A stretch of 63,875 nucleotides of DNA, counting the filler, from Octopus bimaculoides (Eukaryota): the NCBI RefSeq assembly GCF_001194135.2. It is 6 parts of 6 records of this genome, joined end to end, with 100 filler letters (N's around TTAATTAATTAA, not from the genome) between each part and the next. Parts side by side here need not be neighbours in the genome. Positions count along the whole stretch, not along the records: positions 1 to 29,394 come from NC_068986.1; 5 more parts are not named here. One strand, written 5' to 3'. Positions 1 to 63,875 of this stretch are shown in pieces. How positions within the stretch are numbered: the first letter of the stretch is position 1; every line of letters begins with the position of its first letter. Position numbers and translations under genes: made by a program. Below the pieces are notes generated by a model that was given only the letters and a program-made list of their open reading frames with translations, was not told where the DNA came from and made no database searches.

Positions 1-122
1 TGTAGAAACTCTGCCAAATCAGACTGGAGCCTGGTGTTGCCATCCGGTTTCACCAGTCCTCAGTCAAATCGTCCAACCCATGCTAGCATGGAAAGCGGAC
101 GTTAAACGATGATGATGATGAT
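1..122 (+). mobile_element. RTE-type 3'UTR fragment with (GAT)n tail
   Basis: ...cccatgctagcatggaaagcggacgttaaacgatgatgatg; same family as the 3'UTR at 6085-6300. Confidence 0.75.
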
Positions 123-123
123 G

Positions 124-168
<45 letters not shown>

Positions 169-2179
169 ACATTTCTGTAACAGAATTATAGAATGCAACA
201 GTGAAGTAAAGGTAAGTGCTTCCCACCCAACAACTTATAATCACAGTTAAACATCTATATTGGAAAAACCAACTATGGCTTATCTAATACTGTTAATATT
301 AGTGGGAAAGGCATGAATAACACACCCCGCATTTATCATCCTTGAAATATATAGGAGTATTGTGACTAGGCAAAAAGGAAATATTTTAACAATTATGATA
401 ATTCAATAATTAGGTGTTGAGTTTTTAAATGATAATTGCTTGTATAAAAATTGTCGATATTAAATATTGTATAATGCTCTCAATGTGTAAAAATAATTAG
501 CAGTTAGAACTAGATTCTTTGATCGTTACGTCATTTCATACAATTTTATAAAGAAAAGGTGCAGTCATAGATGTGTGGCTAAGAAGTTCTCATTACAGCT
601 GTTTGGTTTTGGGTTCGATCCTACTGTATGGCATTTTGAACTAGTCTTTTACTGGAAACTGTGTGGAAGCCCCTTGAGAACCATATAATGAAGTTTTCTT
701 CACAAACATGTGAGTTTGGGTTCAGGTCAATTGCACAGCACCTTAGGCAAGAGTCTTCTGTGATAATGCCAAGGCTGACCAAAGCCTTGCAAGTAGACTT
801 GGTAGAGGGAAACTGAAAGAAGCCTACTGTGCATATGCACGTGTGTGTGTTTAAAGTGTCTACAAAAACCACTCACTGTGAGCAGTGTTGTTGTTACTTC
901 TGTCAACAAATCCTGCCTGCTTGCTTTACACCATCAAAAACATGTGAAGTAAAAAAGCCTTTACTGGTCAGCCCAGGGCTATTGTACAGAGTGTCCACAA
1001 AGTCTGGGTACATGGGGGATTAACACATACTTTCAGAAATTATTATTTTTTATATTTAATTATTTATGTTATGATTTTATTTACTCCATGTACCCAGATT
1101 TTGTGTACACTCTGTAGAAGAGACATGCCCAAAGTGCCATACAGTAGGATCAATCCCCAAACCATGTGGTTGCAAAGTGAGCTTCGTACCACACACCTAA
1201 GTCTGCACCTGTATTGGTGCACATCAGAGATCAAAACAAATAAGCACTCCACCAGAGTTGCACAGGCAATTTTTTACCCCATTACTTTCATAATTTAAAT
1301 GTTGTGACCTGACAGTTTGCCTCACTGGTGACCCATAACCAATAACATTACTGTTCAGAAAATGGGATATAAAAAAAAAAATAATAATTAAAATAAATTA
1401 ACTTATCCAAAACAGTTGTTGATAAGTGTTGACCAAAGCCTATCAGAAATTAAAACTTTGATAAATTAAAGTCTGCTGGTTTATCAGCCGAGTATTTGAA
1501 TAGCGAAAATAATTGACAAGTCACAGTGGGAAAGACTCACTAACAATTGAATTATATTCAAGTAAACTCAGATAATCAGGTTGAAGTGGAGATTCTCCCT
1601 GCCCCGTTTTTATCTTTGTTATCAATATTTATGTTGACAGAATTGACTGCTGATTGATTTATTGATCTGTTTAGTCATACACTGTAAACAAACAACCATG
1701 GAAACAACAAATATGAAGTCATCTAGGTTGTTTGTTTGTTTGGTTTTTTTTTTTTGGTTTTTTTTTTTTTTTTAAGAAATAAAATTTACATATTAATGAA
1801 ATTTATATTTTATACAGTGGGGCATATTTTCATTGAAACATAATTAACTATATGTTATTGCCCGAAGATAACATAAATACAATTAACTTTTAATCGGGAA
1901 TAATGCAATCAGATGCAAAATATCAGAAGCCAATGGCTCCACTGGAACAACGTAGAAAGTGAGAAGTGTGATGAGTATTGTAGTTGTGAAGTCCCAGGTC
2001 AGACCTGATTGAGGAAACCTATGAACAAAAGCCTTCCAGTTATGGCCATCCCATATATATCTATATTTTTTCTTGGCTACATTACCCAATGTTTATTCCA
2101 TTCTTTAATTCCAGCCCACTTCTGGTTAAGCAGACTTATGATTAAAGACATTCTAGTTGTAGCCATTCCATATTTACAG

Positions 2180-2354
2180 ACAGTGGCTGTGTGGTAAGTA
2201 GCTTGCTTACTAACCACATGGTTCCGGGTTCAGTCCCACTGCATGGAACCTTGGGTAAGTGTCTTCCACTATAGCCTCGGGCTGACCAAAGTCTTGTGAG
2301 TGGATTTGGTAGACGGAAACTGAAAGAAGCCCGTCATATATATCTATATGTATG

Positions 2355-2428
<74 letters not shown>

Positions 2429-2648
2429 TATATATGTATGTATGTGTATATATTTGTGTGTCTGTGTTTGTTCCCCCAACAACGCTTGACAACCAATGCC
2501 GGTGTATTTAGCGGTTCGGCAAAAGAGACTGATAGAATAAGTACTAGGCTTCCAAAGAAAAAGTCCTGGGGTCGATTTGCTCAACTAAAGGCGGTGCTCC
2601 AGCATGGCCGCAGTCAAATGACTGAAACAAGTAAAAGAATAAAGAGAG
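2180..2648 (+). mobile_element. tRNA-derived CORE-like SINE, composite with internal (AT)n (type A)
   Basis: A-box-like gtggctgtgtggtaag; B-box-like ggttcagtcc; CORE-like accttggg(c/t)aagtgtctt; microsatellite; then a conserved right arm ending gactgaaacaagtaaaaga. Confidence 0.8.
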
Positions 2649-3916
2649 AGCTTATTTCAGACTGCATTATCCAATACATCCTTCCTTTTCTTTATAAAGA
2701 CAGCAGGATTTCACTATTATTTCTAGCATGTTGAGTGGCCACATAGAGAATCTATCATTCATTTGAAATGCATGATGGTTTTAAAAGAAAACTAGCAGAG
2801 ATAGTTAGCTCAGACTGGCAAAAAGGATTGCAATAATAATAAAATGGAGACAGCAACCTGGTTGGGATCTATTTTAGAGATCATTGCCTAATTATCTTTA
2901 CATTCTTAAAAGGAAAACAAAGACTTTTATTCTATTGCATATACTGAATTTTTCTACAGCCCTGTAAGCTTCCACAATACCAGTGCTTTCTATATATCAA
3001 AGCATGAATTTCATCTATGCAAGTAGACAATCAAGTTTCAACAAAGGTAAAATGCATTTGTCATCTTATGAGTCACTGGAGTTCAATATATGCCTTGAAC
3101 ACAAGTCTATGAAGAGATTTTATCTCAGATAATTCCTCAGCTTCATGCCTTCTAAAGGTGTATTACATTTAGTTACCATACAGATGGCAGTTTTAATTTT
3201 TTTTTTTATGTTGTAAGAAAGAGATTTTCAAGAACAGGACAGTTTTTCTAAAAGTGAAAGTGACAAAAGCTTGTGTGTACAACTTGGGTGAAACAAAAGC
3301 CACACAGAGTACAAGTATTTTTATTCTGAAATATCAGCTTTGTAACCACACTGCCATGCCTGTCCACATAACTTATTATTAATCAGGTATAATTATGGCT
3401 ATGTAAAATACCACAAAAGAAAACTTTGCTTTTTATTGTTGTTTAGCCTTGACTGAATTTGATAAGCAAATTGAAGTCATCTTTATTACTAATAATACAT
3501 CTTGAACTACATTATTGCATCCGCCCCTTTTTAAAGATGACACTGTCTGGTTTGAGGGGAATGTGATTGCTTGTTGACTCATTTAAAGCTAAGAATTCAG
3601 AAAAATAAAACAATAGTACTTCAGTGTCAATAAGTTCATGAGATTGGAAATAAGAGCATTAGTTCTTTGTTTTTTTCCCCATTTGCACTTCTCCAAGTGA
3701 TGCAACATTTTTTACACTGAAAACCCTTGTTGACAGTTACCTTCTTCTTCAGTGGAAGAGACGGCTTTAGTTGTGTAATACATTTAGTAATTCAGACATC
3801 TGTAAAATGAATTACATTAATTATTCAGCTCAGTCAAGCAAGACGGTTAATTTAGCATGTAACGATTAACACAATGTTGTCTGAGTTCCGTTTCAGGGAT
3901 CTTAGCAATAAAATGA

Positions 3917-3986
<70 letters not shown>

Positions 3987-4382
3987 CCATTGGTTGATAA
4001 CAAAGGAATATGAATTATTATTCATCAACATCATGCATAGGTTAGATGGAGTTCATTTGAGGCAGATTTTCTACAGCTGGATGTTCTTCCTGTCGCCAAC
4101 CCTTATCTGCCTCCAAACAAGGTAATATTTCCTCATGGCCAGACATGTTCTCACACAACATTGGAAATGAATAACACAGCTTGTATAGCAGTGACACACA
4201 TTAACAACTATCATGTGATGTCTAGACAAGGAGACAAGCACTCACACAGACTCATACAAACATGCCATTCAGTGGGACTGAACCCAAGACTATGTGGTTT
4301 GGAAGCAAACTTCTTACCACACAGCCACACTTGAAAATTCAGAATTTTCAAAGTACTTCATTTGCAGTTTATAATTAGTCTA

Positions 4383-4902
4383 ATCTCTTAGAGAGATTCC
4401 CAACATCACTATTTTTATGGCCTTCTCCACTGTAAGCAGATGTTGTTGCTCTCTCTTTGTCAAGGCCCAAGTCTCACATGTATATAGCATTGCAGACAAG
4501 ACTGTGCTGTTGAAGTGATTGGCGTGAACTGCCTTGTCTAGGTTCGCCTTCAGCATATCCTTCACAGAGTTAAATGCTCTCCATCTTCACACCCGGAACA
4601 AGGAGATCAGGGATAGAACTGGAGAGAAGGATGTCATCACAGAACACCACCACACAAAGCTATGATGGACCGGTCATGCTGCAAGGTTCAAAGACAACCA
4701 GTGGACCATGCAGCTGTCAAGTGCTACCTAAGCGAATGGAAGAGATCAATAGGAAGACCACCAATGAGGTGGGAAGATGATTTAAGAATGGAACAATGTA
4801 TGGAACAATGTGGAGGAGAATGGCAAAAGTATGAGGAGAACGGAGTGAATGCTGTGGCCAGCAGAGCCGACTTGGCACCAGACAGCTTGGCTGATCCAGA
4901 TG
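4383..4902 (+). mobile_element. 5'-truncated RTE-clade LINE with 5' inversion and 12-bp TSD
   Basis: Minus strand 4586->4383 reads WRAFNSVKDMLK...LYTCETW...MLGISLRD. Plus strand from 4588 reads HTRNKEIRDRTG...WTGHAARF...GRPPMRWEDDL. Flanked by AATTAGTCTAAT at 4373-4384 and 4903-4914. Confidence 0.85.
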
Positions 4903-5568
4903 AATTAGTCTAATAATAATAAGAACATATATGTATGTATATGTATTGATGTCTTTTCTTTCACAATGTTTTCTAATATATAAACTTTCTACATATATCT
5001 AGAATGCCTTGGCTGGACCTGACAAAATACCAAAGTGTTCTGGTTATTTATTCTTTTGAATCCCAACATCATTTTAGTGTTCACCTTTCTATACTAGTAG
5101 AAGTCAGATAGCACTTATTTTAATAAGGCTCAAAGCCCTCTATTTTCCAAACCATCACCTGTTTCAAAGCAGGGTAATATTTCCTCCTTTTTCATGGAAA
5201 ACTGGTATCAAATACTTGCTTATATGACAATGACACTCATTTACAACTATCACATGATGTTAAGTCAAGGAAACACACACACACGCACAAATTATCTACT
5301 TTCAGTTTCTGTGTGTCAAATTTGCTGACAAGGCTTTGGTTGGCCCACCCGAGGTACCACACAGTGGGACTGAACCTAAAACCAAATCGTTGGAAAGTCA
5401 ACTTTTTAATCACACAGCCATGCCTGCTCATATAATTAGTAATTCATAATTTTTGCTTGGTGGTCCCCAAGCATGGTTTTGAAAATAGTTTAACAGATGA
5501 TTTGGGGATTTTGCTCTTGTTGAACAATTCAGGTTTTGAAGACTGCTAAAGCCATTAGTGGTTCTCTC

Positions 5569-5622
<54 letters not shown>

Positions 5623-6084
5623 CCATCTAAGGAACGTGTGTCAGAATTTATGTTCAAAAACAAGTGTAAGGTGAGCTTGTGTTGAATATAAGTTATTACA
5701 AAAACTTTTCTGCTTATCTTAATCCATATAGAGGAAATGAGATGTTTTAATAGTAATAAGGTTCTAAGTTTACACAAATCAGCATTTACACACACACACC
5801 ATACAAACATTATTCATTTGTTAAATTTCCTTTTTTCCCTGCTAGCATGGGTTGGAGAGACAAGGATGTATTTGAGAGCGGGACACACACTACAACAAAC
5901 ACATGCACACGAAAGGCTTCTTTTAGTTTGTTTCCATCTACCAAATCCACTCACAAGGCTTTGGTCAACCCAAGGTTAAAATACAAGACACTAGCCCAGG
6001 GTGCCAAGCAGTGGGACTTAACATGCGATTGGAAAGCAAACTTCTTACCACACAACCACGCCTCTGCCTATAATACATGTCATC

Positions 6085-6610
6085 CTCATCATCATTTAGC
6101 ATTTGCTTTCCATGCTGACATGGGTTAGATGGTTTGACTGGGAGTGATAAGCCAGAGAGCTGCACCATGTTCCAGCCAGATTTGGCATGCTTTCTACAGC
6201 TGGATGCCCTTCTTAACACCAACCACTCCACAGAGTGTACTGGGTCCTTTTCATGTGCCACCAGCACAGGTGCCAGTTATGTGACACTGGCATTGGCCAC
6301 AAGTATGATTTCACTTGGCTTGACAAATCTTCTCAAGCACAGCATATTGCCAAAGGTCTCAAGTCACTTATCACCTCTGTGAGGCCCAGCATTTGAAGAT
6401 CATGCTTCCCCACCTTGTCCCAGGTCTTCTTGCATCTACCTCTTCCACAGGTTCCCTCAACAGAGATCAACACTTCTTTACACAGCTGTCCTTGTCCATA
6501 CGCATCACATGACCATACCAGCACAGTCGTCTCTCTTGCACACCACATTTGATGCCTGTTATGCCCAACTTTTCTCTCAAGATCCTTACATTCTGTCATA
6601 CATGCACACT
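6085..6610 (-). mobile_element. RTE LINE 3' end (end of ORF, 3'UTR and GAT tail)
   Basis: SVEGTCGRGRCKKTWD...DLQMLGLTE (RTE C-terminus) contiguous with a 3'UTR ending in (GAT)n. Confidence 0.8.
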
Positions 6611-7519
6611 GACATTGCACATCCAGCAAAGCATACTAGCTTCATATATTTTAATCATACTAGCTTCATATATGTTAATATTAGTGCAAGTTGAAAACTG
6701 GTACATTCAAATAGTAATACCATGTAATATTTACAAACAAATTTTCTTCACATGTCAATATAGACTTTAGATTTTTTTTAAGAATGAAAGTGTTTCTCAG
6801 TCAGATTGACCTGAGACTTAACAACAACAACAACAACAGTAGCACTATAGCTGATATATATTACAACACTACTGAAATGGCTTATAGTTTGAAATGGGTT
6901 TTCCAAATATCAGTTATGGCAGCNNNNNNNNNNNNNNNNNNNNNNNNNNNNNNNNNNNNNNNNNNNNNNNNNNNNNNNNNNNNNNNNNNNNNNNNNNNNN
7001 NNNNNNNNNNNNNNNNNNNNNNNNNNNNNNNNNNNNNNNNNNNNNNNNNNNNNNNNNNNNNNNNNNNNNNNNNNNNNNNNNNNNNNNNNNNNNNNNNNNN
7101 NNNNNNNNNNNNNNNNNNNNNNNNNNNNNNNNNNNNNNNNNNNNNNNNNNNNNNNNNNNNNNNNNNNNNNNNNNNNNNNNNNNNNNNNNNNNNNNNNNNN
7201 NNNNNNNNNNNNNNNNNNNNNNNNNNNNNNNNNNNNNNNNNNNNNNNNNNNNNNNNNNNNNNNNNNNNNNNNNNNNNNNNNNNNNNNNNNNNNNNNNNNN
7301 NNNNNNNNNAAAATTGAGCCACTTCCTAAACCACCCAATTTACAGGAAATAAATTATTATTACAAAGAAATTTATTGAAAAATTAAATCAATAAAATTAT
7401 GAAGCGACTATAAAACTAACTTTCTGATCCATTATTATGTAGGCTTAAACAGTAAAAAAAAAATAATAATAAGAGCATTCAGAGAGTAAAGAAAAAAAAA
7501 AAGTGGAAAAATAATCCAG

Positions 7520-7695
7520 AATTCTTGTCCAGTACTGGATTGATCCCAAAATTTAATCAGTTTGTGCCAGTCAAAGGCCAAACATCCCTGAAAGTTTCAT
7601 CAGAATCTATCCAGTGGTGCTCGAGATATCTTGTCCACGGACAAACAAACACGACTGAAAACAATACCTCCGCCTTCGCTAAGGCGAAGGTAATA
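7520..7695 (+). mobile_element. Possible Helentron-associated (HINE/pearl-like) element 3' part
   Basis: ccaaaatttaatcag...aaagtttcatcagaatc...ggacaaacaaacacg, then terminal hairpin tacctccgcctt-cgct-aaggcgaaggta followed by ataataa. Confidence 0.45.
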
Positions 7696-7856
7696 ATAAT
7701 AATAAGAAAAAAAAAAGTTTGAAAAAGTTGAAACTGAAAATTATAAGCAGACGTGTTTATTTGGAGGATTAAACTAGCATATTTAACCTGAAATACTTAA
7801 AATATTAGTTGAAGCATTTATTGACAGAACTATACTATCAGATAATGATATAATTG

Positions 7857-8570
7857 TTTGAAATTTGTCACAAGGTCAGTAATCTTAGTAGGGTGGGAAT
7901 TAGTCAATTGCATTAATCCCAGTACTTAACTGGTACTTTAGTTTTAGCTTCCTCGAAAGGATAAAAGACAAAGTTGACCTCAACAGGATTTGAACTCCGT
8001 ACATAAAGAGCCACAAGAAATGCTGCTAGGCATCTTGTCTGCCAGCTTGCTGCAATAATAATGATAATTCTTTCTACTAAAGGCTCAAAGCCTGAAATTT
8101 TGTGGGAGGGGACTAATTGGTTATATCAACTCCAGTGTTCAACAGGTCCTTAATTATCAAACCTGAAACAATGAAAGGCAAAGTTGACCTCAGTGAAATT
8201 TGAACTCAGAATGTAAAGATGGACAAAATACAGCAAAGCATTTTGCTGGCATGCTTAACAATAATAATAATCCTTTCTACTATAGGCACAAGGCCTGAAA
8301 ATTTGTGGGAAGGAACTAGTCAATTACATTAATCCCAGTACTCAACTGGTACTTAGTTTCATCAACCCTGAAAGGATGAAAGGCTAAGTCAACCTCGGCG
8401 GAATTTGAACTCAGAATGTCTTTAAGACAGATGAAATGCTGCCAAGCATTTTGTCCATCATGCTAACGATTCTGCCAGCTCACCATCTTAGTAATAATCA
8501 TAATAATTCTTTCTACCATAGGCACAAAGCCTGAAATATTTTTAGGGGAACCCCAGTGCTTAACTGGTAC
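7857..8570 (-). mobile_element. Head-to-tail array of about four tRNA-derived Meta-domain-like SINEs (type C)
   Basis: Repeating unit of about 205 bp: ctttctactataggcacaaggcctgaaa...ctggtactta...gaaaggatgaaaggc(t)aagt(c)gacctc...atttgaactcag...aataataat. Confidence 0.75.
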
Positions 8571-8584
8571 TTATCCATTCAGGG

Positions 8585-8960
8585 TCAAGACCTTCTGGGG
8601 TTTTCCCAGTCAAATGGATTAGAAATTGGAACATAACAAGCCAGATATTTACAGTAATAGATGAGGAAAATCAAATTTCCAGGCTGATTGATTCATCATA
8701 TCTATTTAATACTAAGGTTAGGAGGAAAGATGAAAACAGTTGAAAAATTGAAAAACTACAACCCATTAAAATTTCAGATTGTGAAGATTTGGAATATGAA
8801 ATCTGCAAAGATTATATGTGTGATAATTAGGGATTGTGAGTGATGAAATAGACAAATGAATAAAGACAATTGGAGTGGAATGTCCAGTAAAACTTCTGCA
8901 GAAGGTTTGCCTTTTAGGAATAGGGAAGATCATCATAAGGGTTTTAAGGACTTGATGGCT
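8585..8960 (+). pseudogene. R4/Dong-like (RLE) LINE 3' ORF fragment
   Basis: FWGFPSQMD*KLEHNKPDI / VIDEENQISRLID / IVKIWNMKSAKII / IGVECPVKLLQKVCLLG match the restriction-like endonuclease C-terminus. Confidence 0.7.
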
Positions 8961-9884
8961 TATTGAAACTGTGTGGAGATCTAAGATTACAGGGAGTAAC
9001 CCATTACCCTAATAAATTCTACCAGGAATAAGATCAATCCTGAGTTAAGAAGGAAATAACTGACAAATTGAAACCAGTGATGAAAAAGACTTGTTGATTT
9101 TAGGTTGTTAGCTCTGCTAATACTTCACTATTAAATCTTATACATGAGGCTTAGAACATTATTGTATGATCTACCACCATTGCACCAGATACCACTACCT
9201 ACAGTCAAATGCCCTTCATGTCATGAATCCTCACTTACTTCCAAATAAGGTAATATTTTCTCATGGCCAGACAGTCTTGCAGTATATAGGAAATGAATAA
9301 TGATGCTTGTATGACAGCGACACTCATTTACAGCTATCAAGTAATATCAAAGCAAGGACAAACACACACATGACAGGCTTCTTTCATTTTCCATCCACTA
9401 AATCCACTCATAAGGTGCCGTGCAGTGGGACTGAACTCAGAACCATGTAATTGGGAAGCAAACTCCTCAACCACAAGCTACAACTGCTCAATATAATCAT
9501 TAAAATTGTACCATTACTCTTCTAGAATTTAGGATTAAAGGCTCATGCACACCAAGAAAACTTAATTCTCATGGGTCAAATGTTAAGGAAAGCTTTGAAG
9601 ATCTAAAAACCTTATCAATGGTTAATAAATAATATTGACAGGATGAATATCATTATTTAATGTCCACTTTTTCATGCTTGAAAGGGTCAAATGGAATGTA
9701 CTGAGGCATATTCTCCAGCTAGTGTCCTTCGGTATCTGGCTGTAGGATATGCCTCAGTACACTCCATCTGTTAGAATACATTTGTGTGCTATCATAATAT
9801 ATAAAAAAGGAATGGAAAAGCAGTTTGAAAAGAAATTCTAAGGTATTTTTAAATATATAATATATACTACTTCCTCCTCCTAGT

Positions 9885-10103
9885 CAATGGTCTTTGTCTT
9901 GCAAGTTACTTGGGGACCCTGCTGGTGCCACATAAAAAGTACTCAGTATACTTTGTAAAGTGGTTAGTGTTAGGAAGGGCATCCAGCTGTAAAAAGCCAT
10001 GCCAAAGCAGACAGAGCTTGGCAGTGCTCGGGCTTGCCAGTTCCTGTCAAACCCTCCAAACTGTGCCAGCATGGAAAGCAGATGTTAAACGATGATGATG
10101 ATA
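9885..10103 (+). mobile_element. RTE-type 3'UTR fragment
   Basis: Same family: gttaggaagggcatccagctgta...gatgttaaacgatgatgatg. Confidence 0.7.
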
Positions 10104-10128
10104 ATGAGGAATCTGCTATCTTGTGTAG

Positions 10129-10205
10129 ATTAAGCAAAGCTAAGTCCCTTGGAATAAATAAATACCCCTGGGCACCCAAAATATACGAAACATTGAAAGA
10201 ATTTG
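10129..10205 (+). CDS. Candidate coding exon (phase 2-1; LSKAKSLGINKYPWAPKIYETLKEF)
   Basis: atcttgtgtag| acceptor and TTG|gtaaag donor; protein-like open frame with no transposon motif recognised. Confidence 0.3.
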
Positions 10206-11930
10206 GTAAAGTGCCATTGAAAATTAATAGTTTCTCTTAGCAAGAAAAGAGAGAGAAAAAAAACCCTTATATCAATGGGCACTTACTTTTCTAATGCATA
10301 TATGACTAATAAATGAGGATACCTTAAAGGAATCTTAATTAAGAAAAACAGTTAGAATAAAGATTTATGCATTTGTCTAGCAAATCAGAACAGGAACTAA
10401 AAATACTACAGTCCTTTTAGCAATGGAAAAGTAGAAAATGTTAAATCAACATTTAGCAGTCACAGAAGAGGCAAAAGAAAAAACCAAAAATCAACACATC
10501 TGTAAAAATAAACATTTGATGAAGAGTAATAGAAAGGAAGAGGAAGTCATCATCATCATCATCATCATCACTGATTGAACATAATGTAAGCAACCAAGTT
10601 TGGTTGGTGAACTGCCATCATCGCAGAATGAGAAAGACTTAAGGAATCAGAGGCAAAAGAAATTTTCCTGAGAATTTTTAGGGGGTCTACATTCAACATA
10701 GTAAATTGACATTGCGATTAAAAGCTTAGAATTGTCAGTTTTAACATTTGTTTTGATTCTGGCAGGAATGAAACGCTTTCTATNNNNNNNNNNTCTGTTT
10801 TTTTTTTTTTGTTTCTTTTTTTGTACCTTCTCAACCATGAGCCCTAATATCTGAGGATCTAAAACAGTTGTATTTATGTACGGAGGGAGTGGGGAGGCAT
10901 GTGTATGCAAGTATTTCCTGGCCTATAGCTACTAAACCTCTTCAGTCAACTTATGTCACCTTTTACACCCAACAACATATTGTAAATATTTCTAATACAT
11001 TCATGTTAAGATAGCCATCTACCTTAAAAGCAGGGAATATATCTGGTTGCTAATCTGCTAGAAAAGTTGTCAAATTTCTTTCAAATCACACACTGTCCCA
11101 TCTTTAAAAAAGAGGGACATATAACAATATTAAGTCTTTACCATCATTATATATGTTTTTCTATGCTGGCATGGGTTTGAGGAGTCCTCAGTGTATGTAT
11201 TTCAATTAATATTGAAAATAATGAATTTGGAAGAATTTAGTAAAATGACTTATTAAATGAAACAGAATCAAGTAAATACTTTGTAAACAAGAGGATTTGT
11301 TTCAAAGAATCTAAGGTCATCAGGGGTGGTGGATTAGTATTGAAAGGGTTAAGTTATTTTAAAGGGGTAAGGTTTGGTTTATGATGAAAAAATATCTCGA
11401 AGCCTACATCTAAAGCTAAAAAAAAAAAAAAGCTTTTGCACAAACTTTGTCAATTTACTTCTTAACTATTCTTATCAACAATTGCATTGGAAAACTGAAT
11501 GAGCCTAACTGTAAAAAGGAATTCTCATATCAAATATCCAAACTGTTGCTTGAGCTTAGAAATCACAGTTGCTAATCTGAATTATTTTTTGATGGTTTGC
11601 TCAGCAAGAGTGTTACAACGATAACAGGACCTCCGAGACTGACACGATTAACACATTTCATGTGCCTCTTGAACAGCTAAAATATAGGCAAGTATGGAAT
11701 ACCAGAAAGATTAATATACTGGAACAAAAAGATTAGGTGCAGTGTTTTGTGCAAAAACTTGGATGAGAAGACAGAATATGATAAGAAGGATTCTGGAGAG
11801 CCTAAGTAGAGATGGCATGAAACACCATATAAAATAGAGTGAAGAGATAAGTACATATATGTGATCTAGCAGCTGGTTTGTGTTGGTAAGCAATTTTCAG
11901 TTAATCAGTTATTTCTTCCATATAGATTAA

Positions 11931-12208
11931 CCCATTACCTACCAGTGATCTCATTTGAGATCACTTAAAAATTACAAATTTCGTATTTATCTGTCAATAT
12001 TTACACATATCTAACCTTTTTGCTATATCTACTAGGTATATTTCTCTGATATTCAAATGAGGTTTGCTAATTTTTCACCCAATATCTTGCTTATTTTTAT
12101 TTGAAATGTTATTTTGATCATTCCAGCTTGTTTCTAAGGCTGTTTTATGCTAGAAATCAAAGTTTCATAAAAAAAATTCCAGTTAATAGAATTATGGGAG
12201 GTAATGGG
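11931..12208. mobile_element. piggyBac-type MITE
   Basis: TTAA TSDs; TIR cccattacctacca / tgggaggtaatggg (13/14). Confidence 0.82.
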
Positions 12209-12777
12209 TTAAATAAAGCTTTTTCTGAGATTTCACTAGGATTTAGATAATGTCCTTGCAAACATAGTTCCTATTATGTTTATCTTCAGACCAATCCCTA
12301 ACTCAAGCTAATTCTTTTGGATGGCAAATTTCTTCATTGTTTTTCATTTAATTCTAAAATATGAACAAAATGGTAATATTACACGAGCACCTACTGACCG
12401 ATTTAGAAACTTATCAATGCTTATAAAAGGCCATAAGGAAAAGGGGTAAAAAAAGAGAGCCTTGGTATAGATCTATCTACTTGAAGGCTTAATCCCCCTC
12501 TACATGTAGTGCTGATTCTGATTATACATTTTTACAGGGTCTCAACTGTTTTCACTTACCATTCACCTTTGCCCACCTCATAAAATCTAACATTGTGGGA
12601 AGTCTTTTTATCAGTCAATAAAAAGCAAAGCTCTCTATTCCATGCCAAGTATATTTCACCTACAGTACCACATTCTGGTACAAACACAAACTTTTAATCA
12701 TTTTTATTGGTTTAACATCAAATATGCAAGGTTGTTCACAACTATGTGTTGTCTTCTCCTCTAAAAGCTTTTATCAC

Positions 12778-12828
<51 letters not shown>

Positions 12829-13743
12829 NNNNNNNNNNTCTCTCTCTCAATACATGACCTGTTTTTGTATCAAATCAATGAATCATAACTGTGACTCAAA
12901 GACAACACTACCACAATCTGATTATTGAAGTGACAATTGCTACACTTACAAACACACCACTGCTTTCAATATTTAGACATTTCTTAGAACCCTCCTTAAT
13001 TCTAAAAAGCTTTGCTTGGCATTTATGCAGTTCCCTGATTCAGTCTCCCCACACAGTCTAAGACAAGTGTTTCCTACCATGGTCTTATGCTGACTAATCT
13101 CTTGTGAGTGAAATTTGGTAGGTATAAATTATGTGGAAACCTGCTGTATCATTCATTATGTCCATTTTACCATAGCATGGGCGAGATGAATACATACTAT
13201 TGTAGTATTGCTTTATAGCCAGACGCCCTTCATGTTGCTAGCACATAACTGCCTTTCAAGTGAGGGATTTTTCATTGTCCTTCTTCAAAAGAACAAAGCT
13301 GGCTGATGATTTGAGAGGAAATGTCAACAGACATCACCATTCATATAGTTCAGCAAATATTCATAGACATACATACATACATACATATATATATATATTA
13401 TATATCAGATGAGCTTCCATACAGCTTTCATTTTCCGAATCTAAATAGTACTCAAACAGTATTGGTTGACTCAGGGTTGTAGTACAAAATATCTGCCTAT
13501 TTAATTATGCACAACACACATGCCAGATATAAACATATTAAGGTGTGATTTGAAGGACAGCTGGCCACTATTTCTGGCATATTGTCATGAACATTTAATC
13601 ACTTGTCTGTTGTTAACTACAGGTTAGATACATGACGGAAAGCAATTGCATTATGTATGTATCTAGACATGCAAATGCAAAGTGCCTTCTTGAATTTTAA
13701 AATAACAGGATATGATTTGAGGATATTTGGCTGCTATTTCTAG

Positions 13744-13835
13744 TAAATTCAGTAACAACATAGAGCAGCATTTCTTGTCCTTTCTGCTCTTGGGGAAACA
13801 CTTGAAACTCATTCCATGTCCCAGGGACTCCCAAT
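13744..13835 (+). CDS. Candidate coding exon (phase 2-1; KFSNNIEQHFLSFLLLGKHLKLIPCPRDSQ)
   Basis: ctatttctag| acceptor and AAT|gtaaga donor; phase-compatible with 18276-18352. Confidence 0.22.
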
Positions 13836-14332
13836 GTAAGAAAACTATTACATATCTCTTCATTTTTTTTTCTTTTCTTTCATAAAGTAAAATTGTCATG
13901 AGACTAAACAAATCATAAAACTATTTTTGAAAGGTTTTTTTTCAGTAATAAATCAATCAACATAGATTTAAGAAATTTTGTCTGAACATTCAAGACTTTT
14001 CTCTGATAAAATTCTCAAATTATTTCCTATTGAAAGGTCAATTTTTATAACTGCTGGGTTTCCTTACCACTCCTCAATGTAGGAATTTCTCTACCGAAGA
14101 GAATATACCTTGTGTCATTATTATCATCATCACTGTGGTTTTAAAGTCAAATTTTTCATTTGCATGGGTCAATCTGATTTTCAATGGCTGGAGACCTTTC
14201 CTGTCACCAACCTTCAACAGTTTCTAAGCAAGGTAATTTTGCCCAATAAGTGAACATGTTTTTCAAGGAAAACTAGAATTAAATGGCACTCATTTACAAC
14301 TATCATGCTGTGTGTCAAAACAAGGTGGCATG

Positions 14333-14381
<49 letters not shown>

Positions 14382-15631
14382 TACTGTATGTCTGGGAAAT
14401 GTATTCACAAGGTTTTGGTCAACCTGGGGTTATAATAGGCACTTACCAAACGTGCCATATCATGGGATTGTTGGGGGACAAGTTTCTTTATCACACAGCC
14501 ATGCCAAAACATATATTTAAAAAGAAATTGAAATACATTTATAATTCAAATGGGGAGAAGTTGGTATTTAAAACAATTATATAGTAATCTAGACCTTGCA
14601 GAAAATCTGAAGTGTCTTCAGGTTTCAGAATTTTTCAGTCACAGAAAACAATAGGTAGCTTTTGGCCTCAAAACTATATTTCACTAATTGAATACTTTCA
14701 TGAGAAATTAAATACAGATATCAATTACTACTGGTGAAATAATGTCAAGGATAGATTAACAAGCAAACAATTGTTGAAACTTAAACAGTTCTCGCATAAA
14801 CCAAAAGGCCTTGAGTCAAAAAGACAGCCTTTACATAGTTGCTTAGTCTGCTTGAAATGGCAAATAATTTCCCCCTCAAATCACATAACAATAACACTTT
14901 TATTACTATATTTCTGTTGAAATACACTTCCTTCATTTTAATTAATTTTGAAAATAATGACAAATTAAGTAAAATAGCATTTTGTTGTTATTAAGCTGGT
15001 GCTTGAAATAGAAACTAACATGAATTTTTCAATCATAGGTTTTACTTTAGATCATTTTGAAATAGGAAGCTTGTACCCATAGATGGTCTCAGGTCTGTTA
15101 GTGTCAAAAGGATTGAAAAAGAAAAAAAAAAAAAAAAGGAAGGACATATACGTCTAGTTCAGATGACAAAATGGTCATGGCTAGAATGCTTTAAATTAGA
15201 TTTATAGGTTTGCTTGATCCTTGTTGGCCTGAGGTTAAATAAGTAAAACCTTTTAAATCATTAAATGAAAAGCTTTAATCCAATTTAAGAGCTATATATA
15301 TATATATATANNNNNNNNNNNNNNNNNNNNNNTATATAGTAAGTGATTTAATTTCGAGGTGATTAGCGGGCAGGGTGGGGGAGAAAACAAAACTTAAGCA
15401 TTTACATCATGGAACAACTATTTTAGCCATTTTAAAAACACGCAAAAGTGTTTCACTTCACCTTTCATTTACTTCTTGGGGTGTCAAAATTTTCTGCACA
15501 CATTTGTGTGCCTGGTCAGTGACATCATTTCCCATTATCTCCACCTGCAGCAGAATGCATACTAACATGAGATAGTTGCCTCTATAGGATGAATCTATGT
15601 TATTAGACGTACCTCATGTTAGTTTCATCGG

Positions 15632-15850
15632 CCATCATCATCGTTTAACATCCGCTTTCCATGCTAGCATGGATTGGACGATTTGACTGAGGACTGGCAA
15701 GCCAGAAGGCTGCACCAGGCTCCAATCTGATCTGGCAGAGTTTCTACAGCTGGATGCCCTTCCTAACGCCAACCACTCTGAGAGTGTAGTGGGTGCTTTT
15801 ACGTGCCACCGGCACAAGGGCCAGTCAGGCGGGTACTGGCAACGGCCAAA
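15632..15850 (-). mobile_element. RTE-type 3'UTR fragment (young copy)
   Basis: catcatcatcgtttaacatccgctttccatgctagcatgg...; further copies at about 25440-25625, 26085-26335, 45587-45740 and 46240-46545. Confidence 0.75.
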
Positions 15851-16784
15851 CTGCATTATGACATGTTGGAAGAGGGTATTAATTTTGGAGTTTTCCTCCT
15901 AAATTGATTGCTTTCACTGCAACTAAGGAGCTCAATCTACTCTTACAAAAATCTATTTAGCCATAGACAAGACCCTGACAGGTACAACTGTTCTAGATCA
16001 GTACAGATCTGAGAGTAATGGTAATTGAGAGGTTACTCCATGCCCCCCACCCCACAACTGCAGAATTCCCAAACAGAAGCCTCACCACTGGATACAGTTT
16101 TTATTGTCATAACCCAGTTTAATGTACAACCCGGATATTGATATAATCCCACTGCAATCTAGTTAGATTTTATAGTAAAACTATGTAATTGACATTAATG
16201 ATTACAATGTAATTTATGACATTAATGATTACAATGATGTACTGATTGTATAATTAATTCTAGATAACAGAAATTATTATATGGATGAAAGTGGTACAAA
16301 GTACAGCCAGCCATCACTCATCAGAGAGTACAGTGTGGTAACATGTAACATACTTTTGCTAATTGTTTTACTTTAAGGTGTCCATGTAGTTGTTTCTGGT
16401 ACCCATGTAGTTGCAAGCAGACATAGAAACCCTCTTGGTCTCCTCCCTCTTGATTTAGTGGAATGTCCTGATGTGACTGCTGGAGGGTGGAGGGCCTGTA
16501 CCAGCACCTGGTTGGTACTTTTTAAAGATGAGGAGACTGGAACAACATAAAACGAAATATCTTGCTCAAGAACACAATGCACTGCCTGGTCCAGGAATTG
16601 AACTCTCAACCTGAAGATGATGAGCTTGAACACTATAACCATTAGGCCATGAGCTTTCATGAATGAAAGTAGAAGCTTAACACAGTTTGAAGGTTTATGC
16701 AGTCATCAGAAGGACTGTATATATGAGGGCATTACATAAAAGAGCAGTAATCATAAATGTTTAAATGGCTGTTATTCTGTTACA

Positions 16785-17017
16785 GTGTGACAAGGCTGAC
16801 CCTTTGAATTACAGGCACAACAGAAACAGGAAGTAAGAGTGAGAGAAAGTGGTGGTGAAAGAGTACAGCAGGGTTCGCTACCACCCCCTGCTGGAGCCTC
16901 GTGGAGCTTTAGGTGTTTTCGCTCAATAAACACTCACAACGCCCGGTCTGAGAATCGAAACCGCGATCCTATGACCGCGAGTCTGCTGCCCTAACCACTG
17001 GGCCAATGCGCCTCCAC
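16785..17017 (-). mobile_element. tRNA-derived SINE type E
   Basis: Minus strand gtggaggcgcattggcccagtggttagggcagc...ggtttcgattctc (A and B boxes); shares its 3' segment (tgtgacaagg..ccctttgaa) with type D. Confidence 0.7.
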
Positions 17018-18275
17018 GATCTAAATTTATCAAACAACTAAGTTGCAATTTGTGATAACGCCAATTTTACACCGACAAACATAAACCCTCTCTCTCACAC
17101 ACATACACATACACAAGCTTCTGCACAGTTTCCACCAAACAAATGTCTCTTACAAGGCATCAGTCAACTACAGTCGGTATAGTAACGAAATTTTAAAAAC
17201 TGACAATCGCAAAATTGATATTGATTACACACAGCAGGTAAACCGAGGTATTTTTAAAAGAAATAAAAACTGCTTAACAGCTGATCTAAACTAAATCTGG
17301 TCATTTAAATCCTCTATTCACGATTTTGATATGGAGATTAACAGATTGGAGATTAATGGAATTATGATCATAATTTGTCTTTCACATAAAGATGTGTGCC
17401 TGCTGCTATAGTTTAAAGATACTACTGCATTGTCAGGAAATAATGTGTAGAAGAGAAGAATGGCATTTATCTTCTGCAGCCATCTGAGTATGTTTGGTTA
17501 GTGAAGCTTCCAGTTGCAGACTAGTAGTTCAATGTTCTATGTTACTGATGTCAGAAAATACTAATTTATAATATATGTGGAATTAATATCATAATATAAA
17601 TATATTCTGTGCATAGTGAAAGATTATATTAGGATTTGTACATAGAGCAACATAGGTTAGCACCGACTGTTGAGGTTTTGAATGGTTGTGTATGCGTTTG
17701 TGACCACCCACATTGATGGATACAGTCTCCAGCACATTGCTTGTTTGAACAGAAGTAAATATGTTTTGCATGTTAAAATAATGTACATGCAAAGACATTT
17801 TTTTTTGTCTTTCTTTTTACCTTTTGTTACTTTGTTTGATTGGTGGGTTTTTTTTTAATCTTTCTGAACTTGTAAACAAATTTGCAGATTAGTGAGAAGG
17901 AGGAGGAAAGTAGATATTGGCTCAGTGACAAGCATTCACAGTTAAATTAGTTCACTAATCTCAACAAGAAGTGAATATGGATACAAATATGCAGAGAGAG
18001 ACCACACACACACACACACACAGATGACAGACAGACAGATAAGAGAGATAGGAGAGAACAAATAAGACAATCATGACTAAAATGCAATGCCTTGGTCTTT
18101 TGTTTCAGTCATTTGACTGTGGCCATGCTGGAGCACCGCCTTTAGTCGAGCAAATCAACCCCGAAGACTTATTCTTTTGTAAGTGCAGCACCCTAACCAC
18201 TAGGTCATACGCCTTCACACTGTACAATATACAACTTATGTAATACATACAATGTTTGTTACGTTATTGTTTTAG

Positions 18276-18352
18276 TGTACAGCTGGATTTATGTCAAGCA
18301 AGGACTGCTGCTGAAGAAAGATGAGAGAATGTGCATTCAGATACCTGGAAAG
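18276..18352 (+). CDS. Candidate coding exon (phase 1-0; YSWIYVKQGLLLKKDERMCIQIPGK)
   Basis: ttattgttttag| acceptor and AAG|gtaaca donor; only one frame is open. Confidence 0.35.
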
Positions 18353-18796
18353 GTAACATAGGAACAAAATTTAAGTGAACTTGACACATCAGTAATTTAC
18401 AGCAGGAGGTGTAATTTTAGACATTTTAGATGGTTCTGGAAGAATTAGTTAAGTTTTTAGTTTAATGACATACCCAATTGTTATGGTAACATACTTAGCA
18501 TTGAAGCTAGCAATGAGTAAGAGGGTGGTGTAGGAAGTTCAAGGAGCAAAATTACCTGTTAAATGTTGAAGAATTACTGCGTCTTTATGAAAAAATTGTA
18601 ATAATTATCCAACTGAGAAGGAATAAGTTTAGCATAAACTTAAGTAACGTATGAGCTTATGTGCAACAAAAGGAAGAAGAAAAAAAAGGCAAAGGAAAAG
18701 AAGATATCAGATGATATAAACAGATGATTGCACTGTGCATAGATGGAGATGTGACGTAAACCATGATGGATGTTTTTTGGAAATACACCATGATTT

Positions 18797-19027
18797 ACTC
18801 TTTTACTTGTTTGAGTCATTTGAATATGGCCATGCTGGAGCACCGCCTTTAGTTGAGCAAATCGACCCCAGGACTTATTCTTTTGTAAGCCTAGTACTAA
18901 TTCTATCGGTCTTTTTTGCCGAACCGCTAAGTTACGGGGACGTAAACACACCAGCATCAGTTGTCAAGCAATGTTGGGGGGACAAACACAGACACACAAA
19001 CATATACACACATACATACATACATAC

Positions 19028-19086
<59 letters not shown>

Positions 19087-19245
19087 CGAAGGGCTTCTTT
19101 CAGTTTCTGTCTACCAAATCCACTCACAAGGCTTTGGTCTGCTCGAGGATACAATAGAAGACACTTGCCCAAGGTACCACGCAGTGGGACTGAACCTGAA
19201 ACCATGTGGTTGGTAAGCAAGCCACTTACCACACAGCCACTCCTA
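18797..19245 (-). mobile_element. Type A composite SINE
   Basis: Near full-length reverse complement of 2180-2648. Confidence 0.8.
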
Positions 19246-20340
19246 CACCGTGTCCACTAAGGTTCAACAAGTCTTCCACAGGAAGGCATCTCACCACTTG
19301 TTGCACTTGTTTGACTTTTATGGGGTTCAGCCTCTTGAAACTAGCTTTGATCACTTCTCAAATTTTCCTAAGACTTTCTTTTCCACAAGTTCTTTCTTCA
19401 AGTGCTATGTAATCCAAGATTCTTGAATCCCTTGGCAGTTCTCTACTCACCTGCCATTCTCAATACATATCACATGCCTACTCTAGTACAGTCTTTTCTC
19501 TTTTACACTACAACTGTACATTCTTGTACACTTTCTTCTAGTCTTTCTCTCAACTCCTTTCATTCAGTGTTCATGCACACAAATATTCCTTTCTACTATA
19601 GGCACAAGGCCTGAAACTTTGGAGGAGGGGGACAGTCAATTACATTGACCCCAGTGGTCAAATGATACTTATCTCATTGACCTTCAAAAGATGAAAACAA
19701 AATTGACCTAGGCAGAATTTGAACGCAAACTGTAAAGACAGATGAAGTGGTGCTAATCATTTTTGTCCGGTATGCTGATTCAGCCAGCTCCCCTTTGCAT
19801 ATCTATTAGAACATGCTTACTTCATCTTTTTCAAGCCTTTGCTCATCTTCTGCATAAAATACCTATTTTTTTCTATTATGCATGATTGCACTATGTTTCT
19901 CCCTCACACACACACACACACACACAATTATACAATTTACCCTTTACTTAAATCAGACATGGGGAAAAAATTTATGGGATCGTCCAGGCTAGAATTGCTG
20001 TATTGCAAATGGGTTACAATTATCCAACATGAAAACATATTTAAACTGAATAATAATGGAACAAAAATTCCAACTATTTATATAGAGTGATCTGAAACTA
20101 TCAATCAAATTATCACTTTTTAACATCCTCTTTTCCATGCTTGCATGGGCTGAATAAAATTTGTTGAGGTGGATTTTCTACAGTTGGATGCCCTTCCTGT
20201 TACCAACATTCACCTGTTTACAAGCAAGGTGATATTTCCGATATTTCCTCAATGATCTGATCTTGGAAGACTGGGAATGAAGGACATTGCTTGTATGGCA
20301 GTGACATTCTCATCATACAATGTTAGGATAAGAACACAGC

Positions 20341-20381
<41 letters not shown>

Positions 20382-21084
20382 TACACACACACACACATAT
20401 TACACACACACACACACACACAATGGGCTTCTTTTAGTTTCTATTTACCAAATCCATCCATAAGGTCTTGGTCAACCCCAGGACTATATTAGAAAACACT
20501 TGTCCAAGGTGCCATGCAGTGGAGCTGAACTCAGAACTATGTGGTTGGGAAGCAAACTTCTAACATGCACCCATGCCTGTGCCAACAGTCACACCTGCAT
20601 AATGCTTTAAAATAAAACAGATTCTGAACCATGTAGAGTTACTACACAAACCACATTTCCAGATACATTCTGGAGATACTTTGTACTGTAATCAGTCACA
20701 TGGTTAGCCGGCAAATAAAAGATGTGGTTAGAGACTAATCAGTGAGCTCGTGCCTTTTCTGTCTCAACTCGGTGCTTATAATAAATATCTAATATCATTG
20801 TAGAGGTGTTTAGATTAGCAAGGTGTATTGATTCAATTACAAGCAGCACCAGTTAAAATTGGTGAACCAGATGTACAGCAGTTACAGCACGAATAGTCTT
20901 AAACTGCTGAGATGACTCACTGGTGGTGGCGATGTTAGAAGAAAGGGGGAGGAAGAAGAAGAAAGAAATTGAAGAAGAAACATCAAAATGAGTTTAAGGA
21001 GAAAAAAGTAGTGGTAGTAGGGAGTCGTCGTTTTAAGGATTTGAAAGGTATGAAATGAGTTTAAGGAACAGGTCTGACCACTGT

Positions 21085-21125
<41 letters not shown>

Positions 21126-21534
21126 CTCTGACTTGTTTCAGTCNNNNNNNNNNNNNNNNNNNNNNNNNNNNNNNNNNNNNNNNNNNNNNNNNNNNNNNNN
21201 NNNNNNNNNNNNNNNNNNNNNNNNNNNNNNNNNNNNNNNNNNNNNNNNNNNNNNNNNNNNNNNNNNNNNNNNNNNNNNNNNNNNNNNNNNNNNNNNNNNN
21301 NNNNNNNNNNNNNNNNNNNNNNNNNNNNNNNNNNNNNNNNNNNNNNNNNNNNNNNNNNNNNNNNNNNNNNNNNNNNNNNNNNNNNNNNNNNNNNNNNNNN
21401 NNNNNNNNNNNNNNNNNNNNNNNNNNNNNNNNNNNNNNNNNNNNNNNNNNNNNNNNNNNNNNNNNNNNNNNNNNNNNNNNNNNNNNNNNNNNNNNNNNNN
21501 NNNNNNNNNNNNNNNNNNNNNNNNNNNNNNNNNN

Positions 21535-21569
<35 letters not shown>

Positions 21570-21572
<3 letters not shown>

Positions 21573-21730
21573 GACGGGCTTCTTTCAGTTTCCATCTACT
21601 AAATCTACTCACAAGGCTTTGGTCGGCCCGAGACTATAGCAGAAGACACTTGCCCAAGATGCCACGCAGTGGGAATGAACCCGGAACCATGTGGTTGGTA
21701 AGTAAGCTACTTACCACACAGCCACTCCTG
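21570..21730 (-). mobile_element. Type A SINE left arm
   Basis: Reverse complement of the type A head and CORE-like part, adjoining (AT)n and a gap. Confidence 0.75.
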
Positions 21731-22074
21731 TGTATATATATTAATGAACAATTATATACACATGCTGAAAAAAAAATTAATTAAGTGTATATATTTCCTA
21801 TTTTTCTTTGTTTTTGTATTGCAAGATATTTTTATGTGAATTTGTTGATGTGTCATAACATTAATAATAACAACAGATGCACAGGTTCAATTCCACTTCT
21901 TTATTGCCAGTCAAATGATTAGATTGGTTAAATATCTAACCAACTAACTAATCAACTGCTTGTTTAATGTGCTGGTTAAATAATAATTCAGTCATTTAAC
22001 CAGCAGATTAAACAAACATTGGAGAGGAGAAGTTGTAAAGTCATTGAGGTTACAAACAGTAATGAAAACTTAAG

Positions 22075-22242
22075 GTGCAGGAGTGGCTGTGTGCTAAGTA
22101 GCTTGCTTACCAACCACATGGTTCCGGGTTCAGTCCCACTGCATGGCATCTTGGGCAAGTGTCTTCTGCTATGGCCTTGGGTCGACCAAAGCTTTGTGAG
22201 TGGATTTGGTAGGCAGAAACTGAAAGAAGCCCGTTGTATATA

Positions 22243-22280
<38 letters not shown>

Positions 22281-22712
22281 NNNNNNNNNNNNNNNNNNNN
22301 NNNNNNNNNNNNNNNNNNNNNNNNNNNNNNNNNNNNNNNNNNNNNNNNNNNNNNNNNNNNNNNNNNNNNNNNNNNNNNNNNNNNNNNNNNNNNNNNNNNN
22401 NNNNNNNNNNNNNNNNNNNNNNNNNNNNNNNNNNNNNNNNNNNNNNNNNNNNNNNNNNNNNNNNNNNNNNNNNNNNNNNNNNNNNNNNNNNNNNNNNNNN
22501 NNNNNNNNNNNNNNNNNNNNNNNNNNNNNNNNNNNNNNNNNNNNNNNNNNNNNNNNNNNNNNNNNNNNNNNNNNNNNNNNNNNNNNNNNNNNNNNNNNNN
22601 NNNNNNNNNNNNNNNNNNNNNNNNNNNNNNNNNNNNNNNNNNNNNNNNGTTCGACTAAAGGCGGTGCTCCAGCATGGCCACAGTCAAATGACTGAAACAA
22701 GTAAAAGAGAGT
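22075..22712 (+). mobile_element. Type A composite SINE (gap within its microsatellite)
   Basis: Head ggagtggctgtgtgctaagtagc; right-arm end ggcggtgctccagcatggccacagtc. Confidence 0.78.
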
Positions 22713-23323
22713 AACTGAATTGTTTAAACCAGCACATTAGACATTTAACCAGTTGATTAACAACGAAGAAGTAGAATTGAGCATCTCTCTCTCTCTCTGT
22801 GTGCGTGCGTGTGTGCGTGTGCGTGCGTGCGTGCGTGCGTGCGTGCGCGCGCGAGAGAGAGAGATAGAGGGAGAGAGAGATAATGACTGCCCCAAGACAC
22901 AAACAATATTTCCTATTTGCTACATCCGAAAAAGGGGAGATGTCCATGACCTTTACAACCCTTCCAAGACCAACGAGCTTAACAATATTCTATTTAAACA
23001 TTTCAGTCTTTTACATACCAACCTGTCTGAGACAACCTCAGGTTTTATTTTACGAAGCTCCGTTGTCAAGAGATTTTTTAAATTTTTTTTTTTATTTAAA
23101 TTAAGACCCATCATAATTTTATATTAGAACCATTTTTGTTAAGTTACATTCTACATAACCAGATAAATAGCAAGAAAGTTATTTCATTGAATCCCTTCAA
23201 ATTGTTATTTTAAAACTGAATTCATACAAAGTATTTCTTTAAAAATACAGCCATGAAAAAGCTACAGTTGTAACACTACACACAAGATTTCAAAGCTGTT
23301 GTGTCCTATGGGAAACGCTAAAG

Positions 23324-24049
23324 CAGTGGTTCTCCACTGAGGTCCATGTAAGATTTTGCTGTTAAAAGTCATGTACAATAAATTTGGTTTTACTTTTGCA
23401 ATACACAAAATGTCTAAAATTCTTTTATGCAATTCCTAATAATATTTAATTATAAAATATATAATAGCCAAAACAGACTATGGAACCTGGCCACAAATTT
23501 TTTTTTCCCCACAAGAGTTCCGGACCCCAGCAATGAACTCATTTGCATACAGCCAATCAGAGCTCACCTTGACCTTATTGTCAAGTTAAAAACACACTCT
23601 ACCAAGTAAACTAAAGACTCCAAATGTCACTGTAAGTCAACTGATCGCCAAGTTATGCTTGATTTTAAAAGGAGGCAAGTAATTAGATTTGCATCTATAC
23701 CTATTGTTGGATTTTGTTAGGGCCCCATATGGTAAAGATGTGGATGGGGGAAAAATGTGGGTTGAGGGTGATGTGCTAGCAACCCTCTCCTCTTACTATT
23801 TTACAAAGTAAACAACACAAATAACTATGCAGAGGCAGCCATGCTTGAAACAAGAACAAGCAAAAGAAAAGAGGCATGGTCATTCCTTACCCAAGTGAAC
23901 TTAGCTTATCTATCGCCCATCACTCATAAATTAAGGGTGAGGATAATGATAGGCTTTTTTAAACATGAATGGTTATGAGGGTCCATCTGAATAAAATAAA
24001 AATCACAGGGGTCCATAGGTATAAGAAAAAAACTGTTTGAGAAACACTA
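23324..24049. mobile_element. Older hAT MITE of the same family with about 400 bp extra internal sequence
   Basis: cagtggttctc... / ...ttgagaaacacta; 6/8 TSD match (CGCTAAAG/CTCTCAAG); 23960-24049 is reverse-complement-similar to 48011-48085. Confidence 0.65.
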
Positions 24050-25301
24050 CTCTCAAGTAAATTAATGTAATTGATTTTAGTTTTGATGATCAGCAACTCA
24101 AGATATAGGATGTCCTATTCATTTATCTCACAGAAGTGCAATGATCAGAACCAATCATGTGACTTCTAATCAAATATCTCAGTTGATGTGAGTGACATGG
24201 AGAGCAATTAACTGTCAAAATAAGACCAACTGAATTATTTTCCTATTATCTGAAAAAATGTGGGCCTAGCATAGTAGTTTAACTCCTTTGATATCAACCC
24301 ACTTGAAAGTGTGGTGGATTCTCTGATAAACACTTCCTGCTTTGAGATCAAAATTAGAAGCTTACATCAGGACAAAGTTATTTCACTAAATTTCTCATTA
24401 TTTTCAAAACCAATTGAAACGAAGACAGTGTATGTCTTAAGAAATATGACAACAAAATGATTACTGAAGTTTATCATTATATGTTACTACCATTGCTTTC
24501 AATAGTATACCATACCATCAAATGTTCCTGTATCACAATGGAGTTGATTGTTGGGTCAAGGGGTTAGCTAGGGGTATTGGTTGTGAATACTGGCGTGCTA
24601 GTGTCAAGATATGGACAAACTACACTTTAGATCGGCAGTCAAGACTTAAGCAGCTATGGCTTCCAACATAAAAATGTAAGGTAAATGTCAATGAGATGCG
24701 ATTTGAACGTTTGCTCTTCACATTATTAAAAAAAATTAGAACCCAACAAAAATAATTCCTAAATAGTGACTTGAAAAAAATTATGAAGATGATGATAATA
24801 ACAACTCTTTCATTTAATATCAAAAGAAATGATCTAAAAAAAAAAAAAAAAACTACTTTTTAAATACAGAAATTTTCACTCCAACCCTTGTTTTACAATC
24901 TTTTCATCCTTTATTATCTTGTTTTTCTTTCTCTCTCAAGATTGCGCAGAATCAAATTTCAACTTAGAACTTTTGTTTTCATACAGCTAACATCCTTTAC
25001 AACTGTTAACCATTCAATTAAGGGGAGGTGGGAAAGAAAAGAATCTGCTTTACTCTAGAAGGAAGAAGCATTTAATACTCTTCAGTTTATTTAAAGGAAA
25101 CTTTCTTTTCAAATTAACATTACTACATGCAAGCTGACCCAGAAACCCTAAACCCAGTTGTGCTCTAATACCCATGTCCCTTTTGCCAGCATTTTTAAAA
25201 GCAGAGTTCTGCAGCCATCTCAGAACACATATTCAATGAAATTAAATTCTCAGATACCATAGAATGCTATGAATAATAATGTTAAAAATGTAGGGTTGCA
25301 G

Positions 25302-25355
25302 GCTTGGTTTGCACAATTAAGAGGTCCACTTCAATACCTGTGCTCAGAGCCTTAG
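25302..25355 (+). CDS. Candidate coding exon (phase 1-1; GLVCTIKRSTSIPVLRAL)
   Basis: ttgcag| acceptor (weak pyrimidine tract) and TAG|gtaagt donor; 54 nt open frame. Confidence 0.3.
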   Translation, partial: AWFAQLRGPLQYLCSEP

Positions 25356-26472
25356 GTAAGTATCATCTACCATAGCACATGGTATGGAATTTGAAAGATT
25401 ATGGTATGACATTGTGAATATGAACATTATATATCAACATCATTTAACGTCCATTGTCCATGCTGGCATGGGTTGGACGGTTTGACCAGGCTGGCATGCT
25501 GGAAGGCTGCACCGGACTCCAGTCTGATTTGGCATGATTTTCTACAGATGGATACTTTTCCTAAAGCCAACCACTCAGAGTGTAATGGGTGCTTTTATGT
25601 GTTACCGGCACAGGTGCCATTTGCATGATATATATGCATGCACGGCCATGTGTATGCATCTTTCTGTTGCTGATCATGGAGAAAATTAAAATAGATGGTG
25701 ATTTACAAATGAAGTCCCTTCAGATACTTGGACAACACTGAATTGTAGACATTCCTTTCTCTTCTTCACTGTCCAACATGTAGGGATCAGTGACTGACCC
25801 ACAGGAAACCTGTATCCAATGATGCTGTTCACAAATTGTCATGTTGTAAAATATTTAAAAAATATCAATCAGTCTCTCCCACCTATTAACCTCTGATTTC
25901 TGTCACTCTGGTTCTGTTTTTTTCATTCTATCCTTCTCTTATTTTAGCTTTCTCCCCATACAGTTGAATTGGAAAAAAAGAAATTAATGAATGGAGACAA
26001 AACAGGGAACAAAAGGCTTTCTTTAGTCAGCTGAGAGTGGAGGGAGGCATTCTCTGACACTGGTACCCAGAGTAGAGAGAACTCTTTAATCTTACTGGTG
26101 ACAAGACAACCTCTCTAGTGTTGGTGCCACAATAAAATGTACCCACCTTCTGTAAAGTGGTTGGTGATAGGAAGAGCATCCAGTTGTAGAAGCCAAGACA
26201 AAAATGAACAGGTAAGACATGATCCCTGACCTGTTGAGAGGGAAGGCAGTAATTCTAAATACGAGCTCACTTGAACCAAGATGACTTACCCAATCCATAC
26301 CAGCATAGAAAAGCAGATGTAAAGGACATTGCACAATGTAGTCCAGGGTCCTTTACATTTTTGATACCAGAGTTGATATGGTCATGGTTGAAATGTCTTT
26401 GATCATAAGTCTTCTTGACCAAGGTTGACCTGGGGCTAAACAATAATGCTTTAAAATCCTGAAGCTTCGAGT

Positions 26473-27103
26473 ATGACTAAAGACATCATTGACTAAAGGC
26501 ATCATTGACTAAAGGCATCAATGACTATAGACACCATTGACTATAGACACCAATGACTATAGACACCAATGACTATAGACACCAATGACTATAGACACCA
26601 ATGACTATAGACACCAATGACTATAGACACCAATGACTATAGACACCAATGACTATAGACACCAATGACTNNNNNNNNNNNNNNNNNNNNNNNNNNNNNN
26701 NNNNNNNNNNNNNNNNNNNNNNNNNNNNNNNNNNNNNNNNNNNNNNNNNNNNNNNNNNNNNNNNNNNNNNNNNNNNNNNNNNNNNNNNNNNNNNNNNNNN
26801 NNNNNNNNNNNNNNNNNNNNNNNNNNNNNNNNNNNNNNNNNNNNNNNNNNNNNNNNNNNNNNNNNNNNNNNNNNNNNNNNNNNNNNNNNNNNNNNNNNNN
26901 NNNNNNNNNNNNNNNNNNNNNNNNNNNNNNNNNNNNNNNNNNNNNNNNNNNNNNNNNNNNNNNNNNNNNNTCAATGACTAAAGACATCAATGACTAAAGA
27001 CATCAATGACTAAAGACATCAATGACTAAAGACATCAATGACTAAAGACATCAATGACTAAAGACATCAATGACTAAAGACATCAATGACTAAAGACATC
27101 AAT
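26473..27103. repeat. 16-bp minisatellite (CAATGACTA[T/A]AGACA[C/T])n spanning a gap
   Basis: Contiguous units with no spacers on both sides of the N run. Confidence 0.95.
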
Positions 27104-28045
27104 TTCCAATGACAAACTGAAAACTTGTCTATAACAAATATAAACTTCAGTCTTGCCTTCCACCTCTCTGTCTCTCATATATCAGTTGGTTTGGATCCTG
27201 TCAATTGTGGTTATTAATTTGATAGCTTCCAGCCTGTAATTGGCTAGTGGTTTACAATGTAGGAATGCTACAAAAATTAATAATTCAATATTCCCATTCT
27301 ATCATCCAATCACAAAATTAAAAACAATTGTTTAACAATATCAGGTACTCCACAATTCCAATCTCAGTGATAGCATTCATCATGCGTGTTGTGCAGTAAA
27401 GAAATATAATAAAAGATGATGAATGAATTGTCATCATCCATTCAGCTTCTTTTATTGGGTGGGGTGGAGGGTGGGGGTACTAAATTTGTTCTGATTAAAT
27501 CTAGAAATTCATACTTTCATTTTAGTGTTTGCTCATTATCTTGCTTTCAAAAGTCATCTAATATCTACACTATATACCATCTTTATGGCCATCACATCAA
27601 TCTTAGCTAATTCTAAATATTGAGGATGTCAAGCAGCACAAATCAAACGAAAAGAAAATTCTAATTCAAAATATGAGAAATTTGTTTCTTAGTCTAAAAC
27701 CTTTTATATTGGTTGCCCTTATAAGGAATAAAAGATATTTAAATGATGAAGGAGGCTTCATTTCGTTTTGGACTTCTGACTGATAATGTCATCATTCATG
27801 TTTGCACAGAAGGAAATCAATTTATTTTTTTTTAAATCACATCAACGATCAGCTTTAGTCTCTTCTCAAAATGCTATTTAAACATGAACCAATGAGCGAG
27901 AATCTCCATTCAGTCACTCAACCTGCTAGAAATACTAGCCAAATCACCCTCAAATCACACCCCGTCATTTTTCAAAAAGGACACATGAACTATGAAAGGA
28001 CTCACCAAAGCCTTATAAATGAATTTGGTAGGCAGAAACTGAAAG

Positions 28046-28278
28046 GTGGTGGTGAGCTGGCAGAAACGTCAGCACGCCGGGCGAAATGCTTAGCGGTATT
28101 TCGTCTGCCGTTACGTTTAGAGTTCAAATTCCGCTGAGGTTGACTTTGCCTTTCATCCTTTCGGGGTCGATAAATTAAGTACCAGTTACGCACTGGGGTC
28201 AATGTAATCAACTTAATCCCTTTGTCTGTCCTTGTTTGTCCCCTCTATGTTTAGTCCCTTGTGGGCAATAGAGAAATA
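28046..28278 (+). mobile_element. Young type C SINE nested in a type A SINE, with 12-bp TSD
   Basis: AGAAACTGAAAG at 28034-28045 and 28279-28290 flanks the insert; type A sequence continues on both sides. Confidence 0.85.
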
Positions 28279-28317
28279 AGAAACTGAAAGAAGCCCATCA
28301 AGAGTGCATTACATACA

Positions 28318-28377
<60 letters not shown>

Positions 28378-29363
28378 ACATTTGCTTCCTTGTCTGCATA
28401 TTGCAAAGTAATTGTGAACATGCATCACCATTATACAAACAACGTCATCTGCTTCTAATCTTCTATAGAAAAGAAATATCTGGCCTTGGAGAACTATTAC
28501 CTTGCTTGGAAACAGGTGATGGTTGACAACAGGAAGGGCATGATAATGATAATAAGCCTTTTAATCATGTTCCAAACATACAGCTTTATAATAAACTAAG
28601 TTACTTCATTAAATCCTTCCAAATTTTGTATGAAAATCGAAACAAGAATTAAATGGTTATGAATTAAATTTGAAACTACAAATATAAAAATATCATTTAT
28701 TCCTGTTCTACAATTTATCTCAATTTTGGGATTTGCGAAATTAGTTTATCACCGCCTATAAGTTCATTAGTCAAACAGATAAAGTGGAGATTAAAATTAT
28801 AACAAATTAAAATGTAGAAATATAATGCTTTAAAGTTTAGCAAATGGTCTATAGTATAGACAAGTTAATTAGTAGTTGTATAAACAAGGGTACCCACTGT
28901 ATGTGAAATTGCACCTATATAATCATCATCAAAGTGAAACAGTAAATCAATAAATATCAGAACCATTGCAATAGTCAGAGACAACTAGCAGGCCTTTATC
29001 CAAGCAGACTCAAAGAATGATTTCAGTAGAGAAATCTCAGAGCTGACTCATTGGCATTATGCCATTTGTAATTTATGCATCACAGACTAAATAAATATTC
29101 AATATTTTTTTTTTTTATTTCATCTAAGAATTTATACAATCCATTTATACGACACATAGTTGCAGACACGAATTGAATAATTAAGAAGCTTGTTTTGCAA
29201 CCATGTAGCTTCAGGTTCGGTTTCAATGTAAGGTACCTCAGGCAAGAGTTTTCTACTATAGCCCCGGGTCAACCAAAGTTGTGAGTGAATTTGGCAGACA
29301 GAAACTAACAGAAGCCCATTGTGTGTGAGTGAAAGTGAATGTGTGTGAGAGAGAGAGAGAGAG

Positions 29364-29394
<31 letters not shown>

Positions 29395-29438
29395 NNNNNN
29401 NNNNNNNNNNNNNNNNNNNNNNNNNNNNNNNNNNNNNN

Positions 29439-29450
29439 TTAATTAATTAA
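29439..29450. other. Assembly linker TTAATTAATTAA (six-frame stop) inside a 100-bp gap
   Basis: Identical 12-mer centred in about 44 N on each side; also at 43826-43837, 52404-52415, 59104-59115 and 62486-62497. Confidence 0.9.
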
Positions 29451-29583
29451 NNNNNNNNNNNNNNNNNNNNNNNNNNNNNNNNNNNNNNNNNNNNATATAT
29501 ATATATATATAGCTCTGTGTTTGTGTACACATATTTCGCTTAGGCATAGCGATACTGACTTTTGTCACTGTAATTTTTTTATA

Positions 29584-30510
29584 CGAGGGGAAGACAAAAG
29601 TTATCCGCAATTCACCATAACATATCTTTATTACTGCCACACTGCCTTCTGCGCATGCGTGCTTAAAGTTGGTGCTATTGTGGTCACGTGATTGAAGTTT
29701 GGGCCTGATAACGCCATTTTTCTTTCTGGCTTTACAGCGTAAGCATGACCGGCCAAGTGTGACGCCCGAATAGGGAGCAGGATGCTCGTCAACCTCCACC
29801 ACAGACGAGAAGATTCAGCAAGATCGAGAGATGGTAATGGTGAACCGGCAAGTTATCATCGATGAGGTAGCTCGTTCTCAGCAGATTAGTCATGGTTCTG
29901 CTCATCAAATCATCCACGATGAGCTCGGCTTCCATAAAGTCTGTGCAAGATGGGTGCTCTACTGTAGAGCAAAAGCTCAAACGTCTTGAGTTCTGCCAAC
30001 GTTTACTCGATCACTACAACAATAAGGGCGAGGAATTTCTTAAGCAGAATAGTCACAGGAGATGAAATGTAGGTCCATCGTTATGAGGCAGAATCTAAAA
30101 GACAGAGTATTGAGTGGAAACATCCTGGCTCACCAGCGACGAAGAAATTCAAGACTCAGGCTTTCGCGGGAAAGGTGATGCTATGCCTTTTTTGGGGACT
30201 CGCCTATACTGGAAGGCTAGCTGTAAAAGGGGTGACCGATCAACAATGCAAGATACAATACTTTGCTGGCCAACAAAATGAAACCAGTAATTCGCATCAA
30301 GCACCGAAGCCTATTGTCGAAGAAAATGTTGTTGTTGCATGACAATGCACGCCCACCACGGGCGCCGAGACTGTTGAGACTATTAACCAATTGAGGTGCT
30401 GGGACACTCTACCTACAGCCCAGATCTCACCCATTCCGACTATCATATCTTTGGAGCGCTCAAAGATGGTTTGCGAGGTCGTCGATTTCCTACGGATGAA
30501 GATGTGAAGG
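29584..30510 (+). mobile_element. mariner (DD34D) transposon, internally deleted and degenerate
   Basis: TA|CGAGGGGAAGACAAAAGTTATCCGC 5' TIR; ELGFHKVCARWV, IVTGDEM*, LLLHDNARP, YSPDLTHSDYHIF; 3' end lost in a gap. Confidence 0.9.
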
Positions 30511-30874
30511 NNNNNNNNNNNNNNNNNNNNNNNNNNNNNNNNNNNNNNNNNNNNNNNNNNNNNNNNNNNNNNNNNNNNNNNNNNNNNNNNNNNNNNNNNN
30601 NNNNNNNNNNNNNNNNNNNNNNNNNNNNNNNNNNNNNNNNNNNNNNNNNNNNNNNNNNNNNNNNNNNNNNNNNNNNNNNNNNNNNNNNNNNNNNNNNNNN
30701 NNNNNNNNNNNNNNNNNNNNNNNNNNNNNNNNNNNNNNNNNNNNNNNNNNNNNNNNNNNNNNNNNNNNNNNNNNNNNNNNNNNNNNNNNNNNNNNNNNNN
30801 NNNNNNNNNNNNNNNNNNNNNNNNNNNNNNNNNNNNNNNNNNNNNNNNNNNNNNNNNNNNNNNNNNNNNNNNNN

Positions 30875-30932
<58 letters not shown>

Positions 30933-30934
30933 AT

Positions 30935-31560
30935 GTGTACCAATTTGGCAAAATCTTGGTAACCAGAGACAGTGTGATTAATTGTTTTTCTATAGCTTGC
31001 GCATATTGTACCATTACTTTTAGAACTTCGTTTCATCATGCTTTACCTAATTTCTGGTTGTAATGATTCTTTGTTCGGCGCAATGGAGGATCAATTTATC
31101 TCAGATTTGAGTCTCAGTCGGTGATGTGATTTTTCTTCGTTTATTGCTATTCTGTTTAGTCTTTATTTCAGCTGTTAGTTATTTAGACGTTTTCCTGTCA
31201 TCATTTTAGCATGGCCGTGTGTAGCTCCGTTTGTAGCTTAGATTTTATTTTTTTTTAACAATTTCTGTTATGATCCGCTTTCCCCTAGTAAATGATTACC
31301 ATTTCAGTTACTGTTTTGTATTAGCTGGCTTCCATAAAGACTGAAAACGTTTCAATTTCGCAAGTGACTTTTTTTTTGCTTGCAATTCTTTTTATGTTAT
31401 CCATTGCTTTGTGTTAAATGTGTTTGTATATCTATATAAGATATTTTTTAATAGTCTTTTGTTTGCAGAAATCCTCTGTCCAAATTCGCGGTAAATACAA
31501 TACTACTACCAGATTTTCGGTTGTGCACTTTGAATGCAGCTAATATTTTATTGTTTTTCT
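30935..31560 (-). pseudogene. Degraded R4/Dong-like LINE fragment (zinc-knuckle region)
   Basis: IITTRN...SNGTICASYRKTINHTVSGYQDFAK resembles the C-x2-C...ETINHIVSGC motif. Confidence 0.55.
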
Positions 31561-32939
31561 GTCTAGTCTTCCTAACTAATTTAGTGTCCAGTCGAGAAAT
31601 TTATGACTATAACCTTTTACTAGAACAGAGAAATTATTGATGACGTTTACGTTAGATTTCTTTTGTCTGCATTTAGCTGTATTTTATGAATTAATCTACT
31701 GTGTCTATCGGCGGAAAGAACATGTTCAGAAAATGCTTACGCCGTAAATCTCTTTCAACGTAAATTATGCAGACACACAGACACGCACACAGACACAGAC
31801 ACAGACACACACACACACACACACACACATACACAGACACAAACACACACACACACGCACACACATTGGCCTGATATTTCTATAAAACCCCATGTCTTAT
31901 ACTACACTGATACTTTTGTGCATCTTGGAAGCTTAATCTCTAGTGAGGCATCTTGGACTGAAGAGCTTAGGAATACAAACACGCCTCTTCTGTATTCGAA
32001 CAACTGTGTGAGTTTGTCTTCTGAAATCGAAGCCTTTGCTGTTTTTATGATGATCAATGTTTACCTAGCTGCCTGTATTTCAGCACATTAGTTACCTGTA
32101 GCGTACCCTTACAGCCAATCATCTGGTAGGATAAAATTTCTCTTACAGAAATTCCCAAATCTGCGCAGTTAATCAATGCCGAAGCATTCGTATTGAAATG
32201 CATTCCTCGCTGTACTGGGTGCGCAATCCGCATGGATGAGCTCAATCTTCTAAGAATAGTGATCTAGTGTGTGCTGACAAAGTGCCCTCGTTAACATTGT
32301 GGAAAGGCTTATTGAAGATCAACTATACTGCCCGTGCGGTTCCTGCAAGGACCTTCAAAAACTTGCTGCAGATTAAAAGTTGTAGTGATGTGTTTCCAAT
32401 GCACAAAACACGAAATTCAAATGCACCAAGCAATAGGACGGACGAAGGGCTATCTCTAACCATTGCCAAGTTCACTCAGCGAACATAATACCGTGTAACA
32501 TTATTTTTTTCCTTGTGGATAGCAGCTGTTATTTCCTATTTGCTTACGCCTAGAAAGTTTAAAACATGGGTATATCCTTCAAACTTTGCTTCTGTTACAT
32601 TTATTCAAAGCTCAAAGAATCCCTCTCAACACATGGGTATGATACTCCTCCACTACTGCTCATGACCAGCGATGCACACATTGTCAGCCACTAAGGGACA
32701 CACTCAAGGGATTATGGTCAAGCAAGTGACGAGCAAATCTGTGATATTGAGCAGAATATTTGCTATAACGATACTTCTGCTTCAGCGACTAAGCACTGAA
32801 TCTGTCTGAAATGTAATAGAAAATAGTTCAGTTTCAAAACATTGATGTCCAGGTCATAAAAACCAAGTTTGAAGAGAAGAGTAATGTTTTCCTTTGATTT
32901 CTAGATAGAACCAAATAGGAAATAAAACTTACTGACCAA

Positions 32940-32985
<46 letters not shown>

Positions 32986-33239
32986 AAAGTTTTTTAAATA
33001 GTGTAATCAAAGCAGTTCTCTGATCTGTCTCTCTCATGTTCGTCTTGCACTGCATCTACTGACCCAACAAGAACGCGGTGGTAATGTAGATGGGAAGGGG
33101 CAAGACATGCGATAAAACATTCCTTTAACTAACAAAACCATCAAAAGTAGGTTCGATGAAATAGTACGTGAACGTTGATTTTCCATAGAGCTGTTGGTGA
33201 TAGTATCACATTATTAATTACATATGTGATATAATTGGA

Positions 33240-33720
33240 CGATAATACTTATCAAATGGAAATGATTTTTAACAAAAACGTAGAAGCAAATACAAGAGTT
33301 GAGCATGTTTTTACTTGTCCTGATTAGCTATTTTTTCTGAAAACATTATCCCTATTGCTATTATTCCCTGTGCATTCGACTGAACTCCCAGTATGGCTGG
33401 TTGATATAGGGGTTTATATAACATTTAAAAAAGAAGTTTTAAATGCCGTTGCCATTCGCATCAAAATTCATCGTCAACATTTTGTTGCCAAACCTTACAA
33501 ACCAGACTTGTATCAGTCGCTCCAGATTGCAGCAGAGATAATCAATAAGATCAAGTCAATAAAATCTGATAGAATATTTCAACAACTGTGATTTGAAAAG
33601 AAGCTTTCATCATGAAATATGTCTTTCCAATAGTAACCATCTGTGCCAACTTGTAGAACTACAGTCTTCAAAAATTTCTTCAGTGTGAGAACTTAGAATT
33701 ACTGACAAGAGATTGAAAAG
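33240..33720 (+). pseudogene. hAT (Buster/Charlie, ZBED5/8-like) transposase fragment
   Basis: FKKEVLNAVAIRIKIHRQHFVAK...SLQIAAEIINKIKS..DRIFQQL corresponds to the CxxH-motif region of Buster transposases. Confidence 0.75.
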
Positions 33721-34247
33721 TTAAAAATTTAACATTTTAATCGCATTAATCACTGACTTTAGAGAAATAATGTGATGCATAGGGATGCAAAATGTATCTT
33801 CTTCTTTTTTTTCATTGGGAAAATGCAGTTTTAACCTTGTCATGTCCTGCGCCACGATTTGCGTTATTTCACGCAACTGTTTGGTATTGCAGAGGAACTG
33901 TGAGATAATCATTATGTGCATTTTATACAAAACTTTAAAAAAATTGCTTCAGATGACTTGGGGCCGCGATTTATGTTGTTTCATCATTATTTAAAGCTTT
34001 TTCATCGGTGTGGTTCGCTTCTGATGTATTTTGCCGCTTATAAAGTCTTTTTTTCTTTTCTTTCTAAACCTTTAGTACTGAATTATATTAGACGTACACG
34101 TGATACTTTGTATTAGTTTTCAATTTGTATCATGTCACGTACTCTTTGTGATAGTTAAATTCAAACTATCTCGACTTAAGGTAGTGATTTTAGAACACTG
34201 ATAGTAATATTTATTTATTTATTATTTATTTATTTAACGAATTGTTA

Positions 34248-34572
34248 GCGCTAAGCAGTGTTTATGCATGAGCTGAATTTAAGTTAGTTGAAATACGTTT
34301 GTGACATATTTCAACTGCTAAAAGGCAAATGCACTGCAGTTACCGTGGAGAATATATCTCTCTTATGGTAAAAAGGTGTGGAAATACCCGGTTCGTTCAG
34401 TGTCGACATCTGTTAGGAATCCCAGACATCGATGTTTCAAGCTTCTTGGCTCTTGTCGATGAGATGTAGCTAAGAGAGGCAACTCTGAACGAACTTATAA
34501 AACCATAGCTTTATGTATGATTCATATTTCAACTAACCTAAATTCTGCTCATGCCTAAACACTGCTGAACGC
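34248..34572. mobile_element. PIF/Harbinger (Tourist-like) MITE, 325 bp
   Basis: TTA TSD at 34245-34247 and 34573-34575; imperfect TIRs of about 48 bp (gcgctaagcagtgttta... / ...taaacactgctgaacgc). Confidence 0.7.
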
Positions 34573-34634
34573 TTAAACTTCGTTATTTTCCTCGAACAGG
34601 CGATCTACTAGCAAAAATAGGTCAACGTGTTGAC

Positions 34635-34874
34635 TGAATCATACATAAAGCTATAAGTTGGTTCAGAGTTGCCTCTCTTAGGTACACCTCATCGACAAGA
34701 GCCAAGAAGCTTGAAACATCGATGTCTAATAGATGGTGACACTGAACGAACCGGGTGTTTTCACACCTTTTTACCATAAGAGATATATATTCTCCGCGGT
34801 AACTGCAGTGAATTTGCCTCTTAGCTGTTGAAATATGTCACAAACGTATTTCAACTAACCTAAATCCTGCTCAT
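34635..34874. mobile_element. Second, inverted and truncated copy of the same MITE
   Basis: Reverse complement of about 34267-34525. Confidence 0.85.
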
Positions 34875-35009
34875 TTGGTTATTCATTTATTGAGTCTAAG
34901 CTTTTCAATTTTCTTAAATTTCTGTTTACAATATAGAAACTAAAGTTCATAACTGGGATGACTAGTCTATTTACACTTACCTTATTTCTAATATTGGTTT
35001 CAAATGTTG

Positions 35010-35460
35010 ACACAATTTCAGAGGAGGAGATAAGTCGATTACATTGATTTCAGGGTTCAACAAGGTACTTATTTTATTGATCCAGTAAAGTATGAAAAGT
35101 GAAGTCGACTTCAGAGGAATTTGAACTTGGAACTTAAAGACGGTCAAAATGCCGCTAAGCATTTTCTCCCGCGTGCTAACGATTCTGCCAACTCACCGCC
35201 TTACCTTAATTCTAATACTGAATTGAGATTTATGAGGCGGCGACCTGGCAATACCGTTACTCCTCCGGGTAAAATGTTTGGCGGCATTTTGTCTATCTTT
35301 ACGTTCTGCATTCAAATGCTGCCAAGGTCGGCTTTGCCTTTCAACCTTTCGGGGTTTATAAATTAAGTACCCACCGAACACTAGGGTCGATGTAACCGAC
35401 TTAATCCCTCCCTGAAGTTGCTGGACTTGTGCCAAAATTTGAAACCAATACTGAATTCTA
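35010..35460. mobile_element. Cluster of type C SINE copies in mixed orientation
   Basis: gtcgacttcagaggaatttgaact (minus) and gtcggctttgcctttcaacctttcgggg (plus). Further copies at 19585-19795, 37255-37635 (two tandem), 50345-50560, 54005-54210, 62815-62925 and 63628-63690. Confidence 0.72.
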
Positions 35461-35659
35461 ATATCAGTACATTCTTTGTACTTTTTTTTCCATAAGTTCT
35501 TTTTCATTGTAGTCATGGTTTTAGTTGCTTCTTCAGGGTTATTCCTTCCAGTAACTTTTTTAAAGGGAACAAGCCTGAGTAGAATTGTACGTGGGATAAC
35601 GAGCCTCACTGAAGGATTCTTCCTTTTGTGGACATATTGCAGGTCCATGTGTGTTCTGC

Positions 35660-36555
35660 ATTCATGGGTTTGTTTTCCACTGTCACATGATGTACCTTGT
35701 TAGTATTGGAACGTCTATATTTATATGGAGTGGCTTCAATTTCTGAGTGAAAATAGTCTTCACAATTTCTTTTTCAATTCTATTTCGATACTCCCAACAT
35801 TTTATGTAAGGTATTGTTTCAGAAAGTCTCACTCTATTTTGATGAGATCTGGTCACTATGGACTGTACCAACGATACTAAACAGATTAAACCATTCAATG
35901 TGTTGATATTTGAATTGTTTGTTTCCATGGATAGAATTTATTGCAGTACCTATCTTGGTACTGCTTGTTCGTGTATACCTTTCACTGGAGTTTCCATTGA
36001 TCCATGTTCATCGATTTCGTTATATTCACCTCTGCTATGTTTCTTGATTTTGTTAGGCTGTCTTCAAAGTTAGCTGTGGTTGATCTGTTATGGTGTATGA
36101 TTTTATTCTGTTTATTGGTAAGTACGGGATCAAGAGTGCATTTTTGTTCTAACTTGGTGTTCAGTTGGATGCTTCCATAGGAAGTTCTGTGATTTTCATC
36201 ATAATTTTAGTTTTTAGTTCATTTTACATTTAATCTCTTTTTGTTTTCTTTTTTTCTTTTTTTTTTGTATGTGATACTTTTGTTGTATCTCGAGGGCTCG
36301 GCCTTTTCAGTTGATTTTGTTTCTTCTGTTCTGGAGGCTTATGTGTTTTGTTGTAATATTTTCATTGGTTTGTAGAAGCAAAACCGTTTTGTTTACTCTC
36401 AGGTATTTGGTATACTTTCAGATTGTATTCTTTCTATGAGCCGTTCTATTTTATGTTATGATTTTTTTTTTTATAGTTTTTCTTTCCGTACATTTTGCAT
36501 ACCATTAGAATTTTCTTTTTCTAAAGTTTTGGGTTCGTTTTCTCGATCTCTACAG
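35660..36555 (-). pseudogene. Possible degraded Penelope-like fragment (GIY-YIG end)
   Basis: IPYIKCWEYRNRIEKEIVKTIFTQKLKPL resembles a PLE C-terminus (FIxKFKPxLN); weak. Confidence 0.4.
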
Positions 36556-36863
36556 NNNNNNNNNNNNNNNNNNNNNNNNNNNNNNNNNNNNNNNNNNNNN
36601 NNNNNNNNNNNNNNNNNNNNNNNNNNNNNNNNNNNNNNNNNNNNNNNNNNNNNNNNNNNNNNNNNNNNNNNNNNNNNNNNNNNNNNNNNNNNNNNNNNNN
36701 NNNNNNNNNNNNNNNNNNNNNNNNNNNNNNNNNNNNNNNNNNNNNNNNNNNNNNNNNNNNNNNNNNNNNNNNNNNNNNNNNNNNNNNNNNNNNNNNNNNN
36801 NNNNNNNNNNNNNNNNNNNNNNNNNNNNNNNNNNNNNNNNNNNNNNNNNNNNNNNNNNNNNNN

Positions 36864-36872
36864 CACCACCAC

Positions 36873-36922
<50 letters not shown>

Positions 36923-36930
36923 CCACCACC
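36864..36930. repeat. (CAC)/(CAT)n microsatellite
   Basis: Directly visible. Confidence 0.95.
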
Positions 36931-36934
36931 GTTG

Positions 36935-37180
36935 CCGTTTTTGATTTGCTTCTTGTTTCTTTACCAAGTCAATCCGTTTTTCTTATTTCTAAGTATTTTT
37001 GTAAATCTATTATCTCTGCTTCATTATAATTCTCGCTTTGTATTAAGTTCTTTCCACCCTGTGTGCGAGTAGGTAAATATTTCCTACACACATCGGCTAT
37101 AGCATGGTGGATCCGGAATTACGAGTAGTTTTCTCGTTTTCCTGCCTAAATAACACTTACTTTGTATTTTACTATATTAG
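36935..37180 (-). pseudogene. R4/Dong-like RT thumb fragment
   Basis: Frameshifted RKTTR...ADV..IYLLRTQGG..LIQ...LQKYLE. Confidence 0.45.
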
Positions 37181-38379
37181 AATTATAGTTTTTCACTGGG
37201 ACAGTTAGTATATTTGCAGCTATTATCTTATTTGTATTATTACTATTAGCCTAACTCAAGGCAGCGAGCTGGCAGAATCGTAGGCACACCAGGCCCAATG
37301 CTTAGCGGCATTTCGTCCTTCTTTACATTCTGCGTTCAAACTTCGCTGAGGTCGACTTTGCTTTTCTTCCTTTCGAGGTTGATAAAATAATTACCAATTG
37401 AGCACTTCGGTCGATGTAATCGACTTACCTTCTCCTCGAAATTATTGGCCTTGTACCAAAATTTTAAACTAATATTAGTCTGATTCAATGCGGCGAGCTG
37501 GCAGAAATGTTACTACGCCGAGAAAAAAATGCTTAGCGCCTTTCGTCCGTCTTTACGTTCTGAGTTCAAATTCTGCCGAAGTCGACTTAGCCTTTTATCC
37601 TTTCGAGATCAATAAAATAAGTACCAGTTGAGCNNNNNNNNNNNNNNNNNNNNNNNNNNNNNNNNNNNGATAGCAATCTGATTCTTATTTTCTAATTTTA
37701 TCTTCCTTTTATATTTGACTTTCTGAACTATGATTGTAAGTTTAATTAATTTTTCTTCTTCTTAGAATAACTTTGGCCCATTTGTGGAATCCAATGCTCA
37801 TGATTTATCCCAGTTTAACTTACGTACAATTTTTCGTTATCTATTTGGTCATTGTTCTGTGGGTCATGTAAAATAAGTTTAAAAAAGAGAGAATTATTTA
37901 TAATCTGTTATTGATCATTTATATCACTTTTCAAAGCTCTGATTAGGCTTGGAATGCAGGCTTAGAATTGTTGTTGCAACTATAAGGTGAGGGAAGAGCA
38001 TAAGTTTCATCACCGAACCCGCAGAGAAAGCCTTGAGATATCTTTAAATAAAGGAGGCATATCGTGGCTTGTTTCTATTGGGATGCAAGCTGGGACTTTA
38101 TCAATTCCGTCTGCCTCAACTGCGCAAAGGGTTCTGTTGTTGGAAAACCCTAAATGCATCGCAAAACCACCAATGGATGTATCTTTAAAGAGAACATTTC
38201 CGTTCGTCGTTTCATTCATAACGTTGAGTCGTATATATTTGTATATTAAAGCGTAAACAGTTCATTGGTTAGTGGTCTGGAAGTACATCGTGTGTTTGTG
38301 TTTGGAACTCAATTTTTTTCCATCTTGTACCATAGTTCTTGTTGCTGTACACACGTGAATTTAACCAAGAGTCGGAGAC

Positions 38380-39130
38380 ATTCAGTTGCTTAAGTGACGC
38401 CCTTGTTATAAAAGTAGTAAGTAAAAATACTCTGTAAGTTGTATTATTGGACTGAAATTGTCGAGTGTAGAATTTTTGCTCTCCCAATTAGAGCTACTTT
38501 TCATATTTAAACCAATGTACCAACTAGTATCTCTGATTTTATCTTTTAACACAGAATTTTTCTTTACTGCCATTTCAAAATCAGTGAGCTTTAACAAATG
38601 TCTCGTTTATGAGAATCGAGATATCCGTCAAAATGCATATTCTTTTTTTTTTCTACCTTTGTTCGCGATATATCATTGTTAGTGCATATATCAAGGAGAA
38701 CTACTTCAACGTTAATCTTCTGTATAGGTTAGTTATTCCATAATGAAGGTTAACCATATGAAGCTAACCTTCGTATAGCTTTTCTATATCAAGGCTAAAC
38801 TTGATATTGCATTGTAACCATATCATTGATATACCATTTATCTTCAAGTTTGATGCCTGTATGTTTTTAATGGATATAATTATTTATCCAATTATTTCTA
38901 TGAATATATTATAATCGATTTTTTTAGTACTGGGTAGCTGATAATGATTTGATCAATTGTTTCCTGATGTTCAATGAAAAATCTGGTGTTGACATTAAGG
39001 CGCTTGTTTTATTACATCATTGTCGTAATTGTTTTGTGGTTGGGCATTAACTTTGTGCAGATAAACCTAGACATTCCTTTTATGCATTTAGTTCTGAGTT
39101 TTTGAACTACTCTTGACTTTTACATTGGTT
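38380..39130 (-). pseudogene. Old R4/Dong-like LINE 3' fragment
   Basis: Degenerate AQ..CPT.NY / ETIDQII / EMAVKK..VLK. motifs, collinear with the copy at 41375-42065. Confidence 0.45.
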
Positions 39131-40886
39131 AACTTTCTTTCTAAGCAGTCTTCAGTGGACAATGACCAGGGAAAATTTTTTTTATTTCCAAACCCTCATA
39201 TTTAGAGAGTTTCTTCATTTTTAATGGAAATACCGTATCAGAGTATCATCTGTTGTGTTTAATAATTCAAAAGGAGTCATGTAGTTTTCCTCAAGAACAA
39301 AGACCGCTCGATTGATTTACTGTCTCTGTAGTGTAGCTCATCTTCGAATATAGTCCTTTGTCTGAGTCTTTGTCTTTGGCACAATTTTTCTAATTCCGTC
39401 ACCCCTTAATGTATTCTTTCCCAAGGTTATGCAACCAGTGACAATGGAGTTAATTGATTCTTCCCGACGTTCTCAAGCGCCGCACTAACGTAATATTTTC
39501 AGCTTCATTATATGCCTTTAGTAGTTTCTGGTGGGAAGGCACGGAGATTGTATTATAATCAAGAAACATCGGTTTTGAGTTATATATCTCTCAGACAGTG
39601 TTACGATTTGTCTTTGTCTATTTGAAGAGAAATACTGCAAGGGAATAATGCTGTAAAGATAGAGCGACAATAAAGACTATGAAGAATTAAGACAAAAAGC
39701 GGGACAATATTCTCTTCTTCTTTTGAATATTGTAGGAGTTTTTCGTTCGATCATCGCTTTAGCATGGTATTCTGTAACTCCATTTTAAAAATGAATTTTG
39801 ATTTGCTTCACGGTTTATGTTTAAGTCTCTCCTTCTTTTCTTACAATCGTTTCTTATTTCTGTCGATGTTTTTACATTTCTTTTCTTACCGGAAGACAGA
39901 AAGGCATTTTGTTTCGTATTAGTTTTCTATTATTCTTTACTAGATATTTTTGTAATCAGTTGATATTTTCTGTTAGATTTCCAGTTACAAAATGTCCCTA
40001 CCTATCAGGATTCAGGACAAATACATTTCTCTGTCAGATTTTGATTGGTGTTCGCTAAATACTTTCAATAATTAATTTTGGTTTCTGTCTAGCTTAGCAT
40101 CCAGTTAAGAACATTATAATATTATTACTGGGATAGCCAGAATATTGATGCATAGTACTTATTTTTCCACTTAACCTTGTTAAAAAGGCGTCATAAAATT
40201 ACTTTCTAATATTTTCCTTGGTGTGTGTATGTTGTACTCTAGTATTGTTCCCAGTTCGTCTAATTGCTGTATTTGGAATTCATTTAGAAATGTTAACATC
40301 ACCAGCATTCAAGGATTTATTCTCACAACTTAGAAGCTTCGTAGACTAGGAGCTAGTTTCCAGACATTCCTCAATTCAGCTATGTGGCTGTCTATGAAAA
40401 GTTTTTATATTTTATGCAGGCTATTGTTAGGATTTTATGTTGTTTGCGACCATCTTCCAAAATCAACTAATCGATTAGAAGTCGATTTTGCAATCATAGG
40501 ACCCACCTTTACAGTCTTTTTGCTCATCAAGGAAGATACGATTTTCTGTCAAGAAGTTATGTGTGCATTCGGTCAAGACATATGTTCATATCTTATTCAT
40601 GGTTGTTGAACGGGTTATAAGTCTATACTTTTCGGTTCATTTGTTTCTTCATTCTTCAGAAGTAAAGATGTAACACCATTAACTAGTCAAAAAGGTTTCT
40701 TGTTAGGTGGCTCCAAAAAATTGCTGTAGAATCTAGTAAGTAGTTCATGACTTTCTGAAAAAGTATTCAAGCAAAAATTACGAATAATTTACTTTCTAGG
40801 AAACTTCCACTTGCTTGATTTTCTGAGAGCTGATCTTACATCCTCTACGTTGATACCCTTCTACTTATGCTCTTTTAAGCGGGATG
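39130..40886 (-). pseudogene. Degraded R4/Dong-like LINE (RT to zinc knuckle)
   Basis: INVEDVRSALRKSS / NFCLNTFSESHELLTRFY / GVTSLLLKNEETNEPK-YRLIT / EQKDCKGGSYDCK-LLID / ESINSIVTGC. Confidence 0.7.
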
Positions 40887-40887
40887 A

Positions 40888-42065
<1,178 letters not shown>

Positions 42066-42259
42066 CACATATTTCCTATGCAGAGGTTTTTGTTTCCCCC
42101 TATCAGCCAATTACATATATATATATATGGAATAATTACTACGAAGCATTGTATATCTCTATTGTAATATGATAATACTTTCAGTTTTAATAGTGAAACT
42201 ATTATATACATAGTGAAAATGTTATTTTGAAACTATTAAAAGTGACACTATTATGTCAC

Positions 42260-42273
42260 ATACATACATGCAC

Positions 42274-42325
<52 letters not shown>

Positions 42326-42452
42326 GCATGTATATATGGGTATATACATCTGCACATATATGTATGTATATATATATGTATATATTAATAGATATATATG
42401 TATAGATGTATAAGTATACATGTATATATCTACATGTATATGTAGAGATGTA

Positions 42453-42496
<44 letters not shown>

Positions 42497-42601
42497 TATA
42501 TATAGATTTATATGCATATATATATATGAGTATATGCATGTATATATATATATATATGTGTGTATATATATATGTATATATATGTATATCTATATATCTA
42601 T

Positions 42602-42636
<35 letters not shown>

Positions 42637-42895
42637 CATTTATGTAAATTTATGTATGCATGTATATATATGTAAATATATGTGTACATATATATGTATT
42701 ATATCTGTATATATGAAGATGTATATATATAGATCTATACGTATATATATGTATATATATATTTATGTATATATATGTATATATACGCATATATATGTAT
42801 ATATGCATATATATATGTATATATACATACATATGTATATGTATATATACATATATATACATATATACATGTATATATACATTTTATGTATATAT
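42260..42895. repeat. Compound (CA)n/(AT)n/(ATGT)n low-complexity tract
   Basis: Directly visible; source of many spurious YIYI ORFs. Confidence 0.95.
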
Positions 42896-44129
42896 NNNNN
42901 NNNNNNNNNNNNNNNNNNNNNNNNNNNNNNNNNNNNNNNNNNNNNNNNNNNNNNNNNNNNNNNNNNNNNNNNNNNNNNNNNNNNNNNNNNNNNNNNNNNN
43001 NNNNNNNNNNNNNNNNNNNNNNNNNNNNNNNNNNNNNNNNNNNNNNNNNNNNNNNNNNNNNNNNNNNNNNNNNNNNNNNNNNNNNNNNNNNNNNNNNNNN
43101 NNNNNNNNNNNNNNNNNNNNNNNNNNNNNNNNNNNNNNNNNNNNNNNNNNNNNNNNNNNNNNNNNNNNNNNNNNNNNNNNNNNNNNNNNNNNNNNNNNNN
43201 NNNNNNNNNNNNNNNNNNNNNNNNNNNNNNNNNNNNNNNNNNNNNNNNGATACAGGTCAGTGGACACATAGAAAGGTGTGCGAGGAATCTCAATCCTAAT
43301 TTCCTAATTTTTCCCTTCTATCAATGTTAACAGAACACATCAACACAACAAAGAATGAATAAAGAGGCAATTTTCATTAATAAATCTCTTCTTCGACTAA
43401 ATATAAACACATAACATAATATAAAACACCACTAATATTCTATTTAATATCACTAACCCCCATACATCCCATACACCATTCACACTACAAATCCAGATCT
43501 ACCCTAATTGCACCAAATCCAGAACTACTTACCTCCCTTACACATAATCTTTTTACTAAAGGACTAATAGACTTGACACCGTTCAGAATTCGGTGTATAC
43601 TCAAAGCAATGAATAGTATTACTACGAAACCGGCATGCTTGTAAATCTCTTTAACAACTCACAATAATGAGTTTTATTACCTTTATTCCTACCTCAGTTC
43701 ATTTAATTGTATATATATATATCATTACTTTTCATAAAAAGCCTTACCTTCTTTTTGATTTCCAATGTGCATTTTCTCTTANNNNNNNNNNNNNNNNNNN
43801 NNNNNNNNNNNNNNNNNNNNNNNNNTTAATTAATTAANNNNNNNNNNNNNNNNNNNNNNNNNNNNNNNNNNNNNNNNNNNNGATATAGATATTTAATGTT
43901 TTATTATATAAAAACTGTTCACTGAGTAATCTGAAATATTACTCAGTGAAATCGATCTATCTTTTATCTGTTACGTGTTTCGGACATTGGACTGTGACCA
44001 TGCTGGGGCACCACCTTAAAGAGTTTAGTCGAACAAATCAAGCTCAGTACATATTTTTAAGTCTGATACTTATTCTATCAGTCCCTTTGGTCAAACTGCT
44101 AAGTTACAAGTACATAAAGAAACCAGTAC

Positions 44130-44485
44130 TGGATGTCAAGTAGTGGTATAGCACAAACACAAAGACTACACACACACACACATGCATGTGTGTATAAATC
44201 CAGTTAATCTGATCAAGAGAACAACCTGCTTGTGAGATTAATGTGCATGTGGCTGAGCACTCCACAAACACATGTACCCTTAACATAGTTCTCAAGGAGA
44301 TTCAGCATTTCACAGAATGTGACAAGGTTGGCCCTTTGAAATACAGGTACATCTCATTTTTGCCAGCTGAGTGGACTGGAGCAATGTGAAATAAAGTGCA
44401 TTGCTCAAGGACACAATGCGTCGCCTGGAATTGAACTCACAACCTTGCGATCATGAGTTGAATAACCTAACCACTGAGCCACACA
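44130..44485 (-). mobile_element. tRNA-derived SINE type D
   Basis: Minus-strand head gtggctcagtggttagg...gtgagttcaattcc, then tgtgtccttgagcaa. Other copies at about 16430-16650 (-) and 55375-55580 (+, 3' part). Confidence 0.72.
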
Positions 44486-44688
44486 CCTTCACATGTGTAT
44501 ACCAAATTCACTTGCAAGACATTGGTCAGCCCCAGGGTATAGTTGAAGACATTTGCCCAAGGGGTTGCACTATGGGACTGAACCCCAAATGATATGGTTG
44601 CAAAGAAGGCTTCTTGACCACACAGCCATACCTGCACTTATCAATTTTACATTTATATGATTTCTATTTTGTTTTCTTTTTTTATTAG

Positions 44689-44931
44689 TACCTTTTCGAG
44701 AATTGCCTCAATATAGCAGTCGCAGGACAATCAAGTATTCAACAAACTTTCGATTGAGTAAATGCCGCAGTGAAACTCGCCTCAACTTGAGTATGATGGA
44801 TAGCAACTTCTTTAAGCCTGATGGAAGTTTTCACCGTTACAGTATGAGCTCTGATTGCTATTCAGTAACCAATTCTGATTCTCCTCGTTCTATAAGCTCA
44901 TCAAGTACTTATTCAGGACAAATCAGTGGAG
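44689..44931 (+). CDS. Internal coding exon of an unidentified host gene (Ser-rich, phase 1-1, 243 nt)
   Basis: Strong acceptor (gttttcttttttattag|) and donor (GAG|gtatga). Open frame PFRELPQYSSRRTIKYSTNFRLSKCRSETRLNLSMMDSNFFKPDGSFHRYSMSSDCYSVTNSDSPRSISSSSTYSGQISG. No transposon motifs seen. Confidence 0.75.
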
Positions 44932-45292
44932 GTATGAAATTGTTTTCTTTAATTAGTCACTTCCCATCTTCAAAATCATCATAAATTACTAGAAATAAGA
45001 ATTACAAGATATATTTATAAATAGGTACCATAAAATAACACATATTTCACATTATAAACAGCAAAAAGATTTCATTTTTGTTTACGATTTGCAAGATTCT
45101 TGATGTGCATTCAGGTGTTGTCACATATTTCATTGTTTCTCAGGAGAGTCATTATGCCAACAAGCCAGAGGATTTCACAGAGCTCCAATGTCTGCTTTGG
45201 CATGCTATCTACAACTGGTTGCCCTTCCTAATGCCAAGCACTTATAAAACAAGAGAGTGGGGTATAATACTGATGGAATTGAGAGTATGACA

Positions 45293-45512
45293 AATTGCAG
45301 CATGGAAGGTGTTTATAACCATTTAAGAAACACACAAAAACCGTTAGATTCACTTCAACATTTAAATTCCATGCATGGAATTTTGTCAGTGAACAGGTTG
45401 CCATCTCAAAGCGCCGAAAATATTTTGGCAAATTAAATTTAAATGTTGAAGTGAATCTAACGGTTTTTGTGTGTTTCTTAAATGGCTTATAAACACCTTC
45501 CATGCTGCAATT
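45293..45512. mobile_element. MITE with near-perfect TIRs of about 75 bp
   Basis: aattgcagcatggaaggtgtttata...caacatttaaatt and its reverse complement, with a spacer of about 65 bp. Confidence 0.85.
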
Positions 45513-45929
45513 GTTTTCGTTCCAGCATACGATCTCAGATCTAGTCACTTGCTATGCAAGTACATTTCCGTAATATATATATATATCATCATCATCATCA
45601 TCGTTTAACGTCCGCTTTCCATGCTAGCATGGGTTGGACGATTTGACTGAGGACTGGTGAAACCGGATGGCAACACCAGGCTCCAATCTAATTTGGTAGA
45701 GTTTCTACAGCTGGATGCCCTTCCTAACGCCAACCACTTTGGTCTGATCAATAAGTATCCGGACTGTTGCATTAGTAACAAAGCTAAAGCATGCAGAGTG
45801 AAGCTGCCTGGCACAGATTGACCTTTAACTCTGCTGTGCATGCACACTAAGTTTTAATATTCTAGCTCATTTCTGTTGTTTACAGCAGTGCTTGGAAGGA
45901 AAGTATGTAGCATGTGATCATCACATTGA

Positions 45930-46190
45930 CTATGACAGAGGAAGTTGAGCAGAGAATCTGCATCAAATTTTGTCAGAAGCTTAGCAATACCTGCTCAGAG
46001 GCCTATGCAAATTTTTCACAAAGTTTTTATCGTTCTCGACACAATCAAGAAGATCTTGTGCAACTGAAACCCAAGTGTATTTTTGGTCAGCTGAAAGCAG
46101 TTTTGGCACAAACTTGGAAGACACGCGTCTCATACCCAAATCTTCAGTGATAAATCATAATTAAATGATCATCCTGTATTTTCTTTCACC
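45930..46190 (+). pseudogene. mariner transposase N-terminal relic
   Basis: MTEEVEQRICIKFCQKL...EAY resembles the mariner N-terminal HTH start (EQRxCIKFC). Confidence 0.6.
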
Positions 46191-46980
46191 AAAAGCCAGA
46201 AACTTTTCCCCCTTGTATAAATATGTATATGTATAGCATCGTCATCATCATGATCATTTAATGTCCATTCTAGTATGAGTTGGACGATTTGATCAGGGCT
46301 GGTAAACTGAGGAGCTGCACCAGACTCCAGTCCGATTTGGCATGGTTTCTACAGCTGGATGCCCTTCTTAACACCAACCACTCAAAGAATGTAATGAATG
46401 CTTCTACATGCCACCAGCACAAGTGCCAGCTGTGTGACACCAGTATCTGCCAGGACTACAATTTCACTTGGCTTGATGGGTCTTCTCTTCAAGCACGGCA
46501 AATTGCCAAAGGCCTCAGTCATTTGTCATTGCCTCTGTGAGACCCATATCAACCACATATACTTAATGCATATATATATCATGTATTTGCCAGTAAACTG
46601 CAATTTGGTATGGTGGAGAATACTTTCTCAAAGCACTGCATGTTAAAACACTTGAAAGTCATAGGCAGGCAAGATGACTCACCTCTAATCCCATCCAGGA
46701 GTGATGGACATCGATGTTTTGTCATTTTTGTGGCTTGTCAACATCACGTACTTGAACATGGTCGGAGGTTAATCATATCACCAGTCCATGACTTATATGC
46801 ATGTAGCATGCAAACTCTGTGCCCAGACAAAGCATACATAAGAATAATATATAAAACATACTCACACACACACAACATCATCATTGTTGTCATTGTCATT
46901 TAATGTCCTTCTTTCCGTTTTGCCATGCTGGCATGGGTTGTACAGAAAGTATGGTGGGGAAGTAAAGCTGTGAAAGTGTG

Positions 46981-47900
46981 ACATGTAGCTGTGTGGTAAG
47001 AAGCTTGTATTCCCAACCACATGGTTCCAGGTTCGGTCCTAGTGCATGGCACCTTCGTTAAGTGTCTTCTACTATAGCCTTGTGATGATCAAAGCCTTGT
47101 GAGTGGACTTGGTAGACAGAAACTGAAAGAAGCCCATCGCACGCACGTGCGTGTGTTTGTGTGTATGTGTTTGTCCCCCACTACTGCTTGACAACCAGTG
47201 TTGGTGTGTTTACATTCCCATAACTTAGCGGTTCAACAAAAGAGACTGATAGAATATGTACCAGACTTTAAAAAAGAAAATACACTGGGGTTGATTCAAT
47301 TGACTAAAAATTCTTCAAGGTAGTGCCCCAGCATGGCCACAGTCTAATGACTGAAACAGGTATATATTTAGTAAAATGCTAAATTCATGATCTTATACTA
47401 CTGACCCAATCTACCGTAGTGTTACTTCCATCTCCTATCATCTGCAATTAATTTGCATTTTGTAACCCAAAAAATGATAAAGAAACTCTAGCACAATTGT
47501 TTCTAAAGGTTAATCTAAAAATAATTGCATAAGACGTAGGAGTGGCTATGTTGTAAGTAGCTTGCTTACGAACCACATGGTTCCGGGTTCAGTCCCACTG
47601 TGTGGCACTTTGGGCAAGTGTCTTCTACTATAGCCTCGGGCCAACCAAAGCCTTGTGCATATGTATATATATATATATGTACGTATGTGTATTTGTTTGT
47701 GTGTCTGTGTTTGTCCCTCCAACATCGCTTGACAACCGATGCTGGTGTGTTTACGTCCCCGTAACTTAGCGGTTTGGCAAAACAGACCGATAGAATAAGT
47801 ACTAGGCTTACAAAAAATAAGTCTTGCGGTCGCTTTGCTCGACTAAAGGTGGTGCTCCAGCATGGCCACAGTCACATGACTGAAACAAGTAAAAGAGTAA
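46981..47900 (+). mobile_element. Two type A composite SINEs (about 46981-47360 and 47535-47900)
   Basis: Both show head, CORE-like segment, (GT/AT)n and right arm. Degenerate copies also at about 558-850, 1075-1195, 5890-6065, 20420-20580, 29180-29320 and 44490-44640. Confidence 0.78.
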
Positions 47901-48010
47901 ATATGTTCAATATTCTCTTTGAGCAAAATGCCAAGTTCATAATGTTTACATTTCAAGAGAGATAACTCATCCCTGCATAAATTTGAAGTTATCAAGTTGT
48001 TGGGTTAAAG

Positions 48011-48314
48011 CACGGATTCTCAACCATTTTTTTACCTATAGATCCCTTTGATTACTATTTTATTCTGGTGGACCCTCATAGCCGTTTGATATTTAAAATT
48101 AATTTTATAGATACTTCTTTCAAATTTCCTATTTTGTTTTTGCATACATTAACTTGTGTAGGTTGACCTATGTAAAACATTAGAGAAAGAAACCTAGCTG
48201 TTTCTTGCAATACATACCAATACACACATAGAAAGTTAATTTTTTTCAAGGGGCCCTTAAAATACTATTGTGGACCCCCAAAAATCCTATATGGGCCCCT
48301 GTTGAGGTCCACTG
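48011..48314. mobile_element. hAT (Buster-type) MITE
   Basis: Perfect 8-bp TSD GGTTAAAG (central TA) at 48003-48010 and 48315-48322; TIR cacggattctcaac / gttgaggtccactg. Confidence 0.88.
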
Positions 48315-48548
48315 GGTTAAAGTCATTGACTCAAATTTGCTATCATTCTACGGAGTAAGATATTAAATAAAATCAGAAATCTATTGCTTTTGTGTTAAGA
48401 ACACTTCTACAAGTGATTTCAATACTTTTTTAAAATATATCAAGCTGTTGAAATCAAATCTAAGTCAATCTTATCATTTTTATTCAAAAACACTTCACAT
48501 ATATTTTACATTAATCTAACTGCTTCTAACTGTGAACAATTCTTTCAG

Positions 48549-48569
48549 ATTTAAGCTTGGATATAAAGG
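48549..48569 (+). CDS. Candidate 21-nt micro-exon (phase 1-1; D-LSLDIK)
   Basis: aattctttcag|ATTTAAGCTTGGATATAAAGG|gtgaga. Phase-compatible with exon 44689-44931; read-through hits TGA. Confidence 0.35.
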
Positions 48570-49364
48570 GTGAGATTGGAAGTAGACTTCATTGATTTCT
48601 GGTTTAATACCACTACTTAGTATTTGATTGCCTCTGGAAGGGTTAGTTTTGTTGCAAGCATTTGGACCAGGTCTCTGGTTTGTGGTCTTACTTCAATTTC
48701 CTTAATCTTAGAAACACTGGAAAAAGTCATGGCACTTATCTTTCTTCCTGTAATTAATCTATAAAAAAAAATAATAATTTTAAGAATAGAGAACTCTGTT
48801 ATTTAATAATATTGGTCAGAAAATCTTTCTAGAATGATCAACTATTGCAAAGTGTGAATACAGTTTTAGCACAGATACCAGTTATGTACAAAGAGCTTAG
48901 GTGATAAGAAAAAGAAATGTTAGGTTCCAACAAGGACAAATTAAGCTAGTGCAAGGCCTGAAGTATATTTTACAAAGGGAGTTTTAAATGAAAACCTGAG
49001 CTCTTTTATCAAATTATAATTAAGACCAATGTATATAGATTAGCAGAATAAGGGAGGAATACACAAGCCAGTTACTATCAGTTTACTGGTTGTGCTTTCT
49101 GCCAGAGAATTTAATTGTAGTTGGGTATTTTTTTATGAATCAAACTACATACTTGAAAGATTAATATAGATAGATCAGTTATTGTCGGACTGGATATTGA
49201 ATTAATTAATACAAGGTATCCACTATTTATTATTTTACCTAAAGCTTCATATTTACCTGCTAGCTAATGTGTTCAAGATAATTAGAAGTTTAATCCTGGA
49301 AAATGACAGCTTAGATATGGTTAATTATGTGGTAAAATTAAATGGGTGGATCTTTCTTCTACAG

Positions 49365-49427
49365 ATCTTGGTTTAGTTGTAAACAAAAACCTAAAAATAC
49401 AAAGCTTAATTGCTACAATATTACAAT
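49365..49427 (+). CDS. Candidate coding exon (phase 1-1; DLGLVVNKNLKIQSLIATILQ)
   Basis: tctttcttctacag| acceptor and |gtaagt donor; 63 nt; open in the phase-compatible frame. Confidence 0.45.
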
Positions 49428-49508
49428 GTAAGTTTGATTTTCTGGTCTGACATTGAAAATGTAACTAAGTGAAATTAAGCTTCTTCTATGTGTTATAGTT
49501 TTGCTTAA

Positions 49509-49715
49509 CTCTTTAGCATTCAGATTACTCCGTCAAATATAATGTTTGTTTATTTGCATTATTTTGAATTAATTGTGCATTATCTCATGGCTTTGAGATT
49601 TGATGATGTGACTCTGTTTTTAGAATAACATTTTGGGGTAGGTGTGAGAGGTCAGTTTGAATATAAAACTGGTAGAATATTTGGCCCAGATATGGTCAGT
49701 TTAATTGCTAAAGGG
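49509..49715. mobile_element. piggyBac-type MITE
   Basis: TTAA|ctctttagca...tgctaaaggg|TTAA. Confidence 0.78.
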
Positions 49716-51689
49716 TTAAGATTAACATAACTATATGCAATAAAATATTTCTTACCTGTTTAAAAACTCTTATTTCACTGAATGAAGATAGTAAGCTTTG
49801 GGATGCCTATAACACATAAGAGATAATCTGATATAAGTAATAATCTGACTCATTCAACCACTATTATTTATGAGAAAAATGATAAAATTCAGTGATTGTA
49901 TGATGCCTTTAATGCAGCATAATAGAGAAATAGAATGGCAACTCTTTTTATTATATTAATTAGTATACTTATATTTGCCATTGCCTCACAATTTGATAAT
50001 TATAATTTGTTTGAAATTAAAGTATGTTGGATTGCAAATGTATTCTAAGTATTGAGTGAACCTTAAACACTCAGTTGATTCTAAAGTTGACTGCAAAATA
50101 GTATTGTAGTAATGAAACATTGAGCATGTATAATATAGCATTACTGTAATAAAGATTTTAGTAAATGTAGTATAATACTAGTTGTATAATATAGTATTAT
50201 AGTATAGTATTGACATGTATAATATCATAGTAATATAGTGTCGTACTATAATAATATACTATAATAGTAATATGCTATAATATAGTAATGTAACATTTAG
50301 CATGTTTAGTTTTGTAGAAATATAGTATAGCATTATATTAATTTCAAATTTTGGCTCAAGCCCAGCAATTTTAGGAGAGGGAATAGGTCAATTACATCGA
50401 CCCCAGTATTCAACTGGTACTTATTTTATTGACTCCCCCAAAAGGATGAAAGGTAAAGTGGACCTCAGTGGAATTTGAACTCAGAGCGTGAAGAAGGATG
50501 AAATGCCGCAAAGCACTTTGCTCAATGTGTTAACAATTCTGCCAGCTCACTGCCTTAGTAAAGTATTATATTAATAAAAACGTTTAGCGTGTACTGTATT
50601 ATAGTAATATAGTATAGTATAAAACATTTCATAACAGAATATGCTCCAGGCCCCACGAAAATGTGGGTTCTGATGTGTATGCTAGTCTTGGTTGTAAGTT
50701 AATTCAGTGCTGAATACGAAAAATAATTTTGAGTAGAAATGAAAGATGTTTAAATGTTCAGCAATATATTTTATTTTTAAAATTGGGACATAATGAGACA
50801 AGGGTCATTAAAATGTTTTTTTGCTTATCCTTAATGTGAAAATGAAACTTTATATCAGCAAGTATCTAGAACATATTAACTGAGGTACTCTGGGATACTC
50901 TTTACTGTAGAGTAGTTTTCAGAAGATACAGTGAGTCAGTGGCTTGTAGTAAAAGTTTGTTAGCAGGATCTTCGTTGTTTGTTCGGGAGTTCATTGATAG
51001 AAAAGATATTTACCATAAGCAATGACGCTATTATAGTGGTTAATCCATGCAAAAAGCTTCATGTGTAATCTAAAGAAAGGCAAGAGTTACCTCCCTTGTT
51101 CTTGATGAATGAATTTAAACGCTTTCTCGAGAAAGTTTTGTCTTATGGTTACTTGGATAATTTCGGTAGGTCGAAGTTTTCGGGGCCCTGTATATGTAGT
51201 GGTCGCACCATATTTATCAAAGTGATTCATTTGACGTATTCTATCAATATACCATTGATGTACTACACTTATTAAATTACTGTCAGTAATTATTCCATTC
51301 TGGAACTAATACTACTGATGGCTGCTGAGGAAGGTATAAAGTTATAAGATGTTCATTCACATCCATCACCTTGGCAACAATAAAGTTAAAAGATATTAGT
51401 CATTAGAACCATTTGTAGAAAATCATCCTAAAATGATATGTGCATATGTATGTACGTATGTATATATGTGTGTATGTATGTATATATATATATGTATGTA
51501 TGTGTTTTCATTTTTTCATTTTATCTAGTTTCATCTCATGAGCTGTGGCCATGCTGGGGCACTGGCATTTGGTGTTACTACATAATTTTACTTCATGAAT
51601 GCTTTTCAGGAATTGACATTTGGTGCATGAGAGAGTTTGATGCAGTTGCCCTCATCTGGGACACTTGACAGTAAGACACCTACATCCAC

Positions 51690-52150
51690 CCCATGCAGGT
51701 CTCTCAGGTCCTTCGTGGACCTCTGAAGCCCAGGCTATTGCAGTATCTTGTCCTACATCTTGATGACAAATTTGGAATCCTTGGCACTATGCAGTGGTGC
51801 CCAGTTCTAGTATTTGTGTAACTTTCGATGCCAAAGTTTGGGACAAGTCCTTCAAGGATCTTCCAGATGTATATTATGGCATATCTTTCTAGCCTACTCT
51901 CTAAGGAATAGAGTCTTAATCTCTTGAGTCTTTCCCTATAGCTTATATGCTGCATGTAGCTTCGTTGGATTGCCTCAAGTTCTGAGATTAATTTGACACT
52001 GGTTGGTGACCATAATTAAGAGAAATTGTCAAAGTGGCCCGAGGACCATCATGGTTTCCTGATCTCGTGTTCTAAAAGTTCTAAGAATCCATCCAGTCAG
52101 TCACCTGCATTTCATTGCCAATTTAGCAACATGCACATGAAAGGATGCAT
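51690..52150 (-). pseudogene. CR1/L2-like LINE 3' ORF fragment
   Basis: HISYRERLKRLRLYSLESRLERYAIIYIWKILEGLVPNFGI. Confidence 0.75.
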
Positions 52151-52208
52151 CATTACTCATGTAAATGCCCAGGTCTTGCACTGACTGTGCCATGTATATG
52201 TATTCATG

Positions 52209-52239
<31 letters not shown>

Positions 52240-52240
52240 G

Positions 52241-52273
<33 letters not shown>

Positions 52274-52459
52274 ATGTATGTATATATATATGTGTGTGTG
52301 TGTGTATATGTATGTATGTATGTATATCTATATTTATGTATATATATATATATATATATNNNNNNNNNNNNNNNNNNNNNNNNNNNNNNNNNNNNNNNNN
52401 NNNTTAATTAATTAANNNNNNNNNNNNNNNNNNNNNNNNNNNNNNNNNNNNNNNNNNNN

Positions 52460-52704
52460 CCCATTCACAAATGAACCCTTCCAGCTCAGAAAATAGTGGT
52501 TACCGACCTGATCCACACTTGCATTTCTTTGCATTTCCCACGTCCACTTGTTAACTGAGTTTATCGTAGTCTACTCGCCATTTTCGAACCATTCGGTGAT
52601 CCAAATTCTTTTCTTTGCAGTAAACAGTAAGATTCTTTCCCCAGTGATTCCTGCACGATTCCTTTCATGTACTCGATGGAATAACTCTTTCTTTTTGCAC
52701 TCAT
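52460..52704 (-). pseudogene. pogo/Tigger-like (CENP-B HTH) transposase N-terminus
   Basis: With one frameshift: MSAKRKSYSIEYMKGIV...KNLTVYCKEKNLDHRMVRKWR...GSGR*PLFSELEGFICEW. Confidence 0.75.
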
Positions 52705-53049
52705 CTTGTCTTGGGGTGAAAATGACCTGACAAATGATTTCCCATTCAATTTCATCATGTTGTTTTATGGATACTTAATGTTTTTTGCATCTACTGACTA
52801 GTACTGACCACTGATGAAAATGTTTCACGACACATTTGAAGGCTCCGATCATAGGCTGTCGATTGATGTACAGCTTGTTAATATTTGAGTTATGAAAGAG
52901 ACACCAGGATAGATTTTTTGAGTGTCGTTATTTTTTAGCCGCCTCGGTTCAGACCTCCAGATAGAGAAGAATTGGAGTGAGGTTACGAGCAGGTGGAACT
53001 TCTAAACCAGACCTGGTCTGAGCGGAGGTTGCAAATGTGTTTATCGCAT

Positions 53050-53990
53050 GTACAATCACCCACTGCCTAACCCCATGCCTTGCCCAGATTAGTGGCTAAG
53101 CAAGTTAGACATATTGCTCTTCCGCTTTTTGTGAAAGGGCAAAGGACCTCATGCAAGGCGTTCTATCTGCTGCCAACAACCGCTAACAGGTGGGCTACAG
53201 ATGTCGTGGCTAATGATGCGCAGGCATGCACTGAGGCTGAGGCATCTTTGACTCTACTTAGATGGTGAGCGGGTGTGGTCTCCGTTCGGCAAACTGATAA
53301 TTCTTCGGTTCACTGGTTTCGGTGAACTGGAACCTTGGATTAAGTGTAGACCACAGTTGGGAGCGTGGCCAGCCGAGTGTCGTAAGGCACTCGGGCTTCT
53401 CTCCCGGGCGGGTAATGCCGGTGGCGAGGGTTCCACCTCGTTATTCTATAGGGGGTTGGTAGAAGCCAAGTGTGACGACACTCTAGAGAAAGCCCTGGGC
53501 TTCGATGATGGTCAATTTGCCAGCCTGTTCCGAAGAACATTTGGACCAGGACCTATGGATAACTTCCAAAAGTTTCTGGCATCGTTGTGTTACCAAGGAG
53601 CCTTACCAGCTCGCAATAAACTCGCCAAGCACGATTTTTCATACTCGCCCACTTGCCGTAGATATACACAGAGCAGTGAAACTGTTCTGAACGTAATTGT
53701 GCTGAGTCCAAAACTTTTGCAATTGTGGGTTTGTTGAACAACTGCCGTCACGTTTAGGAAGAGTGCAACTGTCTTCTGAGTCTATAATAGGGATTGATCC
53801 GCCGCCCTCTCTGAACGGGGAAATGAGGGTTTGTTTTCTCTCTGTAGTGGCTGTAGCAAAAGAGGTTGTGTGAGGGACACGCATGCAAGGTTTAGTGTAA
53901 GGTTCATTTAAGGTTCATCTCCAGCGTCGGTTTAGTAAACTTTTTTATTTTCCATCTTAAAAGGAAAATAAGGCTGGAGAGGAGACGCTT
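53050..53990 (+). pseudogene. Tx1/L1-clade LINE C-terminal fragment (zf-RVT region)
   Basis: NFQKFLASLCYQGALPARNKLAKH..SPTCRRYTQSSETVLNVIV.SPKLLQLW. Confidence 0.7.
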
Positions 53991-56900
53991 GCCACTCAGT
54001 ACATATGAGAAAAGTGGCAGAATCGTTAGCACGCAGGACGAAATGCTTGGTGACATTTCGTCCGTCTACGTTCTGAGTTCAAATTCCACCGACTTCGCCT
54101 TTCATCCTTTTGGAGTCGATAAAATAAGTACCAGTTGAACACTGGGGATCAATGTAATCAATTCATTCTCTTTTCTGAACTTGCAGGCCTTGTCACAAAA
54201 TTTGAAATCATAAATACATTCAGACCAAACATTCATATAAAATAGCAATGTCAGTCATTATGCTCATTAAATCTCCCCACACCAAGTAAAAGAAAACAAA
54301 ACACTTTGTTAGGTTACTCATCATCAGAGAAAAGTGTAAAGAGACATTTAGTGCTGCGCTTCAATTCAGTTTATTTTGCCTGCGTCCACCACTGGAGCAT
54401 ACATGAATCAAGGAGTAGGATGAAAAATATCTTATGACATCTTTTCTCACTGCAATCTGAGTTGAGATATCGCCGATCGATTTTAACCGTCTTTCATTCT
54501 TTCAAAAATCCTATAGTGTTGCATCTTGGACGAGTATCTTTTACTATAATCTTGGCTCGACTTAAGCCTTGTGAATGAAATTGAATGGATGGGAACTGTG
54601 CGGCTGCTCGTCAGATGGATTGTACTGGTAACTCAAAGGTCCAACCTTGTCATAAACAAAGACGTGCTGATTCCGTCCGAGAATTACTTTAAAGTATACA
54701 TGTCTCTGGAATACTCAGCCACTTACTCCATTACTACATATTTCTATATTATGCCCTTGACGAGCTGCCGGTTAGTCTTGACCGATTGAGACATATCACC
54801 AAAATTGCACCCGCTATGGCCTTCCTGTCAGTTTTCTTCTCCCCACTTTTTATGTTTACATATAGTTTATCTAAGACTATTTTATCTGATGCTGCCTTTA
54901 TTTTTTAAAAATGTCAATGGATGTGAATTGAGGAAAATTTATTAGCAAGAAGAGTGACTGTTTTGAGTCTCTCTCGTTGCTTCAGAAATGCTCCACAAAC
55001 GTTCCTACAACCGTCAATGTTACTTTTGTTCTTATCAGTTGTCCTGGCAGACTCTTTGTTCTTAGCTCTTTTGTCAATCCCATAACGTTGAACACGACAA
55101 CTTTTTTATTAACCAGAATGGACCCATGCAAATTTCGCGGTTCATAGATATTCTTGTTTCTAGTTTAATGCATTAATTTATAGACATCCCCTCCACACAC
55201 ACACGCACNNNNNNNNNNNNNNNNNNNNNNNNNNNNNNNNNNNNNNNNNNNNNNNNNNNNNNNNNNNNNNNNNNNNNNNNNNNNNNNNNNNNNNNNNNNN
55301 NNNNNNNNNNNNNNNNNNNNNNNNNNNNNNNNNNNNNNNNNNNNNNNNNNNNNCAAGACTCTTCATTTCATATTGCTTCAAATGGCAAAAATGAGATGTA
55401 CCTGTATTTCAGAGGGCCAACCTTGTCACATTCAGTGTCACGCTGAATCTCACAGAGAACTACGTTAAGGGTACACGTGTTTGTGGAGTGCTCCGCCACT
55501 TGCGCGTTAATTTCACGAGTAAGCTGTTCCTTTCTTCGGATCAACTGGGACACTCATCGTCGCAACCGACGTAGCGCCAGTTTTATTTTGATTATTGATT
55601 ATATCTTCCATTTCTCATTTCCTAGTTAAGGTCGTTGTTGAAAGCTTAACAATCGAAGTTGTTTAACTATTTTAAAGATTTTGATTATATTTTTGATTTC
55701 GTGTCATAGTTAAGGCTGGTTCTCCTCTCTTACGTTGTGGTAAATTTTCAATCCCAAATGGCTAAACGTACATGCGTATTTCCTTCTCTCTTGCCTTTTC
55801 TCTTCATGCCAACATGCACACGCACACACGATTCAATGACGATGTGACATAATTCTGAGTTTCGTGTAAGATTGATCGCTACACGCGTCAGATGTGCAGG
55901 TTGTGGATTTAAAATGAACACAAAAGCTGGCTGATGTGAAATGCTGTCAAAAACAAACGATGTTTAAATATCATTCCAATCGACGCACAAGCTGAGTATT
56001 AGGCCATGCATTGTTGTTGAGGCTTCTCCTTCACCTCCTCTACCATTCCATTCTAAGATATTTTATGAGAATATGAAATCAAAGCCTGTGCTTCACTTGT
56101 ATTTTATTTCATCGACTCCAGAAATGTGATGTGCAAAGTAGACTTCGATGAGTCTCGAACTACGATCGCAAAGGACCGTAAGTAGATGCCTCAGACATTT
56201 CGTTCGAGACGCTCTAATAAATCTGATTAAGATGAAATGCTTTATAAAAGCACACTATTATATATATATATATATATATAAACTATTATTTCTAAATCTC
56301 TGAACGAGAAATATGCATCAACTATTTAGCCCCTGGAAAACAGCTTCTCCAGCTGGCTATCGACGCACTACCTGCGTCCTTTTACCTCGAACAAGGGAGC
56401 TAGTGTCCCCACTCAGCTGAAAGCGACATCTGTGTACCAATGATTTCTGGGTTATTTCCCTTATATTAATAACTCTATTTCTGAAAACCAGTGGATAGAT
56501 TCCACTGAAATTAGATAAATAACCTTCGAGCAGATAGTCAGCAGCGCCGCCTGGCTAAGGCTTGGCTGCTCTGCATTGACAAGGGGCAACACCTTGAAAC
56601 TAGTCTGCAGATGCCAAACCAGCAGGGGGACACTGCTGACCTCCCCTGTTCGAAGGTTATAAAGGACACAGGTTTCGTGTGTCACATAGCTAGCTAGAGG
56701 CGATGGCTTCTTGGAGCTAATTCACGGCAGCTTTCGTCCTAATTTTGGGACTGCCATGTTGGCTTGGCGATAACTATTAATTTCCAGTACCGCTGCCGTA
56801 GTCTCCTTTAGAGAGACTNNNNNNNNNNNNNNNNNNNNNNNNNNNNNNNNNNNNNNNNNNNNNNNNNNNNNNNNNNNNNNNNNNNNNNNNNNNNNNNNNN

Positions 56901-57819
56901 NNNNNNNNNNNNNNNNNNNNNNNNNNNNNNNNNNNNNNNNNNNNNNNNNNNNNNNNNNNNNNNNNNNNNNNNNNNNNNNNNNNNNNNNNNNNNNNNNNNN
57001 NNNNNNNNNNNNNNNNNNNNNNNNNNNNNNNNNNNNNNNNNNNNNNNNNNNNNNNNNNNNNNNNNNNNNNNNNNNNNNNNNNNNNNNNNNNNNNNNNNNN
57101 NNNNNNNNNNNNNNNNNNNNNNNNNNNNNNNNNNNNNNNNNNNNNNNNNNNNNNNNNNNNNNNNNNNNNNNNNNNNNNNNNNNNNNNNNNNNNNNNNNNN
57201 NNNNNNNNNNNNNNNNNNNNNNNNNNNNNNNNNNNNNNNNNNNNNNNNNNNNNNNNNNNNNNNNNNNNNNNNNNNNNNNNNNNNNNNNNNNNNNNNNNNN
57301 NNNNNNNNNNNNNNNNNNNNNNNNNNNNNNNNNNNNNNNNNNNNNNNNNNNNNNNNNNNNNNNNNNNNNNNNNNNNNNNNNNNNNNNNNNNNNNNNNNNN
57401 NNNNNNNNNNNNNNNNNNNNNNNNNNNNNNNNNNNNNNNNNNNNNNNNNNNNNNNNNNNNNNNNNNNNNNNNNNNNNNNNNNNNNNNNNNNNNNNNNNNN
57501 NNNNNNNNNNNNNNNNNNNNNNNNNNNNNNNNNNNNNNNNNNNNNNNNNNNNNNNNNNNNNNNNNNNNNNNNNNNNNNNNNNNNNNNNNNNNNNNNNNNN
57601 NNNNNNNNNNNNNNNNNNNNNNNNNNNNNNNNNNNNNNNNNNNNNNNNNNNNNNNNNNNNNNNNNNNNNNNNNNNNNNNNNTAGTTATCACAATTCTCTA
57701 AAGAAGCATGGAAATAGATTGCATGCTCGGATCACCACCACTACCACCACCATTACTGCCATCACAACCACAATCACTGCCATCGTCACCACTATCACAC
57801 CCACCGCCGCCACCGTTAC

Positions 57820-58085
57820 AGCGCGTCGCTGCATCCACCATTTGTCGGTATTTGCTCGGGTCGTCAAGAGTAACCATCCAAGCGGTGTTTCAGTCTGTCC
57901 CCAGCGCTTCGAGATACTTCCTCATCCGCCGTGATCCTATAGCATGTGACCAAGCAACATAGACCATCACCTCAACCAGATCCCCCGAAAAGAGAAAACG
58001 ATATAGAGGATGTAACTCTGAAAATCGGCCTAACAGCCTGAGCTGATGCTCGCGAATCATACAAGTAACAGGGCGCATCTAGCTC
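57820..58085 (-). pseudogene. RTE-like LINE C-terminal fragment
   Basis: MRPVTCMIREHQLRL...AWMVTLDDPSKYRQMVDAATR. Confidence 0.55.
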
Positions 58086-58814
58086 TTTTAGTATAGTGGC
58101 TGGTTTGGTGGTTGGATACGAAATCCGATCAATAGAGAACCCAATCATCTAGGGGGCTTTCAGTAGAGTCCGCTCTGTTACAAGCCATCGGGTCCTCTCG
58201 ACTAACAATTCAAAACAGAAAATCAGAATGCCACATATCATGCCTGTTTATTATCTAATCTGTGGCTGTCTTCCGTAAGGAAGAAACATTCATTTTGTAT
58301 AGCGCATTTACGCATGCAGTTATGGCGATATATTTCATGAAACTGAAAACAAGGAAATGAGAAGAATAAAAATAGGGCTACTGGTCTACAAATAAGAATC
58401 AGTATTGGGGTAAAGGCTAGCGAAATGAGTAAGTGCTACATAAACTCCTTCAAAATCACATGTAAACATTAAATTCATCGCACAATATCTTTACAATTTG
58501 TAAATAAGCACATGTACTGTAACGGCTTTAAATTTATAGGTAAAGGGAAGTTACTCCTCAGTATTTACATTTTATTATTTCCCATGATTAATGTAAAATC
58601 TTTTAACGACCGCGTATACGAGTAATATTATAGGAATATATCTACAATTTCTGAATGGAACGTCTTGTTAAAGACATCAAAGAATTTTATAGATACCAAC
58701 AACAAAATGAATAAAACGTCTAAGCAATTTCACAAAAGCAAAAACTAAATTTTTGCTAAATAGTTTGATACGTGGTTCGTGAAACCGTTTACAAATAATC
58801 ATAGTAATATGTGA

Positions 58815-58846
<32 letters not shown>

Positions 58847-59159
58847 CTGTGTGTATCTGTGTCTGTGTGCGCGCGTGAGCATGCGTGTGTGAACGCGCAT
58901 ACTATGCGTATATATAGCAAAAGAGATTGATAGAACAAGTACCAGACCTTATAAAAAGTAAATAGTGTAATCGATTCATTCGACTAAAATTTCTTCAAGG
59001 CGATGTCCTAACATGGCTTCAGTCTAATGAGCGGAACAAGTAAAAGGCATATATATATANNNNNNNNNNNNNNNNNNNNNNNNNNNNNNNNNNNNNNNNN
59101 NNNTTAATTAATTAANNNNNNNNNNNNNNNNNNNNNNNNNNNNNNNNNNNNNNNNNNNN

Positions 59160-59199
<40 letters not shown>

Positions 59200-59344
59200 T
59201 GTGTGCGTATGTATGTGTATGTGTGTGTATATGTGCCCGTGCGTGCGTATGTGTATGTGTGTATGTGTGCGTGCATTCTTTCATTCTTTTATATGTTTCA
59301 GTTATCGTACTATAGTCACGTTGGGGCATTGTCTTGAAGGATTT

Positions 59345-60130
59345 ATTTAGAGAAATCGACTACTTCATTTTTAAAGTCAGCTACTGGTTGCGAGGCTGAG
59401 GGAGAACAAATATTTATGCAGTCCATCTTTACACTTTGCCAAAACTTTGTTCTCAATGGCAATGGCAGCTTTATTGAAGATGGCGTCATCGTAACAAAGG
59501 ACAACCTCAGAATTATGTTGTACTCGATGCTTATAATCATCAAACAGGTCTCTTTCAAATTTTTGCAACAGACCATTGAGAGATTACAATTTATTTTTTT
59601 ATTAATAGAAATGATAGAAAACTACACAGTTTGGAAGGTAATTGTGAAACAATTATTTCCACCATTGTTGCTTCCCACTGACAATCATCCCGAAACAAAC
59701 TTCTCTGTAACAAAAATGTGACTAACGTGATTAACGTAACTAAAGTGACTGTTCCAGGTAGGGGAATGGGTTTAGTCCTCTGACTTCTTGTAAGAGCATT
59801 CTTAACGCTTTTAGTTTAGAAGTCAGATGTATCCACCTGAAATGACATTATCCTTAACTGCGAAAATCAATCTTACGTATCGATCTATCTTTTGGCGAGA
59901 ACAATCATGTTTGAAGACTATCATGTTTGAAAATTATTTTCTGTTGAGATATGTCAAATTTATTGAGGCAATGTGACTTGAAGAAAATGCTAACTCTTTT
60001 TTTTTTTTGGTAGATAACATCACTTCTGGATAAACCTTGAAATTTAATCTCGCAGGTGGATGGTTAAATGTAAACACTTCTGTTGCTTGGAATGAACTGT
60101 ATAGACATTTCCCACGCTCTTATTAAATAC
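59345..60130 (-). pseudogene. Helitron RepHel relic (region between Rep and helicase)
   Basis: GNVYTVHSKQQKC / LRMLLQEVRG / LFRDDCQWEATM...SQLPSKL / QKFERDLFDDY...DAIFNKAAIAIENKVL. Confidence 0.7.
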
Positions 60131-60566
60131 TGTATGTCTGTAGCTTTTAACAAAAACAGCTATTATCAGTCAAACAATTTTGTTTTACCCTAGGTATAAT
60201 ATGAAGAAAACTGAAACGATGCAGCGTTCAAGCAAAAATATCGATTCGTTAGATTAAAAAGAAATGCTGCACATATAGTGACCCTTGGAACTAAAATATA
60301 TTGCATTTCACTTGAAACATGGCACTGATATGCATACACGTATACTTGTGCAAAGACAAATAGCTCATTGCAAAAGCAGAATTTGAATGGTATTTATAAC
60401 AAGGATCGTATATTCATGCGATTAAGGAAGAGTAGAAAAGTATATGAGCACTGTTTTAATGCGTTTTGTATTAATGTAATATTTTGTACGCGCGCGCATA
60501 CACAGGCGAACACACACATACAGATGTGCCAAAGTACAAAAGTGCACACAGTATATGTATGTTTAA

Positions 60567-60597
<31 letters not shown>

Positions 60598-60659
60598 AAA
60601 TATATAATTTAGAGAAAAAATCCACAATTATTTAATTCATCCAAGAAAATCCACAATCA

Positions 60660-62440
60660 CATATAGAAAAATTTAATAAGTAAATACACTAAAAAGACCT
60701 ATAATAAAAATGTATGCAATGAAGAAGGTAGGTATGACTTATGATGAAGTTAATGTAGTTAAAATGGCTAGGAAATCGTTGATTAAATATAATAATAAAT
60801 TGTGGGCTAGGAAGGATTTTTTTTTATATACCAGTGGGGGCACCCGATTCTGCACAGCTAACTGATTTAGTAGCTATATATTTATTATCAGATCTTCAAT
60901 TGGAAAACTTAAAATTACTAACTAACTAAGAATTGCACCAATATAACACTAGAATTATATAAGAAGAAACTATATAGTTTTTTTTTAAAGAAATGGATTA
61001 ACGATTACTATGAATAATGAGAACCATAATGTTAATTATTTAGATGCTAATTTTAATTTAATAACAGGTAAAACCCAAATATTCCATAAAATTAATGAAA
61101 ACATTAGATATATTAATGCTAATAGTAATCATCCACCCTCAATTAAGAAATCGTTAACATATAATACACGTAAGAGAATATCATTACTTCCTTCTATTTT
61201 TGAGATTTTCCAAAACATGCACCTTATTATAATGAAGCCCTTCATGAGGCGGGATATAGTAATAATATTAAATTCTTTAATAATTCGAAATATAATTATA
61301 ATATCAAAGATAATAATATTAATGATCCATTTATTTTCTACAATAATAAACATAACATTAAGAATTATGATAAGGTTTACTTAGGTAATAATTGTAAGAA
61401 TAATAGGTATTATGATAATAAAAAACATAAACATAATTATAATGGACAAAATAATAAGTTTAAATTTAATTCATTTAATGATAATAATAAATTTAATAAT
61501 ATGAATAATAAATATAATAATATTAATAATAAGAACAAAATTTGGCTAATCATTCCTTACGGCGTTCAAGTTAAAATTAACATTATTAAAGAGATTTTAA
61601 ATATAATTGATATATTCCTTAGAGATAATAAAAAATATAATAATATTTTTTCTAGTAATAATTTGGGAGTAGGTTATTCTACTACTAATAATGTTGGTAA
61701 CATTATTTCTTCTTTTAATAGATTTAAGTTAAATAAGTTTTACGAATATAAATTAAATACTTATTCTAATATTAATAAGGACCAGGATATAACTGTACAT
61801 GTAGAGATAAGACCAAATGTATATTTAATAATAAATGTGATTTGAAGGATATGGTGTATAAATGTATAGTAACTTTAATTGAAGCTAAATTTATAAGTTC
61901 TAAAATTGCAGAAGAATTCGTTGCTGGGCAGTTTAGTTTAATGGTAAAACACTTGACGCGTAATCACAGAGATGTGAGTTCGAGTCACATGGCTGGCCAG
62001 TAACGTATTTTCTGCAATAAATGGATAATTTATCCTGATCACGCTATTTATAGCATTATCACGCGTTTGAGAAATAAATTTACTTCTGTATCTTTAATGG
62101 TTATAATTTAAATAAGATTTACATAGGATGAAATTCTAATAAAATTAAATTACATGTGGCTCAATAAATGAATTCTTTTAAGAATAGAAATTTGATTAAT
62201 TCTACTGGCCTTAGTAAATATATTTGGGAATTAGAATCTAAAAATATTAAGTATATTTTAAATTAGGAGATAGTTTGTGAGGCGAAATCTTATTGTATAG
62301 GTAGTAATTTTTGTTTGTTGTGTACTAATGAATTTAAGGAGATATTATTAAATAATAATAATATTTTGATTAACTCCCTTGAAGAACTTAAAATTAAATG
62401 TAGATATAAATTAAATTGTTTATATAATAAGTTTAGCGAA
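60660..62440 (+). pseudogene. Penelope-like element (RT thumb, linker and GIY-YIG), very AT-rich
   Basis: VKMARKSL / PVGAPDSAQL / VNYLD..SNHPPSIKKSL..RKRIS / NIFSSNNLGVGYSTTNN / MVYKC...KIYIG / LSKYIWEL / CLLCTNE. Confidence 0.85.
61927..61998 (+). other. tRNA-Thr(CGT)-like cloverleaf (pseudo-tRNA or element head)
   Basis: A-box TAGTTTAATGG; D-stem GTTT/AAAC; loop CGCGTAA; B-box GTTCGAGTC. Mismatches in the acceptor, anticodon and T stems, and G at position 33. Confidence 0.65.
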
Positions 62441-62541
62441 TNNNNNNNNNNNNNNNNNNNNNNNNNNNNNNNNNNNNNNNNNNNNTTAATTAATTAANNN
62501 NNNNNNNNNNNNNNNNNNNNNNNNNNNNNNNNNNNNNNNNN

Positions 62542-62575
<34 letters not shown>

Positions 62576-63238
62576 GAACACACGCACACACATATCTATA
62601 TGTGTATGCATATATACATATACATACATATATATAAATATATATACATAAATATATATATAAATAAATAAATATATATATAAATGTGTGTATATATATG
62701 TATGTATTTATATATACATACATGCATACATATATGATGTCTGGTGAATTTATGGAAAGAAATCCCATAAAACTCATCAGTTTAGTTAAAATGGAGACCA
62801 TCTTCTCTTCTCGATTAAATAAGTACCAGTTACGCACTGGGGTCGATATAATCGACTTAATCCGTTTGTCTGTCCTTGTTTGTCCCCTCTGTGTGTAGCC
62901 CCTTGTGGGTAGTAAAGAAATAACACACACATATATATATACACACACACACATATATACACACATGTATACACACGCACATATATTCAATCATGTGAAA
63001 GAACCCAAAACAACAAAGAGAAGCTTCTTCCTAATATTTTAACCAAAATTACTAAATACTAACTGCAAAGACCATTTTAGTCATTCCTTGGACTTTATTT
63101 GTGATTTTCACTTGGAATTGATATAAAATTATGAATAAAAAGAAAATGGTGGGAGGAATGGGAAAAGAATATAATAAAAATATGCCATACGCTAATTTAG
63201 ATTGCTTTTAATTAGACCGATAATATTTTGTTAATTTC

Positions 63239-63432
63239 ATTGTGTCTGGGGAGAGTCATTCTCTTTTAGTGTTTTATTAATTTAACACACACACACCGGT
63301 CTCATTTCCACTCATTTAATTATTTATAAATAAGTAAATGAGTGGAAATCAAACCGGTGAGTGTGTTAAATTAATAAGGCACTAAAAGAGAATGACTCCC
63401 CCNNNNNNNNNNNNNNNNNNNNNNGACACAAT
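63239..63432. mobile_element. Foldback MITE (almost entirely palindromic)
   Basis: attgtgtctggggagagtcattctcttttagtg...ccactcattta / taaatgagtgg...cactaaaagagaatgactcccc..gacacaat; small gap in the right arm. Confidence 0.8.
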
Positions 63433-63566
63433 AAAATATGCTTCAACACACGAATTCACATAAAGAATCTTGCAAACCAAATACAAAAACGAATTTTGAT
63501 AATTATTTGACGGAATAAAAAGAAAAAAAGTAAAATACACAACAATGGCTACTATTTTAATATTCA

Positions 63567-63608
<42 letters not shown>

Positions 63609-63875
63609 TTAATAATAATAATAATAGTTTCTACACTAGGAACAAGGCCCGAAATTTGGGGGGAGGGGCCAGTGGATTAGATCGACGCCAGTACGCACAC
63701 ACACACACACACACACACACATGCACTCACATATAGGCATCATGTCCGATACGCTAACAATTATGCCAATAACCGTAATATATTTGTAAAGGTACATAAA
63801 TTATACACATAAGCCTAAATGCATAGGCGTACATATAATACATATATAGACAACTACATTCACTCATGCGCATAT

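What the first reader, a model, noticed from the sequence alone, without database searches (positions are those of the whole stretch)
4373..4914. RTE-clade LINE insertion with a textbook twin-priming 5' inversion
Seen: a 12-bp TSD (AATTAGTCTAAT) brackets an inverted segment (4586->4383, ending ...ISLRD) and a forward segment starting at 4588 (HTRNKEI...). The forward segment begins exactly where the inverted segment stops in the protein (SLRD|HxRNxEI), with apparently no loss or duplication. The left TSD overlaps the inverted segment by 2 nt (AT), the microhomology expected of an internal primer. Established: this geometry is the twin-priming model described for mammalian L1. Inference: an invertebrate RTE enzyme can also second-strand prime internally, which to my knowledge is rarely reported outside mammalian L1.
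Basis: partly seen in the sequence, partly recalled or inferred. Interest (0 to 1): 0.78.

Follow-up and report, generated by a model that had tools for sequence, protein, structure and literature searches.

The report
RTE-type LINE insert with inverted 5' part
A 517-bp fragment of an RTE-like jumping gene sits between perfect 12-bp target duplications with its upstream 202 bp flipped, joined exactly as the "twin priming" model of human L1 predicts. It is a clean single case of a known mechanism in a LINE clade where I found no report of it.

Summary
AATTAGTCTAAT occurs only twice in the piece, at 4373-4384 and 4903-4914. These copies bracket a LINE 3' fragment made of two parts. Part one is 4385-4586 on the minus strand (...MLGISLRD). 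Part two is 4588-4902 on the plus strand (HTRNKEIR... to the ORF stop at 4892-4894).

A profile of 24 long homologues was run on the unjoined six-frame translation. It places the minus part at nodes 711-778 and the plus part from node 779, so they are exactly adjacent. 81 of 104 homologues imply zero residues lost or duplicated. The closest relatives (55% aa identity) read ...GAT CAC A.C CG... straight across the join.

The last two bases of the left duplication (AT) double as the end of the Asp codon. That is the microhomology expected at an internal primer.

Homologues are single-ORF endonuclease plus reverse-transcriptase elements of about 975 aa on 3.2-3.5 kb contigs, which is RTE-like. 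No phylogeny was done.

Twin priming is the best explanation (about 0.8). Caveats:
- There is only one copy.
- The host is unknown.
- No family consensus is available.
- Only 8 nt of 3' UTR are present.
- The scaffold is a draft.

None of 92 related loci showed the same geometry. Interest is moderate to low.

The parts
4373..4384 (.). Left copy of the 12-bp target-site duplication AATTAGTCTAAT. Its last two bases (AT, 4383-4384) also complete the Asp codon GAT of the inverted part, giving a 2-nt microhomology at the proposed internal priming site.
   Evidence: The relative L001 has GAT at this codon.
4385..4586 (-). Inverted 5' part. It holds 202 nt of the LINE ORF read on the minus strand (RWRAFNS...MLGISLRD) and matches profile nodes 711-778. 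The 68 codons are uninterrupted.
   Evidence: DNA identity to L001/L002 is 65%.
4587..4587 (.). A single T at the inversion junction with three possible origins. It may be the T of codon GAT copied into the forward cDNA, the complement of the base just upstream of the inverted part (A in L001, T in L002), or an untemplated base.
4588..4902 (+). Forward 3' part. It holds 315 nt of the same ORF from HTRNKEIR (profile node 779) to the ORF stop TGA at 4892-4894, plus 8 nt of 3' UTR (TCCAGATG). Defects are in-frame TGA at 4663-4665 and 4832-4834, a frameshift near 4722, a second frameshift between 4787 and 4802, and a 12-bp tandem duplication at 4788-4811. There is no poly(A).
   Evidence: DNA identity to L001/L002 is 60-62%.
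4903..4914 (.). Right copy of the 12-bp target-site duplication AATTAGTCTAAT, followed by the target flank AATAATAAGAAC...

Best explanation
A single retrotransposition event of an RTE-like LINE was resolved by twin priming.

Inferred sequence of steps:
1. The element's endonuclease nicked the bottom strand at 5'-CTAATT^ATAAAC-3' (between 4372 and 4373 of the empty site).
2. That 3' end primed cDNA 1 on the element RNA, giving the forward part 4588-4902.
3. The top strand was cut 12 nt downstream.
4. The freed 3' overhang ...GTCTAAT-3' annealed inside the same RNA at ...GAG-AU-CACAC... The terminal AT paired, and 5 of the last 7 primer bases are complementary.
5. This overhang primed cDNA 2, which ran 202-203 nt towards the RNA 5' end. 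It now reads as antisense directly after the left TSD.
6. cDNA 1 stopped at the base next to the annealed primer, which is why nothing is lost or duplicated.
7. The two cDNA ends were joined at 4586/4588 with at most 1 nt of overlap, and gap filling produced the 12-bp TSD.

Shown here: the TSD, the two orientations, their exact adjacency in the protein, and the AT overlap. Inferred: the order of events and which enzyme did the priming. Only a reverse transcriptase can extend a DNA primer on RNA. With no poly(A) and an RTE-typical TSD, the element's own enzyme is the likely one.
For: - The exact 12-bp TSD brackets the homology edges.
- Unjoined profile hits sit at nodes 711-778 on the minus strand and from node 779 on the plus strand.
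- 81 of 104 homologues imply a 0-residue gap at the join.
- A single HMMER stretch crosses the join in nearly all of the 150 best of 1817 hits, and the alignment reads LGISLRDH.xN.
- The DNA alignment to L001/L002 is gapless, with GAT CAC A.C CG conserved across the join.
- Both parts are similarly diverged from the same relatives: 65% and 60-62% DNA identity, 37% and 40% mean aa identity.
- The parts share no sequence, and no inverted repeat lies at the inversion borders.
- Feature-by-feature agreement with L1 twin priming: 95% of 5'-inverted L1 have 5'-junction microhomology, about 70% of them 2-5 bp, and their TSDs are long (PMC2912911). 46% have the two cDNA ends within 20 bp, and segment medians are 253 and 292 bp (PMC12016303).
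- PMC4245944 argues that a 10-20-nt overhang is needed for second priming. RTE TSDs peak at 10-12 bp.
Against: - It is a single copy, and no family consensus could be obtained. Breakpoints are therefore fixed to a codon, and to about -2/+1 nt only through relatives at 55% aa identity.
- The piece is a gapped draft scaffold, and no reads were available.
- Only 8 nt follow the stop codon, whereas relatives L001/L002 carry at least 112 nt of 3' UTR with a conserved distal 85 nt. The 3' end may therefore not be the canonical one.
- None of 92 related loci from public contigs, including about 33 5'-truncated copies with upstream flank, shows the same geometry.
- The forward part carries 2 stops and 2 frameshifts while the inverted part carries none. 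This difference is not significant (Poisson P about 0.07).
Confidence: 0.8

Rival explanations
1. Assembly artefact: the 202-bp block was placed in the wrong orientation by a short-read assembler.
For: The piece is a draft scaffold with eight runs of N, seven of them inside the piece, and many SINE and microsatellite repeats. No reads were available to check it.
Against: No repeat or k-mer overlap exists at 4385 or 4587 that could mislead an assembler. The nearest N run is at 6924. A misorientation would not be expected to end exactly at a TSD edge with 2-nt microhomology, nor leave the two parts codon-adjacent.
Confidence: 0.05
2. Two events: either two independent LINE fragments landed head to head, or a normal 517-bp 5'-truncated insert later had its first 202 bp inverted by breakage and rejoining.
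For: Head-to-head and nested RTE-like copies do occur in related loci (L052, L053, L081, L087).
Against: The inverted block lacks the element's 3' end, which a target-primed insert should carry. Neither part has its own TSD, and one TSD encloses both. The chance that two independent breakpoints fall on adjacent codons of an 877-node ORF is about 0.3% or less. A later inversion would have to start exactly at the insert's 5' edge, and no inverted repeats flank the block.
Confidence: 0.05
3. The geometry is twin priming, but the enzyme came from another LINE. An L1-type or other family would have mobilised the RTE RNA in trans, or both primers annealed internally by microhomology without recognising the RTE 3' end.
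For: Only 8 nt of 3' UTR are present, against at least 112 nt in the closest relatives. That is what a 3'-truncated, internally primed insert would look like. The nick site AATT^AT is AT-rich and not diagnostic. At least one other LINE family is present in the window, at 6344-6667 on the minus strand.
Against: There is no poly(A) or A-rich tail at 4902. L1-driven copies have poly(A) in over 90% of cases (PMC12016303). The 12-bp TSD is the RTE modal length (PMC4245944, PMC6007223, PMC1291365). RTE-clade 3' UTRs are known to be unusually short (PMC1291365), so 8 nt may be genuine.
Confidence: 0.08

Closest known systems
5'-inverted (twin-primed) L1 insertions of human, chimpanzee and mouse (model of Ostertag and Kazazian 2001; surveys in PMC2912911 and PMC12016303)
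   Same: One TSD encloses an antisense 5' block and a sense 3' block that are neighbours in the element. There is microhomology between the 5' TSD end and the internal priming site. The TSD is at least 10 bp. Block sizes of a few hundred bp match the medians of 253 and 292 bp in somatic L1.
   Different: The element is RTE-like and not L1. It has no poly(A), a 12-bp rather than 13-15-bp TSD, and no ORF1. In L1 the structure makes up 18-31% of insertions. Here there is one case, and 0 of about 33 truncated relatives examined.
Zebrafish Nimb-2_DR (I group): one 5'-inverted insert in chicken DT40 cells (PMC4245944)
   Same: It is a non-L1 LINE with a TSD of about 12 bp that gave a 5' inversion. 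This fits that paper's idea that a long 3' overhang is what permits second priming.
   Different: It belongs to a different clade, with an ORF1/ORF2 structure. It arose in a cell-culture assay in a foreign host and is not a genomic copy.
RTE-clade elements RTE-1 (C. elegans), SR2/SR3 (Schistosoma) and BovB (PMC1291365, PMC6007223)
   Same: Relatives of the window copy are 3.2-3.5 kb with a single ORF of about 975 aa carrying APE endonuclease and RT. TSDs are 10-12 bp and start with A. There is no poly(A) and the 3' UTR is short.
   Different: I found no report of 5' inversion for these families. The AT-rich 3' repeat tail typical of the clade is not visible in the window copy.
U6 snRNA-RTE chimeras in Anolis (RTEX-2; PMC4476161)
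   Same: They show that RTE-clade reverse transcriptases carry out non-canonical template use during target-primed reverse transcription.
   Different: That is template switching at the cDNA end and gives sense-sense chimeras. The paper reports twin-priming-type chimeras only for L1.

Membership tests
Twin-priming-type 5'-inverted LINE insertion | One target-site duplication of element-typical length encloses the whole insert | tested here: met
   An exact 12/12 repeat lies at 4373-4384 and 4903-4914, with only two copies in the piece. The RTE modal TSD is 10-12 bp (PMC4245944, PMC6007223).
Twin-priming-type 5'-inverted LINE insertion | An antisense 5' block abuts the 5' TSD and a sense 3' block abuts the 3' TSD | tested here: met
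   The minus-strand hit at 4374-4586 and the plus-strand hits at 4588-4829 are the only strong matches to the profile in the window.
Twin-priming-type 5'-inverted LINE insertion | The two blocks are neighbours in the element, with a small gap or overlap, and are not duplicates of each other | tested here: met
   Profile nodes 778 and 779 are adjacent. 81 of 104 homologues give a 0-residue gap. The DNA alignment to L001/L002 is gapless. The blocks share no sequence.
Twin-priming-type 5'-inverted LINE insertion | Microhomology between the 3' end of the 5' TSD and the internal priming site | tested here: met
   AT (4383-4384) is both the TSD end and the end of the Asp codon. Asp is conserved there, and the codon is GAT in L001. 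5 of the last 7 primer bases are complementary to the RNA (read from the sequence).
Twin-priming-type 5'-inverted LINE insertion | Microhomology at the inversion junction | tested here: inconclusive
   T4587 could belong to either cDNA or be untemplated. The family consensus is needed.
Twin-priming-type 5'-inverted LINE insertion | The sense block ends at the element's genuine 3' terminus | tested here: inconclusive
   The ORF stop is at the same place as in relatives, but only 8 nt of UTR follow, against at least 112 nt in L001/L002.
Twin-priming-type 5'-inverted LINE insertion | An empty site exists, showing a single event, and the junctions are confirmed in reads | not testable with these tools
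[quoted passage not shown] | A compact element of about 3.2-3.9 kb with a single ORF of about 920-1070 aa carrying APE endonuclease then RT, and no separate ORF1 | tested here: met
   This was tested on relatives, not on the fragment itself. Proteins of 974-1005 aa carry Exo_endo_phos and RVT_1 and sit on contigs of 3182-3470 bp. L001 is a 3252-bp contig with one 974-aa ORF at 215-3139. Reference values are in PMC1291365.
[quoted passage not shown] | TSD of 10-12 bp, often starting with A in animals, and no poly(A) tail | tested here: met
   The 12-bp TSD starts with AA, and no A run is present at 4902. See PMC6007223 and PMC1291365.
[quoted passage not shown] | An unusually short 3' UTR ending in AT-rich tri- to pentamer repeats | tested here: inconclusive
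   The UTR is 8 nt with no repeat inside the insert. An (AAT)3 run lies just outside the right TSD in the target flank.
[quoted passage not shown] | The RT and EN domains fall inside the RTE clade in a phylogeny with reference elements | not tested
   No reference sequences of other LINE clades were at hand. Source names of the homologues are uninformative: nematode, moth, weevil and turtle 'hypothetical' or 'reverse transcriptase' proteins.
L1 clade | A poly(A) tail at the 3' junction | tested here: not met
   The sequence ...CCAGATG is followed directly by the TSD.

The most novel reading that the evidence does not exclude
Second-strand (twin) priming may be a general ability of LINE reverse transcriptases that make long (at least 10 bp) staggered cuts, and not a peculiarity of L1 in mammalian cells. 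In this host, RTE copies with 5' inversions would then be recurrent. A sharper version follows if the 8-nt 3' UTR means 3' truncation: both target ends primed at internal RNA sites by a few bases of microhomology. That would mean a 'stringent' RTE enzyme can start without recognising its 3' tail.
Probability: 0.25. Interest if true: 0.55.

Novelty: new member of a known kind. Interest (0 to 1): 0.38.

Why it matters
Cell-culture work concluded that 5' inversions depend on both the LINE species and the host. They were seen almost only with L1 in human cells, and the authors proposed that a long target overhang is what allows the second priming (PMC4245944). RTE elements make 10-12-bp duplications, so that model predicts they could do it too.

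This insert is a clean natural example that fits the prediction. It turns the prediction into a countable question: what fraction of RTE copies in this genome are 5'-inverted, compared with short-TSD clades such as L2 and CR1 in the same host?

On its own it is one anecdote of a known mechanism. It has no bearing on host gene function.

Tried and rejected
1. Word-indexed protein search with the joined 130-aa query found nothing, so no close relatives are in that collection.
2. Pfam gave no hit on the fragment itself, because the region lies C-terminal of RVT_1.
3. No second copy of the family exists in the window by blastn or tblastn, so no in-window consensus can be built.
4. An exact look-up of the 61-aa window ORF is not on record.
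5. The predicted uninverted junction CTCTAAGAGATCACACCC has 0 hits in viral and prokaryote-genome contigs. A viral-contig protein scan found no relatives.
6. I tested 'same family' by correlating per-segment similarity across 104 homologues. Spearman was about 0, which is uninformative because all hits are 35-50% identical and were selected on total score. Equal DNA divergence from L001/L002 was used instead.
7. I surveyed 80 metagenome loci and 12 loci from contaminated prokaryote MAGs for the same geometry and found 0 candidates. Both-strand cases are head-to-head or nested copies. The same criteria do detect the window case.
8. I asked whether the right flank could be an RTE 3' UTR, which would make the right 12-mer internal to the element. 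The local score against the L001 UTR is only in the top 2% of window background and is inconsistent between relatives and strands, so I rejected it as chance.
9. The antisense reading of the forward part gives VVFCDDILL, which resembles the RT FADD motif. With E = 4.4 and the wrong distance, it is chance.
10. Rfam and tRNA scans of the piece found nothing.
11. I guessed the host might be an octopus and searched the supplements of an octopus RTE paper. Nothing matched, so the host remains unknown.
12. The key primary papers (Ostertag and Kazazian 2001; Ichiyanagi and Okada 2008; Ichiyanagi et al. 2007) are not held. Whether the 2008 survey of vertebrate RTE copies recorded 5' inversions could not be checked.

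Full report
**What is there.** The piece is a 34% G+C draft scaffold with several runs of N and many SINE-like and microsatellite repeats.

The 12-mer AATTAGTCTAAT occurs exactly twice, at 4373-4384 and 4903-4914, and neither copy can be extended by a base. Between the copies lie 518 bases. All of them except T4587 are LINE coding sequence, in two orientations.

- Minus strand, 4586 down to 4385: an uninterrupted 68-codon frame, RWRAFNS...ETWALTKREQQHLLTVEKAIKIVMLGISLRD. Its last codon, GAT, uses C4385 plus T4384 and A4383 of the left repeat.
- Plus strand, from 4588: HTRNKEIRDRTGEKDVITEHHHTKL*WTGHAARFKDNQWT. After a frameshift near 4722 it reads CYLSEWKRSIGRPPMRWEDDLR. After a second shift it reads GTMWRRMAKV*GERSECCGQQSRLGTRQLG, with the ORF stop TGA at 4892-4894.
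- Only 8 nt (TCCAGATG) separate that stop from the right repeat. There is no poly(A).

**Is it more than chance?** A 12-mer match at a given pair of positions has probability about 1.5e-7 at this composition. The piece holds 58 maximal exact direct repeats of at least 12 bp lying 100-2000 bp apart, and most belong to SINE copies, tandem arrays or low-complexity runs. For such a pair to sit within a few bases of both independently defined homology edges is about a 1e-5 event.

**Identity of the element.**
- The word-indexed protein search found nothing. The exhaustive HMMER search with the joined 130-aa query found 1817 proteins at E <= 1e-3. Nearly all of the best 150 match in a single stretch spanning the join.
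- The long hits are proteins of 839-1005 aa. The 974-1005-aa ones (P0011, P0014, P0029) carry Exo_endo_phos/Exo_endo_phos_2 at the N-terminus and RVT_1 in the middle, and the window fragment aligns to their last 160 residues or so.
- They sit on contigs of 3.2-3.5 kb, or in nematode, moth, weevil and turtle genomes.
- The closest relative found, L001 (55% aa identity), is a 3252-bp contig with one 974-aa ORF at 215-3139.
- This compact single-ORF layout, the 12-bp TSD starting with A, and the absence of poly(A) are the published hallmarks of the RTE clade (PMC1291365, PMC6007223, PMC4245944).
- I did not do a phylogeny, so clade membership is probable and not proven.

**Are the two blocks neighbours in the element?** Joining them by hand could bias the test, so I repeated it unjoined.
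- An 877-node profile of 24 homologues of at least 600 aa, searched against the six-frame translation of 4100-5100, hits the minus strand at nodes 711-778 (ending ...lgiklrD) and the plus strand from node 779 (H of HTRNKEIR). These are the only strong hits in the whole window.
- Separate blastp of each block against the hits gives an implied gap of 0 residues in 81 of 104 homologues and +4 in 16. One of the latter, P0015, is seen in the alignment to carry its own 4-residue insertion there.
- At DNA level, inverted block + AT + forward block aligns without a gap to L001 and L002. The sequence GAT CAC A.C CG is conserved across the join. Identity is 65% on the inverted side and 60-62% on the forward side.
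- The blocks share no sequence with each other, and no inverted repeat marks the borders.
- The structure is therefore TSD - antisense (y..x) - sense (z..end) - TSD with z = y+1. The uncertainty is about -2 to +1 nt, because AT is shared with the TSD and T4587 is unassignable.

**Mechanism.** This is the geometry of twin priming as described for L1 (PMC2912911, PMC12016303).
- The bottom-strand nick at CTAATT^ATAAAC primes cDNA 1 on the RNA.
- The top strand is cut 12 nt downstream.
- Its 3' overhang ...GTCTAAT-3' anneals to ...GAG-AU-CACAC... inside the same RNA and primes cDNA 2. The terminal AT pairs, and 5 of the last 7 bases are complementary, as read from the sequence.
- cDNA 1 stops at the base next to the primer, and the two cDNAs are joined.

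An antisense block fused to the top-strand 3' end requires copying of sense RNA, so a reverse transcriptase must have extended that end. That step is inference, as is the order of events.

The details fit the L1 statistics:
- 95% of 5'-inverted L1 show 5'-junction microhomology, about 70% of them 2-5 bp, and they have long TSDs (PMC2912911).
- 46% have the two cDNA ends within 20 bp.
- Block medians are 253 and 292 bp (PMC12016303), against 315 and 202 bp here.

**Rivals.**
- Misassembly cannot be excluded without reads. Nothing at 4385 or 4587 could mislead an assembler, and an artefact would not be expected to respect the TSD edge and codon adjacency.
- Two independent fragments are unlikely for three reasons. 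The inverted block lacks a 3' end, neither block has its own TSD, and adjacent breakpoints would be a coincidence of about 0.3% or less.
- A later inversion would have to start exactly at the insert's 5' edge.
- Mobilisation in trans by an L1-type enzyme is disfavoured by the missing poly(A).

**An unresolved point.** The 3' UTR is only 8 nt here, against at least 112 nt in L001/L002, whose distal 85 nt are nearly identical to each other. Either this family has a minimal UTR or first-strand priming was also internal. The right flank does not convincingly match the relatives' UTR.

**How common is it?** I screened 80 metagenome loci and 12 loci from prokaryote MAGs that evidently contain eukaryotic DNA, using the same profile and explicit geometric criteria. 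There were no further cases, including about 33 5'-truncated copies with at least 300 bp of upstream flank. The sample is small, heterogeneous and biased towards consensus-like contigs. It suggests only that the structure is not as frequent as in human L1, where it makes up 18-31% of insertions.

**Literature.**
- The listed titles and abstracts of the 106 open papers that use 'twin priming' are overwhelmingly about mammalian L1; 40 of them were listed.
- 11 papers hold 'twin priming' together with 'RTE'. In the two I first checked, the term sits in the reference list (confirmed for PMC5389967). A third, PMC4476161, discusses both in its text and reports twin-priming-type chimeras for L1 only.
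- One paper holds 'twin priming' together with 'BovB'.
- PMC4245944 found 5' inversions only with L1 in human cells, plus one Nimb-2_DR insert, and linked them to long overhangs.
- PMC4476161 shows RTE enzymes template-switch to U6.
- The primary papers of 2001, 2007 and 2008 are not held, so a prior report for vertebrate RTE cannot be ruled out.

**Verdict.** It is a new member of a known kind: a twin-priming-type 5' inversion in an RTE-like LINE. It is documented by one copy in a draft assembly of an unidentified host. Interest is moderate to low. Its main value is as a prompt for a genome-wide count.

Noticed in passing
window 4098-4327 (-), 5150-5420 (-), also about 6034-6054 and ORF-level look-alikes at 2210-2584, 18957-19260, 22019-22150: A family of SINE-like repeats, about 77-78% identical between copies. 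On the minus strand it starts with a tRNA-like head (GGCTGTGTGGTAAGAAG...GGGTTCAGTCCCACTG). ARAGORN and Rfam do not call it. The LINE insert lies 57 bp outside the nearest copy.
   Followed up: partly
window 6344-6667 (-): A second, different LINE 3'-end fragment (...RGRGRCKKTWDKVGKHDL...) matches profile nodes 756-862 weakly (E 3e-6). It lies about 260 bp from the N run at 6924-7309.
   Followed up: partly
window 4895-4902 versus L001 3141-3252 and L002 1776-1893: The window copy has only 8 nt of 3' UTR. Its closest relatives have at least 112 nt, and the distal 85 nt or so are almost identical between them, perhaps a 3' recognition element. The window copy may be 3'-truncated.
   Followed up: partly
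window 4788-4811: A perfect 12-bp tandem duplication (ATGGAACAATGT x2) sits inside the forward LINE block. It adds MEQC to the reading frame.
   Followed up: no
window 3935-3985 and 5569-5619: (GT)n(TA)n and (TA)n(CA)n microsatellites form 51-nt, 100% complementary inverted arms 1.58 kb apart, enclosing the whole locus. This could make the orientation of the 1.6-kb segment ambiguous in assembly. It cannot create the internal inversion.
   Followed up: no
window 26473-27100: A 16-bp minisatellite (ATGACTAAAGACATCA and a variant) lies on both sides of the N run 26671-26970.
   Followed up: no
L083, L084, L086, L087, L089-L092 (CBDHHR01 contigs) and L081, L082, L085: Records labelled as bacterial MAGs (Metamycoplasmataceae, Breoghania, Fibrobacter, Bacteroidales) carry RTE-like LINE copies. 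These are almost certainly eukaryotic host DNA binned by mistake. L087 shows an RTE nested in an RTE, and L081 shows two copies tail to tail.
   Followed up: partly
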